DNA from: Escherichia coli
GTDB taxonomy: Bacteria > Pseudomonadota > Gammaproteobacteria > Enterobacterales > Enterobacteriaceae
Assembly: GCF_029227855.1 (NCBI RefSeq)
Contig: NZ_CP074356.1
Length of the DNA stretch: 64,000 bases
Strand: one strand, 5' to 3'
The translations under genes and the position numbers were made by a program. Numbering within the stretch: the stretch's first letter is position 1; every line of letters begins with the position of its first letter. Of the stretch, positions 1 through 64,000 are shown one piece after another. The notes beneath the pieces were generated by a model. That model searched no databases, was not told the origin of the DNA, and saw nothing but the letters and a program-made list of their open reading frames with translations.

Positions 1-56
1 GTAGATTTAACGAGTGTTCTGCGGCTGATGCCCACCATTTGTTCATTTTTGGACAT
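1..56 (-). CDS. ynfE: N-terminal fragment (cut by window edge) of a Tat-signal molybdoenzyme, YnfE-like
   Basis: The reverse strand has ATG at 56-54, reading MSKNEQMVGISRRTLVKS with a twin-arginine motif. Synteny next to ynfD. Confidence 0.6.
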   Translation of the reverse strand, partial: MSKNEQMVGISRRTLVKS

Positions 57-254
57 AACTCACTCCCTGTTCTTTATCGTTATATAAAAGTTTATATATT
101 GAATATTTAGCGCGCTAACAATAGAGGGAGTCTACCTATTTTGGGTTAAGAATTATTAATCCATATCAATAGAAGGGTATGAGTAATAAGGTGGGATTAT
201 GTTGTATGTTCAAATCGCCGGATGTGTCGTATCCGGCGTGCAGTCGATAATGTG

Positions 255-560
255 TTACTGCGGTTCGGCAGGCGCGCCATCCTGGGTAGACTGCGCGGGA
301 GCAGAGACGTTACCGCTGGTGGTGCGGGTGTAGAGAATTTTATGCGTATCATTAGCGCAATGCCCGACGACCTGGGAATCAGGCTGATCAACCTGGTCAT
401 TGGGTACAATACTTAACGTGAAGCTGCTTTCGGGAACGCCATTATTGATAATGCGCTGTGATATATCGCTCTGTATGCGCTCACAGGATCCCGGCGCGGC
501 GAGTACCGCGGGTGAGGCGAGGGCGAGCAGAAGCGCGGCACAGCAGGTTGAGAGTTTCAT
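255..560 (-). CDS. ynfD: DUF1161 secreted protein YnfD
   Basis: The translation MKLSTCCAALLLALASPAVLAAPGSCERIQ... matches recalled YnfD (101 aa). Signal peptide present. Inner Met of the 255..602 ORF chosen. Confidence 0.9.
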   Translation of the reverse strand: MKLSTCCAALLLALASPAVLAAPGSCERIQSDISQRIINNGVPESSFTLSIVPNDQVDQPDSQVVGHCANDTHKILYTRTTSGNVSAPAQSTQDGAPAEPQ

Positions 561-667
561 CATAAGCTCCTTACGCGAAGATAACTTCTTTAAGCATAGC
601 ATTTAACGTGTAAAGTACTGTATTTGCTACTATGATTGAGAATCATCTCTACTCTCTGGTGACTGTT

Positions 668-1378
668 GTGAAATACAAATTACTGCCATGCTTACTCGCG
701 ATATTCCTCACAGGATGTGACCGAACAGAGGTAACACTTTCATTTACCCCTGAGATGGCCAGTTTCTCTAATGAATTCGATTTTGATCCGCTGCGTGGTC
801 CGGTAAAAGATTTCACTCAGACATTAATGGATGAGCAAGGTGAAGTGACGAAACGTGTTTCGGGGACTTTGTCGGAAGAAGGCTGTTTTGATTCACTCGA
901 ATTACTGGATCTGGAAAATAATACCGTGGTTGCCCTGGTACTGGACGCCAATTATTACCGTGATGCCCAGACACTGGAGAAAAGAGTTCGTTTGCAGGGA
1001 AAATGCCAGCTAGCAGAATTACCTTCTGCCGGGGTGAGTTGGGAAACCGATGATAATGGCTTTGTGATTAAAGCCAGCAGCAAACAGATGCAGATGGAAT
1101 ATCGCTATGATGATCAGGGGTATCCGCTGGGTAAAACCACGAAAAGTAACGACAAAACATTATCTGTTAGCGCCACGCCATCAACGGACCCGATCAAAAA
1201 ATTAGATTACACAGCGGTTACTTTACTGAATAATCAAAGAGTTGGTAATGTAAAACAGAGCTGTGAATATGACAGTCACGCCAATCCGGTGGACTGTCAG
1301 CTAATCATTGTTGATGAAGGAGTAAAACCCGCCATCGAACGGGTTTACACCATCAAAAATACTATCGATTATTATTAA
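668..1378 (+). CDS. ynfC: UPF0257 lipoprotein YnfC
   Basis: A GTG start gives (M)KYKLLPCLLAIFLTGC with a lipobox. The 236-aa length matches recalled YnfC. Confidence 0.9.
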   Translation: MKYKLLPCLLAIFLTGCDRTEVTLSFTPEMASFSNEFDFDPLRGPVKDFTQTLMDEQGEVTKRVSGTLSEEGCFDSLELLDLENNTVVALVLDANYYRDAQTLEKRVRLQGKCQLAELPSAGVSWETDDNGFVIKASSKQMQMEYRYDDQGYPLGKTTKSNDKTLSVSATPSTDPIKKLDYTAVTLLNNQRVGNVKQSCEYDSHANPVDCQLIIVDEGVKPAIERVYTIKNTIDYY

Positions 1379-1380
1379 TG

Positions 1381-1941
1381 CTATTGTGCGGTCGGCTTCA
1401 GGAGAGTCTGACCCGGTGTTTTGTGCTCTGCCAGATACTGATGCTGGAATATGCACATGCGAATGGCATTCCGATATTGACCATTAATAAAGAACTCATG
1501 CATCAATTCACCTTCAACCGTAAAGCCAAGCTTGCGGTAAATGTGAATCGCTTTTTCATTCTCTTTATCGACGATCAGATACAGCTTATAGAGATTGAGA
1601 ACGGTGAAGCCATAGTCCATTGCTAATTTTGCGGCACGCGTTGCCAGACCTTTCCCCTGATATTCCGGGGAGATAATTATCTGAAATTCTGCGCGGCGAT
1701 GAACATGGTTAATTTCCACCAGCTCCACCAGACCGGCTTTTTCGCCGTCACATTCCACCACAAAGCGCCGTTCGCTCTGATCGTGAATATGCTTATCGTA
1801 CAGATCAGAGAGTTCAACAAAGGCTTCGTAGGGTTCCTCAAACCAGTAACGCATCACACTGGCGTTATTGTCGAGTTGATGTACATAGCGTAAATCTTCA
1901 CGCTCCAGCGGGCGTAGCTTAACACTGTGGGCGCTTGGCAT
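1381..1941 (-). CDS. speG: spermidine N1-acetyltransferase
   Basis: 186 aa, [39 protein letters not shown]... GNAT family. Recalled SpeG sequence. Confidence 0.95.
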
Positions 1942-1975
1942 AACGTGTCCTTACATTCCTTAAATCAATAACAGG

Positions 1976-2317
1976 TTAGGGGGTAATAACGCGGCCAGTT
2001 CGACGATCCAGGCAGCGCAAAGTATTTGGCTCCCAGTAGGCATTGATGTTGGCGCTTTGCTCACATTTATCGCGGTTATCAAAAGCGGCGTCGGCTTTAT
2101 CCCACTCTTTTTCAGTGCGTTTATTCACTTTCTGGCGCAGATTGCGCGTGTCATTCCATTGCTCTTTTTCCATCGCGGCGTGCTGGCGGCTTTGTGCACT
2201 GTCGCCAGACTCAATCACCAGTTTGTTAGTTTCGGCATGAATAGTTGTGCTCAATGCCAGTGCGCAAGGCAGCAGAAAAGCGAGCAGGCCAATTCGTTTG
2301 CTGAGAGTAATTTTCAT
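1976..2317 (-). CDS. ynfB: UPF0482 secreted protein YnfB
   Basis: 113 aa with a signal peptide, [23 protein letters not shown]... Synteny with speG/ynfA. Confidence 0.9.
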
Positions 2318-2451
2318 AATTCATTCCCTGTATGAATGATTAAAGGTGATTCTACACCATCCACTGCGAACGCAAAACGTACCAGGAGGATGTTTATATT
2401 GATGATATTATGTCGCCCTATAACTATACATGATGTCAATAAGTGACAAAG

Positions 2452-2778
2452 ATGATTAAAACAACGTTACTATTTTTTGCTACTGCGCTGTGTGAAATTA
2501 TTGGATGCTTTCTGCCCTGGTTGTGGTTAAAACGAAACGCCAGTATCTGGCTGTTGCTTCCGGCGGGGATTTCTCTGGCACTGTTTGTCTGGTTGTTAAC
2601 GTTGCATCCTGCGGCGAGTGGGCGTGTTTACGCGGCTTATGGTGGCGTTTATGTCTGCACGGCGTTGATTTGGCTGCGCGTTGTGGATGGCGTGAAACTG
2701 AGTCTTTATGACTGGACGGGGGCGTTGATTGCGCTTTGCGGCATGTTGATCATTGTTGCGGGCTGGGGGCGCGCGTAA
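2452..2778 (+). CDS. ynfA: UPF0060 inner membrane protein YnfA
   Basis: 108 aa, [28 protein letters not shown], four hydrophobic segments. Confidence 0.9.
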
Positions 2779-2982
2779 GGACATAAATCCATTTTATCAA
2801 TAAGATACGAGGAAGTGTCAGCTGACAAAAGGTATTCTATTTCATCTTTTGTCAACCATTCACGACGCAAATATACGCCTTTTTTTGTGATCACTCCGGT
2901 TTTTTTGATCTTCATACTTGTATGGTAGTAGCTCAGTTGCGTAGATTTCATGCATCACGACAAGCGATGCAAGGAATCGAAC

Positions 2983-4197
2983 ATGAAGATCGTAAAGGCT
3001 GAAGTTTTTGTTACCTGTCCGGGGCGTAATTTCGTCACATTAAAAATCACTACTGAGGACGGTATTACGGGCCTTGGGGATGCCACCCTCAATGGACGTG
3101 AGCTTTCCGTGGCCTCTTATTTGCAGGATCACCTTTGTCCGCAGCTTATTGGTCGCGATGCGCACCGTATCGAAGATATCTGGCAGTTTTTCTATAAAGG
3201 TGCTTACTGGCGTCGCGGCCCGGTGACGATGTCGGCCATTTCAGCGGTTGATATGGCGCTGTGGGATATTAAAGCCAAAGCTGCCAACATGCCGCTTTAC
3301 CAGTTACTCGGCGGCGCGTCTCGTGAAGGGGTGATGGTTTATTGCCATACCACCGGTCACAGTATTGATGAAGCTCTGGATGATTATGCCCGTCATCAGG
3401 AGCTGGGATTCAAAGCCATCCGCGTGCAGTGCGGAATCCCTGGTATGAAAACCACATACGGCATGTCGAAAGGTAAAGGTCTGGCTTATGAACCCGCAAC
3501 CAAAGGACAGTGGCCGGAAGAGCAGCTGTGGTCGACGGAGAAATACCTCGATTTCATGCCGAAATTGTTTGACGCGGTACGTAACAAGTTTGGTTTTAAT
3601 GAACATTTGCTGCATGACATGCACCATCGCTTAACGCCTATTGAAGCGGCGCGCTTTGGTAAAAGCATTGAAGATTATCGCATGTTCTGGATGGAAGACC
3701 CGACGCCTGCGGAAAACCAGGAATGCTTCCGTCTCATTCGCCAACATACCGTCACACCCATCGCGGTGGGTGAAGTCTTCAACAGCATCTGGGACTGCAA
3801 GCAACTGATTGAAGAGCAACTTATCGATTATATCCGCACTACGCTGACCCACGCGGGTGGCATTACCGGTATGCGCCGGATTGCCGATTTTGCTTCGCTG
3901 TATCAGGTACGTACTGGCTCACACGGTCCTTCCGATTTGTCACCAGTCTGCATGGCTGCGGCGCTGCACTTTGATCTGTGGGTCCCCAATTTCGGTGTCC
4001 AGGAATACATGGGTTATTCCGAACAAATGCTCGAAGTCTTCCCGCACAACTGGACTTTCGATAACGGCTATATGCATCCGGGAGACAAACCGGGTCTTGG
4101 CATCGAATTCGATGAAAAGCTGGCGGCGAAATATCCCTATGAATCTGCTTATCTACCAGTCGCACGTCTGGAAGATGGCACGCTGTGGAACTGGTAA
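2983..4197 (+). CDS. rspA: starvation-sensing protein RspA (enolase-superfamily mannonate dehydratase-like)
   Basis: 404 aa, [40 protein letters not shown]... Recalled RspA. Confidence 0.95.
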
Positions 4198-4208
4198 GGA
4201 GTAAGATA

Positions 4209-5228
4209 ATGAAAAGCATTTTAATTGAAAAACCGAATCAACTGGCAATTATCGAACGCGAAATACCTACCCCGTCAGCGGGTGAAGTACGAGTAAAAGT
4301 GAAACTTGCCGGAATTTGTGGTTCAGATAGCCATATTTATCGTGGGCATAATCCTTTTGCGAAATATCCGCGCGTCATTGGACATGAATTTTTTGGCGTC
4401 ATTGATGCAGTGGGTGAAGGCGTGGAAAGCGCCAGAGTCGGTGAACGCGTTGCTGTCGATCCGGTGGTCAGCTGTGGGCATTGCTATCCGTGCTCTATAG
4501 GTAAGCCGAACGTTTGTACAACACTGGCTGTATTAGGTGTGCACGCTGACGGTGGTTTCAGTGAATATGCCGTGGTTCCGGCAAAAAATGCGTGGAAAAT
4601 TCCTGAAGCAGTGGCCGATCAATATGCGGTGATGATCGAACCTTTTACCATTGCGGCGAACGTAACCGGTCATGGTCAACCGACTGAAAATGATACCGTT
4701 CTGGTTTACGGTGCCGGTCCAATCGGCCTGACGATCGTTCAGGTATTAAAAGGCGTCTATAACGTTAAAAATGTGATTGTTGCCGATCGCATTGATGAAC
4801 GACTGGAAAAAGCGAAAGAGAGCGGGGCTGACTGGGCGATTAATAACAGCCAGACACCGCTTGGCGAGATTTTCGCTGAAAAAGGCATAAAGCCGACATT
4901 AATTATCGATGCGGCTTGTCATCCTTCTATCCTGAAAGAGGCCGTAATTCTGGCTTCTCCAGCGGCACGTATTGTATTGATGGGCTTCTCCAGTGAACCG
5001 TCTGAAGTGATTCAGCAAGGAATTACCGGAAAAGAACTCTCTATTTTCTCTTCACGCTTAAATGCAAATAAATTCCCGGTCGTTATCGACTGGTTAAGTA
5101 AAGGGTTAATTAAACCAGAAAAATTAATTACCCATACGTTTGATTTCCAGCATGTTGCTGATGCCATTAGTTTATTTGAACAGGATCAAAAACATTGCTG
5201 CAAAGTCTTACTCACTTTTTCTGAATAA
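4209..5228 (+). CDS. rspB: starvation-sensing protein RspB (Zn-dependent alcohol dehydrogenase family)
   Basis: 339 aa, MKSILIEKPNQLAIIEREIPTPSAGEVRVKVKLAGICGSDSHIYRGHNP... GHE and GxGxxG motifs present. Confidence 0.95.
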   Translation: MKSILIEKPNQLAIIEREIPTPSAGEVRVKVKLAGICGSDSHIYRGHNPFAKYPRVIGHEFFGVIDAVGEGVESARVGERVAVDPVVSCGHCYPCSIGKPNVCTTLAVLGVHADGGFSEYAVVPAKNAWKIPEAVADQYAVMIEPFTIAANVTGHGQPTENDTVLVYGAGPIGLTIVQVLKGVYNVKNVIVADRIDERLEKAKESGADWAINNSQTPLGEIFAEKGIKPTLIIDAACHPSILKEAVILASPAARIVLMGFSSEPSEVIQQGITGKELSIFSSRLNANKFPVVIDWLSKGLIKPEKLITHTFDFQHVADAISLFEQDQKHCCKVLLTFSE

Positions 5229-5285
5229 TACCAATAACGGCGAATAAGTAGTACGCATCTTACCTCTTTTTTAGAGATAACCATT

Positions 5286-5414
5286 ATGACAATAGAAAAA
5301 CACGAAAGAAGCACTAAGGATTTGGTGAAAGCAGCAGTATCGGGATGGCTGGGCACTGCGCTTGAATTTATGGATTTCAAGAGTCATACGTGTCAACTAT
5401 TTGATAAATATTAA
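5286..5414 (+). pseudogene. ydfJ: 5-prime fragment of MFS (MHS-type) transporter gene ydfJ, interrupted by the prophage
   Basis: MTIEKHERSTKDLVKAAVSGWLGTALEFMDF is followed by phage-derived codons and a stop at 5412-5414. The reading frame resumes at 52148 (MDFQLYSLGAA...). Confidence 0.85.
5368..5378. repeat. attL core (TTATGGATTTC)
   Basis: An identical 11-mer occurs at 52146-52156. Both copies lie at the break points of ydfJ. Confidence 0.8.
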
Positions 5415-5415
5415 A

Positions 5416-6696
5416 TTAATTTTTCATTGCTTCGTTATGGGGCATGGTTGGGGCAAACTCGCTTAACTGTGTATTTAACAAAGCTACCTGTGCATTATTG
5501 TTTTCAGACATCCATTTTCCGTATACCTGAAATACCATTTGCGCATCTGCATGGCCCATCTGGTTTGCTATAAATGCCGGGTTAGCACCAGCTGTCAGCG
5601 ACCAGCAGGCATAAGTATGTCTCGACTGATATGATTTTCGATGGCGGAGTCCGGCACGTTTTATCGCTGCGTCCCACATCTGCCTTATTGAGTCAACGGT
5701 AAAATGGTCACCATAATTTTTTACTCTCGCTGACACTTCAGGTTGAAAAACAAAGGTGCATTTTTGTTTTTCTGTTCTGCCATACTCTCTGAGGTGAACA
5801 TCAATGATATGCTCTTTGCTCAGTCTCGTTAATGTCATCTGACTCCGGAGAGCGTCGATTGCTGGCTTAATAAGATGAATGACCCGATTGGTTCCCGCCT
5901 GTGTTTTTGGTACCGTGAAACGGTCTTTTGCTAAATTTCTCCTGATCATCATTGTTCCATTTTTCAGATCTATGTCCTCCCATCCAAGTGCACACAGCTC
6001 ACCAGGGCGAACGCCAGTATAAACAGAAACACACCATAAATTTTTTGCTTGCTGATTTCTGCACGCATCGATAAGACGGATAAATTCCTCCCGCGAAAGA
6101 GGATCCGGAATGGTTCTTGATTCCTTTAATGGCGAGATCCCCTTAAACGGATTATCTGGCAGGTAACCGTTATCAACACCAAACTGGAACACGGCGTTAA
6201 GATTTGTCATGTAATTATTTACAGTTACAGCCGATCTCCCTGGTTGTGTAACAATATAGTTACTTTTGGGGATCTGGTATCCAGTCAGTAGCTCTTTACG
6301 AACCTCCAGTAATTTTTCTTTATTAATCGATGAGGCAAGATTTTTTTCACCGATTATGCTCAGGATATTTTTGATGACGGCACGGTATGTGTTGAGTGAT
6401 GTTTTGGCGACTTCAGTTTCTTTCAGTGCCAGAAATTTTTCAGCCAGTTCTTTTATGGTTAAATCTTGTCGGGCCTCACCAAATTTTTCCAGATTGCGTG
6501 AGGAGGGAAACTGTTTTGCATAGTCGAAAACACCAGTTTTTATTGCGTAACAAACAGAGGCGCGTAGTTCACCTGCAACGCGCCTGTTTTTTGCTGTGTC
6601 AGGAACCCCCAGATTTTCCCTGACTCTTACGCCTTTATAAACAAACCAGATACGTAATTTCCCTCCATGGTTTTCCACGCCTGTCGGATATTTCAT
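5416..6696 (-). CDS. intQ: tyrosine integrase (IntQ-like)
   Basis: MKYPTGVENHGGKLRIWFVYKGVRVRENLGVPDTAKNR... The C-terminus has the R...HxxR...Y context (SRHTYACWSL, MGHADAQMVFQVYGKW). Adjacent to attL. Confidence 0.9.
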   Translation of the reverse strand: MKYPTGVENHGGKLRIWFVYKGVRVRENLGVPDTAKNRRVAGELRASVCYAIKTGVFDYAKQFPSSRNLEKFGEARQDLTIKELAEKFLALKETEVAKTSLNTYRAVIKNILSIIGEKNLASSINKEKLLEVRKELLTGYQIPKSNYIVTQPGRSAVTVNNYMTNLNAVFQFGVDNGYLPDNPFKGISPLKESRTIPDPLSREEFIRLIDACRNQQAKNLWCVSVYTGVRPGELCALGWEDIDLKNGTMMIRRNLAKDRFTVPKTQAGTNRVIHLIKPAIDALRSQMTLTRLSKEHIIDVHLREYGRTEKQKCTFVFQPEVSARVKNYGDHFTVDSIRQMWDAAIKRAGLRHRKSYQSRHTYACWSLTAGANPAFIANQMGHADAQMVFQVYGKWMSENNNAQVALLNTQLSEFAPTMPHNEAMKN

Positions 6697-6730
6697 TTCA
6701 ACCTCTCTCATTAGTTAGTGTGGCTTTTAG

Positions 6731-6982
6731 TCAAGTAAGATGACGTCTTGGTCTCGCTGATGCCTGGCGCTCAATCCAGCGATCAATTTCTTCCAGGTTG
6801 TAAAAGCATGGACTGTTATCCCATGGCATACCGTCATGAGCGACATGCTTATATTCCCTTCCTTCCATAAACGATTTTTCCCGGGCCTTTTTTAACGTAC
6901 CTTTTTTTATTCCTTTCAGCGCAATTAACTGCTCTTCGGATACCCATTTGCCGGGAGAGACAATCATGATTACTTCGCTCAT
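6731..6982 (-). CDS. xis: excisionase-like protein (DUF1233 type)
   Basis: 83-aa ORF immediately upstream of int on the same strand. Sequence recalled from putative excisionases of EHEC lambdoid prophages. Confidence 0.6.
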   Translation of the reverse strand: MSEVIMIVSPGKWVSEEQLIALKGIKKGTLKKAREKSFMEGREYKHVAHDGMPWDNSPCFYNLEEIDRWIERQASARPRRHLT

Positions 6983-7054
6983 CGATTTCTTTATCTCTTA
7001 CATCAGACGAGCGCCGGTTGCAGAATACCAGTCACAACCGGCGACAGTTGAACA

Positions 7055-9526
7055 TTAAGAATCAGCCTGACTCGGGATCAGTTTTTGCCAGATAACTGAA
7101 ACGTATTTTGCCTGGTAACGGGCGTCATCAAGTGCATTATGCCGCTCACCTTCGAATGGAATAGCCGTTCTGGCATCGAAGTCTATGGCTTTCCCCAGCT
7201 CAACGATTGTGCGTACATCGCGATCGTTGTAGTAACGCCACGGGCAGGGGATCCCCTGCCGTTCGTATGAACGGCGCAAAATCGTGTTGTCGAAGTTGGC
7301 TCCATTTCCCCAGACCTGAACAAAAAATTCACCGGAGTTTTCGTCGATAAATTCCCGCAATTGTAACAGTGCATCATCTAACGGGATTTCATCGGTCATA
7401 ATGGCAGACTGCGCTTCACGTGATTGCTTCAGCCACCATTTAATGACGTCACGATCAATGACTCCGCCAGCAGTATTCAGATCTATGGTCTTGCTAAATT
7501 CCGGTCCCATATCTCCGGTTTGTGGATCGAAAAATATTGCGCCTATTGAGATAATCGGGGCATCAGGATTTTTTCCCATGGTTTCAAGGTCGATCATTAG
7601 ATGGTCACACGTCCTGCTGGTGGATGTGATAACGTGATGACCGTTCACCGTAATTAAGGGATCTGCCGTCTCGCCAGTTTCACTATCGCTGGCGTGGTCC
7701 TGAGCGCTGCCAGCATTCTCCTTGTGTGGATGTTCAGCGCCTTCCATTTTCTCCGAATCGTCTTCCTGAACTTCAACCTGGTTCTTGTCATCGAATGTTT
7801 CCTGGTATGTTGCGTCGCCCATCACCGCACCACATTCAGGGCAGTTGCCGCCGCCGGTCTGACCGTAGGCGGTGCAGATTTTTTCCGCTTCCTGTTGCGC
7901 TACTGGCTCAGGTTGTTTCGTTTCTGGCTCGTTTTGTAACGCATTTGGGCTGTTTTGTTCCGCTTTCTGGTCGTTCTGTTCCGTTTCTTGCTGGTTCTGG
8001 TTCACTGAATCGCGGGTTTCAATCCCCTTCACCCATTTCGGATCATTCGGATCGCTAATCCCTGCAACAAATTCACCACGTGATACAGCAAGCAACTGAT
8101 TGGCGTCAGGCTGGCTGATATTGGCTGCCTGCATAATTTTGTTTACTTCGTCAGCGGTAATTTTTACCGGCTCTGGTTGTGCGGTCGTGTCAGATGCACC
8201 AGTATTTTGTTGTGAACCTGAGTATGTACCGTTTTTGCGGGCGAAATATTCTTCTTTCGTGATTTCAGTAGCCCCGGCAGCCAGCGCCTTATCCAGACCA
8301 GAAAGTTTGTTTGCGCGACCGTATTTTTCGCCATCCTTGTCGGTAAAGAGGAAGTAGAACGGCCCCTCACGCTCTACAGATGGTTCGACTTCCACTTTGC
8401 ATTCAGTTTTTTCGTTGCCCGGAATTGCCGTTTCCACTGCATCAGTTTCTGGTACTGGCGACGAGAGAGTATCAGTTGCGCTCTGATTTGTTCCTTCATC
8501 TTCAAACACGCCCTTTGTAGTCAGGTATTTAGTAATGTATTTGTTCAGTGCCACAGGGTCTTTGTGAATGTCGATCGGACGTTCACGGACAAGGCCAAAA
8601 ATAGTCTGGCGGTCGTAGCGAAGGGCATCAGGCTGTTTGCGCATTGATGCCGAGATACGCTTCCAGTCTTCGCGGTCGTTGTCGATAACTTCATTTTTTG
8701 CCCAGCGATGGATGCTGCCGTCAATGTTTCCGGCATCCACATCACCAGGCCAGAGAGCGTAGGCCAGTTCGTCATCCAGTGTTTTCCATGTCTGCTTGTA
8801 TTCGCGATGAGTGGCAGCAATGACCGGGTTGATTTTTCCTGTTGAATTTTCAGTGTGCTGTTGATTGGCTCTGGCGCGGGCGAGATCAACAACAGACGTG
8901 TATTTTCCGGTTTCCTTGCGTTCATTTTCGCGACGTTTTTTCCAGATGCGCATCTCTGCCTGAATTTCGGGCCATTTAGCTCCAGGATTACATTTATGTT
9001 TAACCCACCCGATGGCATGCAGCTTAAGCTCCGGATACATGGCGTTAACTTCTGGCATTTTCATCAACGCTTCAACGATATGTCCGTCGAATGTTGCCAT
9101 GTCTTCCTGCAACAATTCCTGCGCGCTAATCACCATATCAACGGTGATGTTTTCACATGTGTCGAACTTAACCATGACAGCGTTCTGTACTTCAGGGGCC
9201 AGCTTGTCAAAAGTGACGTTCATCGGATCTGATTCAGTCTCAACCGGGACAAAGGAAGCAGACTCCTCATCCCAGCGGTTTTCCTGCATATATTCAGCAT
9301 CCCAGGAATCGAGGGCAGGGCGGGGTATACCGGGTTTATCCTCGCAAACAAGAAATTTATAAGCGCAGTCCTGAGCAACCGGATAATGTTCCAGGAATTG
9401 CCAGTGAAATTTTGCGCGGGCGCGACGTTCATCACCGGCTTCAATGGCAGTGGCTACAGCGATTGCACCTTCTTCCTTTATTGCCTGTTCGTCCGGAATG
9501 GCGGCGCAAATAAAGACTTTACTCAT
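7055..9526 (-). CDS. ydfE: large early protein with a C-terminal DEDDh 3-prime-5-prime exonuclease domain (intact version of K-12 YdfE)
   Basis: The N-terminus MSKVFICAAIPDE...RARAKFHWQFLEHYP matches recalled YdfE. The C-terminal motifs are LMIDLETMG, WGNGANFD and HNALDDARY. The central region is acidic and Q-rich, with CPECG. Confidence 0.8.
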   Translation of the reverse strand: MSKVFICAAIPDEQAIKEEGAIAVATAIEAGDERRARAKFHWQFLEHYPVAQDCAYKFLVCEDKPGIPRPALDSWDAEYMQENRWDEESASFVPVETESDPMNVTFDKLAPEVQNAVMVKFDTCENITVDMVISAQELLQEDMATFDGHIVEALMKMPEVNAMYPELKLHAIGWVKHKCNPGAKWPEIQAEMRIWKKRRENERKETGKYTSVVDLARARANQQHTENSTGKINPVIAATHREYKQTWKTLDDELAYALWPGDVDAGNIDGSIHRWAKNEVIDNDREDWKRISASMRKQPDALRYDRQTIFGLVRERPIDIHKDPVALNKYITKYLTTKGVFEDEGTNQSATDTLSSPVPETDAVETAIPGNEKTECKVEVEPSVEREGPFYFLFTDKDGEKYGRANKLSGLDKALAAGATEITKEEYFARKNGTYSGSQQNTGASDTTAQPEPVKITADEVNKIMQAANISQPDANQLLAVSRGEFVAGISDPNDPKWVKGIETRDSVNQNQQETEQNDQKAEQNSPNALQNEPETKQPEPVAQQEAEKICTAYGQTGGGNCPECGAVMGDATYQETFDDKNQVEVQEDDSEKMEGAEHPHKENAGSAQDHASDSETGETADPLITVNGHHVITSTSRTCDHLMIDLETMGKNPDAPIISIGAIFFDPQTGDMGPEFSKTIDLNTAGGVIDRDVIKWWLKQSREAQSAIMTDEIPLDDALLQLREFIDENSGEFFVQVWGNGANFDNTILRRSYERQGIPCPWRYYNDRDVRTIVELGKAIDFDARTAIPFEGERHNALDDARYQAKYVSVIWQKLIPSQADS

Positions 9527-9619
9527 TTTGTTTTAACCTCATGACAGATTTAAGGGTGAACAAATCCCTGCCATTGCTGGCATATAAGAATGAAATCGGA
9601 TGTTTATTACGGAACTGTT

Positions 9620-9811
9620 TTAAAGACCTGCCGGGATTTCGTTATTATCCTGGTGAATAACTTTATCGACAGGGTAACAGTTACCGGGAATTTTCTGTTC
9701 GGTTGCTGCAGTCACACACTCCTGCATTGTCCTGTGAACACTGACTGCAATATCAACTGGTTCTCCGGAAACAAGAAAAACTGTCAGAACAAGTGCAAAT
9801 GCTGTATTCAT
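9620..9811 (-). CDS. ydfD: small secreted/membrane lysis protein YdfD
   Basis: MNTAFALVLTVFLVSGEPVDIAVSVHRTMQECVTAATEQKIPGNCYPVDKVIHQDN.. matches recalled YdfD (63 aa). ATGA overlap with the dicB stop. Confidence 0.8.
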   Translation of the reverse strand: MNTAFALVLTVFLVSGEPVDIAVSVHRTMQECVTAATEQKIPGNCYPVDKVIHQDNNEIPAGL

Positions 9812-9996
9812 TGCCAGCATCCTTTTTGTATCGGACGTAAACGGGCCAGCATTGAAAGAATGCATACTTTATTTAATAGCTCCCGTTCTTGTTTTCTCTT
9901 GTTAATGGCATCTTCAGTAAATACTGGGTTACTGATAGTGACACCAATTTCAAAACAACCTTCAGACGTATTAACGTTTGGTAATAACGTTTTCAT
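9808..9996 (-). CDS. dicB: cell division inhibitor DicB
   Basis: 62 aa, MKTLLPNVNTSEGCFEIGVTISNPVFTEDAINKRKQERELLNK... Recalled DicB. Confidence 0.9.
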   Translation of the reverse strand: MKTLLPNVNTSEGCFEIGVTISNPVFTEDAINKRKQERELLNKVCILSMLARLRPIQKGCWQ

Positions 9997-10165
9997 TATC
10001 GCGTCCTCAACAATGAATTTTGTGATGCAGTGCCTGGTGCCTCCAGGTGACGTTAACCAGTTAACAATTAACGTCGGATACAGAGAATCCACCCATAACA
10101 CTGTTTTTGGTTTTAACTGTTCCGCGTGCGCTCAGCCGCATTCACCGCATCACAAAATTCACTTT

Positions 10166-10223
10166 AAAAACGGCGGCAGAGCAGTCACGGAGTAAAACTG
10201 ATACCGCTAAACGTCACCAGAAA
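10166..10223 (-). ncRNA. dicF: DicF antisense sRNA (ftsZ inhibitor)
   Basis: The reverse strand reads TTTCTGGTGACGTTTAGCGGTATCAGTTTTACTCCGTGACTGCTCTGCCGCCGTTTTT, near-identical to recalled DicF including its terminator. Located upstream of dicB. Confidence 0.85.
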
Positions 10224-10348
10224 ATTGATAACAGAGGGCGTTGCAGCGGGGTTGTCACTTAAGCGTATGGTCAACCTGACAACCCGGTGTCCTCAACGGG
10301 GAAGGAATAACCCCGCCATACTTACCGCCGCGCCATTTCGCGGGTTGC

Positions 10349-10429
10349 CACAACCGGAAGCGCACGGTCGAATTAAATTTAACGACACCGTACAGTGAGA
10401 CGAACTTCGCCGTGCGCTTTCGTGTTGTG
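10349..10429 (-). other. long imperfect inverted repeat (predicted RNA stem) in the dicB-operon transcript upstream of dicF
   Basis: CACAACCGGAAGCGCACGG (10349-10367) pairs with CCGTGCGCTTTCGTGTTGTG (10410-10429) as 6+10 bp with an internal bulge. CGAA/TTCG extends the stem by a further 4 bp. Confidence 0.5.
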
Positions 10430-10482
10430 TGCCTGCTTTTAACCACGTCAGGCGAGGTGGTATCCTTAAAATCACCACAGTT

Positions 10483-11058
10483 TTAAGGATTCATTAAGCA
10501 ATGTCGCAACCACCAATAAATCCGCTTAAGAACATGAAAATTGATTACTGGTATAAAGCGCTTACAGTTGTTGGCGCTGCGTTGTTTGTCTTTAATGGAA
10601 CGTCTTTTTTTGACAGATATCCCGTTGTTCCATTGGGTTTTTTGTCCTCCGGCATCTTTTTTATTGGTTTGGGGGAGTGGATTAATCACCCTCTCAAAGT
10701 GAGATTTATTGGTCCTGGAGTTTGGACTCGTGGATATAATCGTTCTTCGTGCGCACTCGGTATCATCTTCGACATACTTGGTTGTTTCCTGATTGTTACA
10801 GGAGTCGTCAAGTTCTTCTGATGTAAAACCGCAAATGGGGCACGTAACGGGAATTTTGAAAAGCGTTTCTCCGGGTTCCAGAACAAAATTTTCTGCGGTC
10901 TGATTTTGCTTCTCATATTTGTGCTCCGCGTCATTGTGAGAGCACATTCTTATTCTGAGTGCCTGTTTAAACTCACTGAAGCTGAGAGCTTCTTCGCCTT
11001 CGGCAAGACCTTCGAAGTATTCTTCGTAAGCCTTTTCCATGATTGTGTCGAAATCCAT
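10483..11058 (-). CDS. YdfB/YdfC-like ORF, fused here. Only the first ~110 codons look protein-like; the 3-prime extension is doubtful.
   Basis: MDFDTIMEKAYEEYFEGLAEGEEALSFSEFKQ... (YdfB-like start) continues through ..HNDAEHKYEKQNQTAENFVLEPGETLFKIPVTCPICGFTSEE. The distal part is K/R/N-rich and overlaps a plus-strand ORF. Confidence 0.45.
   Translation of the reverse strand: MDFDTIMEKAYEEYFEGLAEGEEALSFSEFKQALRIRMCSHNDAEHKYEKQNQTAENFVLEPGETLFKIPVTCPICGFTSEELDDSCNNQETTKYVEDDTECARRTIISTSPNSRTNKSHFERVINPLPQTNKKDAGGQKTQWNNGISVKKRRSIKDKQRSANNCKRFIPVINFHVLKRIYWWLRHCLMNP
10501..10821 (+). CDS. hypothetical 106-aa protein with three predicted TM segments, antisense to the dicB operon
   Basis: Hydrophobic segments are YWYKALTVVGAALFVFNGTSFF, VVPLGFLSSGIFFIGLGEWI and CALGIIFDILGCFLIVTGVV. 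There is no strong SD, and the ORF overlaps the minus-strand ORF. Confidence 0.4.
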   Translation: MSQPPINPLKNMKIDYWYKALTVVGAALFVFNGTSFFDRYPVVPLGFLSSGIFFIGLGEWINHPLKVRFIGPGVWTRGYNRSSCALGIIFDILGCFLIVTGVVKFF

Positions 11059-11059
11059 A

Positions 11060-11215
11060 TCACTCACCTGAGTTTCTTTCCAGCCAGCGACGGGCACCAT
11101 TTTCGGTTTTAAACGTTTTGCTTTTGGTATATGTCATCGCGGTGAACGTACCGTCCTGGTTGGGGAACACGCCACATACCAGAGATTCGCTGTTGCCAAG
11201 ATCGATAGTATCCAT
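11060..11215 (-). CDS. ydfA: DUF1391 protein YdfA
   Basis: 51 aa, MDTIDLGNSESLVCGVFPNQDGTFTAMTYTKSKTFKTENGARRWLE.. Recalled YdfA. Confidence 0.85.
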   Translation of the reverse strand: MDTIDLGNSESLVCGVFPNQDGTFTAMTYTKSKTFKTENGARRWLERNSGE

Positions 11216-11295
11216 GCTGACCTCATTTCCCCTTAACGCCGGGGTCGCGGAACTGTTTGCTGAGAACACCGTGCGGTGTCTTGATGGAAAGTAAT

Positions 11296-11345
11296 TTAGA
11301 ATAACCTAACACGAGAGGCAAGTGTTTTTTGTTAGATTGATCTAA
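11296..11345. promoter_or_regulatory. two TTAG-N6-CTAA palindromic operators between dicA and ydfA (dicB-operon promoter region)
   Basis: Sites are TTAGaataacCTAA (11296-11309) and the perfect palindrome TTGTTAGATTGATCTAACAA (11329-11348). The same half-sites recur in the dicA-dicC intergenic region. Confidence 0.55.
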
Positions 11346-11383
11346 CAAAAAGAGTGGGCGCAACTAATCACTTGAAAAGAATG

Positions 11384-11791
11384 TTATTTTATTGATTTAT
11401 TTTTACGCGCTTTAAGCATTTCTTCGAAGAGTTTGTTGAAGTTTTCTACTCTTGCGCGCATTTCAGACAGCAAGGCTTCCTGCTCGGAAGATGGAAGAGC
11501 ATCGAATAATTCGATCAATTCTTTGTGGTTGGGAGTTAGCTCTGTTTCCACATGAAGTTCTTGTGCAGGCACTGGTGCCTTGTCTTCGTCACCAAACATT
11601 AGCCATGTAGGTGAGCACTTCAGAGCATCCGCTAAAGCAAACAATCGTTTTCCGACTGGCTGGGTTTCGTCTCTTTCCCATTGTGAAATTGTGACGTGAG
11701 CAACTCCAGCGAGGCGCGCAGCTTCTCGTTGTGTTAAGCGTAATTCTTTTCGTCGCGCCAGAACTCGCTGGCCTAGGGTTCTTGTATCCAT
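11384..11791 (-). CDS. dicA: DicA-like HTH (XRE family) repressor
   Basis: 135 aa. ..LTQREAARLAGVAHVTISQWERDETQPVGKRLFALADALKCSPTWLMFGDEDK... and the C-terminal MRARVENFNKLFEEMLKARK parallel recalled DicA. Confidence 0.85.
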   Translation of the reverse strand: MDTRTLGQRVLARRKELRLTQREAARLAGVAHVTISQWERDETQPVGKRLFALADALKCSPTWLMFGDEDKAPVPAQELHVETELTPNHKELIELFDALPSSEQEALLSEMRARVENFNKLFEEMLKARKNKSIK

Positions 11792-11793
11792 AG

Positions 11794-11856
11794 TTAGGTA
11801 ATTCTAATTTTTCTTGACTTAGGTATCCCGCGCACAATAATGTTAGAAAAGTCTAA
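11794..11856. promoter_or_regulatory. divergent dicA/dicC promoter-operator region
   Basis: TTAGgtaattCTAA lies at 11794-11807 and TGTTAGAAAAGTCTAACA at 11841-11858. A candidate dicC promoter TTGACT (11814-11819)-17 nt-ATAATG (11837-11842) overlaps the second operator. Confidence 0.5.
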
Positions 11857-11871
11857 CAAGAGGGGGCTTTG

Positions 11872-12099
11872 ATGCTTAAAGTTGACGCAATTACTTTTTT
11901 TGGCAGCAAAACAAAGCTTGCCAATGCCGCAGGAGTGAGACTGGCAAGTGTTGCTGCTTGGGGGATACTGGTTCCTGAAGGTCGCGCGATGCGTCTACAG
12001 GAGGCATCTGGCGGGGAGCTTCAGTATGATCCCAAAGTTTATGACGAATATCGTAAGACGAAGCGGGCGGGGCGGTTGAACAATGAAAATCACTCCTGA
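11872..12099 (+). CDS. dicC: DicC (Cro-like regulator)
   Basis: MLKVDAITFFGSKTKLANAAGVRLASVAAW...PEGRAMRLQEASGGELQYDPKVYDEYRKTKRAGRLNNENHS. Recalled DicC. SD AGGGGG lies 5 nt upstream. Confidence 0.85.
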   Translation: MLKVDAITFFGSKTKLANAAGVRLASVAAWGILVPEGRAMRLQEASGGELQYDPKVYDEYRKTKRAGRLNNENHS

Positions 12100-12604
12100 A
12101 CAGGCTCGTGAGGCTCTGGATGCCTGGATATGTCGACCAGGAATGACACAGGAGCAGGCGACGATATTAATCACTGAAGCATTCTGGGCTTTGAAAGAGC
12201 GCCCGAACATCGATGTTCAGCGTGTCACATATGAAGGTGGCGCGGTTGATCAGCGAGCGCTTAGCGTTAATCGAGTGAAGATATTCGAACGCTGGAAGGC
12301 TATCGACACCAGGGATAAGCGTGAAAAGTTCACAGCGCTAGTGCCTGCAATTATGGAGGCTATCCGGATTAGTGATTTCAGGTTGTATCGTGAGATCAGT
12401 GATGGAAAAAGTATTACGTACATGATCGCCGGGTTAAATAAAGAATATGGCGATGTGGTGGAATCCGGACTGCTTTTTGCAGATCCTGCCGTTGTAGATC
12501 GTGAAACTGACGAACTTATAGAAAAAGCAATTGCTTTCAAGCTTGCGTATCGACAGCAATACCAACAAAAAGCTGGATGGAATTATGAGTCTTCTTTTTG
12601 CTGA
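12083..12604 (+). CDS. CII-position protein, YdaT-like (family assignment tentative)
   Basis: 173-aa ORF directly after the cro analogue and overlapping its end. The family call rests on position and vague sequence recollection only. Confidence 0.4.
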   Translation: MKITPEQAREALDAWICRPGMTQEQATILITEAFWALKERPNIDVQRVTYEGGAVDQRALSVNRVKIFERWKAIDTRDKREKFTALVPAIMEAIRISDFRLYREISDGKSITYMIAGLNKEYGDVVESGLLFADPAVVDRETDELIEKAIAFKLAYRQQYQQKAGWNYESSFC

Positions 12605-13550
12605 ACGCCCACTGGTTATAAACACGCAGCTGGCAATGAAAATCGGCTTAAACGAAGCCATTGTTTTGCAACAACTGCACTACTGGTTGAGAGATACCAA
12701 CTCCGGTATGGAATGTGATGGTGTTCGCTGGATTTATAACACAACGGAACAATGGCTGGAACAGTTCCCATTCTGGTCAGAGTCAACGTTAAAGCGCGCG
12801 TTTGCAAGTCTGAAAACGCTGGGGCTTTTGCGTTGTGAAAAGCTCAATAAATCAAAGCGCGATATGACCAATTTCTACACGATCAACTATGGGAGCGAGC
12901 TTTTAGATGGTGGCAAATTGAACGAATCCATCGGTTCAAAATGCGCCGCTCCATCAGGTCAAAATGACACGATGGAAGAGGTCAAAATGAAACGCTCCAT
13001 TGGTTCAAAACGATCCAATGTCATCGGGTCAAAATGGCCTGATGATCTTACAGAGAATACAACAGAGATTACTACAGAGAATAAAAACACTTTTCGTCCG
13101 GAAGCTTCGCAACCGGACCCGCAGACGACTGAACAGGATTTTTTAACCCGGAACTCCGACGCGGTTGTGTTTAGTGCGAAAAAACGCCAGTGGGGTAGCA
13201 GGGAGGATTTGGCGTGTGCGCAGTGGATCTGGGGGCGGATCGTGGGTCTCTACGAACAGGCAGCCAGTGATGATGGCGAGATCATGCGACCAAAAGAGCC
13301 TAACTGGACTGCCTGGGCCAATGACGTGCGCACAATGCGGATGCTGGATGGCAGAAGCCACAGACAAATTTGCGAAATGTTTGGTCGGGTTCAGCGAGAT
13401 CCATTCTGGGTAAAAAACATCATGAGCCCGTCAAAGCTCCGCGAAAAATGGGACGAACTGGTCATCCGCCTGGGACGTTCACCTGTACAGCGTTGTGTTA
13501 ATCATATTTCTGAACCGGATACAGAAATTCCGCCTGGTTTCAGAGGATAA
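12585..13550 (+). CDS. replication initiator (lambda O-position; N-terminal winged-helix replisome-organiser type)
   Basis: MSLLFAERPLVINTQLAMKIGLNEAIVLQQLHYWLR... Contains an internal iteron array, as lambda O does. Position is after the cro/cII analogues. Confidence 0.6.
   Translation: MSLLFAERPLVINTQLAMKIGLNEAIVLQQLHYWLRDTNSGMECDGVRWIYNTTEQWLEQFPFWSESTLKRAFASLKTLGLLRCEKLNKSKRDMTNFYTINYGSELLDGGKLNESIGSKCAAPSGQNDTMEEVKMKRSIGSKRSNVIGSKWPDDLTENTTEITTENKNTFRPEASQPDPQTTEQDFLTRNSDAVVFSAKKRQWGSREDLACAQWIWGRIVGLYEQAASDDGEIMRPKEPNWTAWANDVRTMRMLDGRSHRQICEMFGRVQRDPFWVKNIMSPSKLREKWDELVIRLGRSPVQRCVNHISEPDTEIPPGFRG
12927..13036. repeat. five ~17-bp iterons spaced ~23 bp apart (putative ori) inside the initiator gene
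   Basis: The iterons are TCCATCGGTTCAAAATG (12927), TCCATCAGGTCAAAATG (12950), GAGGTCAAAATG (about 12977), TCCATTGGTTCAAAACG (12996) and GTCATCGGGTCAAAATG (13020). An A-rich ACAGAGA x3 stretch follows to about 13095. Confidence 0.65.
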
Positions 13551-13590
13551 GTGTTGATTTCAGGTCATGAGGTAATTTTAAGGGGGACTT

Positions 13591-14022
13591 GTGGCAAAAG
13601 TTTTTACACAAGAAGAGCGGGAAAAAATTAAAGGGCAGGTGGTGGAACTCGTGCGCCAGAGCGGTCGTGAGACGTTACGGCAACTGGAAGCTAAAACAGG
13701 TGCGACTAGATATCTGATGAGCGTTCTTGCCAGAGAGCTGGTAGCCAGTGGCGATGTATACAACTCCGGCTACGGGTTATTCCCGTCTGAACAGGCGCGT
13801 AAGGACTGGCAACACGCCCGCAAAAAACTCTCGAGGGCAAAGGTGAAGAAACCTGCTGTGGTTGATCCGGACCTTATCTGGTCATTACCTGACGGAGAAA
13901 TACGCCGCTACGACAGTCGCCTAAACATAATCTGTCGCGAGTGCCGGAAGACTGAAGTTATGCAGCGTATACTCGCATTCTATCAGGGAAATGTTCGATA
14001 TCTATTGAAGCGACGAGATTAA
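13591..14022 (+). CDS. hypothetical 143-aa protein in the lambda P position (no helicase-loader motifs recognised)
   Basis: GTG start with SD AGGGGG at 13581-13586. Basic and helical; CRECRK near the C-terminus. Confidence 0.5.
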   Translation: MAKVFTQEEREKIKGQVVELVRQSGRETLRQLEAKTGATRYLMSVLARELVASGDVYNSGYGLFPSEQARKDWQHARKKLSRAKVKKPAVVDPDLIWSLPDGEIRRYDSRLNIICRECRKTEVMQRILAFYQGNVRYLLKRRD

Positions 14023-14339
14023 AGAGCATTAGTTCAGATGTGAATTGACATTTTCGTGGCACAAGATTAGCGCTAGCGTGGTCGTTTGGTTTGTGCCAAG
14101 AGCGGATAATGCTGACATTCCTATGCACTAATTAACGCAGAGCAAGCCAGTTAGTTGGTTATGGAAGTAAGTTGTAGCCAGCAACTATCACCATCGGAGA
14201 TATTTAGGGGGATGCACTCTAAGTTGTAGTTACTTTATAATGTCACTTTCAAAGCGGAAGCTTGTACAAAAGATGGATAAGCTTTTGTATAGTATGGGAT
14301 TCAAGAATCACTAAAAGATGACAACAGTACTTACAGGAT

Positions 14340-14585
14340 GTGGCTATGATCCGAATTATGATTAGAATATTTTCTTTGACATTCGTTGCTTGCGCTGGCT
14401 TTGCTGCATATCACTTCAATAGTGTGCCATTGATGTTCACTTCTGGTAGCTTTCTTGTAACATTTTTAGGTACATTTATTGTTAATAAAAAAAGTTCAGG
14501 GCATACAATAATTCAAAAAAGCGGTAGCCATTCAAAAAATAATCATACGGTCGTTTTTGGAAATAATGAAAACAAGCGAGGCTGA
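14340..14585 (+). CDS. 81-aa two-TM peptide with a polar tail (candidate membrane effector module of the island operon)
   Basis: GTG start. TM1 is IRIFSLTFVACAGFAAYHF and TM2 is LMFTSGSFLVTFLGTFIV, followed by KKSSGHTIIQKSGSHSKNNHTVVFGNNENKRG. AT-rich codon usage. Confidence 0.55.
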   Translation: MAMIRIMIRIFSLTFVACAGFAAYHFNSVPLMFTSGSFLVTFLGTFIVNKKSSGHTIIQKSGSHSKNNHTVVFGNNENKRG

Positions 14586-14587
14586 TC

Positions 14588-15184
14588 ATGGTTGGTGTTA
14601 CTCAAAGGTCAGGGAATTACTCACGTAATGTGCAGGTGGTTGTCGATTCTAACTCTGTTGATATTATAAAGTCTCCATCGATTTTTATGGATCTTGTTGG
14701 TATTTTAGTTGATTCGAATGTTATTGATCCTCGTACAAACAATGACTACGAGCCATATGATATTGAGAATAAAATAGACTTCAATGATGTTATAAAACAT
14801 AGAGAACGTATTGAAGGGTTCTATCTATATTCTTCGATGATAGATAAAGCGTATGAAACATTAAATGAAAGTATGCCTACTGCTAAGGAAACGGCACTGA
14901 AAAGCATCAATTCACGATATCTTGATTGTCAAGGAGATTTATTGCTTAAACATAGAGAAGCGTATAAGAGCTGCAAGGATGCTCAGGAACGGAATAATTT
15001 AAAGATTCAATTGGTAAGAGAGTTTGCAGATTGGATAATAGACAGTGTAATAGAGCACATCATTAAGAAATGCTTAAATTCTCTTATGGCAATGAATTAC
15101 ACAAGCGAAGAAATCGAATGCCATGCTTCTTTTATCGTTTATCATGCATTCGTAGAGTGTAAGATTCTGGAAAAACCAATATGA
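14588..15184 (+). CDS. 198-aa predicted all-helical protein (candidate effector-adaptor component)
   Basis: ATG lies 2 nt after the upstream stop; SD GCGAGG. The N-terminus repeats the Q-[KR]-SG..S-[KR]-N..VV motif of the upstream tail. No enzymatic motif recognised. Confidence 0.6.
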   Translation: MVGVTQRSGNYSRNVQVVVDSNSVDIIKSPSIFMDLVGILVDSNVIDPRTNNDYEPYDIENKIDFNDVIKHRERIEGFYLYSSMIDKAYETLNESMPTAKETALKSINSRYLDCQGDLLLKHREAYKSCKDAQERNNLKIQLVREFADWIIDSVIEHIIKKCLNSLMAMNYTSEEIECHASFIVYHAFVECKILEKPI

Positions 15185-15417
15185 TTATCTCTGATGTAAC
15201 AAAACCAAGCCAAACCTTGTATTACCTGGGAGCTCGGTTATTAGAATGCATGAGTTCAAATGCTTATTCGTATGTTGATATTATAGACTTGTATAATGAA
15301 TTCAAATCTAAAAATAACAACTCTTCATTCACGCAATATATTTACACTTTAAATTGGCTATATTTATTAGGCCTGGTTGATGCTAACGAAAATGGAGATT
15401 TGATATTATGTTTTTGA
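15181..15417 (+). CDS. 78-aa small protein, winged-helix-like (candidate middle component)
   Basis: ATGA overlap with the upstream stop. The pattern ..YIYTLNWLYLLGLVDANENGDLILCF resembles a wHTH recognition helix plus wing. Confidence 0.55.
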   Translation: MIISDVTKPSQTLYYLGARLLECMSSNAYSYVDIIDLYNEFKSKNNNSSFTQYIYTLNWLYLLGLVDANENGDLILCF

Positions 15418-17132
15418 AACGGCTAATAGTCAGTTCTTTCAGGCTTGGAGTGATTCGTGATATCGAATTTCACATTGGCGTTAATTTGATTATTGACCGA
15501 AACACCTCCAGCAAAGAGCAAACTGGAAATGGTGTGGGAAAAACTACTGTATTAAGAGCTTTAGATTTTTGTTTTGGAGCAGAACAACTGAATTTTTATA
15601 CCGATCCTGAATTCAAGAAAGAAAATTCGGTTATAAAAAATTATTTGATAGAGAACGAGATTGAGTTTTGTTTAATTCTCACAAAAGATTTGAATAATAA
15701 AACTGCACCAGTAATAAAAATTAAGCGTAAAATTACATCTGAGACTAATAAAACGAAGGTTATAGCCTCAATAAATGAAGAGTCCTATACGAAGGCTAAA
15801 GATTTCAACGAGGCTTTAAAAAGAACATTATATCTTGATTCCGCGATAAAACCGACCATACGAGAGATTATGGGACGTGTTATTCGAAATACGCATGACA
15901 AGATGTCGAACGCATTAAAAACGATAAAAATGGGTTCTAATACACAATATGAAACGTTAAATCTGTTTATGTTTGGGTTCGGTAACTCACAGATTCTGGA
16001 TGAAAAACAGTCAGTGACTAAAGCCTATAAACTGGCGAAATCCGATTATGAAGTAATTACTCGCCATCGCTCAAAGAATGCTTTGGAACAAGCTATTGCA
16101 ATTATAAATAGAGATATTATAGCACAAGAAGAGTTAATTTCTAATTTTCAAGTGGCAGACTCTTATAATGATATGCTTGCTGAGTTAAATGAGTTAAAAA
16201 TTAAAATTAGTGAAGTTTCTATCACACTATCATCTTTGGAGTTTAAGCAAAAATTAAACGATAAGGCTATACTAGATCTGGAAAAAAGTCATGAAAATAT
16301 AAATACACTAGATCTACAGAAGTTGTACTTAGAAGCAACTGATCGGTTAGGTAACTTAAACAAAGAGTTTACTGAGCTACTTTCGTTTCATAATAAAATG
16401 CTTGTAAAAAAAGCTGAGTTTATTAGAAAACAAATGCAGCCAGTGCTGCAAGAAATTTCCAAATATAAAGATGAACTAAATAATTTATTGACTCAAGAAT
16501 CAGAGCTTTTAAAGAGTTTGTCTTCGCATGGGACATTGGCAGACCTGCAAATAATGCAAAAAAAATTAAATTCATTATTTGAAGAAAAAGGTGGGCTTGA
16601 AGCTGGACTACTTCAAATCCAAGAGATGGAGAACAACTTTAATATACTGAAAGCAAAGTTTAATGATGTGTCAGATAGATTAAAATCTAAACTTGACGAT
16701 TTTAACAAACGTCTTGCGCTATTCAATTCCTATTTTTCTTTATATACTAAAAAATTATATCAGGATGAATATATTCTTTCCTATAAAGATTCCTCCGGTT
16801 CTTTCGTTTTTACCATTGAACCTTTAGGAACTTTGCTCACATCAGGTAATCAGGGAGAAGGAAAAAAGAAAGCCCAGGTTGCCTCTTTAGATTTTGCCTA
16901 TTTATCTGTCCAGGAGTCTTTAGAAGCCAGAACACCACGTTTTATAGCTCATGATGGAATTGAGGCAATTCATGTAAATCAAATAAATAAGTTATTCGAG
17001 ATAGCTTCGGGGATTAATGGTCAATATATATTGGCTATTCTTAAAGACAAGTTGGAGAATATTGATCAAGACTTCATCAATAATAGTGTTGTGCTTGAGC
17101 TTGGGGAGGACGATAAGTTTTTTAGGCTTTAA
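15408..17132 (+). CDS. 574-aa ABC/SMC-like ATPase with a coiled-coil insert (ABC-3C / LmuB-like)
   Basis: 10-nt overlap with the upstream ORF. Walker A is GNGVGKTT (aa 40-47; nt 15525-15548). A heptad-rich helical region spans aa ~200-450. The C-terminus has SGNQGEGKK, a Walker-B-like PRFIAHDG and a downstream His. Confidence 0.75.
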   Translation: MFLKRLIVSSFRLGVIRDIEFHIGVNLIIDRNTSSKEQTGNGVGKTTVLRALDFCFGAEQLNFYTDPEFKKENSVIKNYLIENEIEFCLILTKDLNNKTAPVIKIKRKITSETNKTKVIASINEESYTKAKDFNEALKRTLYLDSAIKPTIREIMGRVIRNTHDKMSNALKTIKMGSNTQYETLNLFMFGFGNSQILDEKQSVTKAYKLAKSDYEVITRHRSKNALEQAIAIINRDIIAQEELISNFQVADSYNDMLAELNELKIKISEVSITLSSLEFKQKLNDKAILDLEKSHENINTLDLQKLYLEATDRLGNLNKEFTELLSFHNKMLVKKAEFIRKQMQPVLQEISKYKDELNNLLTQESELLKSLSSHGTLADLQIMQKKLNSLFEEKGGLEAGLLQIQEMENNFNILKAKFNDVSDRLKSKLDDFNKRLALFNSYFSLYTKKLYQDEYILSYKDSSGSFVFTIEPLGTLLTSGNQGEGKKKAQVASLDFAYLSVQESLEARTPRFIAHDGIEAIHVNQINKLFEIASGINGQYILAILKDKLENIDQDFINNSVVLELGEDDKFFRL

Positions 17133-17171
17133 GATTTGTAATTTGATAGATATGTAGATATCATTTTTCTC

Positions 17172-17198
17172 GCTCAAAACTGACAGTCAGATTTGAGC
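17172..17198 (+). terminator. stem-loop downstream of the island operon (no clear U-tract)
   Basis: GCTCAAAACTGAC-A-GTCAGATTTGAGC forms a 13-bp stem with one mismatch. Confidence 0.35.
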
Positions 17199-17279
17199 GA
17201 ATTGCTTATGTAAGTATTTCGCAGAATCATGCCATTTATATTTATTAGAACATACGTACTTTAAATGTGGGAGGCTGTC

Positions 17280-17366
17280 ATGTTGGTTCTTAAATGTTCG
17301 CTGACTATTGCGGTGGTGCGGGTAATTTATTGTTCTGTTATTCTTATGGATCGCCTTTCTGACTGA
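17280..17366 (+). CDS. 28-aa hydrophobic small ORF with a strong SD (speculative)
   Basis: GGGAGG lies 7 nt upstream of the ATG. The peptide is MLVLKCSLTIAVVRVIYCSVILMDRLSD. Not in the ORF track because it is below the length cutoff. Confidence 0.3.
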   Translation: MLVLKCSLTIAVVRVIYCSVILMDRLSD

Positions 17367-17577
17367 TTTCATATTGGCGAGATAACGGGAGTTAAGTAGA
17401 ATGCCTGCGGGTGCTTGAGGCTATCTGCCTCGGGCATGAACACCAACGGCAGATAGAGAAAAGCCCCAGTTAACATTACGCGTCCTGCAAGACGCTTAAC
17501 ATTAATCTGAGGCCAATTTCATGCTAGACACATGTAGGTTAGCCTCTTACGTGCCGAAAGGCAAGGAGAAGCAGGCT

Positions 17578-17733
17578 ATGAAGCAGCAAAAGGCGATGTT
17601 AATCGCCCTGATCGTCATCTGTTTAACCGTCATAGTGACGGCACTGGTAACGAGGAAAGACCTCTGCGAGGTACGAATCCGAACCGGCCAGACGGAGGTC
17701 GCTGTCTTCACAGCTTACGAACCTGAGGAGTAA
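17578..17733 (+). CDS. hokD: Hok/Gef family type I toxin
   Basis: 51 aa, MKQQKAMLIALIVICLTVIVTALVTRKDLCEVRIRTGQTEVAVFTAYEPEE. A structured leader (17400-17577) and 3-prime hairpins (GGCGAGGG..CCCTCGCC at about 17750-17771) are typical of hok mRNAs. Confidence 0.9.
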   Translation: MKQQKAMLIALIVICLTVIVTALVTRKDLCEVRIRTGQTEVAVFTAYEPEE

Positions 17734-17949
17734 GAGACCCGGCGAGGGAGAAATCCCTCGCCACCTCTGATGTGACAGGCATCCTCAACGCACCCGCACT
17801 TAACCCGCTTCGGCGTGTTTTTGTTTTTATTTTCAACGCGTTTGAAGTTCTGGACGGTGCCGGAATAGAATCAAAAATACTTAAGTAGCGCGCAGGGATA
17901 AGAGGGATGTTCCCTTAAAGGGGAGAGCTAATTATCCGGAAGGATTCTG

Positions 17950-18201
17950 ATGATGAACATCGAAGAACTGCGTAAAATTTTTTGTGAAGATGGCCTCTAT
18001 GCTGTGTGCGTTGAAAATGGAAATCTTGTTAGTCATTACCGCATTATGTGTTTGCGAAAGAATGGGGCTGCGTTAATTAATTTTGTGGATGGTCGAGTGA
18101 CAGACGGATTTATCTTGCGCGAAGGTGAGTTTGTCACTTCATTACAGGCACTGAAAGAGATCGGAATAAAAGCAGGCTTTTCAGCTTTTGCAGAAGAATA
18201 A
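17950..18201 (+). CDS. rem: Rem-like protein (unknown function)
   Basis: 83 aa, MMNIEELRKIFCEDGLYAVCVENGNLVSHYRIMCLRKNGAALINF.. Recalled Qin Rem. Position is hok-rem-ydfU. Confidence 0.75.
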   Translation: MMNIEELRKIFCEDGLYAVCVENGNLVSHYRIMCLRKNGAALINFVDGRVTDGFILREGEFVTSLQALKEIGIKAGFSAFAEE

Positions 18202-18267
18202 ACTCATCTACAATCTTGCGCGGGGCTGAACTCCCGCTGAGTAACACCGTGCCACCGGAGAAAACCG

Positions 18268-18546
18268 ATGGCACGCAACGTAAAATATTACAATTCTGAT
18301 AATTCGCCCGTTCTTGCCTGCACGCACGAGCGGTATTCTCACGCATTCAAGTCTGAATGGTTCCAGCACCCTCCATGCACTGAAGAGCAGGCTGAATGGA
18401 TAATTCAGTGTTACCGCAGGCGCGGATACGAGGTTAAGAAAGCCCTTAGTCTCGACTACCGTCACTGGATAATCTCAGTCAGATTGCCTTACTCCGAACG
18501 CCCACCGCGTCCGTCCCGTACATTCCAGCAACGCATCTGGAGGTAA
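18268..18546 (+). CDS. hypothetical 92-aa protein
   Basis: ORF with its stop 1 nt before the GTG start of ydfU (coupled). No family recognised. Confidence 0.5.
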   Translation: MARNVKYYNSDNSPVLACTHERYSHAFKSEWFQHPPCTEEQAEWIIQCYRRRGYEVKKALSLDYRHWIISVRLPYSERPPRPSRTFQQRIWR

Positions 18547-18547
18547 C

Positions 18548-19597
18548 GTGCGGGTATTACTTCGACCTGTTCTGGTACCGGAACTCGGGCTGGTGGTCGT
18601 TAAGCCGGGCCGTGAATCCATGCCGGTATTCCACAATACCCGGGTACTGGTGGAGCCGGAACCGAAAAGCATGCGTAATCTGCCGTCCGGGGTCGTTCCT
18701 GCCGTTCGCCAGCCGCTGGTGGAAGACAAAACATTGCTGCCGTTTTTCAGTAACGCACGGGTGATTCGTGCTGCTGGTGGTGCTGGTGCATTGTCTGACT
18801 GGCTGTTGCGCCATATTAAATCCTGCCAGTGGCCACACGGCGATTATCATCACAGCGAAACCGTCATTCACCGTTATGGTACCGGCGCAATGGTGTTGTG
18901 CTGGCACTGCGACAACCAGCTGCGTGACCAGACATCCGAATCACTCGAGCAAGTTGCTCATCAAAACCTGTCAGCATGGATGATTGACGTCATCGGTCAC
19001 GCAATAAGCGGTACGCAGGAGCGTGAATTATCTCTGGCTGAATTATCCTGGTGGGCGGTCCGCAATCAGGTGGCGGACGCGCTACCGGAAGCGGTATTAC
19101 GTCGTTCGCTGGGGTTGCGTGCGGAAAAAATCCGCTCAATGTACCGCGAAAGCGACATCGTACCGGGAGAGCAGACCGCCACCAGCATATTGAAACAGCG
19201 CACAAAAAATCTTGCACCGTTGCCTCACGCCCACCAGCAACAAAACCCATCACAGGAAAAGACGGTGGTAAGCATCACCGTTGATCCAGAGTCTCCGGAA
19301 TCTTTCATGAAGCTGCCTAAACGTCACCGTTGGGTTAAGGAGAAATACACACGCTGGGTTAAGACACAGCCGTGTGCTTGCTGCGGGATGCCAGCCGACG
19401 ATCCGCATCATCTGATTGGTCACGGGCAGGGCGGAATGGGAACCAAAGCACATGATCTCTTTGTGTTGCCTTTGTGCAGAAAGCATCACGACGAGTTGCA
19501 TACGGATACCGTGGCATTTGAAGAGAAGTATGGCTCCCAACTGGAGCTGATTTTTCGATTTATCGATCGCGCGCTGGCAATTGGTGTGCTGGCCTAA
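18548..19597 (+). CDS. ydfU: DUF968 protein YdfU (two Cys/His HNH-like modules)
   Basis: 349 aa, the same length and position as recalled YdfU. The modules are [12 protein letters not shown]...CWHCDNQL and [14 protein letters not shown]...[10 protein letters not shown]. Confidence 0.8.
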
Positions 19598-19614
19598 TTT
19601 TGTGGAGTAAGTTG

Positions 19615-19992
19615 ATGCGTGATATTCAGATGGTTCTTGAGCGTTGGGGGGCATGGGCGGCTAATAATCATGAAGATGTGACCTGGTCGTCCATTGCCGC
19701 TGGTTTTAAGGGATTAATTCCTTCAAAAGTAAGATCTCGTCCGCAATGCTGTGACGATGACGCGATGATCATTTGTGAATGTATGGCTCGCCTGAGAAAA
19801 AACAACAGCGATTTACATGGTTTATTGGTGGACTATTATGTCGGCGGCATGACTTTTATGGCGCTTGCACGTAAGCATGGGCGATCTGATTGTTGGGTTG
19901 GCAGGATGCTCCAGAAAGCTGAGGGCGTAGTGGAGGGCATGCTGATGGTATTGGATCTCCGATTGGAGATGGATGCTGATTGTTCGAAATAA
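19615..19992 (+). CDS. quuD: late antiterminator Q (QuuD / PF06530 type)
   Basis: [34 protein letters not shown]...[10 protein letters not shown]... matches recalled QuuD. Confidence 0.85.
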
Positions 19993-20004
19993 TTAAAGGA
20001 AAAG

Positions 20005-20033
20005 TTGCTGTCTGATTGTCATTAGTCTAACAT
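20005..20033 (+). promoter_or_regulatory. candidate late promoter pR-prime
   Basis: TTGCTG (20005-20010), a 17-nt spacer, then TAACAT (20028-20033). It lies between the Q stop and the downstream terminator, as in lambdoid phages. Confidence 0.35.
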
Positions 20034-20090
20034 TTTAAATGTTGGAATCGCAACGTAGTTATTATCATATAACAGCTTGTTTCCTGATTT

Positions 20091-20119
20091 AGCCAGCCTC
20101 CCCAAAGGCTGGTTTTTTT
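20091..20119 (+). terminator. rho-independent terminator (tR-prime position; also 3-prime of the convergent blc)
   Basis: AGCCAGCCT-loop-AGGCTGG is followed by TTTTTTT. Confidence 0.75.
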
Positions 20120-20147
20120 CTAATAAGTATCATTTCGGGTAGGGATT

Positions 20148-20678
20148 TTATTGTTTAACCCATAATAATTCATTGACATTGAATCCCAACTTTTGAGCGG
20201 TTCGCACATAGTCTGCTTTTACTTTATCTGGAATAGTTGGGGTCCTTGCCAGAATCCATAGGTATTCTCTGTTCGAACCACTAACAAGAGCATACTTATA
20301 CTCATCATCCAGTTTGATTACATTATAGCCACCATAGAAGGGGCCAAAAAACGAAACCTTCAACGCTGCAGTTTTAGTATCTCCAGTAAAGTATGCTTTA
20401 CCTTCGCTCTCGCTCCATTTATTTTTCGTTGGATCGTATCCACGGTTAAGTACACGAATCCCTCCGTCGTTCCGTTTTCCATAAGTAGCGCTGACCTGTT
20501 CCAGACCACGTTCGAACCGGTTCTCGAGGCGAGCTATTTCATACCATTTTCCGAGGTAGCGGTTGGCGTCAAAATTTGTAATCGGCTGCACACCTTTAGG
20601 TGGTGTCGGGGCCTTACATGCTATAAGAGTGAAAGAGAGTGCAATGCCAGTCAACACAGGCCATAACTTCATAATCAA
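20148..20678 (-). CDS. blc: bacterial lipocalin (Blc-like outer-membrane lipoprotein), phage moron
   Basis: Lipobox LIAC. The lipocalin motifs are NFDANRYLGKWYEIARLENRFERG and the C-terminal YLWILARTP. Confidence 0.85.
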   Translation of the reverse strand: MIMKLWPVLTGIALSFTLIACKAPTPPKGVQPITNFDANRYLGKWYEIARLENRFERGLEQVSATYGKRNDGGIRVLNRGYDPTKNKWSESEGKAYFTGDTKTAALKVSFFGPFYGGYNVIKLDDEYKYALVSGSNREYLWILARTPTIPDKVKADYVRTAQKLGFNVNELLWVKQ

Positions 20679-20864
20679 TCCTGTACTTTTGATAGTTGAG
20701 AGTAAGTATGAAAGATAGATGATTACGACCGATCACTTAAAGAACTTTCATACTATATTAGGAATAGTCCATAACAGAAAAATTGTCAGTGATGACGTCA
20801 GAAAGGCAATTTATTCCGTGCACTACACAGTTTATGTGTTAATGAATTAGTCAAGGGGGAGGAT

Positions 20865-21824
20865 ATGATAAAAAAACCTGTGATTGGAATCAGCGGTTGT
20901 TTGGCCGGTTCTGCTGTTCGTTTTGATGGTGGTCACAAAAGAGCTGACTTTTTAATGGACAAATTAGTGGAATGGGTAACATTCAGACCAGTATGTCCGG
21001 AAATGGCTATAGGGCTGCCAGTTCCGCGTCCTGCTCTACGTCTTGTGCGCTCGAAGCAAGGAAATATACGGATGTGTTTCAGCCACGACCAGAATGAGGA
21101 TGTGACAGAGAGAATGACAGAGTTTAGTCGTTCTTATATGCACAAATTAAAGGATGTATCGGGGTTTGTGGTTTGTGCTAAATCTCCCAGCTGTGGCATG
21201 GAGCGCGTGCGTGTCTATGATGAAAATGGTAATCGAGGTCGTAAAGATGGAGTGGGACTATTTACGAGCACTTTGATGGAAAAGTTTTCCTGGCTACCGG
21301 TTGAAGAGGATGGGCGATTACATGATCCAGTGCTTCGTGAGAATTTTGTTGAAAGAGTTTTTGCTTTGCATGAGCTCAATCACCTTTACAAGGAGAAATT
21401 ATCAAGAAGAGAGTTATTAGCTTTTCATAGTCGTTATAAGCTTCAGTTGTTGGCGCATAGTCAGGCAGGCTATAAAGATATGGGACCATTTGTGGCTGCA
21501 ATACACGAGTGGGCGGACCTTGAATCATACTTTGAGGTGTATCGTGATAAGCTGATGGCGATTCTCAGAAAACCTGCATCACGTAAAAATCACACGAATG
21601 TGCTGATGCATATACAGGGGTATTTTAGTAATTACTTAAGTACACGCCAGCGTAAAGAGTTGACCGAGGTTATACTTAACTATCGCTTTGGCACATTGCC
21701 TCTTCTTGCGCCGTTGACTCTGCTGAAGCATTATCTGGGTGAGTATCCTAATGATTACTTGCTTACACAGAATTACTTCGATCCCTATCCGGAAGAACTG
21801 GCTCTAAGACTGATGGTGAATTAA
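20865..21824 (+). CDS. DUF523 (TudS-like Fe-S desulfidase fold) fused to DUF1722 (YbgA-like)
   Basis: The N-terminus IGISGCLAGSAVRFDGGHK plus CPE and SPSCG cysteines resemble DUF523. The C-terminal half ..FHSRYKLQLLAHSQAGYKDMG..HTNVLMHIQGYF.. resembles YbgA/DUF1722. Confidence 0.65.
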   Translation: MIKKPVIGISGCLAGSAVRFDGGHKRADFLMDKLVEWVTFRPVCPEMAIGLPVPRPALRLVRSKQGNIRMCFSHDQNEDVTERMTEFSRSYMHKLKDVSGFVVCAKSPSCGMERVRVYDENGNRGRKDGVGLFTSTLMEKFSWLPVEEDGRLHDPVLRENFVERVFALHELNHLYKEKLSRRELLAFHSRYKLQLLAHSQAGYKDMGPFVAAIHEWADLESYFEVYRDKLMAILRKPASRKNHTNVLMHIQGYFSNYLSTRQRKELTEVILNYRFGTLPLLAPLTLLKHYLGEYPNDYLLTQNYFDPYPEELALRLMVN

Positions 21825-22221
21825 CTGTATGCGATATCATCTGAAAGTGATGAGTTCCTGTATGCAGGATATTTACAATCGTAAAAACTACACTATGATA
21901 CCCATAGTGTCAGTTTGTATAAAAATCCTGTTCACGCTGAAGAAAACATTGAGATGCAATTTAATGTTGGTAAACATACCAGCCCCAAAAGATTTTATTC
22001 AATCTGTTTTTATATGAAGATATTTCAAGTGAATATTAAGAGTATATAATATTATTATTGCACGCAGCTATTATAATATAACAGATTAGTTTAATGATTT
22101 GTTTTTTGTGAGTTAAACACATGGTTTTATAGTTGTGATGCAATGAGATTTTCCTTATTGTTGAACTGGCGAATATTGATTTTCCACCTATACTTACCTG
22201 GTGTAACCCCAGTGATATCAG

Positions 22222-22944
22222 GTGGATAATATGCCATACATATGTTCTGTCATTTTGGTGTTGAACTCGTTTGGTGTCCGAATTGGTAAAGAAGATATTT
22301 TGTTTAAAAAAGGAAGTGCTGTCCTCATCGAATACAATTTAAAAGATCTTTTTTCGTCAAATACAGATCATCTAATGATCGTAGATGTTGAGGAGAAAAC
22401 AGTTAATGATTTCTTTAAAAACTACACACTCTCACCTTTTTCTGTAAGAAGGTTTTATCCGGCATACTTGATAGTAGAATGTGAAGGTTTTTCTTTGTTA
22501 AAGAACTTGGTTGCATGCTTGAATTGTGATAGCAAAACCGTGGATGTGGTTAGAAATCAAATATCACTTGCATGTCTTGCTGTCTTATCTTCAGAGAAAA
22601 TAGTGCAAAGTTTTTTGTTCGGAAGTCTTAATAGCTTAGGTTGTAAAGTTAAGGCTATTATTCACTCGGATATCTCAGCGTCATGGAGACTTTGTGATAT
22701 ATCTTCAAGATTATATATGAGCGAGAGTTTGTTAAAAAGAAAATTAAAAGACGAAGGGGTATCGTTTAGTAGATTAATTCTTGAAGAACGAATGATGATG
22801 GCGCAAAGATTATTAATTTACAGTAACCATACTGTCGGCAAGGTGGCGGGAATATGCGGGTATGACAATGCATCATATTTTGTAAGTGTTTTTAGAAGAT
22901 ATTTTGGTGTGCCTCCGCACCAATATTTATCAAGATTTTCTTAG
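22222..22944 (+). CDS. AraC/XylS family transcriptional regulator (GadX/AppY/PatE-like prophage regulator)
   Basis: The C-terminal double HTH is ..LCDISSRLYMSESLLKRKLKDEGVSFSRLILEERMMMAQRLL..GYDNASYFVSVFRRYFGVPPHQY. The start is GTG 22222 or ATG 22231. Confidence 0.8.
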   Translation: MDNMPYICSVILVLNSFGVRIGKEDILFKKGSAVLIEYNLKDLFSSNTDHLMIVDVEEKTVNDFFKNYTLSPFSVRRFYPAYLIVECEGFSLLKNLVACLNCDSKTVDVVRNQISLACLAVLSSEKIVQSFLFGSLNSLGCKVKAIIHSDISASWRLCDISSRLYMSESLLKRKLKDEGVSFSRLILEERMMMAQRLLIYSNHTVGKVAGICGYDNASYFVSVFRRYFGVPPHQYLSRFS

Positions 22945-23013
22945 AAGATATGATGTGATGGCATTTTATAAAGTTGTTTTTTTGAAGTGTAAGATTATAC
23001 GATATTTTTAGCT

Positions 23014-23046
23014 ACGCCAGAATAATTGCTGGCGTTTTTCTTTTTG
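23014..23046 (+). terminator. rho-independent terminator between the AraC gene and the holin
   Basis: ACGCCAG-aataattg-CTGGCGT is followed by TTTTCTTTTT. Confidence 0.7.
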
Positions 23047-23135
23047 AATAGATGTTCGGGCCTTACGCTAATGTAATTTTTTTCCTTCTTCGAACCAAAC
23101 CGTGTACACCATCCGTTATCTGCGGAGGTGAGGCT

Positions 23136-23351
23136 ATGAAATCCATGGATAAGTTAACAACGGGCATCGCCTACGGCACCTCTGCAGGCAGTGCTGGCTA
23201 CTGGTTTTTACAGTTGCTCGATAAAGTCACGCCCTCACAGTGGGCGGCAATAGGTGTATTGGGTAGTCTGGTATTTGGCATGCTGACGTATCTGACTAAC
23301 CTTTATTTCAAGATTAAAGAAGACAGGCGTAAGGCTGAGAGAGGAGAGTAA
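23136..23351 (+). CDS. essQ: class II holin, S21 (pinholin) type with a dual-start motif
   Basis: 71 aa, [71 protein letters not shown]. The Met1-Lys-Ser-Met4 dual start matches phage 21 S. SD GGAGGTGAGG. Confidence 0.9.
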
Positions 23352-23355
23352 TCCA

Positions 23356-23700
23356 ATGACTCAAGTATACGAACTGGTTGTGAAAGGAGTCCGTAATTTT
23401 GAGAATAAAGTTGCGGTAACTTTAGCCTTACAGGACAAAGAACGCTTTGACGGTGAGATTTTTGACCTTGATATCACTATGGATCGTGTTGAAGGTGCTG
23501 CACTGGAGTTTTATGAGGCAGCAGCCAGAAGGAGAATCAGACAGGTGTTCTTGGATGTTGCTGCCGGGTTATGTGAAGGGGATGAGCAGTCGCCGGAAAA
23601 GCGCCCCATAATTTTAGAGGCGCAGAATGTGTGGATAACCTACAAAGGAAAGCTACCAGGAAGAATTACTGGTTATCTGAAGACTCCGCCGGAATGTTAA
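23356..23700 (+). CDS. ydfR: DUF1327 protein YdfR-like
   Basis: MTQVYELVVKGVRNFENKVAVTLALQDKERFDGEIFDLD.. Recalled YdfR, which sits between the holin and endolysin in Qin. Confidence 0.7.
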   Translation: MTQVYELVVKGVRNFENKVAVTLALQDKERFDGEIFDLDITMDRVEGAALEFYEAAARRRIRQVFLDVAAGLCEGDEQSPEKRPIILEAQNVWITYKGKLPGRITGYLKTPPEC

Positions 23701-23938
23701 TTTTAACAGCATATTTCTCTTCCAGTAATGCCACCAGCCACTTGAAGGAATTTTGTTGTTCCTGGGACCATTTGGGGCTGTGTGATTCAAGCTGGAGCGA
23801 TGCCAGTGTTGGTTGCATTTGTTCCCTGGGAATTGACAATGCCAGATATGAAAATGCGACAGTAAGGGCATTAACATCATCCCGAAGCCTGGAAATGCAG
23901 TCGAGCAACTCCTGAAGAGAAATGGTGTTATTGTCCAT
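23666..23938 (-). CDS. hypothetical 90-aa helical protein, opposite strand inside the lysis cassette
   Basis: Good SD (AAGAGGA, 6-nt spacer). Convergent with ydfR and overlaps it by 35 nt. No family recognised. Confidence 0.45.
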   Translation of the reverse strand: MDNNTISLQELLDCISRLRDDVNALTVAFSYLALSIPREQMQPTLASLQLESHSPKWSQEQQNSFKWLVALLEEKYAVKINIPAESSDNQ

Positions 23939-24043
23939 AAATAATCCTCTTGATTGTATTTACCTGTTCTCCGCCTGATTCAACAGGTTGGGACAGATAA
24001 ACATATCCTGGGTTCAGAAATCGATAAATCCTGATAAATATCC

Positions 24044-24577
24044 ATGAACGTAAAAGTCAAATACGGCCTGTCGGCTGCCGTTCTGGCGCTGATTGGTGCT
24101 GGTGCATCTGCTCCCCAGATACTTGACCAGTTTCTGGACGAAAAAGAAGGTAACCACACAATGGCATACCGTGATGGTTCCGGCATATGGACCATCTGTC
24201 GGGGTGCCACAGTGGTGGATGGAAAACCCGTTTTTCCCAATATGAAACTGTCGAAGGAAAAATGCGACCAGGTTAACGCTATTGAGCGTGATAAGGCTCT
24301 GGCATGGGTGGAGCGCAATATTAAAGTACCACTGACCGAACCACAAAAAGCGGGTATCGCGTCATTTTGTCCCTATAACATTGGCCCCGGTAAGTGTTTT
24401 CCGTCGACGTTTTATAAACGGCTGAATGCTGGTGATCGTAAAGGTGCATGCGAGGCGATTCGCTGGTGGATTAAGGACAGGGGGCGTGATTGCCGCATTC
24501 GTTCAAATAACTGTTACGGTCAGGTTATTCGTCGTGATCAGGAGAGCGCGTTAGTGTGCTGGGGGATCGACAGATAA
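24044..24577 (+). CDS. rrrQ: SAR endolysin (lysozyme, RrrQ/YdfQ-like)
   Basis: 177 aa. The N-terminal signal-anchor-release segment is YGLSAAVLALIGAGASAP, followed by EGNHTMAYRDGSGIWTICRG. Recalled RrrQ. Confidence 0.9.
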   Translation: MNVKVKYGLSAAVLALIGAGASAPQILDQFLDEKEGNHTMAYRDGSGIWTICRGATVVDGKPVFPNMKLSKEKCDQVNAIERDKALAWVERNIKVPLTEPQKAGIASFCPYNIGPGKCFPSTFYKRLNAGDRKGACEAIRWWIKDRGRDCRIRSNNCYGQVIRRDQESALVCWGIDR

Positions 24578-24668
24578 GCAGAATATTTCTCTGAAAAATG
24601 ACGTTGGCCAACGCGAGTGGATAACACGATATTCGTCATAAATGAATTGAAGTAGTGAATAAGAGCAG

Positions 24669-24700
24669 AACCCCCGATTGCGCGAACAGTCGGGTTTTTT
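24669..24700 (+). terminator. terminator-like hairpin plus T-tract between the endolysin and spanin genes
   Basis: AACCCCCGA-12 nt loop-TCGGG is followed by TTTTTT. Confidence 0.5.
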
Positions 24701-24736
24701 GTGTTTCCTGACTCCGGAAAAGCCAAAGGAGAAAGT

Positions 24737-24874
24737 GTGTTTGATTTTAGCAAACTGATTCGGGAGATTCGAACTATGGTTGAAAAATTATCCACCTGGA
24801 AATTCATTCTTTTCTGGCTGGTGTTTGCGATTATGGCCTCCGGTTATTTCATTGCTCAGATACGCTGGTGGTGA
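24737..24874 (+). CDS. 45-aa (GTG) or 32-aa (ATG 24776) single-TM small ORF abutting Rz (speculative)
   Basis: SD AAAGGAG at 24726-24732. The peptide is ..[32 protein letters not shown], and its stop lies 1 nt before the Rz ATG. Confidence 0.35.
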
Positions 24875-24875
24875 A

Positions 24876-25340
24876 ATGAAACCGGTTCTGTATGCGGTGA
24901 TTGTTATTCTACTGGTGGTCAGTGGTGCGCTGTTGCTGGCAATAGCCCATTACCGCGATAATGCCATCATCTACAAAGAGCAGAGAGATGATGCGAAGAC
25001 AAAACTCAGCCAGGCGAACGCAGCCATTACTGACATGCAGCAGCGCCAGCGTGATGTTACTGCACTCGATGCAAAATACCTGAAGGAATTAGCTGATGCG
25101 AAAGCTGAAAATGATGCTCTTCGTGATGATATTGCCGCTGGTCGTCGTCGGTTGCACATCAGAGCAGTCTGTCAGAGCGTGCGTGAAGCCACCGCCGCCT
25201 CCGGCGTGGGTAATGCAGCCGCCCCCCGACTGGCAGACACCGCTGAACGGGATTATTTCACCCTCAGAGAGCGACTGATAATAATGCAAAAACAACTTGA
25301 AGGGGCACAGCTATACATTCGAGAGCAATGCCTCAGATAA
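24876..25340 (+). CDS. rzpQ: i-spanin Rz
   Basis: [26 protein letters not shown] has an N-terminal TM segment followed by coiled-coil periplasmic domains. Position is after the endolysin. Confidence 0.85.
25096..25278 (+). CDS. rzoQ: o-spanin Rz1, embedded in Rz in the +1 frame
   Basis: [20 protein letters not shown] has a lipobox, and the mature part is proline-rich ([18 protein letters not shown]). Confidence 0.85.
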
Positions 25341-25657
25341 AAACCGGCCAAGGATAATCCGCTGAAGATTCGCCGGGGCTAGAGAGAGCCAAAGCTTTAA
25401 TTGACACCATTACTCATAGCAAGGCAATGCATCGTTTTTATGAGGTCAATAGATGCCTGATTTATTTCTGTGCTCCGTATCGTCGCTGTATTCCTTCGTT
25501 AACCATGAGTGTAGTCCGACGGGGAGCACGAGTGTATGGGAATAATAAAAAAAGATACACACCTGGGTTTACCGCTTTTATGCTTCGCGGGTTTGCTCTT
25601 CATGCAGCTAGTCCGGTACAGAGGTGTATGAAACCGGACTGCTGATTTAATTAATTC

Positions 25658-26083
25658 CTATATTAATGGTCTGTTATTTTCAACATCTTCCATGTACAAA
25701 AGATCGTGATCAAACGAATAGTAAAACCTTATGTTTTTATCTATATCTGTAATCCAGCGATAAACACCTGCTTTTGCTAAAGTGAGACGATATTGATGAA
25801 ATGTAGATTTACCTGATATAAGATTTCTGGCTGCTTCTTTAATTAATTCTGGTTTCTTTGATGTGCTAACTTTCACAAGTCCTCTACTGCCTCGAACTAA
25901 TAAAATATTATCATCATGAGTAATTAGTCTTATATTATCAGTAGCCAGATAATAAATATAATGCGCAATATTATGGCGTTTTAATTCGGAGTAAAACCAT
26001 GGGAAGTATAAATTACTTCTAACGTGTTCGAATATCTCTTGAAAAATATCTGCCTGCTCCATCAGGAAATATCCTCTTGTCAC
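25658..26083 (-). CDS. ydfO: DUF1398 protein (YdfO/YbcV-like)
   Basis: ..FPWFYSELKRHNIAHYIYYLATDNIRLITHDDNILLVRG...YMEDVENNRPLI resembles recalled YdfO/YbcV. AT-rich. Lies between the lysis and terminase genes, as in Qin. Confidence 0.6.
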   Translation of the reverse strand: MTRGYFLMEQADIFQEIFEHVRSNLYFPWFYSELKRHNIAHYIYYLATDNIRLITHDDNILLVRGSRGLVKVSTSKKPELIKEAARNLISGKSTFHQYRLTLAKAGVYRWITDIDKNIRFYYSFDHDLLYMEDVENNRPLI

Positions 26084-26414
26084 TGCTACTTCTTACCATG
26101 AGCTTAGATAGTTTGCATGATTTGTTCTCTCACATCAATCTGATCCGACCTCATTGAGGTGGGCGTTGTGAATACCTGATAAGAAATGTGGGTCCTCCCA
26201 ATGGGGGAGGCTGGCACGGGGCGGGAGCGTCGCGGAAAAAGGCTAGTTTTTGCATTTCCATGGCGGCGGCAGCATGTTTGGTAATTTATTGATAATTAAA
26301 AGTTATTTCCCTTTTCACCTGTACAATATTTTTTTCTTCCTGTCATTAGACCAGTTTGCAATTAATTGAAATATATAAATAAACCTGATTTTCACCTGCC
26401 AGATGGAGTTGCTT

Positions 26415-26942
26415 ATGTCAAATGTGAGCGGGATCGGTGATGCTTATTACTGGAGTGTTTTTAAAATCGCCGAGGCCTTTGGGCTTCACCGGGACACAGT
26501 AAAAAAACGGCTCCTCGCGGCCAACACTCCTGTGGCTGCGACTGTCAGGGGGAACCCCGTTTACGCCCTGCAGCATGTCGGGCCCGCCCTGTTTAGTGTG
26601 AAGCATGAGGCAGCAGACTCTGTTCATGATCCATCCCGTATGGAGCCGAAAGAGAGAAAGGACTGGTACCAGTCTGAAAATGAAAGGATCAAGCTGGAAA
26701 AGGAGCAGCGAAAACTCATCCCAGTTGATGAAGTAGTCATCGTCTATTCGTCCATGAGAAAGGCTGTCGTCCAGGTTCTGGAGACAATTCCGGATGTTCT
26801 TGAACGCGATTGCGCTCTGACTCCTCAGGCCGTCGGCGTTGTACAGCAGGCCATTGATGACCTGCGATACACTCTTCAGGAAAAATCCTACGAGGCTTGT
26901 GCTGCTGAATTAATTCCTGATGAGGAAGGAGAGAGTCTCTAG
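26415..26942 (+). CDS. terminase small subunit (HTH type)
   Basis: Immediately upstream of the large terminase. The N-terminal HTH-like segment is FKIAEAFGLHRDTVKKRLLAANTP. The start is chosen at the second Met, with GGAG upstream. Confidence 0.65.
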   Translation: MSNVSGIGDAYYWSVFKIAEAFGLHRDTVKKRLLAANTPVAATVRGNPVYALQHVGPALFSVKHEAADSVHDPSRMEPKERKDWYQSENERIKLEKEQRKLIPVDEVVIVYSSMRKAVVQVLETIPDVLERDCALTPQAVGVVQQAIDDLRYTLQEKSYEACAAELIPDEEGESL

Positions 26943-26950
26943 GAGGAATA

Positions 26951-29050
26951 ATGGGTTTTTCATCAGCCCGAAATTTGGGAAGGGACATATCGGCAGGATT
27001 TTCCCCACCACGTCGCATGCCGATTTCGGAGGCTGTTAAAAAATTCATGCGTGTTCCCAAGGGGGCTGGTAACTCGGTGCCATGGGATCCTGAACTGACA
27101 CCCTACATCATTGAGCCCATGAACTGCCTGGCATCGCGTGAATACGATGCGGTGATTTTTGTTGGTCCTGCGCGAACAGGGAAGACCATTGGTCTGATCG
27201 ATGGATGGATTGTCTATACCATCGTTTGCGATCCTTCGGACATGCTCGTTGTGCAGATGACCGAAGATAAGGCCCGCGAGCATTCTAAAAAGCGCCTCGA
27301 CAGAACGTTCAGAAGCAGTGCGGCGGTAAAGAAAAGAATGAGTCCACGTCGTAACGACAATAATGTCCATGATAAGAAGTTCAGGGATGGCTCGTTCCTT
27401 AAAATTGGTTGGCCCTCGGTCAACATTATGTCGTCGTCGGATTACCGGTTTGTCGCCTTAACCGATTACGACCGTTTTCCGGAGAATATCGACAGCGAGG
27501 GTGATGGTTTCTCCCTGGCCTCAAAACGTACCACCACATTTATGTCCGCCGGGATGACTCTGGTGGAGAGCTCGCCGGGACGTGACATCTGCGACAGCAA
27601 ATGGCGACGTAAGTCGCCTCATGAAGCGCCACCGACGACTGGTATTCTTTCCCTTTACAATCGTGGTGACCGCCGCCGCTGGTACTGGCCATGTCCGCAC
27701 TGCGGTGAATATTTTCAGCCAGCTATGGATGCCATGACCGGCTACCGTAATGAACCGGATCCCTTTAAAGCCAGTGAGGCGGCGTATCTACTTTGCCCGC
27801 ACTGCAGCGGCATTATCACTGCGGAGAAAAAGCGTGAGCTCAATAGTGCAGGAGTCTGGTTGCGTGAAGGTCAGGTCATTGATCGTAACGGCAACGTTTC
27901 CGGTGAACCGCGCCGCTCCCGTATCGCCAGTTTCTGGATGGAAGGGCCAGCTGCTGCGTATCAGACCTGGGCGCAACTGGTTTACAAATTACTGACTGCA
28001 GAACAGGAGTATGAAGCGACAGGAAGCGAAGAAACACTCAGGGCGGTTATCAACACCGACTGGGGATTGCCTTATCTTCCTCGTGCCAGCATGGAGCAAC
28101 GAAAAAGTGAACTGCTTGAGCAGCGGGCAGAGCCAGTTCCTTCCTGCAGTGTGCCGGATGGCGTTAATTTCCTTGTGGCGACAGTGGATGTGCAGGCGGG
28201 ACGTCATCGCCGTTTTGTGGTTCAGGTAACTGGCTATGGCAGTCGTGGCGAACGCTGGATTATTGATCGTTACAATATCACGCAGTCATTGCGCAGTGAC
28301 TGCGACGGGGAGAGCCAGCGAATTGATCCGGCCAGCTATCCGGAAGACTGGGATGTCCTGCTGACGGATGTTTTTCATAAAAGCTGGCCGCTGGCCTCCG
28401 ATCCTTCTCAACAAATGCGACTGATGGCAATGGCGGTGGACTCCGGCGGTGAAGACGGGGTCACTGATAATGCCTATAAATTCTGGCGTCGTTGCCGTCG
28501 TGATGGCCTTGGTAAACGTATTTACCTGTTTAAGGGCGACAGCATCCGGCGCGCAAAACTGATCACCCGTACATTCCCTGATAACACCGGACGAACGGGC
28601 CGACGGGCGCAGGCCGCAGGTGATGTGCCGCTCTGGCTTCTTCAGACGGATGCACTGAAAGACCGGGTGAATAACGCGTTATGGCGTGACTCGCCAGGTC
28701 CCGGCTATGTGCATTTCCCTGACTGGCTGGGGAGCTGGTTTTACGACGAACTGACGTATGAAGAGCGGAGCAGTGACGGGAAATGGAGTAAGCCGGGTCG
28801 CGGTGCCAACGAAGCTTTTGACCTGATGGTGTATGCCGAGGCTCTGGTCATTCTGCATGGATACGAAAAGATCCGCTGGCCGGATGCACCGGAGTGGGCG
28901 AGCCGGGAAACCTGGCTGGAGTGTGTCCCGGACAGTACCGAACCGTCACCCTCACCGGAACCGGTATCCACGCCTGTTAAAAAACAAAAACGGAAGAAAA
29001 CAGTAACTGACGATGTTAACCCCTGGCTGACTTCCGGAGGATGGTTATGA
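26951..29050 (+). CDS. terminase large subunit (lambda GpA family)
   Basis: 699 aa. The Walker-A-like segment is VGPARTGKT. Size and position match lambda A. Confidence 0.85.
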   Translation: MGFSSARNLGRDISAGFSPPRRMPISEAVKKFMRVPKGAGNSVPWDPELTPYIIEPMNCLASREYDAVIFVGPARTGKTIGLIDGWIVYTIVCDPSDMLVVQMTEDKAREHSKKRLDRTFRSSAAVKKRMSPRRNDNNVHDKKFRDGSFLKIGWPSVNIMSSSDYRFVALTDYDRFPENIDSEGDGFSLASKRTTTFMSAGMTLVESSPGRDICDSKWRRKSPHEAPPTTGILSLYNRGDRRRWYWPCPHCGEYFQPAMDAMTGYRNEPDPFKASEAAYLLCPHCSGIITAEKKRELNSAGVWLREGQVIDRNGNVSGEPRRSRIASFWMEGPAAAYQTWAQLVYKLLTAEQEYEATGSEETLRAVINTDWGLPYLPRASMEQRKSELLEQRAEPVPSCSVPDGVNFLVATVDVQAGRHRRFVVQVTGYGSRGERWIIDRYNITQSLRSDCDGESQRIDPASYPEDWDVLLTDVFHKSWPLASDPSQQMRLMAMAVDSGGEDGVTDNAYKFWRRCRRDGLGKRIYLFKGDSIRRAKLITRTFPDNTGRTGRRAQAAGDVPLWLLQTDALKDRVNNALWRDSPGPGYVHFPDWLGSWFYDELTYEERSSDGKWSKPGRGANEAFDLMVYAEALVILHGYEKIRWPDAPEWASRETWLECVPDSTEPSPSPEPVSTPVKKQKRKKTVTDDVNPWLTSGGWL

Positions 29051-29259
29051 ACCAGAATGATATCGAAGCCATGATTCAGCGTTATACGGAAGCTGAAATG
29101 GCGGTGCTGGACGGAAAATCCGTCACCTTTAATGGTCAGCAGATGACCATGGAAAACTTATCTGAGATCCGGCAGGGACGGCAGGAGTGGGAGCGCCGCC
29201 TTGCGGCTCTGATTACACGACGACGGGGGCATCCCGGGTACCGGCTGGCGAGGTTCTGA
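29041..29259 (+). CDS. head-tail joining protein W-like
   Basis: 72-aa ORF between terminase and portal, overlapping both ends, as lambda W does. Confidence 0.7.
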   Translation: MVMNQNDIEAMIQRYTEAEMAVLDGKSVTFNGQQMTMENLSEIRQGRQEWERRLAALITRRRGHPGYRLARF

Positions 29260-30767
29260 TGGCAATTCTTGATGATGTGATTGGCGTTTTTTCACCAGGA
29301 TGGAAAGCGGCAAGGCTGCGTTCCCGGGCGGTGATCCAGGCTTATGAGGCCGTAAAAACGACGCGGACACACAAAGCCCGGCGGGAAAACCGAACTGCCG
29401 ACCAGTTAAGCCTCTACGGGGCCGTGTCGTTACGTGAGCAGGCCCGTTACCTTGATAACAACCACGATCTGGTCATTGGTGTATTTGACAAGCTGGAAGA
29501 ACGGGTGGTGGGGAAAAACGGGATTATTGTCGAGCCACATCCGGTATTACGCAATGGGGCCATTGCCCGTGATCTGGCAGCGGAGATACGCACCCGATGG
29601 AGTGAATGGTCTGTCAGTCCGGAAGTTACCGGGCAGTTTACCCGTCCGATGCTGGAACGTCTGATGCTGCGTACCTGGCTGCGCGATGGTGAGGTGTTTG
29701 CCCAGATGGTTTCCGGGCGCATAAACAGCCTGACGCCTTCTGCCGGTGTTCATTTCTGGCTGGAGGCACTCGAGCCAGACTTTATTCCCATGACCAGTGA
29801 TGAGAGCAACAGGCTGAATCAGGGCGTGTTTGTTGATGACTGGGGGCGTCCCGAAAAATATCTGGTGTATAAAAGTCGTCCTGTATCCGGACGGCAGATG
29901 GAAACCAAAGAAGTGGATGCAGAGCGAATGCTGCATCTTAAATTTGTTCGCCGTCTGCACCAGATGCGCGGGACGTCTTTATTGTCCGGTGTGCTGATCC
30001 GCCTCAGTGCCCTGAAAGAATATGAAGATTCTGAGCTGACTGCAGCAAGGATCGCTGCTGCTCTGGGGATGTACATCCGCAAAGGCGACGGACAGAGCTA
30101 TGAAACGGATGGTAATGACAGCAAGGAGAATGAACGCGAGCTTACCATTCAGCCAGGCATTATTTACGACGATCTGAAACCCGGCGAAGAAATCGGAATG
30201 GTGAAGTCGGATCGCCCCAATCCTAACCTTGAAACTTTTCGTAATGGTCAGTTGCGTGCCGTGGCGGCGGGCAGTCGTCTGAGTTTTTCCAGTACAGCGC
30301 GCAACTATAACGGCACTTACAGCGCCCAGCGTCAGGAGCTGGTTGAATCCACTGATGGCTACCTGATCCTGCAGGACTGGTTTATTGGTGCCGTCACCCG
30401 CCCGATGTATCGTGCCTGGCTGAAACAGGCTGTGGCATCCGGTGTTATCAGGCTACCCCGCGATCTTGACCGTTCTTCACTGTATACCGCGGTGTATTCC
30501 GGACCGGTGATGCCGTGGATTGACCCTGTTAAGGAGGCTGAGGCCTGGAAAATTCAGATTCGTGGTGGAGCGGCGACAGAATCAGACTGGGTACGTGCAG
30601 GTGGTCGTAATCCGGATGATGTCAAACGTCGGCGCAAGGCAGAAATTGATGAAAACCGCAAGCTGGATCTGGTATTTGATACCGATCCGGCCAGTGATAA
30701 AGGAGGCAGCAGTGCCGCAACGAAACGACAGGAGCCGCAGCACACCGACGACCAGTCCGAAGAATAA
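29259..30767 (+). CDS. portal protein (lambda B family)
   Basis: The start sits in a TGATG overlap with W. ~502 aa, in the position of lambda B. Confidence 0.85.
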   Translation: MAILDDVIGVFSPGWKAARLRSRAVIQAYEAVKTTRTHKARRENRTADQLSLYGAVSLREQARYLDNNHDLVIGVFDKLEERVVGKNGIIVEPHPVLRNGAIARDLAAEIRTRWSEWSVSPEVTGQFTRPMLERLMLRTWLRDGEVFAQMVSGRINSLTPSAGVHFWLEALEPDFIPMTSDESNRLNQGVFVDDWGRPEKYLVYKSRPVSGRQMETKEVDAERMLHLKFVRRLHQMRGTSLLSGVLIRLSALKEYEDSELTAARIAAALGMYIRKGDGQSYETDGNDSKENERELTIQPGIIYDDLKPGEEIGMVKSDRPNPNLETFRNGQLRAVAAGSRLSFSSTARNYNGTYSAQRQELVESTDGYLILQDWFIGAVTRPMYRAWLKQAVASGVIRLPRDLDRSSLYTAVYSGPVMPWIDPVKEAEAWKIQIRGGAATESDWVRAGGRNPDDVKRRRKAEIDENRKLDLVFDTDPASDKGGSSAATKRQEPQHTDDQSEE

Positions 30768-32739
30768 TTCCTGGTTCAGGATGCAGGCTGGTCACCAGAG
30801 TGACGCGGATATTTATATTTATGACGAGATTGGTTTCTGGGGTGTTACAGCGAAGCAGTTTATCAGTGATCTGAATGCACTGGGCGATATCACCCACATT
30901 AATCTCCATATCAATTCACCGGGTGGCGATGTCTTTGAAGGCATCGCCATTTTTAATGCGCTGAAAACACATGGTGCGTCCATTACCGTTTATGTCGACG
31001 GTGTGGCGGCGTCAATGGCGTCGGTCATTGCGATGGTGGGAAACCCGGTCATTATGCCGGAAAACACCTTCATGATGATTCATAAACCATTTGGCTTTAC
31101 GGGCGGTGATGCGGAGGACATGCGCACCTATGCCGACCTGCTCGATAAGGTTGAGGCGGTTCTGTTACCCGCTTATGCACAGAAAACCGGGAAAACCACC
31201 GATGAAATTGCTGCCATGCTGGCGGATGAGACCTGGATGTCCGGTGCCGAATGTCTGGCACATGGATTTGCTGATCAGGTGACGCCAGCCGTTAAGGCAA
31301 TGGCATGTATTCAGTCAAAACGTACAGAGGAATTTAAAAAGATGCCGGAATCCATTCGAAACATGATTACTCCGCCACGCAACAGTGCTCCACGCGTACA
31401 GGATGATGAACCTGCAGCCTCCCGGACGCCAGTGCAGGCAGCAGCACCCGTGGTGGATGAAAACAGTATCCGTGCGCAGGTACTGGCAGAGCAAAAAGCG
31501 CGTGTAAACGGTATTAATGATCTGTTTGCCATGTTTGGCGGGCGTTATCAGACGCTGCAGGCTCAGTGTCTTGCCGATCCTGAGTGTTCGCTGGAGCAGG
31601 CCCGCGAAAAGCTGTTGAACGAGATGGGGCGCGAGTCCACGCCATCCAATAAAAATACACCGGCTCATATTTATGCTGGTAACGGTAATTTTGTGGGGGA
31701 CGGGATCCGCCAGGCGCTGATGGCGCGTGCCGGATTTGAAAAAACCGAACGTGATAATGTCTACAACGGGATGACCCTGCGTGAATATGCCCGTATGTCA
31801 CTGACTGAACGGGGTATTGGGGTTTCCGGTTATAACCCGATGCAGATGGTCGGTGCGGCGTTCACCCACAGTACGTCTGACTTCGGTAATATTCTGCTGG
31901 ATGTTGCGAACAAAGCCATTCTGCAGGGCTGGGAAGATGCTCCTGAAACCTATGAACAATGGACGCGGAAAGGTCAGTTGTCTGATTTTAAAATTGCCCA
32001 TCGTGTGGGTATGGGGGGCTTCAGTGCTCTGCGTCAGGTGCGTGAAGGGGCGGAATATAAATACGTCACCACCGGAGATAAACAGGCCACTATTGCACTG
32101 GCGACCTATGGCGAGCTGTTCAGTATCACCCGTCAGGCCATTATCAATGATGATCTGAATATGCTGACCGATGTCCCGATGAAACTGGGCCGTGCGGCGA
32201 AATCCACTATTGCCGATCTGGTTTATGCCATTCTGACGTCTAACCCGAAAATCTCCACAGATAATGTAAGTCTGTTCGATAAAGCGAAACATGCAAACGT
32301 ACTGGAGAGCGCTGCAATGGACGTGGCATCGCTGGATAAAGCCCGCCAGTTGATGCGCGTTCAGAAAGAGGGGGAGCGTCATCTGAATATTCGTCCTGCG
32401 TTCGTACTGGTACCGACGGCGATGGAGTCTGTTGCTAACCAGGTCATTCGCTCCTCAAGTGTCAAGGGGGCTGACATTAACGCCGGTATTATTAACCCGG
32501 TGAAAGATTTTGCGACCGTTATTGCAGAGCCTCGTCTTGATGATAACAGCCAGACCACCTTCTACCTGGCTGCGTCAAAAGGCTCCGATACGATTGAAGT
32601 GGCTTATCTCAACGGTGTGGATACGCCATATATTGATCAGATGGAGGGCTTCAGTGTGGATGGCGTGACAACGAAAGTGCGTATTGACGCCGGTGTCGCG
32701 CCAGTTGATCACCGCGGTCTGGTGAAATGTACGGCGTAA
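30712..32739 (+). CDS. prohead protease (ClpP/S49-like) - scaffold-like linker - major capsid protein fusion
   Basis: GTG 30712 follows AGGAGG (alternative ATG 30781). The N-terminus has IYIYDEIGFWG...INSPGGDVFEG...ASMASVIAM (a ClpP-type Ser context), followed by a helical linker and a ~300-aa capsid-like C-terminus. Confidence 0.75.
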   Translation: MPQRNDRSRSTPTTSPKNNSWFRMQAGHQSDADIYIYDEIGFWGVTAKQFISDLNALGDITHINLHINSPGGDVFEGIAIFNALKTHGASITVYVDGVAASMASVIAMVGNPVIMPENTFMMIHKPFGFTGGDAEDMRTYADLLDKVEAVLLPAYAQKTGKTTDEIAAMLADETWMSGAECLAHGFADQVTPAVKAMACIQSKRTEEFKKMPESIRNMITPPRNSAPRVQDDEPAASRTPVQAAAPVVDENSIRAQVLAEQKARVNGINDLFAMFGGRYQTLQAQCLADPECSLEQAREKLLNEMGRESTPSNKNTPAHIYAGNGNFVGDGIRQALMARAGFEKTERDNVYNGMTLREYARMSLTERGIGVSGYNPMQMVGAAFTHSTSDFGNILLDVANKAILQGWEDAPETYEQWTRKGQLSDFKIAHRVGMGGFSALRQVREGAEYKYVTTGDKQATIALATYGELFSITRQAIINDDLNMLTDVPMKLGRAAKSTIADLVYAILTSNPKISTDNVSLFDKAKHANVLESAAMDVASLDKARQLMRVQKEGERHLNIRPAFVLVPTAMESVANQVIRSSSVKGADINAGIINPVKDFATVIAEPRLDDNSQTTFYLAASKGSDTIEVAYLNGVDTPYIDQMEGFSVDGVTTKVRIDAGVAPVDHRGLVKCTA

Positions 32740-32825
32740 ACGTCGCAGACAACAACTCTGATGGCCCGTAAGGGCTTTTTTTGTACCTGAAATCAGCCCC
32801 TGAACGGGGCTGTGCGGAGACAGTT

Positions 32826-33149
32826 ATGGCAAAGAATTTTGTAGAAGAAGGAAAAACGGTGGCGATTGTTGCCAGTGCAGCCATCAGCAGCGGAGAGCTG
32901 GTGCAGGTGGGTGATGTTTTTGCGGTGGCGCTGACCGATATTCCACAGGGTGAAACAGGCGACGGCATGACCGAAGGTGTGTTTATGCTGCCTAAGCTGA
33001 AAACGGATGACATGAAAACGGGTAAGAAGGTTTATCTGAAGTCCGGAAAAGTTCAGCTGACTAACAGCGGCTCTGATCCGCTGGTCGGGGTTGTCTGGGC
33101 AGATGCCGGAACCAGTGCAGAAGAAGTGCCGGTAAAACTCAATGTCTGA
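32826..33149 (+). CDS. DUF2190-type head decoration/cement protein
   Basis: 107 aa, MAKNFVEEGKTVAIVASAAISSGELVQVGDVFAVALTDIPQGETGDGMTEGVF.. Position is after the capsid gene. Confidence 0.6.
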   Translation: MAKNFVEEGKTVAIVASAAISSGELVQVGDVFAVALTDIPQGETGDGMTEGVFMLPKLKTDDMKTGKKVYLKSGKVQLTNSGSDPLVGVVWADAGTSAEEVPVKLNV

Positions 33150-33417
33150 TCCCTTTTCCCGGCTGGCAGCGCGTATGGATGCGATCACGGTCAGAAAGAT
33201 GGGAAAGACAGCCTCGATTAATGATGTCGATATGACTGTGATCCCGGGAGAAACACTGGCAGAGCTGAATGCTCTGTCCGGACCTGCGGTCTCTCTGGTG
33301 GTGTTTTCTTCGGGATACCGCCCACGGCGCGGGGATCGCGTTGTTTATGACGGACAACAATGGACGGTCACACGGCATGAACGCTTTAACGGTAAGCCAA
33401 TGATCTTTATTGAGTAA
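33142..33417 (+). CDS. head-tail connector protein (FII position)
   Basis: 91-aa ORF between the decoration protein and the Z-like gene. The call is positional only. Confidence 0.45.
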   Translation: MSDPFSRLAARMDAITVRKMGKTASINDVDMTVIPGETLAELNALSGPAVSLVVFSSGYRPRRGDRVVYDGQQWTVTRHERFNGKPMIFIE

Positions 33418-33428
33418 AGAGGTGTGGG

Positions 33429-34019
33429 ATGAAGGGGCTTGAGAATGCCATCCGCAATCTGAACAGCCTTGATACCCGTATGGTGCCACAGGCCAGCGCA
33501 TGGGCGATAAACCGTGTGGCACAGAAAGCGGTCTCGGTTGCCACCCGGCAGGTTGCCGGGAATACCGTTGCGGGAGATAACCAGGTGAAAGGGATCCCCC
33601 TGAAACTGGTACGTCAGCGTGTCCGGGTGTTTAAAGCCAGTCCGTCAGGAAAAATGACGGCCAGGATCCGCGTTAACCGGGGCAATCTGCCCGCCATCAA
33701 ACTGAACACAACACGGCGGCGTGCTGGTGAAGGACTGAGAGTGGGAAAATACTTTTTCCGGGGGGCATTTGTTCAGCAACTGGCGAATGGCCGCTGGCAT
33801 GTTCTGAGGCGTCTTCCTGAAGCGCGTTTTGCAACAGGGCATGACCATCAGGGCAGGCCAAGAAAAAATCGTCTTCCTGTGGAGGTAGTGAAAATCCCGC
33901 TGTCCGGACCGCTGACACAGGCATTTGAAGATGCCCGCGACCACATCATTGCTGCGGAAATGCCGAAACAGCTGGGGTATGCACTGAAACAACAACTGAG
34001 GTTATGGCTGACCCGATGA
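33429..34019 (+). CDS. minor tail protein Z-like
   Basis: 196 aa (lambda Z is 192 aa); gene order. Confidence 0.6.
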   Translation: MKGLENAIRNLNSLDTRMVPQASAWAINRVAQKAVSVATRQVAGNTVAGDNQVKGIPLKLVRQRVRVFKASPSGKMTARIRVNRGNLPAIKLNTTRRRAGEGLRVGKYFFRGAFVQQLANGRWHVLRRLPEARFATGHDHQGRPRKNRLPVEVVKIPLSGPLTQAFEDARDHIIAAEMPKQLGYALKQQLRLWLTR

Positions 34020-34417
34020 ACCGACATACACAAATCCGCCAGGTCGTACTGGCACGCCTTCGGGAACAGTGTGGAGACAGCGCCACGTTTTTTGACGGGC
34101 TTCCGGCATTTATTGATGCGCAGGAACTGCCTGCCGTGGCGGTGTGGCTGAGTGATGCTCAGTACACCGGAAAAATGACGGATGAAGATGACTGGCAGGC
34201 TGTTCTGCATATTGCCGTCTTCATCCGGGCACAGGCACCGGATTCAGAGCTGGATATGTGGATGGAGAGCACCATTTTCCCGGCCCTGAATGATGTACCG
34301 GCACTTTCCGGACTCATCGACACCCTGAACCCACTCGGTTTTAACTATCAACGTGATAATGAGATGGCCACCTGGGCGATGGCGGAAATCACGTACCAGA
34401 TCACGTACACGAATTAA
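34004..34417 (+). CDS. tail terminator protein U-like
   Basis: 137 aa, directly upstream of the major tail protein. Confidence 0.6.
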   Translation: MADPMNRHTQIRQVVLARLREQCGDSATFFDGLPAFIDAQELPAVAVWLSDAQYTGKMTDEDDWQAVLHIAVFIRAQAPDSELDMWMESTIFPALNDVPALSGLIDTLNPLGFNYQRDNEMATWAMAEITYQITYTN

Positions 34418-34427
34418 GGAGGTGGTA

Positions 34428-35171
34428 ATGACCACACCAAATCCACTGGCAAAGACGAAAGGTGCGGGGACGACGTTCTGGATGTATACCGGCAACGGCG
34501 ATGCGTTTGCGAACCCTTTGTCGGACACTGACTGGCTGCGTCTTGCGATGGTGAAGGATCTGCAACCTGGCGAAATGACCGCTGATGCAGAAGATGACAC
34601 TTATCTCGATGATGAAGATGCAGACTGGAAAACGACAACCCAGGGGCAGAAATCCGTTGGTGATACTTCGGCGACGCTGGCCTGGCGTCCGGGTGACAGC
34701 GGGCAGAAAAAACTGGTTCAGTTGTTCGACTCCGGTGAAGTCTGCGCGTTTCGTATCAAATATCCCAACGGCACTGTTGATGTTTTCCGTGGCTGGCTGA
34801 GCTCACTGGGTAAAACCATTGCCTCAAAAGACGTGATGACCCGCACTGTGAAAATCAGCGGTGTGGGGCGTCCGTATCTGGCAGAGGAAGGCACTGAAAC
34901 CGTGAGCGTTACCGGGCTGACAGTATCACCGGCGTCTGCCAGTGTAAAAGTGGGAGCAACCACCACGCTGACCTTTACAGTAAAACCTGACGGAGCCAGT
35001 GACAAAGCGATCAGTGTGCATTCGTCAGATCCACAGACTGCCACGGTTACCCTGAACGGACTTGTGGCCACGGTAAAAGGCGTGAAGCAGGGCAGTGTCA
35101 GCATTGTGGGCATGACCGCTGACGGGAATTTTGTGGCTGTGGCTGCGGTGACTGTCAGCGCCGCAGGTTAA
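34428..35171 (+). CDS. major tail protein V with a C-terminal Ig-like (Big_2) domain
   Basis: SD AAGGAGG. MTTPNPLAKTKGAGTTFWMY.. The C-terminal segment VTGLTVSPASASVKVGATTTLTFTVKPDGASDKAISVHSSDPQTATV is Big_2-like. Confidence 0.8.
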   Translation: MTTPNPLAKTKGAGTTFWMYTGNGDAFANPLSDTDWLRLAMVKDLQPGEMTADAEDDTYLDDEDADWKTTTQGQKSVGDTSATLAWRPGDSGQKKLVQLFDSGEVCAFRIKYPNGTVDVFRGWLSSLGKTIASKDVMTRTVKISGVGRPYLAEEGTETVSVTGLTVSPASASVKVGATTTLTFTVKPDGASDKAISVHSSDPQTATVTLNGLVATVKGVKQGSVSIVGMTADGNFVAVAAVTVSAAG

Positions 35172-35228
35172 CAGGACGATACTCATCATTTGCCCCGGTT
35201 ATCCGGGGCTTTTTTGCAGGTGGAGAAC

Positions 35229-35618
35229 ATGATGTTTCTGAAACAGGGCACGTTTAATTATGAAAAACAGTCCGTGGTGCTCAGTGAGCTGTCCGGGCTG
35301 CAGAGAATTGAATATCTGGCGTTTGTTCAGCAGCGAACGGCAAAGTTTGATGCCGGTGAGGGAGAACTGCCGGAGGCTGAACGACAGATTGCTTTTCTGC
35401 GGATGGGGATGGATATCAATGCCTGGCTGGTTTCCCGCTCACTGTGGAATGCGGATCAGTCTAAGGATGTAGAGACGCTTTGCGCATCCGTTATTACAAC
35501 ATGGTCGTATGATGCCCTGGGTGCGGGGGCGGAGATGGTTCTGTCGCTGAGCGGTATGGGGGCCATTGATAATGCCGGGGATGATGAGCATGAGGCGCTG
35601 ACGCCGGAAAAGTCCTGA
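35229..35618 (+). CDS. tail assembly chaperone G
   Basis: ~129 aa, in the position between V and the tape measure protein. Confidence 0.75.
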   Translation: MMFLKQGTFNYEKQSVVLSELSGLQRIEYLAFVQQRTAKFDAGEGELPEAERQIAFLRMGMDINAWLVSRSLWNADQSKDVETLCASVITTWSYDALGAGAEMVLSLSGMGAIDNAGDDEHEALTPEKS

Positions 35619-35956
35619 CGCGGGAAATGCAGTTTGTCATGCGGCTTGCCCGGGAGTTCCGACGGGCAGACTGGCGGCGGATGCTGTCGGAAATGTCGGC
35701 CACTGAGCTTGGTGAGTGGGGCGATTATTTCCGGATGCAGAGCTTCAGTGATGTGTGGATGGATGCGCAGTTTGCCTCGCTGAAGGCATTGATCGTGAGA
35801 ATGGTGTCCGGCAGCAGTGATGCTGCGGTGGCTGATTTCAGCCTTTTACCGGAAGAGAACGGGATACCGGAGCGAACGGACGAAGAACTGATGCATCTTG
35901 GGGAAGGTATTTCCGGAGGTGTGCGTTATGGACCAGATAGCCAACCTGGTCATTGA
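35606..35956 (+). CDS. T extension of the G-T chaperone, reached by a -1 frameshift
   Basis: The -1 frame is open from 35594 through 35956 and overlaps the last codons of G. The only A-rich candidate slip site is G GAA AAG at 35606-35612. Confidence 0.6.
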   Translation, partial: GKVLTREMQFVMRLAREFRRADWRRMLSEMSATELGEWGDYFRMQSFSDVWMDAQFASLKALIVRMVSGSSDAAVADFSLLPEENGIPERTDEELMHLGEGISGGVRYGPDSQPGH

Positions 35957-38900
35957 TTTGGGGATTGATGCGGCAGAGTTTAAAAATGAAATCCCCCGTA
36001 TCAAAAACCTTCTGAATGGTGCAGCCAGCGATGCAGAACGGTCTTCTGCCCGTATGCAGCGTTTTATGGAGCGTCAGACTCAGGCCGCCCGGCAGACAAC
36101 GCAGGCGGCGTCTTCGGCTGCAACAGCCGCATCCGTCCATGCGCAGACAGTGGAGAAGAACGCACAGGCTCATGAACGCATGGCCCGCGAGGTGGAGAAA
36201 ACCCGCCAGCGCATGGAGGCGCTGAGCCAGAAAATGCGCGAGGAACAGGCGCAGGCCATGGCTCTGGCGGAGGCTCAGGATAAAGCGGCTGCTGCGTTTT
36301 ATCGTCAGATTGACAGTGTGAAACAGGCCAGTGCGGGGCTGCAGGAATTACAGCGTATTCAGCAGCAGATCCGACAGGCCAGAAACAGTGGCGGGATTGG
36401 TCAGCAGGATTATCTGGCGCTGATTTCTGAGGTTACGGCGAAAACCCGTGTTCTTACACAGGCTGAGGAAGAGGCTACCCGACAGAAAGTGGCGTTTATC
36501 CGTCAGCTTAAAGAGCAGGCAACCCGCCAGAATCTTTCTTCTTCTGAGTTGCTTCGTGCTAAGGCTGCCCAGCTGGGGGTAAGCAGTGCTGCAGAAGTGT
36601 ATATCCGCAAAATGGAGCAGGCAGGAAAAGCCACGCATTCGCTGGGTCTGAAAAGTGCAGCGGCCCGTCAGGAGATAGGCGTTCTGATAGGTGAACTGGC
36701 CCGCGGAAATTTAGGTGCGCTGAGGGGATCCGGAATAACGCTGGCTAACCGTGCCGGGTGGATAGACACATTGATGTCACCGAAAGGCATGATGCTTGGC
36801 GGGGTTATTGGCGGTATTGCCGCGGCTGTCTATGGTCTGGGTAAAGCCTGGTATGACGGTCAGAAGGAGGGGGAAGAATTTAACCGCCAGCTGTCGCTGA
36901 CGGGGCATTATGCCGGAGTCACTGCCGGGCAGCTGTGGACGCTCAGTCGTGCTATTTCCGGGAATGGTATCACGCAACATGCTGCAGCCGGTGCGCTGGC
37001 TCAGGTGGTGGGTAGTGGTGCATTTCGTGGAAACGATATCGGTATGGTGGCGAGAGCTGCCGCACAGATGGAGCGATCGGTTGGCCAGTCGATCAGCGAT
37101 ACCATAAATCAGTTTAAGCGGCTGAAGGATGATCCTGTAAATGCCGCGAAGGCTCTGGACAATGAGCTGCATTTTCTTACTGCCACTCAGCTTGAGCAGA
37201 TACGTGTCCTTGGGGATCAGGGACGGTCCAGTGATGCTGCACGGATAGCCATGTCTGCACTGGCAGAGGAAACCGGTCGGCGTACTGCGGATATTGATAA
37301 TAACCTCAATGCGCTTGGTAGTACGCTGAAGTATCTGTCTGATTTGTGGAGTCGTTTCTGGGATGCGGCCATGAATATTGGTCGTGAAGACTCGCTGGAT
37401 GAACAAATTGCCGCTTTACAGGAGAAAGTGTCGCGGGCGAAAAGACTCCCCTGGACGGCATCATCTTCTCAGGTTGAATACGATCAGCAGCGTCTTAACG
37501 ATCTTCAGGAGAAAAAACGCCAGAAGGATTTGCAGGATGCAAAAGAGCAGGCAGAGCGGAATTATCAGGAGCAACAGAAACGCCGTAATGCTGAAAATGC
37601 TGCACTGAACCGGATGAATGAAACTGAAGCAGCACGGCATCAGCGTGAAATTGCGCGTATTAATGCCATGCAGTACGCCGATCAGGCTGTCAGGGATGCG
37701 GCGATACAACGTGAAAATGAACGTTACGAGAAAGCCCTGGCATCCGGTAAGAAAAAAACACGCGAAACCCGTAATGATGAGGCCACCCGGTTATTGCTGC
37801 AGTACAGTCAGCAACAGGCACAGGTGGAAGGGCAGATTGCTGCTGCAAGACAGTCAGCAGGCATTGCCACTGACAGGATGACAGAAGCGCATAAACAGCT
37901 TCTGGCTCTGCAGCAGCGCATCAGCGACCTGGACGGGAAAAAACTGACGGCAGATGAAAAGAGTGTGCTTGCCCGTAAAGATGAACTGATTCAGGCATTG
38001 ACGCTGCTGGATGTAAAACAGCAGGAGCTTCAGAAACAGACGGCACTCAACGAGCTGAAGAAAAAAACAATTCAGCTGACCAGTCAACTGGCTGAAGAAG
38101 AGCGCGCTCAGCGTCAGCAACATGACCTGGATATCGCCACGGTGGGTATGGGTGATCAGCAGCGGCAGCGATATCAGGTACAACTGAGTCTTCGCCAGAA
38201 ATACCAGCAACAGCTGGAGCAGTTGAGGCGGGATAGTGAGCGGAAAGGGACATATAACACGGATGACTACAGAAAGGCCGAGCAGGCGCTGACGGAGAGC
38301 CTGAACCGACAACTGAGTGAGAATCGCCGTTACTGGCAACAGCTTGAAATTGCTCAGGGTGACTGGAAAAACGGAGTCCTGCGTGCACTCCAGAATGTCA
38401 CTGAGAATGCGGATAACACAGCCGGGACAGTGGAACAGTTGTTCACGTCTGCGTTCAGTAGCATGAGTGACTGGCTGGCGACATTCTGTACTACAGGCAA
38501 ACTCAATTTCAAATCCTTCACCTCTTCTGTGCTGTCAGATATGTCCAGAATCATGGCTCAGATAGCTTTAATGAAAGCGGTAAAAGGCATTGCTTCCGCG
38601 CTGCCTTTTGATTTTGTAGCTAATGCTGATGGCGGTGTTTATCAGTCGGCTGATTTGAGTCGCTACAGTGGCACGGTGGTTAACCGTCCGACGTTTTTTG
38701 CTTTTGCAAAAGGCGCGGGTGTGATGGGGGAAGCTGGGCCTGAAGCCATTCTGCCACTGCGTCGTGGTGCTGACGGTAAGCTGGGGGTTGTGGCGGATAT
38801 TGGTGGTTCAGGTATGGCGATGTTTGCCCCGCAGTACAACATCGAGATCAATAACGATGGCACGAACGGGCAGATAGGTCCGGCTGCCCTGAAGGTGGTT

Positions 38901-38984
38901 TATGACCTTGGGAAAAAAGCGGCAGCGGACTTTATGCAACAGCAGGCCCGTGATGGTGGTCGGTTAAGTGGAGCATATCGGTAA
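35928..38984 (+). CDS. tape measure protein (H)
   Basis: ~1018 aa, long helical, Q/A/E/R-rich. Position is after G/T. SD GGAGG. Confidence 0.9.
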   Translation: MDQIANLVIDLGIDAAEFKNEIPRIKNLLNGAASDAERSSARMQRFMERQTQAARQTTQAASSAATAASVHAQTVEKNAQAHERMAREVEKTRQRMEALSQKMREEQAQAMALAEAQDKAAAAFYRQIDSVKQASAGLQELQRIQQQIRQARNSGGIGQQDYLALISEVTAKTRVLTQAEEEATRQKVAFIRQLKEQATRQNLSSSELLRAKAAQLGVSSAAEVYIRKMEQAGKATHSLGLKSAAARQEIGVLIGELARGNLGALRGSGITLANRAGWIDTLMSPKGMMLGGVIGGIAAAVYGLGKAWYDGQKEGEEFNRQLSLTGHYAGVTAGQLWTLSRAISGNGITQHAAAGALAQVVGSGAFRGNDIGMVARAAAQMERSVGQSISDTINQFKRLKDDPVNAAKALDNELHFLTATQLEQIRVLGDQGRSSDAARIAMSALAEETGRRTADIDNNLNALGSTLKYLSDLWSRFWDAAMNIGREDSLDEQIAALQEKVSRAKRLPWTASSSQVEYDQQRLNDLQEKKRQKDLQDAKEQAERNYQEQQKRRNAENAALNRMNETEAARHQREIARINAMQYADQAVRDAAIQRENERYEKALASGKKKTRETRNDEATRLLLQYSQQQAQVEGQIAAARQSAGIATDRMTEAHKQLLALQQRISDLDGKKLTADEKSVLARKDELIQALTLLDVKQQELQKQTALNELKKKTIQLTSQLAEEERAQRQQHDLDIATVGMGDQQRQRYQVQLSLRQKYQQQLEQLRRDSERKGTYNTDDYRKAEQALTESLNRQLSENRRYWQQLEIAQGDWKNGVLRALQNVTENADNTAGTVEQLFTSAFSSMSDWLATFCTTGKLNFKSFTSSVLSDMSRIMAQIALMKAVKGIASALPFDFVANADGGVYQSADLSRYSGTVVNRPTFFAFAKGAGVMGEAGPEAILPLRRGADGKLGVVADIGGSGMAMFAPQYNIEINNDGTNGQIGPAALKVVYDLGKKAAADFMQQQARDGGRLSGAYR

Positions 38985-39313
38985 TGGAGACGTTTCACTG
39001 GAAAGTGCGCCCGGATATGAATGTGGTATCAGAGCCGAAAGTGGTGACAGTGAAGCTGGGCGATGGTTATGAACAGCGTCGTGCGGCGGGACTGAATAAC
39101 CAGTTGTCGACTTACAGCGTGACGATACGTGTTCGTAAATGTGAACACCCATCTTTAAAAGCCTTTCTGGAACGGCACGGTGGCGTCCGCGCATTTCAGT
39201 GGACGCCACCTTATGACTGGAAGCCGATCAGGGTGGTTTGTCGTAAATGGTCGGCAAGCGTGGGGGCGCTGTGGGTAACCATAACGGCAGATTTTGAACA
39301 GGTCGTGGCATAG
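38984..39313 (+). CDS. minor tail protein M
   Basis: 109 aa (the same as lambda M). TAATG overlap with H. Confidence 0.85.
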   Translation: METFHWKVRPDMNVVSEPKVVTVKLGDGYEQRRAAGLNNQLSTYSVTIRVRKCEHPSLKAFLERHGGVRAFQWTPPYDWKPIRVVCRKWSASVGALWVTITADFEQVVA

Positions 39314-39322
39314 GAGGCCCTG

Positions 39323-40021
39323 ATGCAGGATATTCCACAGGAAACACATCATGAGACGACACGCCTTACTCAGTCAGCCCAGGTGGTGCTCTGGGAAATC
39401 GATCTGACAGAGGTCGGTGGTGAACGTTATTTTTTCTGTAATGAGCAGAACGAAAAAGGTGAGCCGGTCACCTGGCAGGGGCGGCAGTATCAGGTATACC
39501 CTATTCAGGGGACGGGATTTGAACTGAACGGTAAGGGTAGTGCTGCCCGTCCGACACTGACGGTCTCTAACCTGCACGGCATGGTCACCGGGATGGTGGA
39601 AGACCTGCAGAGTCTGGTCGGCGGAACGGTGGTCAGGCGTAAGGTTTACGCCCGTTTTCTGGATGCGGTGAACTTCGTCAACGGAAACAGCGACGCCGAT
39701 CCGGAGCAGGAGGTGATCAGCCGCTGGCGCATCGAGCAGTGCAGCGAACTGAGTGCGGTCAGTGCCTCCTTTGTGCTCTCCACACCGACGGAAACGGATG
39801 GTGCTGTTTTTCCGGGGCGCATCATGCTGGCCAACACCTGCACCTGGACCTATCGCGGTGATGAGTGCGGTTATCATGGTCCGGCTGTCGCGGATGAATA
39901 TGACCAGCCGACGTCCGATATCACGAAGGATAAATGCAGCAAATGCCTGAGCGGCTGTAAGTTTCGCAATAACGTCGGCAACTTTGGCGGCTTCCTTTCC
40001 ATTAACAAACTTTCGCAGTAA
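39323..40021 (+). CDS. minor tail protein L
   Basis: 232 aa (the same as lambda L). C-terminal Cys cluster CTWTYRGDECGY...CSKCLSGC. Confidence 0.85.
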   Translation: MQDIPQETHHETTRLTQSAQVVLWEIDLTEVGGERYFFCNEQNEKGEPVTWQGRQYQVYPIQGTGFELNGKGSAARPTLTVSNLHGMVTGMVEDLQSLVGGTVVRRKVYARFLDAVNFVNGNSDADPEQEVISRWRIEQCSELSAVSASFVLSTPTETDGAVFPGRIMLANTCTWTYRGDECGYHGPAVADEYDQPTSDITKDKCSKCLSGCKFRNNVGNFGGFLSINKLSQ

Positions 40022-40025
40022 TCCC

Positions 40026-40769
40026 ATGACACAGACAGAATCAGCGATTCTGGCGCACGCCCGGCGATGTGCGCCAGCGGAGTCGTGCGGCTTCGTGGTG
40101 AGAACGCCGGAGGGGGAAAGATATTTTCCCTGCGTGAATATCTCCGGTGAGCCGGAGGATTATTTCCGGATGTCGCCGGAGGACTGGCTGCAGGCAGAGA
40201 TGCAGGGTGAGATTGTGGCGCTGGTCCACAGTCATCCCGGTGGTCTGCCCTGGCTGAGTGAGGCTGACCGGTGGCTGCAGGTGCAGAGTGATTTGCCGTG
40301 GTGGCTGGTCTGCCGGGGGGCGATTCACAAGTTCCGCTGTGTGCCGCATCTCACCGGGCGGCGCTTTGAGCACGGGGTGACGGACTGTTACACGCTGTTC
40401 CGGGACGCTTACCATCTGGCGGGGATTGAGATGCCGGATTTTACGCGGGAGGATGACTGGTGGCGTCACGGTCAGAATCTCTATCTGGATAATCTGGAGG
40501 CCACAGGGCTGTATCAGGTGCCGTTGTCAGCGGCGCAGCCGGGCGATGTGCTGCTGTGCTGTTTTGGTTCATCGGTGCCGAATCACGCCGCAATTTACTG
40601 CGGCGACGGCGAGCTGCTGCACCATATTCCTGAACAACTGAGCAAACGAGAGAGGTATACCGACAAATGGCAGCGACGCACACACTCCCTCTGGCGTCAC
40701 CGGGCATGGCGCGCATCTGCCTTTACGGGGATTTACAACGATTTGGTCGCCGCATCGACCTTCGTGTGA
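40026..40769 (+). CDS. tail assembly protein K (MPN + NlpC/P60 domains)
   Basis: ..ESCGFVV...HSHP (JAB/MPN-like), then ..DCYTLFRDAY...H (NlpC/P60-like). Confidence 0.8.
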   Translation: MTQTESAILAHARRCAPAESCGFVVRTPEGERYFPCVNISGEPEDYFRMSPEDWLQAEMQGEIVALVHSHPGGLPWLSEADRWLQVQSDLPWWLVCRGAIHKFRCVPHLTGRRFEHGVTDCYTLFRDAYHLAGIEMPDFTREDDWWRHGQNLYLDNLEATGLYQVPLSAAQPGDVLLCCFGSSVPNHAAIYCGDGELLHHIPEQLSKRERYTDKWQRRTHSLWRHRAWRASAFTGIYNDLVAASTFV

Positions 40770-41308
40770 AAACGGGGGCTGAAGCCATCCGGGCGCTGGC
40801 CACACAGCTCCCGGCGTTTCGTCAGAAACTGAGCGACGGCTGGTATCAGGTACGGATTGCCGGGCGTGATACAGGTGAAACGGAATTATCAGCCCGTCTT
40901 AATGAACCGCTGGCAAATGGTGCTGTGATCCATATCGTGCCGCGTCTGGCAGGAGCCAAAAGTGGCGGTGTGTTTCAGGCTGTGCTGGGGGCGGCTGTTA
41001 TGGCGGTTGCTATATGGATGCCGGGGGTAGGAATTATGGCGAGTAATCTGCTGTTTTCTCTCGGTGCCAGTATGACGCTTGGCGGTGTTGCACAGATGCT
41101 GGCCCCTAAACCCAAAACCCCCCGCACACAGACAACGGATAACGGCAAACAGAACACCTATTTTTCTTCACTGGATAATATGGTTGCCCAGGGCAATGTT
41201 CTGCCCGTTCTGTACGGTGAAATGCGCGTGGGATCACGTGTGGTATCTCAGGAGATCAGCACAGCAGATGAAGGTGATGGTGGTCAGGTTGTGGTGATTG
41301 GTCGCTGA
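40667..41308 (+). CDS. tail assembly protein I
   Basis: MAATHTLPLASPGMARICLYGDLQRFGRRIDLRVKTGAEAIRALATQLPAFRQKLSDGWYQVRIAGRD.. is near-identical to the recalled lambda I N- and C-termini. Confidence 0.9.
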   Translation: MAATHTLPLASPGMARICLYGDLQRFGRRIDLRVKTGAEAIRALATQLPAFRQKLSDGWYQVRIAGRDTGETELSARLNEPLANGAVIHIVPRLAGAKSGGVFQAVLGAAVMAVAIWMPGVGIMASNLLFSLGASMTLGGVAQMLAPKPKTPRTQTTDNGKQNTYFSSLDNMVAQGNVLPVLYGEMRVGSRVVSQEISTADEGDGGQVVVIGR

Positions 41309-41368
41309 TGAAAAACGTTTTATGTGAAACCGCCTCCGGGCGGTTTTATCGTTTATGGAGCATGACGA

Positions 41369-44300
41369 ATGGGTAAAGGCAGCAGTAAGGGGCATACCCC
41401 GCGCGAAGCGAAGGACAACCTGAAGTCCACGCAGCTGCTGAGTGTGATCGATGCCATCAGCGAAGGGCCGGTTGAAGGTCCGGTGGATGGATTAAAAAGC
41501 GTGCTGCTGAACAGTACGCCGGTGCTGGACAGTGAGGGGAATACCAATATATCCGGCGTCACGGTGGTGTTCCGGGCCGGTGAGCAGGAGCAGACTCCGC
41601 CGGAGGGATTTGAATCCTCCGGTTCCGAGACGGTGCTGGGTACGGAAGTGAAATATGACACGCCGATCACCCGCACCATCACGTCGGCAAACATCGACCG
41701 TCTGCGCTTTACCTTCGGTGTGCAGGCACTGGTGGAAACCACCTCAAAGGGGGACAGGAATCCATCGGAAGTCCGCCTGCTGGTTCAGATACAACGTAAC
41801 GGTGGCTGGGTGACGGAAAAAGACATCACCATTAAGGGTAAAACCACCTCGCAGTATCTGGCCTCAGTGGTGGTGGATAACCTGCCGCCGCGCCCGTTTA
41901 ATATCCGGATGCGCAGGATGACGCCGGACAGCACCACAGACCAGCTGCAGAACAAAACGCTCTGGTCGTCATACACCGAAATCATCGATGTGAAACAGTG
42001 CTACCCGAACACGGCACTGGTCGGCGTGCAGGTGGACTCGGAGCAGTTCGGCAGCCAGCAGGTGAGCCGTAATTATCATCTGCGAGGGCGTATTCTGCAG
42101 GTGCCGTCGAACTATAACCCGCAGACGCGGCAATACAGCGGTATCTGGGACGGGACGTTTAAACCGGCATACAGCAACAACATGGCCTGGTGTCTGTGGG
42201 ATATGCTGACCCATCCGCGCTACGGCATGGGGAAGCGTCTCGGTGCGGCGGATGTGGACAAATGGGCGCTGTATGTCATCGGCCAGAATTGCGACCAGTC
42301 GGTGCCGGATGGCTTTGGTGGCACGGAGCCGCGCATCACCTGTAATGCCTGGCTGACCACGCAGCGCAAGGCGTGGGATGTGCTCAGTGATTTCTGCTCG
42401 GCGATGCGCTGTATGCCGGTATGGAACGGGCAGACGCTGACGTTCGTGCAGGACCGGCCATCGGATAAGGTGTGGACCTATAACCGCAGTAATGTGGTGA
42501 TGCCGGATGATGGCGCGCCGTTCCGCTACAGCTTCAGCGCCCTGAAGGACCGTCATAATGCCGTTGAGGTGAACTGGATTGACCCGAATAACGGCTGGGA
42601 GACGGCGACAGAGCTTGTGGAGGACACGCAGGCCATTGCCCGTTACGGTCGTAACGTCACGAAGATGGATGCCTTTGGCTGTACCAGCCGGGGGCAGGCA
42701 CACCGCGCCGGGCTGTGGCTGATTAAAACAGAACTGCTGGAAACGCAGACCGTGGATTTCAGCGTCGGCGCAGAAGGGCTTCGCCATGTACCGGGCGATG
42801 TTATTGAAATCTGTGATGATGACTATGCCGGTATCAGCACCGGTGGTCGTGTGCTGGCGGTGAACAGCCAGACCCGGACGCTGACGCTCGACCGTGAAAT
42901 CACGCTGCCATCCTCCGGTACCACGCTGATAAGCCTGGTTGACGGAAGTGGCAATCCGGTCAGCGTGGAGGTTCAGTCCGTCACCGACGGCGTGAAGGTA
43001 AAAGTGAGCCGTGTTCCTGACGGTGTTGCTGAATACAGCGTATGGGGGCTGAAGCTGCCGACGCTGCGCCAGCGACTGTTCCGCTGCGTGAGTATCCGTG
43101 AGAACGACGACGGCACGTATGCCATCACCGCCGTGCAGCATGTGCCGGAAAAAGAGGCCATCGTGGATAACGGGGCGCACTTTGACGGCGAACAGAGTGG
43201 CACGGTGAATGGTGTCACGCCGCCAGCGGTGCAGCACCTGACCGCAGAAGTCACTGCAGACAGCGGGGAATATCAGGTGCTGGCGCGCTGGGATACGCCG
43301 AAGGTGGTGAAGGGTGTGAGCTTTATGCTTCGCCTGACCGTGGCAGCGGATGACGGCAGTGAGCGGCTGGTCAGCACGGCCCGGACGACGGAAACCACAT
43401 ACCGCTTCAGGCAGCTGGCGCTGGGAAGCTACAGGCTGACAGTCCGGGCGGCAAATGCCTGGGGGCAGCAGGGCGATCCTGCATCGGTATCGTTCCGGAT
43501 TGCCGCACCGGCAGCGCCGTCGCGGATTGAGCTGACGCCGGGCTATTTTCAGATAACCGCCACGCCCCATCTTGCCGTTTATGATCCGACGGTACAGTTT
43601 GAGTTCTGGTTCTCGGAAAAGCGGATTGCGGATATCAGGCAGGTTGAAACTACAGCCCGCTATCTTGGCACGGCGCTGTACTGGATAGCTGCCAGTATCA
43701 ATATCAAACCGGGCCATGATTATTATTTTTACATCCGCAGTGTGAACACCGTTGGCAAATCGGCATTTGTGGAGGCTGTTGGCCAGCCGAGTGATGATGC
43801 ATCCGGCTATCTGGATTTTTTCAAAGGCGAGATAGGGAAAAGCCATCTGGCTCAGGAGCTGTGGACGCAGATTGATAACGGTCAGCTTGCGCCTGACCTG
43901 GCTGAAATCAGGACGTCCATTACGGATGTCAGCAATGAAATCACGCAGACCGTCAATAAGAAACTGGAAGACCAGAGTGCGGCAATCCAGCAGATACAGA
44001 AGGTTCAGGTTGATACAAATAATAACCTGAACAGCATGTGGGCTGTGAAGCTGCAGCAGATGCAGGACGGACGCCTTTATATCGCGGGTATTGGTGCCGG
44101 TATTGAGAATACCCCTGACGGTATGCAGAGTCAGGTGCTGCTGGCGGCGGACAGGATTGCGATGATTAATCCTGCGAATGGCAACACAAAACCGATGTTT
44201 GTTGGTCAGGGCGATCAGATATTCATGAACGAAGTGTTCCTGAAATATCTGACGGCTCCCACCATTACCAGCGGCGGTAATCCTCCGGCATTTTCCCTGA

Positions 44301-44848
44301 CACCGGACGGGCGGCTGACGGCGAAAAATGCCGATATTAGCGGTAACGTGAATGCGAACTCCGGGACGCTCAACAACGTCACGATTAACGAGAACTGCCG
44401 GGTTCTGGGAAAACTGTCCGCGAACCAGATTGAAGGCGATCTCGTTAAAACAGTGGGCAAAGCTTTCCCCCGGGACTCCCGTGCACCGGAACGGTGGCCA
44501 TCAGGGACCATTACCGTCAGGGTTTATGACGATCAGCCGTTTGACCGGCAGATTGTTATTCCGGCGGTGGCATTCAGCGGCGCTAAACATGAGAGAGAGC
44601 ATACTGATATTTACTCCTCATGCCGTCTGATAGTGCGGAAAAACGGTGCTGAAATTTATAACCGTACCGCGCTGGATAATACGCTGATTTACAGTGGCGT
44701 TATTGATATGCCTGCCGGTCACGGTCACATGACGCTGGAGTTTTCGGTGTCAGCATGGCTGGTAAATGACTGGTATCCCACAGCAAGTATCAGCGATCTG
44801 CTGGTTGTGGTGATGAAGAAAGCCACCGCAGGCATCAGTATCAGCTGA
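41369..44848 (+). CDS. host specificity / central tail fibre protein J
   Basis: 1159 aa, lambda J-like throughout ([34 protein letters not shown]...). Confidence 0.95.
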
Positions 44849-44915
44849 ATTTTATAACCCATATACGGGCGCCAGAAATGGCGCCTTTTTTATTGCAGAA
44901 AAGCGAGAGGTAATT

Positions 44916-45515
44916 ATGCGTAAAGTTTGTGCCGCCATTTTTTCCGCAGCCATTTGTCTGGCCGTATCCGGTGCGCCTGCATGGGCATCTGAACATCAGT
45001 CCACGCTGAGCGCGGGGTATCTTCATGCCTCGACGAACGTTCCCGGCAGCGATGATCTGAACGGGATTAACGTGAAATACCGTTATGAGTTTACGGACAC
45101 ACTGGGGATGGTGACGTCATTCAGCTATGCAGGAGACAAGAATCGCCAGCTTACCCGTTACAGCGATACCCGCTGGCATGAAGATTCCGTGCGTAACCGC
45201 TGGTTCAGCGTGATGGTGGGGCCGTCTGTGCGCGTGAATGAATGGTTCAGCGCGTATGCGATGGCGGGTATGGCTTACAGCCGTGTTTCGACTTTCTCCG
45301 GAGATTATATCCGCGTAACTGACAACAAGGGGAAAACGCACGATGTGCTGACCGGAAGTGATGACGGTCGCCACAGCGACACGTCTCTGGCATGGGGGGC
45401 TGGCGTGCAGTTTAACCCGACCGAATCCGTGGCCATTGATATTGCTTATGAAGGTTCCGGCAGTGGCGACTGGCGCACTGACGGTTTCATCGTTGGTGTC
45501 GGTTATAAATTCTGA
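44916..45515 (+). CDS. lom: Lom/Ail family outer membrane beta-barrel protein
   Basis: Signal peptide, with alternating beta-strand pattern. The C-terminal ...FIVGVGYKF is a typical OMP terminus. Position is after J. Confidence 0.9.
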
Positions 45516-45541
45516 TTAGCCAGGTAACACAGTGTTATGAC

Positions 45542-45569
45542 AGCCCGCCGGTTCAGGCGGGCTTTTTTG
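45542..45569 (+). terminator. rho-independent terminator after lom
   Basis: AGCCCGCC-ggttca-GGCGGGCT is followed by TTTTTT. Confidence 0.8.
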
Positions 45570-46277
45570 TGCACAGAAAACCCCCAGCTAGGCTGGGGGT
45601 TCCGGAAAGCTTTCAGCTTTGAGCCAGTTATTAAAACCCCTTTTGATTTGTTAAAACACTTTGCGGTCTGGCAACTGCAAGTGTCAAACAAGAAATCAAA
45701 AGGGGGTCCCAATGGGGAACGAAAAGAGCTTAGCGCACACCCGATGGAACTGTAAATATCACATAGTTTTTGCGCCAAAATACCGAAGACAGGTGTTCTA
45801 CAGAGAGAAGCGTAGAGCAATAGGCAGTATTTTGAGAAAGCTGTGTGAGTGGAAAAGCGTACGGATTCTGGAAGCTGAATGCTGTGCAGATCATATCCAT
45901 ATGCTTGTGGAGATCCCGCCCAAAATGAGCGTATCCGGGTTTATGGGATATCTGAAAGGGAAAAGCAGTCTGATGCTTTACGAGCAGTTTGGTGATTTGA
46001 AATTCAAATACAGGAACAGGGAGTTCTGGTGCAGAGGGTACTACGTCGATACAGTGGGTAAGAACACGGCGAAGATACAGGATTACATAAAGCACCAGCT
46101 TGAAGAGGATAAAATGGGAGAGCAGTTATCGATTCCCTATCCGGGCAGCCCGTTTACGGGCCGTAAGTAACGAAGTTGGATGCAAATGTCAGATCGTGTG
46201 CGCCTGTTAGGGCGCGGCTGGTAAGAGAGCCTTATAGGCGCATTTGAAAAACCTCCGGCTATGCCGGAGGATATTTA
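45570..46277 (+). mobile_element. IS200 (IS200/IS605 family) insertion; ends approximate
   Basis: The left-end hairpin is AACCCCCAGC-tag-GCTGGGGGTT (45579-45601). An RBS-occluding inverted repeat CCCCTTTTGATTT / AAATCAAAAGGGG is present, with tnpA inside. A right-side hairpin CCTCCGGC-tat-GCCGGAGG lies at 46252-46270. The ~0.7 kb size fits IS200. Confidence 0.7.
45712..46170 (+). CDS. tnpA: IS200 Y1 (HUH) transposase TnpA
   Basis: 152 aa, MGNEKSLAHTRWNCKYHIVFAPKYRRQVFY...CADHIHMLVEIPPKMSVSGFMGYLKGKSS... with the HUH motif and catalytic Tyr region. Confidence 0.95.
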   Translation: MGNEKSLAHTRWNCKYHIVFAPKYRRQVFYREKRRAIGSILRKLCEWKSVRILEAECCADHIHMLVEIPPKMSVSGFMGYLKGKSSLMLYEQFGDLKFKYRNREFWCRGYYVDTVGKNTAKIQDYIKHQLEEDKMGEQLSIPYPGSPFTGRK

Positions 46278-46290
46278 TTGTGGAGTGGAT

Positions 46291-48696
46291 ATGGCAGCAG
46301 TAAAAATCTCAGGTGTGCTGAAAGATGGTGCGGGAAAACCAATACAGAACTGCACTATTCAACTGAAGGCAAAGCGTAACAGCACCACGGTACTGGTGAA
46401 CACGGTGGCTTCTGAAAATCCGGATGAAGCCGGACGTTACAGCATGGATGTTGAGTATGGCCAGTACAGCGTCACCCTGCTGGTTGAAGGTTTTCCGCCT
46501 TCACATGCCGGGACCATTACCGTCTATGAAGGCTCCAGACCAGGTACGCTGAATGATTTTCTCGGTGCCATGACGGAAGATGATGTCATGCCGGAGGCAT
46601 TGCGTCGTTTTGAGGCAATGGTGGAAGAAGTGGCACGCAACGCCGAAGCCGCCTCTCAGAGCGCAGCGGCGGCAAAGAAATCCGAAACTGCAGCGGCATC
46701 ATCAAAGAACGCGGCGAAAACCTCAGAAACGAATGCAGCTAATAGTGCACAGGCGGCAGCGACCTCAAAGACTGCATCGGCAAACTCCGCGACAGCAGCC
46801 AAAAAATCAGAAACCAACGCGAAAAATAGCGAGACAGCCGCAAAGACGAGCGAAACCAACGCAAAGTCCAGCCAGACGGCAGCGAAAACCAGCGAAACGA
46901 ATGCCAAAGCCAGTGAAACTGCGGCAAAAAACAGCCAGGTTGCAGCAGCCCAAAGCGAGAGCGCGGCAGCCGGTTCTGCGACTTCAGCAGCTGGATCAGC
47001 AACTGCTGCGGCTAACAGCCAGAAAGCTGCGAAGACGAGTGAAACTAACGCAAAGTCCAGCCAGACGGCAGCGAAGACCAGCGAAACGAATGCCAAAGCC
47101 AGTGAAACTGCGGCGAAAAGCAGTCAGGATGCAGCGGCCCAAAGCGAGAGTGCCGCAGCCAGTTCTGCAAGCGCGGCGGCTGCTTCTGCCACTGCATCAG
47201 CCAACAGTCAAAAAGCAGCAAAAACCAGTGAAACCAACGCAAAGGCGAGCGAGACTGCGGCGGCGAACTCGGCGCAAGCATCGGCAGCAAGCCAGACAGC
47301 AGCTAAAGCAAGTGAAGACGCAGCCAGAGAGTATGCAAGCCAGGCAGCGGAGCCGTATAAATATGTCTTACAGCCACTGCCTGATGTGTGGATACCGTTT
47401 AACGATTCACTGGATATGATTACGGGCTTTTCGCCATCATATAAAAAAATTGTTATTGGCGACGATGAAATAACAATGCCTGGCGACAAGATTGTAAAGT
47501 TTAAACGCGCATCGAAAGCAACTTACATTAATAAATCTGGTGTGCTGACAGAGGCTGCCATTGACGAGCCACGATTTGAACGTGATGGCCTGCTTATTGA
47601 GGGGCAAAGAACTAACCTGCTAATCAATTCAACAAATCCGACTAAATGGAACAAGTCGTCAAATATGATCTTAAGTGCATCAGGTGTAGATGATTTCGGA
47701 TTCCAGTACGCAAAATTTACATTAAAACCAGAAATGGTAGGGCAAATTTCAGCGATTAACATAGTAACCGTTTCCGGCAGTAAAGGTTTTGATGTAACAG
47801 GCGGAGAAAAGTATGTAACCATATCATGCAGGGTGCAAAGTGGCACTCCAAATTTAAGATGCCGATTACGATTTGAAAACTATGATGGTTCTACCTACAC
47901 ATTCTTAGGTGACGCTTACTTAAATACGACAGATTTATCTATTGATAAGACGGGTGGTGCCGCTAATCGCATTACTGCAAGGGCTGTTAAAGATGAAGCA
48001 AGCAAATGGATCTTTTTTGAGGCGACAATTAAGGCACTTGATACAGAAAATATGATAGGTGGAATGGTTCAGTATGCCCCGGCAAAAGGAGTGGGCACTG
48101 GCGCGGATGATTATATTTATATTGCGACCCCTCAAGTTGAAGGTGGGGCGTGCGCTTCATCGTTTATTATAACAGGCGCATCCCCTGTAACACGCGCCAG
48201 CGATATTGTAACGGTCCCCATTTCTCTAAATTGGTGCAATCCCGCTATTAGTTCATTAGCAGAAGTTAATACCAATTGGGATGAATCGCCAAACAAAGAA
48301 GGTAGCGCACGTATTCTTAATATTTCCACTACGGGAGATACAACTGAAATTGCAGATGAAAGTTATATGTATTTGGGGTATACATCTTTGGGAGCACGCG
48401 CAATCATTACAAATGGTAAAGGCACTAAAATAGAATATAAAAGCGTTATAGAACGACCAGAGAGAAAAAGCATTATCGGCTTTAGATTCACAGAAAGTCG
48501 AGAATTGTGTGTTGTGGTTAACGGTAATATTGGTGCTAAGGTGGTTTCTCCTTATAAAAAACACAAATATACAGGAGGCTTCATTAATATTGGTGGTCAA
48601 TCATCATCCGGCAACCGTCACCTATTTGGACACGTTCGAAATCTGCGTATTTGGCACAAGGCATTGACTGATGCTCAGATGGGGGAGTCAATCTAA
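46291..48696 (+). CDS. stf: side tail fibre Stf with a repetitive Ala/Ser/Thr/Lys shaft and a non-lambda distal half
   Basis: The N-terminus MAAVKISGVLKDGAGKPIQNCTIQLKAKRNSTT..GRYSMDVEYGQYSV..GFPPSHAGTITVYE matches lambda Stf. The distal 430 aa are unrelated to lambda and end ..NRHLFGHVRNLRIWHKALTDAQMGESI. Confidence 0.85.
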   Translation: MAAVKISGVLKDGAGKPIQNCTIQLKAKRNSTTVLVNTVASENPDEAGRYSMDVEYGQYSVTLLVEGFPPSHAGTITVYEGSRPGTLNDFLGAMTEDDVMPEALRRFEAMVEEVARNAEAASQSAAAAKKSETAAASSKNAAKTSETNAANSAQAAATSKTASANSATAAKKSETNAKNSETAAKTSETNAKSSQTAAKTSETNAKASETAAKNSQVAAAQSESAAAGSATSAAGSATAAANSQKAAKTSETNAKSSQTAAKTSETNAKASETAAKSSQDAAAQSESAAASSASAAAASATASANSQKAAKTSETNAKASETAAANSAQASAASQTAAKASEDAAREYASQAAEPYKYVLQPLPDVWIPFNDSLDMITGFSPSYKKIVIGDDEITMPGDKIVKFKRASKATYINKSGVLTEAAIDEPRFERDGLLIEGQRTNLLINSTNPTKWNKSSNMILSASGVDDFGFQYAKFTLKPEMVGQISAINIVTVSGSKGFDVTGGEKYVTISCRVQSGTPNLRCRLRFENYDGSTYTFLGDAYLNTTDLSIDKTGGAANRITARAVKDEASKWIFFEATIKALDTENMIGGMVQYAPAKGVGTGADDYIYIATPQVEGGACASSFIITGASPVTRASDIVTVPISLNWCNPAISSLAEVNTNWDESPNKEGSARILNISTTGDTTEIADESYMYLGYTSLGARAIITNGKGTKIEYKSVIERPERKSIIGFRFTESRELCVVVNGNIGAKVVSPYKKHKYTGGFINIGGQSSSGNRHLFGHVRNLRIWHKALTDAQMGESI
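46837..47290 (+). repeat. in-frame tandem duplication (2 x 189 bp plus a partial third unit) within stf, built from shorter 42-bp-type AAKTSETNAK units
   Basis: Unit starts are at 46837, 47026 and 47215. The units are near-identical at the DNA level (AAKTSETNAKSSQTAAKTSETNAKASETAAK.SQ.AAAQSESAAA...). Confidence 0.85.
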
Positions 48697-48977
48697 TGAA
48701 AGATTTAACACTCAAATTTGCCGACAGGGCCGATTTTTCGGCCTTTATGGGAAGTATTGGCTATTATAATGACGAGTCGATGCAGGATGATATTCTGATT
48801 GATGTGATAGGTAACGTGTACAAAGAAACCGGAGAGCTGACTGAAGATGGCGAACCGGTATGTGTTAAGGAAGATGGATATTTTGTAAACGTGCGCATCA
48901 TTAAGGATACGCAAATATCGTCATTATTCGATGAATACGCGGTTGCTGTTGAGCATCAACTTCGTGGCTGGATGTGA
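48696..48977 (+). CDS. hypothetical acidic 93-aa protein coupled to stf (possible fibre accessory/chaperone)
   Basis: TAATG overlap with the stf stop. No family recognised. Confidence 0.5.
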   Translation: MKDLTLKFADRADFSAFMGSIGYYNDESMQDDILIDVIGNVYKETGELTEDGEPVCVKEDGYFVNVRIIKDTQISSLFDEYAVAVEHQLRGWM

Positions 48978-48986
48978 GGTAGAGAA

Positions 48987-49691
48987 ATGGCTACATCAAC
49001 AGTAATTCCGGGAGACATCACCACGCTGAAGGGAGATGTTAGTAAAGCAAAGGAAGATATTTCCTCTATTAACGGAAAAGTATCAACGCTTCAGACTGAT
49101 ATGGCCAGTGCAAAGCAGGATATCAGCACCAGATACACAAAAACTGAAGTTGATAATAAGCTGAAAAACAAAGTGGAAGTGAACGATCTGGAAAGTGGTC
49201 GTTATGGCGGAGATTTTTACCCGCTGACTGGCCGTGAAGCGTTTTATTTATGGGGATTGGGCACAACTACAGCGGCGGCAAATCTTTATCTTAATCCTGA
49301 CCCTGCAATTTCGTCTGTGCTGCGGTCAACATCGTCTATCCGCTATAAACATTCAGTAGAGACGATAGATTCAGAGCACGCCGATCTCATTTTCAGGATG
49401 CGCCCTGTGTGGTACAGGTCGCAATGCGAAAATGACAGGCGTGACTGGGGATTCTATGGATTGATTGCCGAGGAAGTTGGAGAAATTGCCCCTCAGTTTG
49501 TTCACTGGCGACCAGCCAACGAAGATGATGCACCGGAAACCATTTCCAGCAATGGCCTTGTTGCCGAAGGTGTAATGTACGAACGTCTGGTTGTTCCACT
49601 GATTCACCATATCCAGAAGCTGACTGAAAGAGTTGATGAACTTGAGTCAGAATTAAAGTTGTTATCCGTTTCCCGAAGCGATATCGGATAA
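48987..49691 (+). CDS. short fibre-like protein with a C-terminal peptidase S74 intramolecular-chaperone domain
   Basis: An N-terminal coiled coil (GDVSKAKEDISSINGKVSTLQTDMASAKQDIS) is followed by TSSIRYKHSVETI (SxxRxK autocleavage-type motif), GLIAEEV and a C-terminal helix ..KLTERVDELESELKLL, as in endosialidase / T5 pb1 chaperone domains. Confidence 0.6.
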   Translation: MATSTVIPGDITTLKGDVSKAKEDISSINGKVSTLQTDMASAKQDISTRYTKTEVDNKLKNKVEVNDLESGRYGGDFYPLTGREAFYLWGLGTTTAAANLYLNPDPAISSVLRSTSSIRYKHSVETIDSEHADLIFRMRPVWYRSQCENDRRDWGFYGLIAEEVGEIAPQFVHWRPANEDDAPETISSNGLVAEGVMYERLVVPLIHHIQKLTERVDELESELKLLSVSRSDIG

Positions 49692-49701
49692 AGGAGGCGT
49701 A

Positions 49702-49995
49702 ATGGATATAACACCTTTCCTTCATGCACTTTGTGCTGTGGCTGCGCAGGTACTGGTTGGTCTTTTTACCGGAAACTGGGCTTACGGGGCGATAGCTGGT
49801 TGTACGTTCTTCATTGCGCGTGAACATACCCAGGCAGAATATCGCTGGATTGAAATGTTCGGGCATGGCAAGCGTATGAATATGCCGTGGTGGGGCGGTT
49901 TTGATCCGCGTGCGTGGGATGTGGCAAGCCTGATGGATTTTGCTGTGCCGGTGGTGGCGTGTCTGCTGGTCTGGCTGTTGGTTAATCGTGGGTGA
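49702..49995 (+). CDS. hypothetical 97-aa membrane protein (3 hydrophobic segments)
   Basis: The segments are LHALCAVAAQVLVGLFTGNWAYGAIAGCTFFIA and ..FAVPVVACLLVWLLV. Follows the fibre genes. Confidence 0.5.
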   Translation: MDITPFLHALCAVAAQVLVGLFTGNWAYGAIAGCTFFIAREHTQAEYRWIEMFGHGKRMNMPWWGGFDPRAWDVASLMDFAVPVVACLLVWLLVNRG

Positions 49996-50005
49996 AAAAA
50001 GGTGA

Positions 50006-50125
50006 GCTGTATATGCAACGGAGGAAGAAACCTCGTTGCGGGAAGCCTTGAAGAAGTATCGGGTGTTGCTGAACCGTGTTGATACGTCAACTGCACAGGA
50101 TATTGAATGGCCAGCACTGCCGTAG
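50006..50125 (+). pseudogene. tfa: 3-prime remnant of a tail fibre assembly gene (tfa)
   Basis: The frame reads ..[36 protein letters not shown], the conserved Tfa C-terminus. It is preceded by an in-frame stop at 50003-50005 and has no start. Confidence 0.75.
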
Positions 50126-50222
50126 GGTAAAACATATAAATTCTATAATTAGATGTATCTTTCCATTTACGGCAAGGAAGGGGGCTTGGAAGACGTAAGG
50201 CATCTCACACCGAGATTATTTT

Positions 50223-50813
50223 TTATATGTCAGGTGTCTGAAGTTTTGCTTTGGCTCTTAAAATGGTTTGCCGCGAGGTTTTGAATTCCCGGGCAATGGC
50301 ACTTATACTTACACCTGACTTAATCCGTTCGAATACCACCTGTTTCTGTTCTTCATTTAACACAGGTGGTCGACCAAAACGTTTCCCTGCGCCCCGGGCT
50401 CTTACTATCCCGGAATGAGTGCGTTCAAGTAAAAGGTCTCGTTCAAATTCAGCGACTGCTGAAATTACTTGCATCATCATTTTTCCTGTTGGACTGGTCA
50501 GGTCAATGCCCCCCAATGCTAAGCAATGCACTCTGATACCTGTTTCGGTCAGTTGTTCCACTGTTTTCCTGATATCCATTGCATTACAACCAAGGCGATC
50601 CAGTTTTGTCACAATCAATTGATCACCACATTTCAGGCGAGCAAGCAACCGGTTAAAACCAGGACGCTCACTGGTTGCTGCTGAGCCGCTAATGTGTTCT
50701 TCGATTATTTGCTGAGGTTTGATTTTAAAACCTGCACTTTCGATTTCCCGGCGTTGATTTTCGGTGGTCTGATCCAGCGTTGATATCCGACAGTAAGCAA
50801 AAATTCGAGACAT
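50223..50813 (-). CDS. pinQ: serine recombinase / DNA invertase Pin
   Basis: 196 aa, [57 protein letters not shown].. Essentially recalled PinQ/PinR. Confidence 0.95.
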
Positions 50814-51129
50814 AGTGAGACTCTATACGAAATTGGTGTTCATATCATAATGCATCTCAGAAAATAATTTTGATTATTTTTTTGCATGTTTGTATGTACA
50901 CGTTCGAAAATAAACGAATGCGTATGCAACCCCGTAATTTTGGTGAGACCCAAAATCGATTTTGTGAAAAATGGCTTTAACTCGGTTTGTTTTTCGAGTT
51001 CCGGGCGGACTCAAGGAAGAAGAATAGTGTTGCGTGTTATTTTAACCAGATTTCAAGTTGTTTGGTCGTGGAAAAGTGGAGCAAAATGTTGTTAAAGTGG
51101 AAAAATGATAAAAAAGTAAGTTTATTATA

Positions 51130-51363
51130 TTACATTTTACCATTTAAATTTTGGTTGTCTTTAAGAACTGATATCGCTGTTTGTAATAATTCTTTGTTAT
51201 CCAGCCATGATTTGTTCTTTATGTTTCCTTCAATGTAATCAAGCAATGTTCTGGTATTGATAGGTCTTCCCTGTTTTGCTACTTCCACTACAGCATCCCC
51301 TAGGATAATTCTGACTTCAGGAAGCTGCGCAGGGAACCACTTTAGGGTGTCTTTTGATTTCAT
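51130..51363 (-). CDS. ydfK: YdfK/YnaE family cold-shock-induced prophage protein
   Basis: 77 aa, MKSKDTLKWFPAQLPEVRIILGDAVVEVAKQGRPINTRTLLDYIEGNIK... Recalled YdfK. Confidence 0.9.
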   Translation of the reverse strand: MKSKDTLKWFPAQLPEVRIILGDAVVEVAKQGRPINTRTLLDYIEGNIKNKSWLDNKELLQTAISVLKDNQNLNGKM

Positions 51364-52145
51364 GAATATATTCCTTAAAATATTATTGATTTTCATTGCG
51401 ATATTGTATGTCTGATTCAGGATATGTTGACTTATACATCGGTTTTGTCTGGGTTATTGGATATGCCAATCCCTAATTTTATTAGAGCATGACTAAAAAT
51501 GCTGAATATGATAAGGAGCGAAGTGATTATCAGTATGCTGTTCATATAGCCTCGAATTAGTAATGTGTTATATATGATATAGTTGACAATTTTTATCCTG
51601 GGTGTTCTTAAAGTTCGTAGATAAACATTGTCGTTTCAGGTATACAGGAATGCTAACAGATGGCGGCAAAAATCAGGCGGTTTATGGCGCAAGCTGAAGT
51701 GGCAACTGCAAACTATCTTATGCAGAGACTCTACACGGATTGGGTTTAAAAGTATACATAGATAACAGTTTTTATCTGAAGAAGAAAAATATCAAGGTGA
51801 TATAGCCTATATGCCTTTGATGCGGAGGAATGAATGTGATGGGAGTGATGTATCTGAATAGTTGAAAAACCGCAGACACGCCTTATGCAAGAACGTGCTG
51901 CGGTTGGCTGGTAAATTTTTCGATAGTGCGAGTATTGAATGATTTCCAGCCGTTATTGATTTTACGCGTAACTCCATGAAAAAACTACTTATCTGTTGAG
52001 GAGTTTTTTGGGGCATATATGGGACAGAAATAGGCCCCAGATAGACACTGAGATCGAACTTAGGATGCTTTTTAAAAAATGCAACTATCTGAAAAAACCT
52101 AGAAAACGCCAAGGAAACCACAGGATGGGAAAAAACACCTGTGAA

Positions 52146-52156
52146 TTATGGATTTC
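52146..52156. repeat. attR core (TTATGGATTTC)
   Basis: Second copy of the 11-mer, at the resumption of ydfJ. Confidence 0.8.
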
Positions 52157-53431
52157 CAGTTATATTCGCTCGGCGCAGCGTTAGTGTTTCATGAAATATT
52201 TTTTCCTGAATCATCAACGGCAATGGCGTTAATTCTGGCAATGGGAACCTACGGTGCAGGTTATGTGGCGCGTATTGTCGGAGCATTTATTTTCGGCAAA
52301 ATGGGCGACAGAATCGGGCGTAAAAAAGTGCTCTTTATTACCATCACCATGATGGGGATCTGTACCACCTTAATTGGTGTGCTGCCGACCTATGCACAAA
52401 TTGGTGTGTTTGCGCCAATTTTGCTGGTGACGCTGCGTATTATTCAGGGGCTGGGGGCAGGCGCGGAAATTTCCGGTGCCGGCACGATGCTGGCGGAATA
52501 TGCACCAAAAGGTAAGCGCGGAATTATCTCCTCATTTGTTGCTATGGGGACTAACTGCGGAACCTTGAGCGCAACGGCAATCTGGGCCTTTATGTTCTTC
52601 ATTCTCAGTAAAGAGGAACTGCTGGCGTGGGGATGGCGTATACCGTTCCTGGCGAGCGTTGTCGTGATGGTCTTTGCTATCTGGTTGCGTATGAATCTGA
52701 AAGAAAGCCCGGTCTTTGAGAAGGTTAACGACAGCAACCAACCGACAGCAAAACCTGCACCTGCTGGTAGCATGTTCCAGAGCAAATCCTTCTGGCTGGC
52801 AACAGGGCTGCGTTTTGGTCAGGCTGGTAACTCCGGTTTAATTCAGACTTTCCTTGCAGGCTATTTAGTGCAGACGTTATTGTTTAACAAAGCAATTCCA
52901 ACAGATGCATTGATGATCAGTTCGATTCTCGGCTTTATGACCATTCCGTTCCTTGGTTGGTTATCCGATAAAATTGGTCGCCGGATCCCGTATATTATTA
53001 TGAATACCTCTGCGATTGTGCTGGCGTGGCCAATGCTTTCTATCATCGTAGATAAAAGCTATGCCCCGAGCACCATTATGGTTGCACTGATTGTGATTCA
53101 TAACTGTGCGGTGCTGGGATTATTTGCTCTGGAAAACATTACCATGGCAGAAATGTTCGGCTGTAAAAACCGCTTTACCCGGATGGCTATTTCTAAAGAA
53201 ATTGGTGGTCTTATCGCTTCCGGTTTTGGTCCTATCCTGGCGGGTATTTTCTGCACCATGACGGAATCCTGGTATCCGATCGCCATTATGATCATGGCAT
53301 ATTCAGTGATTGGTTTAATCTCTGCGCTGAAAATGCCAGAAGTGAAAGACCGTGATTTAAGTGCGCTGGAAGACGCTGCGGAAGATCAACCGCGTGTTGT
53401 CAGAGCTGCGCAACCTTCCAGAAGTCTTTAA
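52148..53431 (+). pseudogene. ydfJ: 3-prime portion of MFS transporter gene ydfJ (427 codons), separated from its 5-prime end by the prophage
   Basis: MDFQLYSLGAALVFHEIFFPESSTAMALILAMGTYGAGYVARIVGAFIFGKMGDRIGRKK.. In-frame stop at 52142-52144 upstream. Confidence 0.85.
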
Positions 53432-53519
53432 ATCCTCAATCCCTTCTCTTACCGGAGAGGGGATTTTTATTCATATAACAAAACATGTAGCTTGCCATAT
53501 TTATGTTTAAGGAATTGTT

Positions 53520-54980
53520 ATGGGAAATAATTTGTTATCAGCAAAAGCGACACTCCCTGTTTATGATCGTAATAACCTGGCCCCAAGAATTGTTCATTTA
53601 GGCTTTGGTGCATTTCACCGTGCGCATCAGGGCGTGTATGCCGATATTCTTGCTACAAAACATTTCAGTGATTGGGGATATTATGAGGTCAACTTAATCG
53701 GCGGCGAACAGCAAATTGCCGATTTACAACAGCAAGATAATCTTTATACCGTTGCGGAAATGTCGGCCGATGCGTGGACGGCTCGCGTCGTTGGCGTCGT
53801 TAAAAAAGCCTTGCACATACAAATAGATGGCTTAGAAACCGTGCTGGCTGCGATGTGTGAACCGCAAATCGCGATTGTCTCTCTGACAATCACCGAAAAA
53901 GGGTATTTCCACTCTCCGGCGACCGGACAGTTAATGCTCGATCACCCGATGGTCGTTGCCGACGTACAAAATCCCCACCAGCCGAAAACTGCAACAGGGG
54001 TGATTGTCGAGGCGCTGGCTCGCCGTAAAGCGGCAGGACTTCCCGCATTTACCGTCATGTCATGTGACAACATGCCAGAAAACGGTCATGTTATGCGTGA
54101 CGTTGTCACTTCCTACGCGCAAGCTGTTGATGTAAAACTGGCACAATGGATCGAAGAAAACGTGACTTTCCCATCAACAATGGTGGACCGTATTGTGCCC
54201 GCAGTGACAGAGGATACGCTGGCGAAAATCGAACAACTTACCGGTGTGCGCGATCCTGCTGGCGTTGCCTGTGAACCTTTCCGCCAGTGGGTAATAGAAG
54301 ATAACTTTGTTGCCGGACGTCCGGAATGGGAAAAAGCGGGAGCCGAACTGGTTAGTGATGTGCTGCCTTATGAAGAGATGAAGTTGCGCATGCTCAACGG
54401 CAGTCATTCATTCCTGGCGTATCTGGGGTATCTTGCCGGATATCAGCACATTAATGACTGTATGGAAGATGAACATTATCGTCATGCAGCGTATGCCTTG
54501 ATGTTGCAGGAACAAGCGCCGACGTTGAAAGTGCAGGGCGTTGATTTGCAAGATTACGCTAACCGATTAATTGAACGCTATAGCAACCCGGCGCTACGTC
54601 ATCGAACCTGGCAGATTGCGATGGATGGCAGCCAGAAATTGCCACAGCGGATGTTGGATTCTGTTCGCTGGCATCTGGCGCATGACAGCAAGTTCGATCT
54701 GCTGGCGCTGGGCGTCGCAGGTTGGATGCGTTATGTCGGTGGTGTTGATGAACAGGGAAATCCGATAGAAATCAGTGACCCACTGTTACCTGTTATTCAG
54801 AAGGCTGTACAAAGTAGTGCCGAAGGGAAAGCGCGCGTCCAGTCATTGCTGGCGATTAAGGCGATCTTTGGTGATGATTTGCCAGACAATAGCTTGTTTA
54901 CTGCAAAAGTGACGGAAGCGTACTTGTCTTTATTAGCGCATGGTGCGAAAGCGACCGTGGCGAAATATTCCGTGAAGTAA
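53520..54980 (+). CDS. ydfI: mannitol dehydrogenase family oxidoreductase YdfI
   Basis: 486 aa, ..[19 protein letters not shown].. Synteny. Confidence 0.9.
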
Positions 54981-55014
54981 AAAAGCAATGCCGCCATCGG
55001 CGGCATTCACACGC

Positions 55015-55218
55015 TTAGTTCATGCCGAGACGAATCAGGTCCAGAGGTGCCAGTTTCTCTTCACAACCTTCAACAACTACGGTTTTTCCGCGGCGGATTT
55101 GCTCAGCGGTCAGACCTTCAGTATCAATCGACAGGATCTTGCCAGTGTGACCGGTGCCGCTAACCATAACACGGCTGCCAGTGGTGATTGCGTTACGGTT
55201 ACGATCGTAGGTCGTCAT
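55015..55218 (-). CDS. ydfZ: putative selenium-binding protein YdfZ
   Basis: 67 aa, [67 protein letters not shown]. Recalled YdfZ. Confidence 0.9.
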
Positions 55219-55394
55219 AGGTGTTTTCTCCTTTCTGATTTACAGTCGAAGCCCACGTAACGGGCGCAATATAAATACTCCTGTCGAGTGAAATATTTTT
55301 TGTTTTTGATCAAGCTCACATCTTTTTTGATGCATGCATGAGCCATAAGGCGGGGGGAAAGACTCTCACCCCGGATGGGATGAGAGGAAATGAA

Positions 55395-56081
55395 TTACTC
55401 TTCGCTAAACCAGTCGCTGTTTTCCTGGCGGATCTGGCGCACGGATTCGCTGATTTCCTGCAAATGTTGCGTCATTGCACGTTCTACCGCATCGCCATCA
55501 CGTTTTTGCAGGGCAGAGAAAATATCAAGATGCTGGCGTAACAGCATTTCTGGTGGAGAAACGTGGTCGAAACTCATATAGCGCACGCGATCAACGGTCG
55601 CTTTCAGGTTCTCAATGGTATCCCACGCCAGTTGACAGTCGGCAATCTGGGTCAGGAGTTGATGGAAGTTGTCATCAAGTTCAAAAAAATCATCCAGTTG
55701 CTTGCGCTCAATGGCAATGCGTTGCTGGTGAAGATTTTGTTCCAGTTGGTAGCACTGGCTTTCGGTAATCATGCTCGCCGCCCGACGCGCCACCGCGCAC
55801 TCAATGGCCTGACGGATAAAACTGCCGTTGCGCACCTGGGCCATGGAAATTTTGTTGACGTAGCTGCCACGCTGCGGACGAATTTGAATCAGGCCGTTTT
55901 CCGCCAGTTTAATAAAGGCTTCACGAACCGGCTGGCGTGACACATTGAAACGAACAGAAACTTCTTTTTCCGACAACGGTGTGCCTGGTGCAATCAGGCA
56001 ATGGACAATGTCGCGACGAAGAATACGATAAATCTGCTGATTGACAGGCTGTGTGGGATTAAGTTGCGTTTCGACGGTCAT
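55395..56081 (-). CDS. rspR: GntR/FadR family regulator RspR (YdfH)
   Basis: 228 aa. N-terminal wHTH ([39 protein letters not shown]) followed by an FCD domain. Confidence 0.9.
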
Positions 56082-56169
56082 TCGTTCTTGCTTGTGAGTG
56101 AGTTAACTGCATGAGTCTACCACTTTTTTGTGACAAGCAATAACCCGGCAGTTACGCCGGGTATAAAAA

Positions 56170-56916
56170 TTACTGACGGTGGACATTCAGTCCGGCATAG
56201 CTTTGGGTAACCGGCATCATTTCCAGGGTATTGATATTGACGTGAGCAGGCAGCGTTGACACCCACCAGACGGCTTCGCTGACATCTTCTGGCGTCAATG
56301 CAACGGTATTTTGATAGGTTTTTTCCGCTTTACCGTCATCGCCTTTAAAGCGGACATTGGAAAACTCGGTGCCACCCACCAGACCCGGCTCGATGTCGGT
56401 GACGCGCACCGCCGTACCATGCAGGTCCGTACGCAGATTCAGGCTAAACTGACGAACAAACGCTTTCGTCGCACCGTAAACGTTACCACCGGCATACGGC
56501 CAGCTGCCTGCCGTTGAGCCAATGTTAATAATATGACCATGATTACGTTCAACCATACCCGGTAAGACGGCGCGCGTCATATATACCAGGCCTTTGTTGT
56601 TGGTATCAATCATCGTTTCCCAGTCTTCAACGCTGGCTTTATGCGCAGGCTCCATGCCCAACGCCAGGCCGGCATTATTTACCAGGATATCAATATTGCA
56701 CCACTCGGCAGGAAGCGATGCCAGCATCTCTTCAATAGCGGCGCGGTTGCGAACGTCCAGTTGGGCGATATAAAGATTATCTCCCAGTTCGTCTTTTAAC
56801 TCCTGCAACCGCTCCTGGCGACGGCCAGTGGCGATAACTTTATGCCCTTGTTGAATAAAACGACGAGTAATGCATTCACCAAAACCTGCCGTTGCTCCAG
56901 TTACTAAAACGATCAT
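56170..56916 (-). CDS. ydfG: NADP-dependent 3-hydroxy acid dehydrogenase YdfG (SDR)
   Basis: 248 aa, MIVLVTGATAGFGECITRRF.. with YxxxK (YGATKAF). Confidence 0.95.
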   Translation of the reverse strand: MIVLVTGATAGFGECITRRFIQQGHKVIATGRRQERLQELKDELGDNLYIAQLDVRNRAAIEEMLASLPAEWCNIDILVNNAGLALGMEPAHKASVEDWETMIDTNNKGLVYMTRAVLPGMVERNHGHIINIGSTAGSWPYAGGNVYGATKAFVRQFSLNLRTDLHGTAVRVTDIEPGLVGGTEFSNVRFKGDDGKAEKTYQNTVALTPEDVSEAVWWVSTLPAHVNINTLEMMPVTQSYAGLNVHRQ

Positions 56917-57052
56917 CTCACTGTTCCTCAACGCTTTTGTGTGTCAATAACATAGCACGTGATGCTTAAGAGCGGGTAATACTGGTTTGCAAGATTGCAC
57001 TCCGTTATCAGTAAGCCTACGCTATGGAACACCTCGCGTTCAGGAGAAGAAA

Positions 57053-59098
57053 ATGACAACAATGAATCCTTTCCTTGTGCAAAGCACACTGCCGTATCTG
57101 GCTCCCCATTTTGATCAAATTTCCAATCATCACTATCGCCCGGCATTCGATGAGGGAATGCTGCAAAAGCGGGCAGAAATTACTGCCATCGCGCTTAACC
57201 CGCAAACGCCTGATTTCAACAATACTATTCTGGCACTGGAACAAAGCGGAGAATTACTTACCCGCGTTACCAGCGTCTTTTTTGCGATGACTGCGGCGCA
57301 TACCAATGATGAATTACAGCGTCTTGATGAACAGTTTTCCGCTGAACTGGCGGAACTGGCTAATGATATCTATCTGAACGGTGAATTATTCGCGCGGGTA
57401 GATGCTGTCTGGCAGCGCCGAGAATCCCTGGGGCTTGATAGTGAATCCATCCGCCTGGTGGAGGTGATTCATCAACGTTTTGTCCTTGCCGGAGCCAAAC
57501 TTGCGCAAGCTGATAAAGCAAAATTAAAAGTACTGAATACAGAAGCTGCGACCCTGACCAGCCAGTTTAACCAGCGGTTACTGGCAGCAAATAAATCCGG
57601 CGGTCTGGTTGTGAACGATATCGCGCAGCTGGCAGGAATAAGTGAGCAAGAGATTGCGCTGGCGGCAGAGGCGGCTCGCGAGAAAGGTCTGGATAACAAA
57701 TGGCTGATTCCGCTGCTGAATACCACCCAACAACCGGCGCTTGCCGAAATGCGCGATCGCGCGACGCGTGAAAAACTGTTTATTGCGGGCTGGACGCGAG
57801 CGGAAAAAAATGATGCCAATGATACCCGCGCTATCATTCAACGTCTGGTGGAGATCCGTGCACAACAGGCAACATTACTTGGTTTTCCTCATTATGCCGC
57901 ATGGAAAATCGCCGATCAGATGGCAAAAACACCTGAAGCAGCACTCAACTTTATGCGGGAAATTGTTCCAGCGGCGCGTCAACGTGCGAGCGATGAATTA
58001 GCCTCCATACAGGCGGTTATTGATAAGCAGCAGGGCGGGTTTAGCGCGCAGCCGTGGGACTGGGCATTTTATGCCGAGCAGGTAAGACGTGAGAAATTCG
58101 ATCTCGATGAATCGCAGCTCAAGCCATATTTTGAATTAAACACGGTGTTGAATGAAGGTGTATTCTGGACCGCGAATCAGCTCTTCGGTATTAAGTTTGT
58201 CGAACGTTTTGATATTCCTGTCTACCATCCTGACGTTCGTGTGTGGGAAATTTTTGATCATAATGGCGTGGGGCTGGCGTTATTTTACGGTGATTTCTTC
58301 GCCCGTGATTCAAAAAGCGGCGGTGCATGGATGGGCAATTTTGTTGAGCAATCAACGCTTAATGAAACGCACCCGGTAATTTATAACGTCTGCAATTATC
58401 AGCAACCCGCCGCTGGGGAGCCTGCGTTGTTACTCTGGGATGATGTCATAACCTTATTCCATGAATTTGGTCATACGCTGCACGGCCTTTTTGCCCGCCA
58501 GCGTTATGCCACGCTTTCCGGCACCAACACGCCGCGTGATTTTGTCGAATTTCCGTCGCAAATCAACGAACACTGGGCAACGCATCCGCAGGTATTCGCT
58601 CGCTACGCCCGGCATTATCAGAGCGGGGCAGCAATGCCTGAAGAGCTGCAACAGAAAATGCGTAATGCCAGCCTGTTCAACAAAGGGTATGAGATGAGCG
58701 AACTGCTTAGCGCCGCACTTCTCGATATGCGTTGGCATTGCCTGGAAGAAAACGAAGCAATGCAGGATGTCGATGATTTTGAATTGCGGGCGCTGGTGGC
58801 GGAAAATATGGATCTTCCTGCTATACCGCCACGCTATCGCAGCAGTTATTTCGCCCATATTTTTGGTGGCGGATATGCCGCAGGTTATTACGCTTATCTG
58901 TGGACGCAAATGTTGGCCGATGATGGTTACCAGTGGTTTGTTGAGCAGGGCGGATTAACGCGTGAAAATGGGCGGCGTTTTCGCGAGGCGATTCTTTCCA
59001 GAGGTAACAGCGAAGATCTGGAACGCCTGTATCGACAATGGCGCGGTAAGGCACCTCAGATTATGCCGATGCTGCAACATCGTGGCTTGAACGTATAA
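57053..59098 (+). CDS. dcp: dipeptidyl carboxypeptidase II (M3 family)
   Basis: 681 aa, MTTMNPFLVQSTLPYLAPHFDQI.. with the HEFGH zinc motif. Confidence 0.95.
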   Translation: MTTMNPFLVQSTLPYLAPHFDQISNHHYRPAFDEGMLQKRAEITAIALNPQTPDFNNTILALEQSGELLTRVTSVFFAMTAAHTNDELQRLDEQFSAELAELANDIYLNGELFARVDAVWQRRESLGLDSESIRLVEVIHQRFVLAGAKLAQADKAKLKVLNTEAATLTSQFNQRLLAANKSGGLVVNDIAQLAGISEQEIALAAEAAREKGLDNKWLIPLLNTTQQPALAEMRDRATREKLFIAGWTRAEKNDANDTRAIIQRLVEIRAQQATLLGFPHYAAWKIADQMAKTPEAALNFMREIVPAARQRASDELASIQAVIDKQQGGFSAQPWDWAFYAEQVRREKFDLDESQLKPYFELNTVLNEGVFWTANQLFGIKFVERFDIPVYHPDVRVWEIFDHNGVGLALFYGDFFARDSKSGGAWMGNFVEQSTLNETHPVIYNVCNYQQPAAGEPALLLWDDVITLFHEFGHTLHGLFARQRYATLSGTNTPRDFVEFPSQINEHWATHPQVFARYARHYQSGAAMPEELQQKMRNASLFNKGYEMSELLSAALLDMRWHCLEENEAMQDVDDFELRALVAENMDLPAIPPRYRSSYFAHIFGGGYAAGYYAYLWTQMLADDGYQWFVEQGGLTRENGRRFREAILSRGNSEDLERLYRQWRGKAPQIMPMLQHRGLNV

Positions 59099-59109
59099 AC
59101 ACCACCAAT

Positions 59110-59139
59110 GGCTGGCCTGGAGAAATCGCCAGGCCAGCC
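59110..59139. terminator. perfect 11-bp-stem hairpin after dcp (convergent-gene terminator; no strong T-tract)
   Basis: GGCTGGCCTGG-agaaatcg-CCAGGCCAGCC. Confidence 0.5.
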
Positions 59140-59142
59140 TGG

Positions 59143-59222
59143 TTATAGCAGTAATTGCAGCAGCTGGGCGAGGGCAAACTTCACCGCTAATGCGAATGCC
59201 GTTTCGCAGTCGCCAGCAAAAT
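59143..59222 (-). pseudogene. ydeJ: 3-prime remnant of ydeJ (PncC/CinA-C family)
   Basis: The reverse strand reads ..FAGDCETAFALAVKFALAQLLQLLL*. K-12 has a 172-aa ydeJ between ydeI and dcp, but here only ~25 codons are recognisable before unrelated AT-rich sequence. Confidence 0.45.
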
Positions 59223-59461
59223 TACTTTTTTTGTATACCCTTCCGTTATAATAATTTTCAAATTTATAAATCTGATTGTTCTGAAATATGTTTAAGTCTC
59301 TTTAATCTTCTTCTTACTTTAGTGAGTAAAATTCTCTGAATATTTGACAGCTAGTTGCCTGATTTTAAATGCCTTATAACAATTGCAGTATTCTTATTTG
59401 TCAATTATAAAAATAGCAACCAGACTTAATAAGTCAAACCAAACGCAATTAAGGAGTCAGT

Positions 59462-59854
59462 ATGAAATTTCAGGCCATTGTATTAGCAAGTTTTCTTGTC
59501 ATGCCTTATGCGTTGGCAGATGACCAGGGCGGATTAAAACAGGATGCAGCGCCACCGCCGCCTCATGCAATAGAAGATGGCTATCGCGGAACCGATGATG
59601 CAAAAAAAATGACCGTTGATTTCGCAAAAACCATGCATGATGGCGCTTCGGTTTCACTACGCGGTAATTTGATTTCTCACAAAGGAGAGGACCGTTACGT
59701 TTTTCGCGATAAGAGCGGTGAAATTAATGTTGTTATTCCTGCGGCAGTCTTTGATGGGCGAGAAGTTCAGCCGGACCAGATGATCAACATTAGCGGTAGT
59801 CTGGATAAGAAAAGCGCTCCGGCCGTCGTTCGGGTCACTCATTTGCAGAAATAA
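59462..59854 (+). CDS. ydeI: periplasmic OB-fold stress protein YdeI (YgiW family)
   Basis: 130 aa with a signal peptide. ..[30 protein letters not shown].. Confidence 0.9.
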
Positions 59855-60108
59855 AAATAAATTAGCCTGATGGCCTGAACTACTGGGCCATTAGGTTATT
59901 GGGTTATGCTATTTGTCATCCTTTTAATTGCGATAATGCAGGCTTAATTTACAGAATTAAACACTTTTTTATCCGCTGATTTTGTTTTAAATCACAATGT
60001 TATCTCAGAGATGACTCATAACTTCGGATTTCTATGAAAATATTGACGTAATTTTGCTTTTCTCTCGTTAGAATAGCGCGCACAAGGAACTGTGAAAAAG
60101 GAGTGGCA

Positions 60109-60999
60109 ATGATCAAGAAGACAACGGAAATTGATGCCATCTTGTTAAATCTCAATAAGGCTATCGATGCCCACTACCAGTGGCTGGTAAGTATGTTTCA
60201 CAGCGTAGTCGCGAGAGATGCCAGTAAGCCAGAAATAACGGATAACCATTCTTATGGACTGTGCCAGTTTGGTCGGTGGATTGATCATCTGGGACCACTC
60301 GATAACGATGAATTACCTTATGTTCGGCTAATGGATTCTGCCCATCAACATATGCATAACTGTGGTCGGGAATTAATGCTGGCTATTGTTGAAAATCACT
60401 GGCAGGACGCGCATTTCGACGCCTTTCAGGAAGGGTTGCTTTCTTTTACTGCGGCATTAACCGATTACAAAATTTATTTGCTGACTATCCGTAGCAATAT
60501 GGATGTTTTGACGGGATTGCCGGGTCGTCGGGTTCTTGATGAATCCTTTGATCATCAGTTACGCAACGCTGAGCCTCTGAATCTTTATTTAATGTTGTTG
60601 GATATTGACCGATTTAAATTGGTTAATGATACCTACGGGCATTTAAACGGCGATGTAGTATTACGCACCCTGGCAACTTACTTAGCCAGTTGGACGCGCG
60701 ATTACGAAACGGTTTATCGCTACGGTGGCGAAGAATTTATCATTATTGTCAAAGCGGCTAATGATGAAGAAGCATGTCGTGCAGGTATCAGAATTTGCCA
60801 GTTAGTCGATAACCATGCCATCACACATTCTGAAGGGCATATCAACATTACCGTGACAGCAGGTGTCAGTCGCGCATTTCCTGAAGAGCCTCTGGATGTG
60901 GTCATTGGAAGAGCGGACCGGGCAATGTATGAGGGTAAGCAAACCGGAAGAAATCGCTGTATGTTTATTGACGAACAAAACGTGATTAACCGAGTTTAA
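60109..60999 (+). CDS. dgcZ: zinc-sensing diguanylate cyclase DgcZ (CZB + GGDEF)
   Basis: 296 aa, MIKKTTEIDAILLNLNKAIDAHYQWL.. with the GGEEF motif (RYGGEEFIII). Confidence 0.95.
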   Translation: MIKKTTEIDAILLNLNKAIDAHYQWLVSMFHSVVARDASKPEITDNHSYGLCQFGRWIDHLGPLDNDELPYVRLMDSAHQHMHNCGRELMLAIVENHWQDAHFDAFQEGLLSFTAALTDYKIYLLTIRSNMDVLTGLPGRRVLDESFDHQLRNAEPLNLYLMLLDIDRFKLVNDTYGHLNGDVVLRTLATYLASWTRDYETVYRYGGEEFIIIVKAANDEEACRAGIRICQLVDNHAITHSEGHINITVTAGVSRAFPEEPLDVVIGRADRAMYEGKQTGRNRCMFIDEQNVINRV

Positions 61000-61044
61000 G
61001 CTCCGTTTAACATTCATTGAGAAAACTGATGCTACTGTGTCAAC

Positions 61045-61143
61045 GATCCGTTATCAGTGCAGGAAAATGCCTGTTAGCGTAAAAGCAAAACACAAATCTA
61101 TCCATGCAAGCATTCACCGCCGGTTTACTGGCGGTTTTTTTTT
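61045..61143 (+). ncRNA. mgrR: MgrR sRNA (PhoP-regulated)
   Basis: GATCCGTTATCAGTGCAGGAAAATGCCTGTTAGCG...CACCGCCGGTTTACTGGCGGTTTTTTTTT matches recalled MgrR, including its terminator. Divergent from mgtS. Confidence 0.75.
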
Positions 61144-61217
61144 GCCGTCATAAAAATCAGGCCCCTTGTACACAACTGTAACAAGGGGCCGGTTAGGTGA
61201 GGGATTATCTCCGTTCA

Positions 61218-61313
61218 TTAGTCATCCCATTTGTGGCTGAAATACGCGGCCAGAAAACCAGAAAATAAAATTATTCCCAGTACGGCCATAAAAACATTCA
61301 TATTACCCAGCAT
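61218..61313 (-). CDS. mgtS: small membrane protein MgtS (YneM)
   Basis: 31 aa, MLGNMNVFMAVLGIILFSGFLAAYFSHKWDD, read from the reverse strand. SD GGAGG upstream. Confidence 0.9.
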   Translation of the reverse strand: MLGNMNVFMAVLGIILFSGFLAAYFSHKWDD

Positions 61314-61439
61314 TATTTGCCTCCGTTTATGGTGTGGTGTGTTTCCTCGCTTACCTTAATTTTCATCTCAATGAGAAAGATATTAGCAGAGATAACCTAA
61401 ACGAAGGCTGAATTAAATTTTTATTGTGTTCGACTTAAA

Positions 61440-62627
61440 TCAACAAAGCGCGGGCTGCCCCCACGGTCTTGCACGAATTCCTTTTAACATCAGCACCCAC
61501 GCAGCAATAATCACCAACGTTAAGATGATAAACAGCGAGGAAGGCGGCAGGTTGGTTAGCACTACGCCACTCACTAATGGGTTAATCGCGGCACCAAGCC
61601 AGCCTAAAGACTGGGCGGAAAAATAGCTGGCTTTCATTCCTGGCGGCGCAATATGGTCAATCAACATATACTCGCCCGGCGCATAAATGATTTCACCGAC
61701 AGTAAATACCGCAGCTGACATACCCCACAATAGCAGGCTGTTGCCGGAAAAAATAAAACCAACCAGACCGATGACGAAACAGAGGGTGCCTGCTGTCATC
61801 AGCGCGCGGATGTTAGCCGGGTTAAGGCGGCGGCCCACGGAATATTGCAACGTAACTACCATGGCAGCATTCACCGGAAGAACAACCGCAACCACCTTTT
61901 CGGCAAAATCCCCATCAGCAATCACCATCACATATTGTGAAATGCATGAAGCAAATGCGCCGCTAACAAAGGAAGCCAGAAAACCAGAGCAGGTAAACCA
62001 CAACAGTGCTTTATCTTGTAATAAAACTTTCGGCGACCAGGCACTGCCTGTTTCCGTGGCGATGATTTTCTCGCTGCGCTTTACCCAAATTTGAATGAAA
62101 AGCATGGGAAACGCGGAACAGATAGCAGCCAGCCAAAAGGGCAGATTGATGCTCTGCATCACCAACAGCGTGCCGAGCGGCGGACCGATGGTCCAGCCAA
62201 TGTTGAGCATGGTGTAGTTGATTGAGAAGATTTTCGTTTTGCTGGTGGAGGAAAGATTGTCGGCAAACCAGGCTTTCAACACGGTAGCAAAAACGGAATA
62301 GGCGCAGTTAATAAGGGCAAAAAAGAGCACCACCAGCGTCACGTTATTCACTAAAGGAATGGCAATAAAACCGCTGGCGAAGGCGGTAATTGCCAGTAAC
62401 ATATAGCGTTTCTTGTCGAACTTATCCGCCAGGATACCAAAACCGAGACTAAAAACGACGCCAATAGTGAGCGCAATTGTCATCGCATAACCGATTAGAT
62501 CGACACTCAGGTTGTACTGGCGACTCAAGTAAATGGTCATAAACGGCAGCGTAGCGCCGCGTCCGATGGTTAATAACAACGACGAGGCAAGAAGGGCGCT
62601 GGTAGAGCGTCGGAGGGATAAGTTCAT
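61440..62627 (-). CDS. ydeE: MFS transporter YdeE
   Basis: 395 aa with 12 hydrophobic segments; synteny. Confidence 0.9.
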   Translation of the reverse strand: MNLSLRRSTSALLASSLLLTIGRGATLPFMTIYLSRQYNLSVDLIGYAMTIALTIGVVFSLGFGILADKFDKKRYMLLAITAFASGFIAIPLVNNVTLVVLFFALINCAYSVFATVLKAWFADNLSSTSKTKIFSINYTMLNIGWTIGPPLGTLLVMQSINLPFWLAAICSAFPMLFIQIWVKRSEKIIATETGSAWSPKVLLQDKALLWFTCSGFLASFVSGAFASCISQYVMVIADGDFAEKVVAVVLPVNAAMVVTLQYSVGRRLNPANIRALMTAGTLCFVIGLVGFIFSGNSLLLWGMSAAVFTVGEIIYAPGEYMLIDHIAPPGMKASYFSAQSLGWLGAAINPLVSGVVLTNLPPSSLFIILTLVIIAAWVLMLKGIRARPWGQPALC

Positions 62628-62821
62628 TTGTCTGTCCGGCAGTGCGTTTCGTTATGTTTTGTTTTAGAGATGTAAAGAAATAGCATGGCAAAAATCCGAA
62701 GTATAGCGACTTATTTGCGCATTAATGCCGTCGTAATCGGCGACTAACGAATCAACTGTTAAAGAAAAGTAAATTCAGCTAAGTTGATTGCTTACAAAAG
62801 ATGAAATTCAGAGGCGGTAGA

Positions 62822-63721
62822 ATGTCGCGAAAAGATGGGGTGTTGGCGCTACTGGTAGTGGTCGTATGGGGGCTGAATTTTGTGGTCATCAAAGTGGGGC
62901 TTCATAACATGCCACCGCTGATGCTGGCCGGTTTGCGCTTTATGCTGGTCGCTTTTCCGGCTATCTTTTTTGTCGCACGACCGAAAGTACCGCTGAATTT
63001 GCTGCTGGGGTATGGATTAACCATCAGTTTTGCGCAGTTTGCTTTTCTTTTTTGTGCCATTAACTTCGGTATGCCTGCTGGACTGGCTTCGCTGGTGTTA
63101 CAGGCACAGGCGTTTTTTACTATCGTACTTGGCGCATTTACTTTCGGTGAGCGGCTGCATGGCAAACAATTGGCGGGGATTGCCTTAGCGATTTTTGGCG
63201 TACTGGTGTTAATCGAAGATAGTCTGAACGGTCAGCATGTGGCGATGCTCGGCTTTATGTTGACCCTGGCGGCAGCATTTAGTTGGGCGTGTGGCAACAT
63301 CTTCAATAAAAAGATCATGTCGCACTCAACGCGCCCGGCGGTGATGTCGCTGGTAATCTGGAGCGCATTAATCCCAATCATTCCCTTCTTTGTTGCCTCG
63401 CTGATTCTCGATGGTTCCGCAACCATGATTCACAGTCTGGTCACTATCGATATGACCACCATCTTGTCTCTGATGTATCTGGCGTTTGTGGCGACAATTG
63501 TTGGTTATGGGATCTGGGGGACGTTACTGGGACGCTATGAAACCTGGCGGGTTGCACCGTTATCGTTACTGGTGCCCGTAGTAGGACTGGCAAGTGCGGC
63601 ACTATTGTTGGATGAACGCTTAACGGGTCTACAATTTTTCGGTGCGGTGCTCATTATGACCGGGCTGTATATCAATGTATTTGGCTTGCGGTGGCGTAAA
63701 GCGGTAAAGGTTAGAGGCTAA
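62822..63721 (+). CDS. eamA: cysteine/O-acetylserine exporter EamA (DMT family)
   Basis: 299 aa, MSRKDGVLALLVVVVWGLNFVVIKVGLHNMPPLMLAGLRF.. Recalled EamA. Confidence 0.95.
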   Translation: MSRKDGVLALLVVVVWGLNFVVIKVGLHNMPPLMLAGLRFMLVAFPAIFFVARPKVPLNLLLGYGLTISFAQFAFLFCAINFGMPAGLASLVLQAQAFFTIVLGAFTFGERLHGKQLAGIALAIFGVLVLIEDSLNGQHVAMLGFMLTLAAAFSWACGNIFNKKIMSHSTRPAVMSLVIWSALIPIIPFFVASLILDGSATMIHSLVTIDMTTILSLMYLAFVATIVGYGIWGTLLGRYETWRVAPLSLLVPVVGLASAALLLDERLTGLQFFGAVLIMTGLYINVFGLRWRKAVKVRG

Positions 63722-63723
63722 AC

Positions 63724-63767
63724 CATACGCACAGAATGTGATGCCAGCACTCTGTGCGTATGCTTTT
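63724..63767. terminator. 12-bp-stem hairpin plus T-tract between convergent genes
   Basis: CATACGCACAGA-15 nt-TCTGTGCGTATG is followed by CTTTTAT. Confidence 0.65.
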
Positions 63768-64000
63768 ATCGCGGGAAAAAGTACTTTACCTGGAACTCGA
63801 AAATATTGCTGTAAAGTAACGAATAATCCAGCGGAATAGAGTTACTGTCCACAGCCTGGGTCTGAATTTTAAGTATGGGATCCCGTGGGCTGATCCGTAA
63901 AATACTGGCGATTTCTGGGGTAGGAAAAGTAGGGGAGAAAGTTTCAAAGGTGCCAATGATTTTGATCCCGCATTCGTTCTCAATATACGAAAATTTGGAT
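63766..64000 (-). CDS. C-terminal 77 codons of an unidentified ORF running off the window (not marB)
   Basis: The reverse-strand open frame reads SKFSYIENECGIKIIGTFETFSPTFPTPEIASILRISPRDPILKIQTQAVDSNSIPLDYSLLYSNIFEFQVKYFFPR*. It is absent from the ORF track because no start codon falls inside the window. Confidence 0.5.
   Translation of the reverse strand, partial: SKFSYIENECGIKIIGTFETFSPTFPTPEIASILRISPRDPILKIQTQAVDSNSIPLDYSLLYSNIFEFQVKYFFPR

Follow-up and report, generated by a model that had tools for sequence, protein, structure and literature searches.

Closest described systems

ABC-3C systems, whose components are represented in Pfam by CTD1-12, MC1-8, and ABC ATPases such as DUF2326, encode an effector-side protein, a middle component, and a coiled-coil ABC ATPase, in that order. 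The prophage locus described here has the same order, but its effector-side protein lacks an effector domain and carries a motif of ~25 aa alone ahead of CTD10, and a fourth gene encodes a small transmembrane (TM) protein with a mirror motif. This gives four genes and a putative effector that would be attached non-covalently. That the core is ABC-3C is already known from the RefSeq annotation, and the ATPase is entered in PADLOC as candidate PDC-M68B. The detached TM partner with its mirror motif is the new part; TM partners of CTD10 may already appear in the founding ABC-3C paper (Krishnan et al., 2020, NAR). The literature searched, which did not include that paper, contained no experimental evidence that any DUF2326/MC6/CTD10 system is toxic or protects against phage, and no paper mentioning PDC-M68, which is a candidate rather than a validated system.

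Lamassu (DdmABC; LmuA-LmuC-LmuB) shares with this locus an LmuB-like fold and a Walker B motif without the catalytic glutamate. LmuB has a similar E-to-Q variant (Lamassu paper), and the ATPase described here has D-G at this position, with D-Q as the family consensus. In Lamassu, the oligomerization domain of the effector is released. The present locus differs in the shorter coiled coil of its ATPase, in a middle component and CTD drawn from other families, and in having a membrane protein as the putative effector instead of a fused nuclease, hydrolase, or similar enzyme. Bacillus subtilis YydB-YydD (PDB 9a6c, integrative model) was the best-scoring structure for the ATPase (E 1e-21) as well as for the CTD10 domain (TMq 0.57); no functional characterization of this pair was found in the literature searched. 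Unlike the protein described here, YydB is 481 aa long with a large N-terminal part fused to the CTD, and a separate TM partner is absent.

Amyloid signaling pairs are the third point of comparison, namely HET-S/NWD2 of fungi, Bell-domain/NLR of bacteria (BASS1-10), and Bab/Agp of E. coli (BASS11). As at this locus, the two genes are adjacent, with one motif at the C-terminus of a small effector that acts at the membrane (a putative effector here) and the other at the N-terminus of the downstream sensor-side protein, and the motif is ~20-25 aa long, rich in N/G/Q/I/V, poor in L/P, and lineage-specific within pairs. They likewise have "all-in-one" fusions in the family (here HNH-like-CTD10 and SMEK_N-CTD10) and a prophage or defense-hotspot location in E. 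coli. Bab/Agp is carried by an E. coli prophage and is an Abi system; its amyloid motif sits at the C-terminus of one partner and the N-terminus of the other, its effector acts at the membrane, and the behavior of the BASS11 motif was examined with peptides or GFP fusions. The likeness drawn here is one of sequence and gene arrangement, and the motif lies outside any assigned BASS family. The motif partner also differs, being the adaptor of an SMC-like ABC ATPase complex rather than an NLR/STAND or TPR-GreA/B-PIN protein, and the putative effector consists of one or two TM helices rather than a Bell/HeLo-type helical domain.

Organization of the operon

The window analyzed is a 64,000-nt stretch, read on one strand, of Escherichia coli GCF_029227855.1 NZ_CP074356.1. 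An AT-rich insert of ~3.2 kb carries four co-directional, closely spaced genes at 14346-17132 (+):

14346..14585, + strand: ORF1, small membrane protein with two TM helices and a predicted cytoplasmic polar tail (RefSeq WP_001367360)
14588..15184, + strand: ORF2, ABC-3C effector-side adaptor of 198 aa, N-terminal motif plus CTD10 domain (Pfam CTD10)
15181..15417, + strand: ORF3, ABC-3C middle component MC6 of 78 aa (Pfam MC6 PF20293)
15408..17132, + strand: ORF4, coiled-coil SMC/Rad50-like ABC ATPase of the DUF2326 (YydD) family, 574 aa (Pfam, PADLOC, PHROG, AF2, Foldseek)

ORF1 can be read from GTG 14340 (81 aa) or from ATG 14346 (79 aa); RefSeq picks the latter, which has AGGA 7 nt upstream, and labels the product a hypothetical protein. 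ORF1 and ORF2 are separated by 2 nt, ORF2 and ORF3 overlap by 4 nt, and ORF3 and ORF4 overlap by 10 nt. The GC content over 14250-17250 is 0.30-0.35, compared with 0.46-0.51 in the upstream replication genes and 0.45-0.56 downstream. An earlier note on this DNA had claimed both the tight packing of the four ORFs and their AT-richness relative to the flanking genes, and the coordinates and base composition bear this out.

Conservation of the four-gene block extends down to ~31-37% ATPase identity, and the block occurs in Enterobacteriaceae and as far afield as Acinetobacter, Bacteroidota, Myxococcus, and Bdellovibrionales. The four genes are also under purifying selection, with dN/dS of 0.05-0.23 across the operon (0.17-0.20 for ORF1, 0.10-0.17 for ORF3, and 0.05-0.09 for ORF4). 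Block conservation together with purifying selection indicates that the operon is not a chance arrangement.

The ABC-3C core

ORF2, ORF3, and ORF4 all exceeded the curated Pfam cut-offs for ABC-3C families in profile searches: CTD10 (42.1 bits against 28.1, aa 36-195), MC6 (E 1.6e-13; 50.8 bits against 27.2), and DUF2326 (52.9 bits against 28.7). The RefSeq names at exactly this locus are already ABC-3C. The coiled-coil SMC/Rad50-like ATPase is the final gene, a small middle component lies between the effector-side gene and the ATPase gene, and the effector-side protein ends in the conserved CTD. The effector domain that would be fused N-terminally to this CTD is absent in ORF2, where ~28 disordered residues precede the helical domain. 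By its profile matches, the locus is a prophage-carried, Lamassu-like ABC-3C system that combines DUF2326, MC6, and CTD10 and has four genes. The candidate ABC-3C/Lamassu-like system of the earlier note thus stands as ABC-3C, but not as Lamassu in the strict HMM sense, as the PADLOC LmuB models matched ORF4 weakly (PDLC03859, E 6e-4, 17.1 bits; PDLC03865, E 0.03). PDC-M68B matched the ATPase across its full length (E 1.3e-41), and ORF1, ORF2, and ORF3 gave zero matches to PADLOC models.

The ATPase was also assigned to PHROG 5467 (E 2e-29), and its family members are labeled "YydD (DUF2326 family)" by JGI. No PDB relatives were found by sequence profile. Its AF2 model (pLDDT 86.6, pTM 0.70) has a split head, and in Foldseek the match to YydD was followed by LmuB chains (E 1e-15 to 1e-12, including 9uxh_F at E 1.1e-15 and 9hqx_f at E 2.5e-13) and then by SMC, cohesin, Rad50, and JetC. 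The parts of the ATPase are as follows:

15525..15548, + strand: Walker A GNGVGKTT, aa 40-47, with G40, N41, G44, K45, T46, and T47 invariant among 41 family members
15987..16760, + strand: antiparallel coiled-coil insert, aa 194-451 (DSSP helices, AF2 model)
16845..16958, + strand: motifs of the C-terminal head, GNQGEGKKK (signature-like, aa 480-488) and FIAHDG (variant Walker B, aa 512-517) (family alignment)

The insert comprises helices at aa 194-220, 223-245, 253-296, 300-314, 321-372, 377-427, and 429-451 (DSSP on the AF2 model) and sits between the N-terminal and C-terminal head halves. Invariant residues in the C-terminal head of the family are N481, G485, K487, D495, F512, D516, E519, and H522. 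The Walker-B aspartate is followed by Q in the family consensus, by G in the ORF4 clade, and never by the canonical E. The ABC/SMC/Rad50 fold, the Walker A at aa 40-47, the long helical insert at about aa 200-450, and the signature-like and Walker-B-like motifs had all been read from the sequence in the earlier note, and translation, family alignment, and the structural model agree with each of these readings. We propose that the ATPase acts as sensor and switch.

A gene of 75-93 aa occupies the MC6 position in nearly all classified related loci, and a search by sequence found no PDB relatives of ORF3. ORF2 is modeled as all-helical over aa 29-189, in line with the helical product described earlier, and its residues 1-21 are disordered in the monomer model (pLDDT < 50).

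The membrane protein at the effector position

In its 81-aa form, ORF1 has two hydrophobic segments within aa 1-48 and ends in a polar, K-rich stretch of 33 aa, which matches the two TM helices and polar tail that had been claimed for it. Every full-length short-CTD10 gene examined has a small TM gene directly upstream (18 de-replicated lineages), and the relatives of ORF1 have a single TM helix. K/R residues lie just after the last TM helix in 17 of the 18 lineages, and the tail is therefore predicted to be cytoplasmic by the positive-inside rule. Searches of Pfam, PADLOC, and NCBIfam found no family for ORF1. Identification as a holin-like toxin was rejected, with Hol_Tox scoring 15.7 bits (cut-off 23.3; E 0.014) and covering TM2 alone. 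A Bell/Babybell/HeLo-type effector was also rejected, as ORF1 consists of the two TM segments and the tail, in place of a globular helical domain with a conserved N-terminal hydrophobic helix, and has no family match; the likeness is in role only.

The effector position was compared across 188 related loci. Approximately 103 of these encode HNH-like-CTD10 proteins, at least eight encode SMEK_N-CTD10 fusions (SMEK_N at E 1e-39 to 1e-40), and in 52 the CTD10 protein is short; 40 of these short genes are full-length with an upstream small ORF. In a minority of the loci, including the one with ORF2, a disordered N/G/Q-rich stretch of ~25 residues precedes CTD10, and a small TM gene lies directly upstream. 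Judged from these domain matches, the comparison shows that CTD10 is the constant adaptor in this ATPase clade and that the N-terminal position holds a swappable predicted effector, either an HNH-like nuclease or SMEK_N. Where relatives have HNH-like or SMEK_N domains, this locus has a short motif whose counterpart lies in the tail of the TM protein encoded upstream. This supports the detached two-TM effector suggested in the earlier note, and ORF1 is proposed to be that effector.

Mirror motifs in the membrane protein and the adaptor

The tail of ORF1 and the N-terminus of ORF2 carry similar motifs:

14508..14567, + strand: TM-protein tail motif IIQKSGSHSKNNHTVVFGNN (alignment to the ORF2 N-terminus)
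14597..14656, + strand: CTD10-protein N-terminal motif VTQRSGNYSRNVQVVVDSNS, which mirrors the TM-protein tail (alignment, clade conservation)

The two aligned with a score of 43 (z = 6.2 against shuffles), and for the ORF1 tail, the cognate ORF2 ranked first out of 17-18 candidate N-termini. Q, G, and S are invariant in the tail motif among relatives, and Q6, G9, S12, N14, and Q16 of the N-terminal motif vary little or not at all within the clade. The cognate partner ranked first in 13 of 15 independent lineages, with mean scores of 51.2 for cognate and 22.6 ± 6.5 for non-cognate pairs, and none of 100,000 random re-pairings attained the observed sum. Against composition-preserving shuffles, z was 3.9-14.5 for 12 of the first 17 loci tested and 2.3 for L061. 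Cognate similarity was weak in the L067 clade (L067, L084-L086), where z against shuffles was not significant, and in L114. The motif sequence is nearly wholly different between lineages and self-similar within each. These alignments show that the tail motif and the CTD10 N-terminal motif co-vary lineage by lineage. The third codon positions of the ORF1 and ORF2 motifs match at only 7 of 20, so the pair does not stem from a recent DNA duplication.

Published BASS motifs are ~25 aa long, enriched in Q/N/G/V/I, depleted in K/P/L, and have beta propensity. The composition of the present motif (N.158, G.11, I.097, Q.077, V.063, L.013, P.006) agrees with this description except for K, which is.083 and not depleted. 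Across 142 representatives of short CTD10, residues 1-28 are richer than the remainder of the protein in N (2.4-fold), G (3.2-fold), and Q (2.4-fold), and L is reduced to 0.49-fold.

Genomic slot and distribution

In K-12 Qin, relB-relE lie immediately upstream of hokD, in the slot that holds the operon here. Relatives were found in the P4 psu-int hotspot (L004) and on the P2 gpA side (L007), and the same cassette also occurs in chromosomal contexts. The view of this slot as a site for defense or addiction genes accordingly holds. Members of the operon family are carried on predicted viral contigs. The cassette was found in 16 of 5426 complete E. coli genomes, in two different and unrelated lambdoid prophage backbones, which identifies it as cargo and rules out a core replication/recombination module.

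Proposed mechanism and alternative explanations

Our favored explanation, which we regard as reasonably probable, is an ABC-3C system in which the adaptor motif is matched to the tail of a small membrane protein and infection is aborted by membrane damage. By analogy with Lamassu, the ATPase dimer and MC6 would keep the CTD10 protein inactive. The ATPase would then be switched by a phage signal, probably some aberrant DNA structure, and the CTD10 protein would be freed or clustered. Clustered N-terminal motifs could assemble with the matching membrane-protein tails, either by simple beta-strand pairing or by amyloid-type templating like that of HET-S/NWD2 and E. coli Bab/Agp. Such an assembly would bundle the TM helices, damage the inner membrane, and abort the infection; from these analogies, membrane damage is the likely route of abortive infection. 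That the motif pair represents true prion-like amyloid signaling, in which an SMC/Rad50-like ABC-3C sensor kills via a templated one- or two-helix executioner, is a more tentative proposal that we would sooner doubt than assert. If true, amyloid signaling would for the first time be tied to the Lamassu-type sensor class, and the NLR design of fused versus motif-tethered effectors would have evolved independently on an ABC ATPase scaffold in many bacterial phyla and their phages.

The same observations could be read without templating. The two motifs may form a stable, constitutive beta-sheet heterodimer, with the TM protein as an inner-membrane anchor that lets the ABC-3C complex meet, for example, injected phage DNA, and with the activity residing elsewhere, such as in DNA binding or exclusion by the ATPase complex. 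A fixed heterodimer would explain the similarity of cognate motifs equally well, the tail is predicted to be cytoplasmic, and the TM protein has no recognizable pore-forming or enzymatic domain. However, sister systems bear HNH-like or SMEK_N effectors at the same position relative to CTD10, which indicates that the TM protein replaces an effector by position rather than serving as an anchor, and the HNH-type relatives have no anchor at all. With the motif disordered in the monomer model and resembling signaling amyloid motifs in composition, we consider anchoring unlikely. It is less likely still that the two motifs, instead of binding each other, are rival ligands of a single docking site on MC6 or the ATPase, with displacement as the switch. 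A co-evolving pocket would also yield mirrored, co-varying peptides, but a pocket on the strongly conserved ATPase or MC6 should hold the peptide constant, whereas the motif differs between lineages, and the G/N/Q-rich, beta-prone composition is typical of homotypic assemblies.

The operon could have a role other than anti-phage defense and serve prophage maintenance (addiction), superinfection exclusion, or lysis timing, with the ATPase acting in phage DNA metabolism. The slot is the relBE toxin-antitoxin site of K-12 Qin and adjoins hok/sok, the family is carried on predicted viral contigs, and a published defense phenotype was not found in the literature searched. Against these points stand the sparse occurrence in two unrelated backbones as cargo, the chromosomal copies and those in P4/P2 hotspots, which are documented reservoirs of defense systems, and the closest characterized structural relatives, which are Lamassu defense proteins; we thus judge a non-defense role to be quite improbable. 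The least credible explanation, to which we attach very little weight, is that ORF1 and ORF2 are halves of a frameshifted pseudogene or that the motif likeness is the remnant of a split gene. Relative to ORF1, ORF2 is indeed shifted to the -1 frame, with its start 2 nt past the ORF1 stop, and HNH-CTD10 genes are broken in two in some metagenome bins (L060, L170). No fused TM-CTD10 protein was found among ~500 CTD10 relatives, however, and 142 of the best 149 are 170-225 aa long. The split arrangement is kept across phyla with differing junctions, ORF1 and ORF2 have dN/dS of ~0.1-0.2, and the cognate motifs co-vary in 13 of 15 lineages with diverged third codon positions.

Ends of the inserted cassette

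Homology with cassette-less prophages ends at ~14100 and resumes at ~17270. Two elements lie between these limits and the operon:

14100..14345, + strand: AT-rich leader of the inserted cassette (homology stop and GC drop)
17170..17200, unstranded: near-perfect palindrome with 15-nt arms and a 1-nt gap (93% complementary)

The GC content falls from 0.46 to 0.35 at the leader. A sigma-70 consensus scan of this stretch found no strong match, and we infer that it holds a putative promoter/operator belonging to the cassette. The palindrome begins 38 nt past the ATPase stop and is possibly a terminator or an element of the cassette's right end. An IS3 element lies within the leader stretch in strain KK05-19 and leaves the ORFs intact.

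Layout and Genomic Context of the Cassette

The four ORFs of the cassette form a single co-directional unit, which is arranged as follows.

14340/14346–14585, + strand: ORF1, small 2-TM protein (RefSeq start ATG at 14346, AGGA 7 nt upstream)
14588–15184, + strand: ORF2, 198-aa CTD10 protein (2-nt gap after ORF1)
15181–15417, + strand: ORF3, 78-aa MC6 protein (4-nt overlap with ORF2)
15408–17132, + strand: ORF4, 574-aa DUF2326 coiled-coil ABC ATPase (10-nt overlap with ORF3)

The G + C content is 0.30–0.35 throughout the block compared to 0.46–0.51 upstream and 0.45–0.56 downstream; both the close packing and the AT-richness described in an earlier note on this DNA were thus confirmed. In strain SA31-1 (L002:7181–7417), RefSeq lists MC6 as a truncated 55-aa product, yet the full 78-aa frame is intact in the DNA, so that the truncation reflects a misannotated start codon rather than gene decay.

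The Qin-like prophage adjoining rspB in E. coli 19A14 is 100% identical to the window and carries a DUF977 gene on one side of the cassette and hokD-rem-ydfU-Q on the other. A Rac-like prophage whose replication module is different holds a copy with 92% identity between the same two flanking genes, and identical or 94%-identical copies occur in IMG/VR viral contigs. Among 5426 complete E. coli genomes, just 16 carry the cassette; elsewhere the slot is filled by unrelated genes and, in K-12 Qin, by relB-relE, as the earlier note had stated. Similarity to cassette-less prophages stops at approximately 14100 and restarts at approximately 17270. This homology break, the rarity of the cassette and the varied content of the slot indicate a mobile insert of approximately 3.2 kb. 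The alternative that the operon is a core replication or recombination module of the phage was rejected on the rarity of the cassette and the presence of other genes in the slot.

Consensus scans for promoters and terminators revealed no convincing operon promoter or terminator and, in the leader, no strong sigma-70 promoter. A short hairpin (14268–14290, ACAAAAG-atggataag-CTTTTGT) precedes the ORF1 start by about 55 nt, within the leader. In E. coli KK05-19 (L189:755–1917), an IS3 element has inserted into the leader, separating the DUF977 gene from the TM gene, and all four ORFs are intact; this insertion may silence the operon or alter how it is driven. At the other end, a near-perfect palindrome (17170–17200, TCGCTCAAAACTGAC g GTCAGATTTGAGCGA, 15-nt arms with a 1-nt gap) begins 38 nt past the ATPase stop, within the AT-rich insert and ahead of the point where prophage homology restarts. 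Possible roles are those of a terminator or an operator, or it may be a scar of recombination at the edge of the cassette.

Assignment to the ABC-Three-Component Family

Three of the products scored above their Pfam cut-offs: ORF2 as CTD10 (42.1 bits; cut-off, 28.1), ORF3 as MC6 (50.8 bits; cut-off, 27.2) and the C-terminal head of ORF4 as DUF2326 (52.9 bits; cut-off, 28.7). The PADLOC candidate PDC-M68B matched full-length ORF4 (E value, 1.3e-41), compared to E values of only 6e-4 and 0.03 for the LmuB models. With PADLOC, ORF1 and ORF3 had no match, and ORF2 had just a weak Csm6 match below threshold (E value, 0.011). The sole PHROGs match was PHROG 5467, of unknown function, to ORF4 (E value, 2e-29), and none of the four proteins has an NCBIfam family. 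When searched against the PDB, the ORF4 alignment profile gave no match even at E ≤ 1, and the MC6 sequence gave nothing meaningful. RefSeq already labels the proteins "ABC-three component system protein," "middle component 6" and "DUF2326 domain-containing protein." The locus almost certainly belongs to the ABC-three-component (ABC-3C) systems, an identity that is not new and is already encoded in Pfam, RefSeq and PADLOC.

The ATPase was analyzed at the level of motifs and predicted structure. ORF4 contains the Walker A motif GNGVGKTT (aa 40–47), a signature-like GNQGEGKKK (aa 480–488) and a Walker-B-like FIAHDG (aa 512–517), in agreement with the motifs quoted in the earlier note. In its AF2 model (pLDDT 86.6; pTM 0.70), long helices (aa 194–451) separate an N-terminal half-head, with beta structure and Walker A, from a C-terminal half-head. 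In a Foldseek search with this model, the B. subtilis YydD model ranked at the top (E value, 1e-21), followed by five Lamassu LmuB entries (E values, 1e-15 to 1e-12) and then by SMC, cohesin, condensin, Rad50 and JetC. The profile and structure searches therefore recovered an ABC/SMC fold for the 574-aa protein, and the ABC-3C/Lamassu-like reading of the earlier note was upheld.

The residue following the Walker-B Asp is Gly in the window clade (window 16953–16958, residues 516–517) and Gln in the family consensus; a comparable E-to-Q change after the Walker-B Asp is described for LmuB in the Lamassu paper. Position Q153, possibly the Q-loop (window 15864–15866), is Gln at ≥90% conservation in the family and Glu in the window clade. 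Together, these sequence changes suggest that the ATPase may act as a switch that binds ATP and hydrolyses little or none of it. The best structural matches of the ATPase and of the CTD10 domain were the two chains of PDB 9a6c, an integrative model of B. subtilis YydD-YydB; the match to this model implies that yydB-yydD of strain 168 is probably an ABC-3C system of the DUF2326/CTD10 clade with a large fused effector.

Effector Types of the CTD10 Family

To place ORF2 within its family, 180 further loci were collected with the ATPase alignment from genomes, viral contigs and metagenomes, and 188 loci were classified by HMMs. Almost every classified locus had an MC6-sized gene, and nearly all had a CTD10 gene upstream. 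In approximately 103 of the 188, the CTD10 protein is 264–290 aa long. Such long forms might have been 2-TM-CTD10 fusions, a possibility dismissed on reading the sequences: the first ~100 residues are an HNH-like nuclease, whose motif CHIE...N...LLC..H is evident by eye, with Pfam HNH_2/HNH at sub-threshold level only (E values, 1e-3 to 7e-3). At least eight loci encode a SMEK_N-CTD10 protein of 322–326 aa (Pfam E value, ~1e-40) in Firmicutes and several viral contigs (L072:2819–3793, L094–L096, L098, L099, L101 and L181), and from its position SMEK_N is predicted to be the third effector type of the clade. The N-terminal position of CTD10 is thus an effector slot.

The short CTD10 form, which has no fused effector domain, was found in 52 of the 188 loci, 40 of which are full-length with a small ORF directly upstream. 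The HNH-like-CTD10 genes of two metagenome bins (L060:2981–3790 and L170:133–988) are each broken into two ORFs within the HNH part by frameshifts or assembly errors and were left out of the split-type set. The CTD10 profile matched 500 proteins among 1.84 billion representatives, and 142 of the best 149 were 170–225 aa long, indicating that short CTD10 is a large family of its own.

The TM Gene as a Fourth Component

A word-indexed search showed that close and distant relatives of ORF2 are all 195–199 aa long. In every readable neighbourhood except a copy cut at a contig end, a gene of 81–82 aa abuts or overlaps the start of the ORF2 relative, including in Pectobacterium, in a P4-like satellite and beside P2 gpA. 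The small TM proteins are 34–61% identical and have in common FTS...F.GT in TM2 and Q..G..S in the tail. Against three diverged copies, dN/dS was 0.17–0.20 for the TM gene, 0.08–0.23 for CTD10, 0.10–0.17 for MC6 and 0.05–0.09 for the ATPase. The conserved position, the shared motifs and a dN/dS close to those of CTD10 and MC6 identify the TM gene as a conserved, selected fourth component, and its product is very probably an integral part of the system.

Across 18 lineages, the small proteins begin with one or two hydrophobic segments and continue into a tail of 28–57 aa; 1–4 K/R occur within the 12 residues after the hydrophobic segments in 17 of the 18. By the positive-inside rule, the tail is therefore predicted to be cytoplasmic and able to meet CTD10.

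A Mirror Motif in the TM Protein and CTD10

The TM protein of split loci has a C-terminal tail similar in sequence to the start of the neighbouring CTD10 protein, and this shared sequence varies by lineage.

Mirror motif pairs in the window and in three related loci (locus; TM-protein tail; CTD10 N-terminus)
Window; IIQKSGSHSKNNHTVVFGNN; VTQRSGNYSRNVQVVVDSNS
L019; KQKQKIGKEGTGYQTGSGGTININ; KQKQNIGKEGTGYQTGDNGVININ
L100; NMGASVNNKGVIGGSISGGVSNNV; SIGNSVNNKGIIAGKIEGDVTNNI
L087; IKISVNGDDNTVSGRDI; IKIDVNGNTNTIAGRDI

The loci were de-replicated at 60% CTD10 identity, which left 18; cognate pairs averaged a local-alignment score of 51.2, and non-cognate pairs 22.6 ± 6.5. In 13 of 15 independent lineages, the cognate N-terminus was top-ranked, and none of 100,000 random re-pairings reached the observed total. 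Against composition-preserving shuffles, z was 3.9–14.5 in 12 of the first 17 loci tested, the exceptions being L061 (z = 2.3) and the L067 clade (not significant); this clade and L114 were the weak cases in the shuffle and cognate-ranking tests alike. N (.158) and G (.11) are abundant in the motif regions, as are I, S, Q, T and V; L (.013) and P (.006) are scarce. In the first 28 residues of 142 short CTD10 representatives, N, G and Q are increased 2.4–3.2-fold relative to the helical domain, and N/G/Q/S/T make up at least 40% in 80% of them. In the AF2 model of ORF2 (pLDDT 85.2), residues 1–21 have pLDDT <50 and helices 29–189 are confident.

Two trivial origins of this arrangement were considered. 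A recent tandem duplication was rejected on the third codon positions, which are identical at only 7 of 20 sites in the window pair, in which 8 of 20 residues are identical, and at 13 of 24 in L019. Likewise, ORF1 and ORF2 might be remnants of one gene split by a frameshift, or pseudogenes; this reading was rejected given the length of the best CTD10 matches (142 of 149 at 170–225 aa), the co-varying motifs and the dN/dS values. The detached 2-TM effector put forward in the earlier note accordingly gains support at the sequence level from the conserved upstream TM gene and its mirrored tail, and we consider it reasonably likely that the two motifs interact homotypically.

Likeness to Amyloid Signalling and Proposed Mechanism

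Amyloid signalling motifs in fungal and bacterial NLR/effector pairs are defined by adjacency, a C-/N-terminal motif, composition and fused alternatives. Like these pairs, ORF1 and ORF2 are adjacent genes that share a motif, placed C-terminally in a small membrane-acting protein and N-terminally in the protein encoded next; the motif is ~20–25 residues long, N/G/Q/I/V-rich and L/P-poor, and fused "all-in-one" alternatives exist in the same CTD10 family. Lys, which is depleted in the published BASS composition, is not depleted in the motif regions here. This design was demonstrated experimentally in 2024 for Bab/Agp with BASS11 (a bacterial amyloid signalling motif), an E. coli prophage defence pair. 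In the literature searched, nothing relevant was found on amyloid with Lamassu or ABC-3C; the founding ABC-3C paper may itself describe TM partners. Searches for DUF2326, PDC-M68 and YydD likewise returned nothing relevant and no experiment on the DUF2326/MC6/CTD10 family. The novelty, as judged from the sequences, appears to be a motif-tethered membrane effector, a cross of ABC-3C/Lamassu sensing with amyloid-type signalling.

In the mechanism we propose, the ATPase dimer and MC6 would hold CTD10 sequestered until the ATPase is switched by a phage-derived cue, which by analogy would be DNA ends or hairpins. CTD10 would then be freed or clustered, and its N-terminal motifs would nucleate assembly with the membrane-protein tails, either by plain strand pairing or by amyloid templating. 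The bundled TM helices may finally breach the inner membrane, resulting in abortive infection. True amyloid templating is a tentative element, to which we assign somewhat less than an even chance.

The location of the cassette supports a defence role. It occupies the relBE slot of Qin; in L004 it is flanked by int and delta/psu in a P4-like satellite, the published P4 hotspot being between psu and int; and in L007 it adjoins P2 gpA, the published P2 hotspot being between gpA and gpQ. DUF2326 is absent from the Rousset hotspot supplements. Overall, there is a good likelihood that the system is anti-phage.

ABC-3C/Lamassu systems are widespread. To our knowledge, solving how the signal passes from their sensors to diverse effectors has just begun, for fused nucleases only. 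The locus suggests a second form of coupling, in which a free-standing membrane peptide would be linked with the sensor complex solely through a short tag that matches itself. Amyloid-controlled cell death in fungi works on this principle, and one E. coli defence pair has been known to do so since 2024. If this coupling is borne out, amyloid-type signalling would reach a new, large sensor class. The cassette would then serve as a very small model in E. coli that is easy to handle genetically (four genes, 3.2 kb), with motifs that could be swapped or broken by single prolines, and approximately 140 sequence clusters would supply natural motif pairs on which specificity could be studied. If the motif is an ordinary docking strand, the system would still be a candidate defence with an unusual membrane effector.

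Other Features of the Window

Rfam searches above gathering scores identified the sok antitoxin RNA (17409–17583), directly downstream of the cassette with hokD, and, elsewhere in the window, DicF (10171–10222, − strand), STnc490 (45579–45702) and STnc560 (61011–61224). A second AT-rich island (21750–23000; G + C content, 0.31–0.34) separates the Q antiterminator from the lysis genes; its annotation in the identical RefSeq record comprises lipocalin-family, YbgA-family and HTH-domain genes, making it another cargo slot.

Follow-up and report, generated by a model that had tools for sequence, protein, structure and literature searches.

A blc-rudS-araC cargo block between the Q and holin genes of an Escherichia coli lambdoid prophage

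INTRODUCTION

The stx genes of Stx phages and the nmpC/ompD porin gene of DLP12 lie in the same slot as the block described here, from Q/pR′/tR′ to the holin gene, and their flanks are alike. RudS enzymes remove 4-thiouridine (s4U) from tRNA; one of those tested by Jamontas et al. (NAR 2024, PMC11417400), RudS_vir of phage 1H12, lowered the s4U content of tRNA in E. coli. All RudS variants tested in that work cut tRNA s4U, Cys mutants of the tested homologues lost activity, 2-thiouracil did not sustain growth with any of the RudS enzymes, the activity being specific for s4U, and the DUF1722 domain was tied to tRNA binding (PMC11417400). The same study stated that E. coli lacks RudS and discussed a MerR/MlrA-like neighbor of chromosomal rudS as light-responsive (PMC11417400). 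Among prophage regulators of the AraC family, PatE, PsrA, and PsrB of enterohemorrhagic E. coli (EHEC) O157:H7 activate gadE and hdeAB and repress type III secretion (PMC10877973). Here, we describe a stretch of E. coli DNA of 64,000 nucleotides (the window) in which a RudS gene, a lipocalin gene, and an AraC-family gene together occupy the slot.

RESULTS AND DISCUSSION

A three-gene block between Q and the holin gene

The Q-to-holin interval of a lambdoid prophage at the Qin site holds three genes, blc on the minus strand and rudS and araC on the plus strand (Table 1), with coordinates taken from the open reading frames (ORFs) of the window and from PGAP gene calls on a genome with 100% identity (locus L001, numbered as window position plus 401). 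The original prediction of a three-gene cargo in the Q-to-lysis slot was borne out by ORFs, PGAP, and Pfam, which place every feature at essentially the predicted position, and the lambda-like prophage of this E. coli is confirmed to carry the cargo block. The insert is AT-rich, as had been noticed, with 38.7% GC between positions 20148 and 22944 versus 47.8% for the whole window; blc and rudS together have 43% GC, araC has 34%, and the region upstream of araC (21825 to 22230) has 31%.

Table 1. Features of the Q-to-holin interval and its borders (window coordinates)
Feature	Coordinates	Strand	Evidence or detail
Q antiterminator gene, PF06530 type, QuuD/phage-82-like	19615..19992	+	Pfam Phage_antitermQ 3.4e-50
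Candidate pR′ region, two sigma-70 consensus-level matches	19964..20032	+	inferred from sequence
26-nt direct repeat copy 1, pR′ leader, ACGTAGTTATTATCATATAACAGCTT	20053..20078	+	repeat search
tR′-like intrinsic terminator	20091..20121	+	9-bp stem, 5 GC pairs, T7 run
blc-like outer-membrane lipocalin lipoprotein, 174 aa	20148..20672	-	Lipocalin_2 2.7e-43
blc/rudS divergent intergenic region, 192 bp, 34% GC	20673..20864		no strong promoter consensus
rudS, DUF523(TudS)-DUF1722 fusion, 319 aa, predicted [4Fe-4S] tRNA 4-thiouridine desulfidase	20865..21824	+	Pfam
Hairpin directly 3′ of rudS; weak terminator or RNA end	21889..21912	+	-13.1 kcal/mol, z = -4.8
26-nt direct repeat copy 2, 145 bp 5′ of araC	22062..22087	+	repeat search
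AraC-family regulator, PatE/PsrA group, 237 aa	22231..22944	+	HTH_18 1.5e-17, HTH_AraC 3.6e-13
Intrinsic terminator 3′ of araC	23014..23046	+	7-bp stem, 5 GC pairs, then TTTTTCTTTTT
S21-type holin, EssD-like; first lysis gene	23136..23351	+	Pfam Phage_holin_2_1 (P21 holin domain) 5e-35

On the left, the block is bordered by Q, labeled "antiterminator Q family protein" by PGAP and 83% identical to Q of the porin carrier phage 4A7. The right-hand border is the holin gene, named essD by PGAP, and homology to DLP12 restarts ~20 bp 5′ of its start codon. In DLP12 and 4A7, the slot between a related Q (83% identical) and the same holin is filled by a porin gene on the opposite strand. The block is therefore a moron in the sense that conserved phage genes flank cargo that close relatives swap. 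In place of the toxin of Stx phages or the porin of DLP12, the window carries a stress and regulatory set, with one gene antisense and two sense. We consider it probable (roughly 0.7) that this block is a conserved two-module moron cassette in the pR′/tR′-to-lysis slot of lambdoid prophages with a QuuD/82-type Q.

Signals within the block

It had been suggested that pR′ and tR′ lie to the left of the insert. For tR′, a terminator-like hairpin (20091 to 20114, followed by T7) has a folding energy of -14.9 kcal/mol (z = -4.7) and is unchanged across three alleles. For pR′, only consensus-level candidates can be offered: TGGAGA-18-AATAAT at 19964 to 19993, with 9/12 consensus matches, and TTGCTG-17-TAACAT at 20004 to 20032, picked out by reading the sequence. 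The candidate region is kept in alleles L070 and 1H12. A promoter consensus scan of the cassette returned 12 matches versus 10.6 expected from shuffles, a number not distinguishable from chance, and no strong promoters. Composition and terminators are as in a moron. The terminator attributed to araC was recovered as a hairpin at 23014 to 23035 with a T-run (-11.3 kcal/mol, z = -3.2), and the hairpin after rudS is terminator-like on both strands and kept in 4/4 aligned alleles.

The two copies of the 26-nt repeat are identical at 22/26 positions, and the pattern derived from them occurs twice in 64 kb, where 0 occurrences are expected. Its core, ATATAACAG..GTTT, is also found in the DLP12 and 4A7 leaders. 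Copy 2 lies within the 31%-GC region upstream of araC; alleles of the 97% and 85% types have it, and the 1H12 type has lost it by deletion; as a side possibility, it could be a second Q-utilization-like element. The two copies bracket tR′, blc, and rudS.

RudS and its likely substrate

The 319-aa fusion is, by its sequence, a member of the RudS family. Both domains that had been predicted are present: the N-terminal 2-thiour_desulf domain (PF04463, 5.5e-40) spans residues 7 to 149 and covers the entire profile, while the C-terminal DUF1722 domain (PF08349, 9.4e-40) spans residues 192 to 309, with an NCBIfam YbgA-type model matching residues 160 to 315. The predicted Fe-S motif, SGCLAGSAVRFDGG, was found, and the three ligand cysteines, Cys12, Cys44, and Cys110, align with Cys10, Cys43, and Cys104 of the TudS structure (PDB 6Z92), which answers the alignment check proposed with the original prediction. 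Table 1 of PMC11417400 likewise places the RudS_vir ligands at Cys12, Cys44, and Cys110. TudS shares the N-terminal fold family, and its three cluster cysteines, Glu, and SPSCG motif align with RudS; however, it lacks DUF1722, acts on free thiouracils and 4-thio-UMP, and is only distantly similar (E = 1.5e-4). With positions mapped by offset from the cysteines, residues E46, S107, S109, R55, R19, S239, and R240 match the set of catalytic (Glu, Ser, and Arg) and tRNA-binding residues of RudS_KT, namely Glu51, Ser111, Ser113, Arg60, Arg24, Ser243, and Arg244; Tyr25 and Asn26 of RudS_KT are replaced by Phe20 and Asp21. Neither ORFs nor PGAP annotation revealed a MerR or photolyase gene in the cassette; a neighboring MerR/LitR-type regulator or photolyase gene is typical of RudS but not defining.

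The closest characterized relative is RudS_vir (1H12 gp66, YP_009909557), which is also 319 aa long, is 92% identical, has the same cysteine positions, and occupies the same slot in a Q-blc-rudS-araC-holin cassette. None of its 24 substitutions relative to the window RudS falls at a named catalytic or tRNA-binding residue. The two differ in setting, RudS_vir being carried by the Jouyvirus 1H12 and the window RudS by a Qin-site prophage backbone, and the 1H12 araC allele is 76% identical to that of the window. From the activity of this 92%-identical phage protein, we infer that the window RudS removes s4U. The earlier guess that the enzyme might act on s4U in tRNA thus agrees with the RudS_vir result (PMC11417400), and, since the middle gene is a near copy of a tested tRNA desulfidase, the original prediction was correct but largely known already.

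In the proposed reaction, RudS would hold a [4Fe-4S] cluster via Cys12, Cys44, and Cys110, and Glu46 with Ser107/Ser109 would exchange the 4-thiouridine sulfur at position 8 of the tRNA for oxygen while the DUF1722 domain grips the tRNA. Alternatively, RudS might serve mainly in nucleobase or nucleotide salvage, desulfurizing, like stand-alone TudS, the free 4-thiouracil or 4-thio-UMP that RNA breakdown yields in infected cells. In a uracil auxotroph supplied with free 4-thiouracil, RudS_vir gave a shorter lag than any other RudS enzyme tested, and its tRNA desulfidation appeared weaker than with other RudS enzymes even though protein levels were good (PMC11417400); the TudS domain and every catalytic residue are intact in the window protein as well. 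However, no RudS enzyme gave TudS-like growth support while all variants lowered tRNA s4U, and the window protein retains an intact DUF1722 domain with the conserved S239/R240 pair. We therefore regard salvage as an unlikely main role.

blc and the chromosomal relatives of the blc/rudS pair

A minus-strand Blc-like lipoprotein had been predicted, and the gene product scores 312.4 bits against the NCBIfam Blc model NF007786 (curated cutoff, 267), with a match to PDB Blc 3MBT at 5e-68 and 63% identity. Its lipoprotein signal, MKLWPVLTGIALSFTLIAC followed by K, contains the lipobox LIAC, then Lys, with no Asp at +2; lipoproteins without Asp at this position are sorted to the outer membrane. The chromosomal Blc of E. 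coli (PDB 1QWD/3MBT) has the same lipocalin fold, lipoprotein signal, and length but is only 63% identical to the phage protein, compared with 79 to 81% for the Blc proteins encoded next to rudS in chromosomes of Enterobacter, Leclercia, and Citrobacter sedlakii. Given this divergence, a lysogen would have two diverged blc genes, phage Blc being a second copy of the host's outer-membrane lipocalin lipoprotein.

The first putative module is this divergent blc/rudS pair, which also occurs as neighboring genes in Citrobacter, Enterobacter, Leclercia, and relatives, in ~40/64 species loci. RudS proteins of Citrobacter, Enterobacter, and Klebsiella are 66 to 76% identical to that of the window, with a divergent blc neighbor in many species, and the chromosomal RudS of E. 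cloacae and of Salmonella (RudS_ST, STM1389/ORF319) share its two-domain architecture and length. The gap between blc and rudS is 187 bp in C. sedlakii and 192 bp in the window, whereas in Enterobacter the two are separated by a MerR/MlrA-like gene and a transthyretin-like gene, and E. cloacae rudS has a MerR gene alongside. Chromosomal rudS sits beside a MerR/MlrA-like regulator, while the phage cassette lacks such a gene and lies instead in a putative Q-controlled late operon. The intergenic region is conserved between phage alleles but not between these and the chromosomal versions, and GC content is 43% for the phage pair versus 50 to 60% in chromosomal homologues. Sequence comparison found no direct donor among the sampled species. 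The pair was probably captured as a single unit from an enterobacterial chromosome, minus the MerR regulator, an origin that appears new.

Because the alternative cargo of the slot is an outer-membrane porin, also encoded on the opposite strand, one might suppose that the main effects of the cassette are on the cell surface, through superinfection exclusion or envelope remodeling by Blc, with rudS and araC as accessories. The lipobox and sorting signal would fit such a role, and blc is the best conserved of the three genes (97 to 99% identity). We consider this very improbable, since none of the three cassette proteins matched a PADLOC defense model, Blc is not known to mediate exclusion, and chromosomes, too, link blc with rudS, which suggests a physiological role common to both genes and not specific to phages.

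The AraC-family regulator

The second putative module is the AraC regulator, preceded by an AT-rich region of its own and followed by a separate terminator. PGAP starts the gene at an ATG, and a GTG 9 nt upstream is also conceivable. The protein has a C-terminal AraC-type double helix-turn-helix domain and matches the GadX DNA-binding domain (3MKL) at 2.8e-21. It is 48% identical over its full length, and 66% in the DNA-binding domain, to ECs_0287, the AraC-like regulator encoded in Sakai Sp1 (at thrW), which we take to be PatE (Sp1 presumably being OI-8 of EDL933). Identity to PsrA (ECs_1087) is 40% and 56%, respectively. By comparison, full-length identity to GadW, AppY, and YdeO is 30 to 34%, and the DNA-binding domain is 38 to 44% identical to those of the chromosomal GadW/GadX/YdeO/AppY group, which places the protein nearer PatE and PsrA than any of these. 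Assignment as a YdeO orthologue was rejected, as NCBIfam NF007407 gave 115.5 bits against a cutoff of 348.

The size and architecture of PatE, PsrA, and PsrB resemble those of the window protein, the regions of the first recognition helix are near-identical, and psrA likewise lies downstream of Q, in Sakai Sp4. The proteins are not orthologous, however, since the N-terminal domains are only ~24 to 34% identical; psrA has a CAAX protease gene and tRNAs as neighbors, unlike the window gene, and the window araC is found mostly in non-O157 strains. That prophage regulators of this kind affect acid resistance and virulence, as had been noted, holds for the relatives PatE and PsrA (PMC10877973). By analogy, we expect the window protein to turn on acid-resistance genes of the host, gadE and hdeAB among them, while the modest identity (40 to 48%, and less in the N-terminal domain) means that its targets may differ.

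Distribution, alleles, and selection

Among 5,426 complete E. coli genomes, 1,110 (~20%) carry rudS and 954 carry the Q-to-holin block at a coverage of at least 80%. The gene is full-length in 1,127 of 1,199 matching E. coli records and, where context was inspected, lies in a prophage Q-to-holin block; 60 matches were on plasmids, and the plasmid copy has a MerR gene. Only 12 of 50,697 isolated phage records contain rudS, and 1H12 and IdasGreatGrand have the same cassette. The gene had been called unusual for a phage, which is true of isolated phages but not of E. coli genomes, and the enzyme had already been characterized. Close relatives of RudS are encoded on 127 IMG/VR contigs, and in the 80 contigs kept, the order Q-blc-rudS-araC-holin was uniform wherever the genes were present. 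By contrast, araC was frameshifted, disrupted by an insertion sequence, or deleted in ~12 of 77 IMG/VR loci and is therefore dispensable for retention of blc and rudS. Between the window and L070, dS was 0.015 for blc and rudS, compared with 0.34 for araC and 0.22 for Q. We conclude that araC appears to be a separately recombining module, more often disrupted than the pair, which also appears new.

Over diverged alleles, dN/dS was 0.07 for blc, 0.10 to 0.13 for rudS, and 0.20 to 0.26 for araC; all three genes are under purifying selection. These values bear on whether the cassette is a silent passenger, repressed by H-NS and kept through linkage to Q and the lysis genes with no effect on phage or host. 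The 31 to 34% GC around araC is typical of H-NS targets, araC is often disrupted, strong promoters were not detected, and a literature search returned no paper on the cassette as a unit. Nevertheless, the selection observed, the predominance of full-length rudS, the maintenance of the block in isolated phages despite limited space, and the measured phenotypes of related AraC regulators in a similar position (PMC10877973) make silence an improbable explanation.

Proposed function and implications

Returning to the two-module cassette, orientation suggests how it might be expressed. Since rudS and araC are sense to the late transcript, Q-modified polymerase would boost both on induction, while blc, which is antisense to that transcript, as had been predicted, would be expressed in the lysogen, with late transcription interfering. 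RudS action would lead to fewer UVA-induced s4U8-C13 cross-links, and hence a reduced growth delay and stringent response would be expected. [quoted passage not shown]

Neither the enzyme nor the regulator belongs to a new family, the slot was known as well, and the cassette is not a new kind of system. Its araC represents a widespread, diverged branch of the PatE/Psr group beyond EHEC, and the chromosomal synteny of blc and rudS hints, in a way that can be tested, that the two proteins belong to one stress response. Annotation of rudS lags behind, with PGAP giving "YbgA family protein" and PHROGs "unknown function." The presence of rudS in ~20% of complete E. coli genomes stands against the published statement that E. 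coli lacks RudS (PMC11417400), and strains may differ for this reason in UVA-induced growth delay and stringent response. If the reading of a Q-controlled photo-stress module is true, about 1 in 5 E. coli strains would owe tRNA de-modification to a prophage.

Gene layout and cargo swapping in the Q-to-lysis region

The 3.8 kb tested of the window is 100% identical to several complete genomes, e.g., that of strain 2D (NZ_CP059003). At the Qin site, flanked by rspB and a truncated ydfJ, the window holds a lambdoid prophage of roughly 45 kb. It extends from the integrase, near 5416, to around 50834 and carries the cassette in its Q-to-lysis region (see table). Our ORF listing agrees with the PGAP annotation of an identical genome (locus L001, window coordinates plus 401) and, together with the Pfam and NCBIfam matches, bears out the original prediction of a three-gene cluster in this slot comprising a lipocalin gene, a DUF523-DUF1722 fusion, and an AraC-type gene. 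GC content is 38.7% across the three-gene stretch versus 47.8% in the whole window. Of the signals proposed with the cluster, both terminator-like hairpins were recovered, while the late promoter pR′ stays a guess because shuffled sequence yields promoter-like sites about as often.

Features of the cassette and other annotated elements of the window
Feature	Position	Strand	Location	Evidence
DicF	10171-10222	-		Rfam gathering-level match
AT-rich island	14346-17132		between replication genes and hokD	30 to 34% GC
sok	17409-17583	+		Rfam gathering-level match
hokD	about 17578-17733
Q antiterminator	19615-19992	+		Phage_antitermQ, 3.4e-50
26-nt repeat, copy 1	20053-20078		leader between candidate pR′ and tR′	22/26 identical to copy 2
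Terminator-like hairpin + T7 run (tR′-like)	20091-20121		100 bp 3′ of Q	-14.9 kcal/mol, z = -4.7
blc-like lipocalin gene	20148-20672	-		Lipocalin_2, 2.7e-43; NCBIfam Blc model, 312 bits (cutoff, 267)
rudS (319 aa)	20865-21824	+		2-thiouracil desulfurase (DUF523), 5.5e-40, and DUF1722, 9.4e-40, in a single protein
Conserved hairpin	21889-21912		3′ of 319-aa gene
26-nt repeat, copy 2	22062-22087		145 bp 5′ of araC	22/26 identical to copy 1
AraC-type gene	22231-22944	+		HTH_18, 1.5e-17
Second terminator-like hairpin	23014-23046		3′ of AraC-type gene	-11.3 kcal/mol
S21-type holin	23136-23351	+		P21-type holin model, 5e-35
STnc490	45579-45702	+	tail-fibre gene start	Rfam gathering-level match
STnc560	61011-61224	+	opposite ydeE, outside prophage	Rfam gathering-level match

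The leader from the candidate pR′ to tR′ (about 20000-20121) has no Rfam match and would yield a short terminated RNA of roughly 75 to 120 nt in lysogens. The StxS small RNA of Stx phages is the product of the same kind of leader transcript. A scan of the whole window at Rfam gathering thresholds placed no RNA family within 19993-23046, and no tRNA genes were found anywhere in the window; the tRNA cargo found 3′ of psrA in Sakai Sp4 differs in this respect, the cassette having no counterpart to it. Elsewhere in the window, the AT-rich island encodes what PGAP annotates as "ABC-three component system" genes plus a DUF2326 protein, and with PADLOC its 574-aa protein hits the candidate defence family PDC-M68B (1.3e-41). 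The island is probably a prophage-borne anti-phage system.

The same holin is found in the window, phage 4A7 (whose Q is 83% identical to that of the window), and K-12 DLP12, but both DLP12 and 4A7 have a minus-strand porin gene where the window has the cassette. Homology to DLP12 stops at the Q stop codon and restarts about 20 bp 5′ of the holin start. The Q-to-holin slot is thus a site of classic cargo swapping. Stx phages carry stx in the same slot. A porin as the alternative cargo would fit a role in surface exclusion centred on Blc, but PADLOC returned no defence-family match for the Blc, RudS, or AraC protein, and blc and rudS are linked in chromosomes too. PHROG places all three proteins in existing families labelled "unknown function."

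The tR′-blc-rudS segment is flanked by a 26-nt direct repeat. Two araC allele types retain its second copy, which the Escherichia phage 1H12 type has lost by deletion. The repeat core, ATATAACAG..GTTT, also occurs in the pR′ leaders of DLP12 and 4A7. It may be a duplicated Q-utilisation (qut-like) or pause-related element or, alternatively, a recombination scar left when a blc-rudS module inserted between the leader and araC. We also considered an operator of the PatE/Psr type, which is unsupported, as no convincing match to the repeat was found near psrA, near patE, or in the K-12 GAD island.

The fusion protein is a RudS enzyme

RudS enzymes are defined as TudS-DUF1722 fusions that strip 4-thiouridine (s4U) from tRNA (Jamontas et al., NAR 2024, PMC11417400). 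Overexpression of RudS lowered tRNA s4U in E. coli, overexpression of RudS_KT reduced UVA-induced growth delay, and activity was lost in cysteine mutants (PMC11417400). One of the six enzymes in that study, RudS_vir (with Cys12, Cys44, and Cys110), is gp66 of phage 1H12, which has the same cassette in the order Q-Blc-gp66-gp67-holin. The 319-aa protein aligns with RudS_vir without gaps at 92% identity. We looked for the Fe-S ligands whose absence would have argued against the proposed fold and found Cys12, Cys44, and Cys110 aligned with Cys10, Cys43, and Cys104 of the TudS structure 6Z92; the residues that serve catalysis and tRNA binding in RudS_KT have counterparts too (E46, S107, S109, R55, R19, S239, and R240). 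Judged by sequence, the identity to a characterised enzyme together with the Pfam and PDB matches suffices to settle the fold, and the activity on tRNA s4U guessed at in the original prediction matches the RudS literature, including that on RudS_vir.

A role in salvage of free thio-nucleobases must also be weighed. RudS_vir was well expressed yet apparently worked less well on tRNA than the other RudS enzymes, and its lag on free 4-thiouracil was the shortest, a phenotype in keeping with salvage; no RudS supported growth on 2-thiouracil (PMC11417400). Against salvage, the DUF1722 domain is intact and all tested RudS enzymes act on tRNA.

Prevalence and chromosomal origin

E. coli has been described as lacking RudS (PMC11417400), which is true of laboratory strains but untrue of the species: rudS alone was found in 1,110 of 5,426 complete E. 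coli genomes (20.5%), the AraC gene in 995, and the Q-to-holin block, at ≥80% coverage, in 954. A close RudS relative is encoded on 127 IMG/VR contigs, and in the 80 of these that were retrieved the order Q-blc-rudS-araC-holin is constant wherever the genes are present. Full-length RudS occurs in only 12 of 50,697 phage records, namely, the 1H12 group and IdasGreatGrand. The E. coli cassette (Q, Blc, RudS, AraC, and holin, at 93 to 99% protein identity) also appears on two short contigs (L057 and L062) of the MAG "Candidatus Nanosynbacter sp." D148_maxbin.008, which are almost certainly E. coli prophage DNA assigned to the wrong bin. A different rudS (66% nucleotide identity) is found at about 60 places on E. 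coli plasmids. In pCFSAN061762 (NZ_CP042902, 77.5 to 81.5 kb; L150), it belongs to a block of the Enterobacter type (truncated blc, MerR, uraH-like, rudS, and AAA ATPase genes) that adjoins IS26. Plasmids have given RudS a second, independent way into E. coli.

When a single genome of each species was scanned, RudS homologues at 66 to 76% identity turned up in Citrobacter, Kluyvera, Klebsiella, Enterobacter, Leclercia, Pectobacterium, and others. About 40 of 64 chromosomal rudS loci also have a Blc homologue, encoded upstream in the opposite orientation. The blc-rudS gap measures 187 bp in Citrobacter sedlakii, compared with 192 bp for the prophage pair; in Enterobacter and Leclercia, the two genes are separated by genes for a MerR/MlrA-like regulator and a transthyretin-like protein. 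Phage Blc is 79 to 81% identical to Blc proteins encoded beside chromosomal rudS but shares just 63% identity with the native E. coli protein, and no AraC homologue was found beside blc/rudS at the chromosomal loci scanned. This synteny, the Blc identities, and the lack of an AraC companion make it most likely that blc and rudS were captured as one unit with the MerR regulator left out. The donor lies outside the species sampled: the phage copies have 43% GC versus 50 to 60% in the chromosomal homologues. The phage and Citrobacter intergenic regions were too diverged for their alignment to inform on a shared promoter or operator.

A modular cassette under purifying selection

Within prophages, the cassette is a three-part mosaic whose pieces recombine separately: between the window and another cassette allele (L070), blc and rudS have a dS of 0.015, araC one of 0.34, and Q one of 0.22. 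Purifying selection acts on each of the three cargo genes, with dN/dS of 0.07 for blc, 0.10 to 0.13 for rudS, and 0.20 to 0.26 for araC. In about 12 of 77 IMG/VR loci, araC is frameshifted, IS interrupted, or deleted while blc and rudS are intact, although the intactness of rudS is partly a selection effect, as this set was retrieved with rudS as the query. Among IMG/VR loci, araC or the sequence 5′ of it is interrupted or replaced by IS1 in L092 and L097 and by other insertions in L105, L106, and L114. Frameshifts also affect several of the 85%-type araC alleles, with blc and rudS intact in the same loci. The AT-richness of the cassette and the decay of araC could be taken as marks of silent passenger DNA, but low dN/dS and retention of the cassette in isolated phages speak against this.

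The AraC-type protein belongs with prophage regulators

The best curated match of the AraC protein is the YdeO model, at 115 bits, far under the cutoff of 348, which rules out YdeO orthology. Comparison proteins (PsrA, Sakai ECs_0287, and K-12 AppY, EnvY, GadW, GadX, and YdeO) were taken from annotated genomes; PsrA is ECs_1087 of Sakai prophage Sp4 (locus tag per PMC13502914), and we infer that ECs_0287, an AraC-like regulator of Sakai Sp1 at thrW, is PatE (z0321, OI-8). Identity to this PatE candidate is 48% over the full length and 66% in the DNA-binding domain, compared with 40% and 56% for PsrA and 30 to 34% and 38 to 44% for GadW, AppY, and YdeO. Like the window gene, psrA lies 3′ of its prophage's antiterminator and 5′ of the late region. 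In Sp4 (L004, 47238-49668) it occupies the same post-Q slot, after a CAAX-protease-like gene and before the tRNAs ileZ, argN, and argO; the annotated PsrA coding sequence (195 aa) looks N-terminally truncated relative to a 237-aa ORF. Activation of gadE and hdeAB is known for PatE and PsrB, and GadE-mediated repression of type III secretion for PsrA and PsrB (2024 review, PMC10877973). The window protein is a diverged member of the PatE/PsrA group, with targets predicted by homology.

Proposed role of the cassette

The predicted cluster is confirmed and its interpretation is supported. By analogy with the 92%-identical enzyme, RudS would desulfurise tRNA s4U via a [4Fe-4S] cluster. The content of UVA-sensitive s4U8 would then drop in the lysogen or induced cell, which would undergo less tRNA cross-linking, a smaller growth delay, and a weaker stringent response. 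Their orientation, sense to the late transcript, suggests that rudS and araC would be boosted by Q-modified polymerase, which would have to pass tR′, the 21889 hairpin, and the 23014 terminator before the lysis genes; blc, being antisense, would be expressed in the lysogen and opposed by late transcription. The AraC protein may activate acid-resistance genes. We found nothing specific in the literature on the cassette as a unit or on phage effects of s4U/near-UV. The families of all parts are already known, and the enzyme of the same cassette has been tested before. Four things appear to be new: how common the cassette is in E. coli, the shared descent of blc and rudS from a chromosome, the modularity and faster evolution of araC, and the 26-nt repeat. 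In chromosomes, blc and rudS are linked to each other and to a MerR regulator, which points to a single stress response served by both products; the phage would have freed the two genes from MerR control and placed them under its own.
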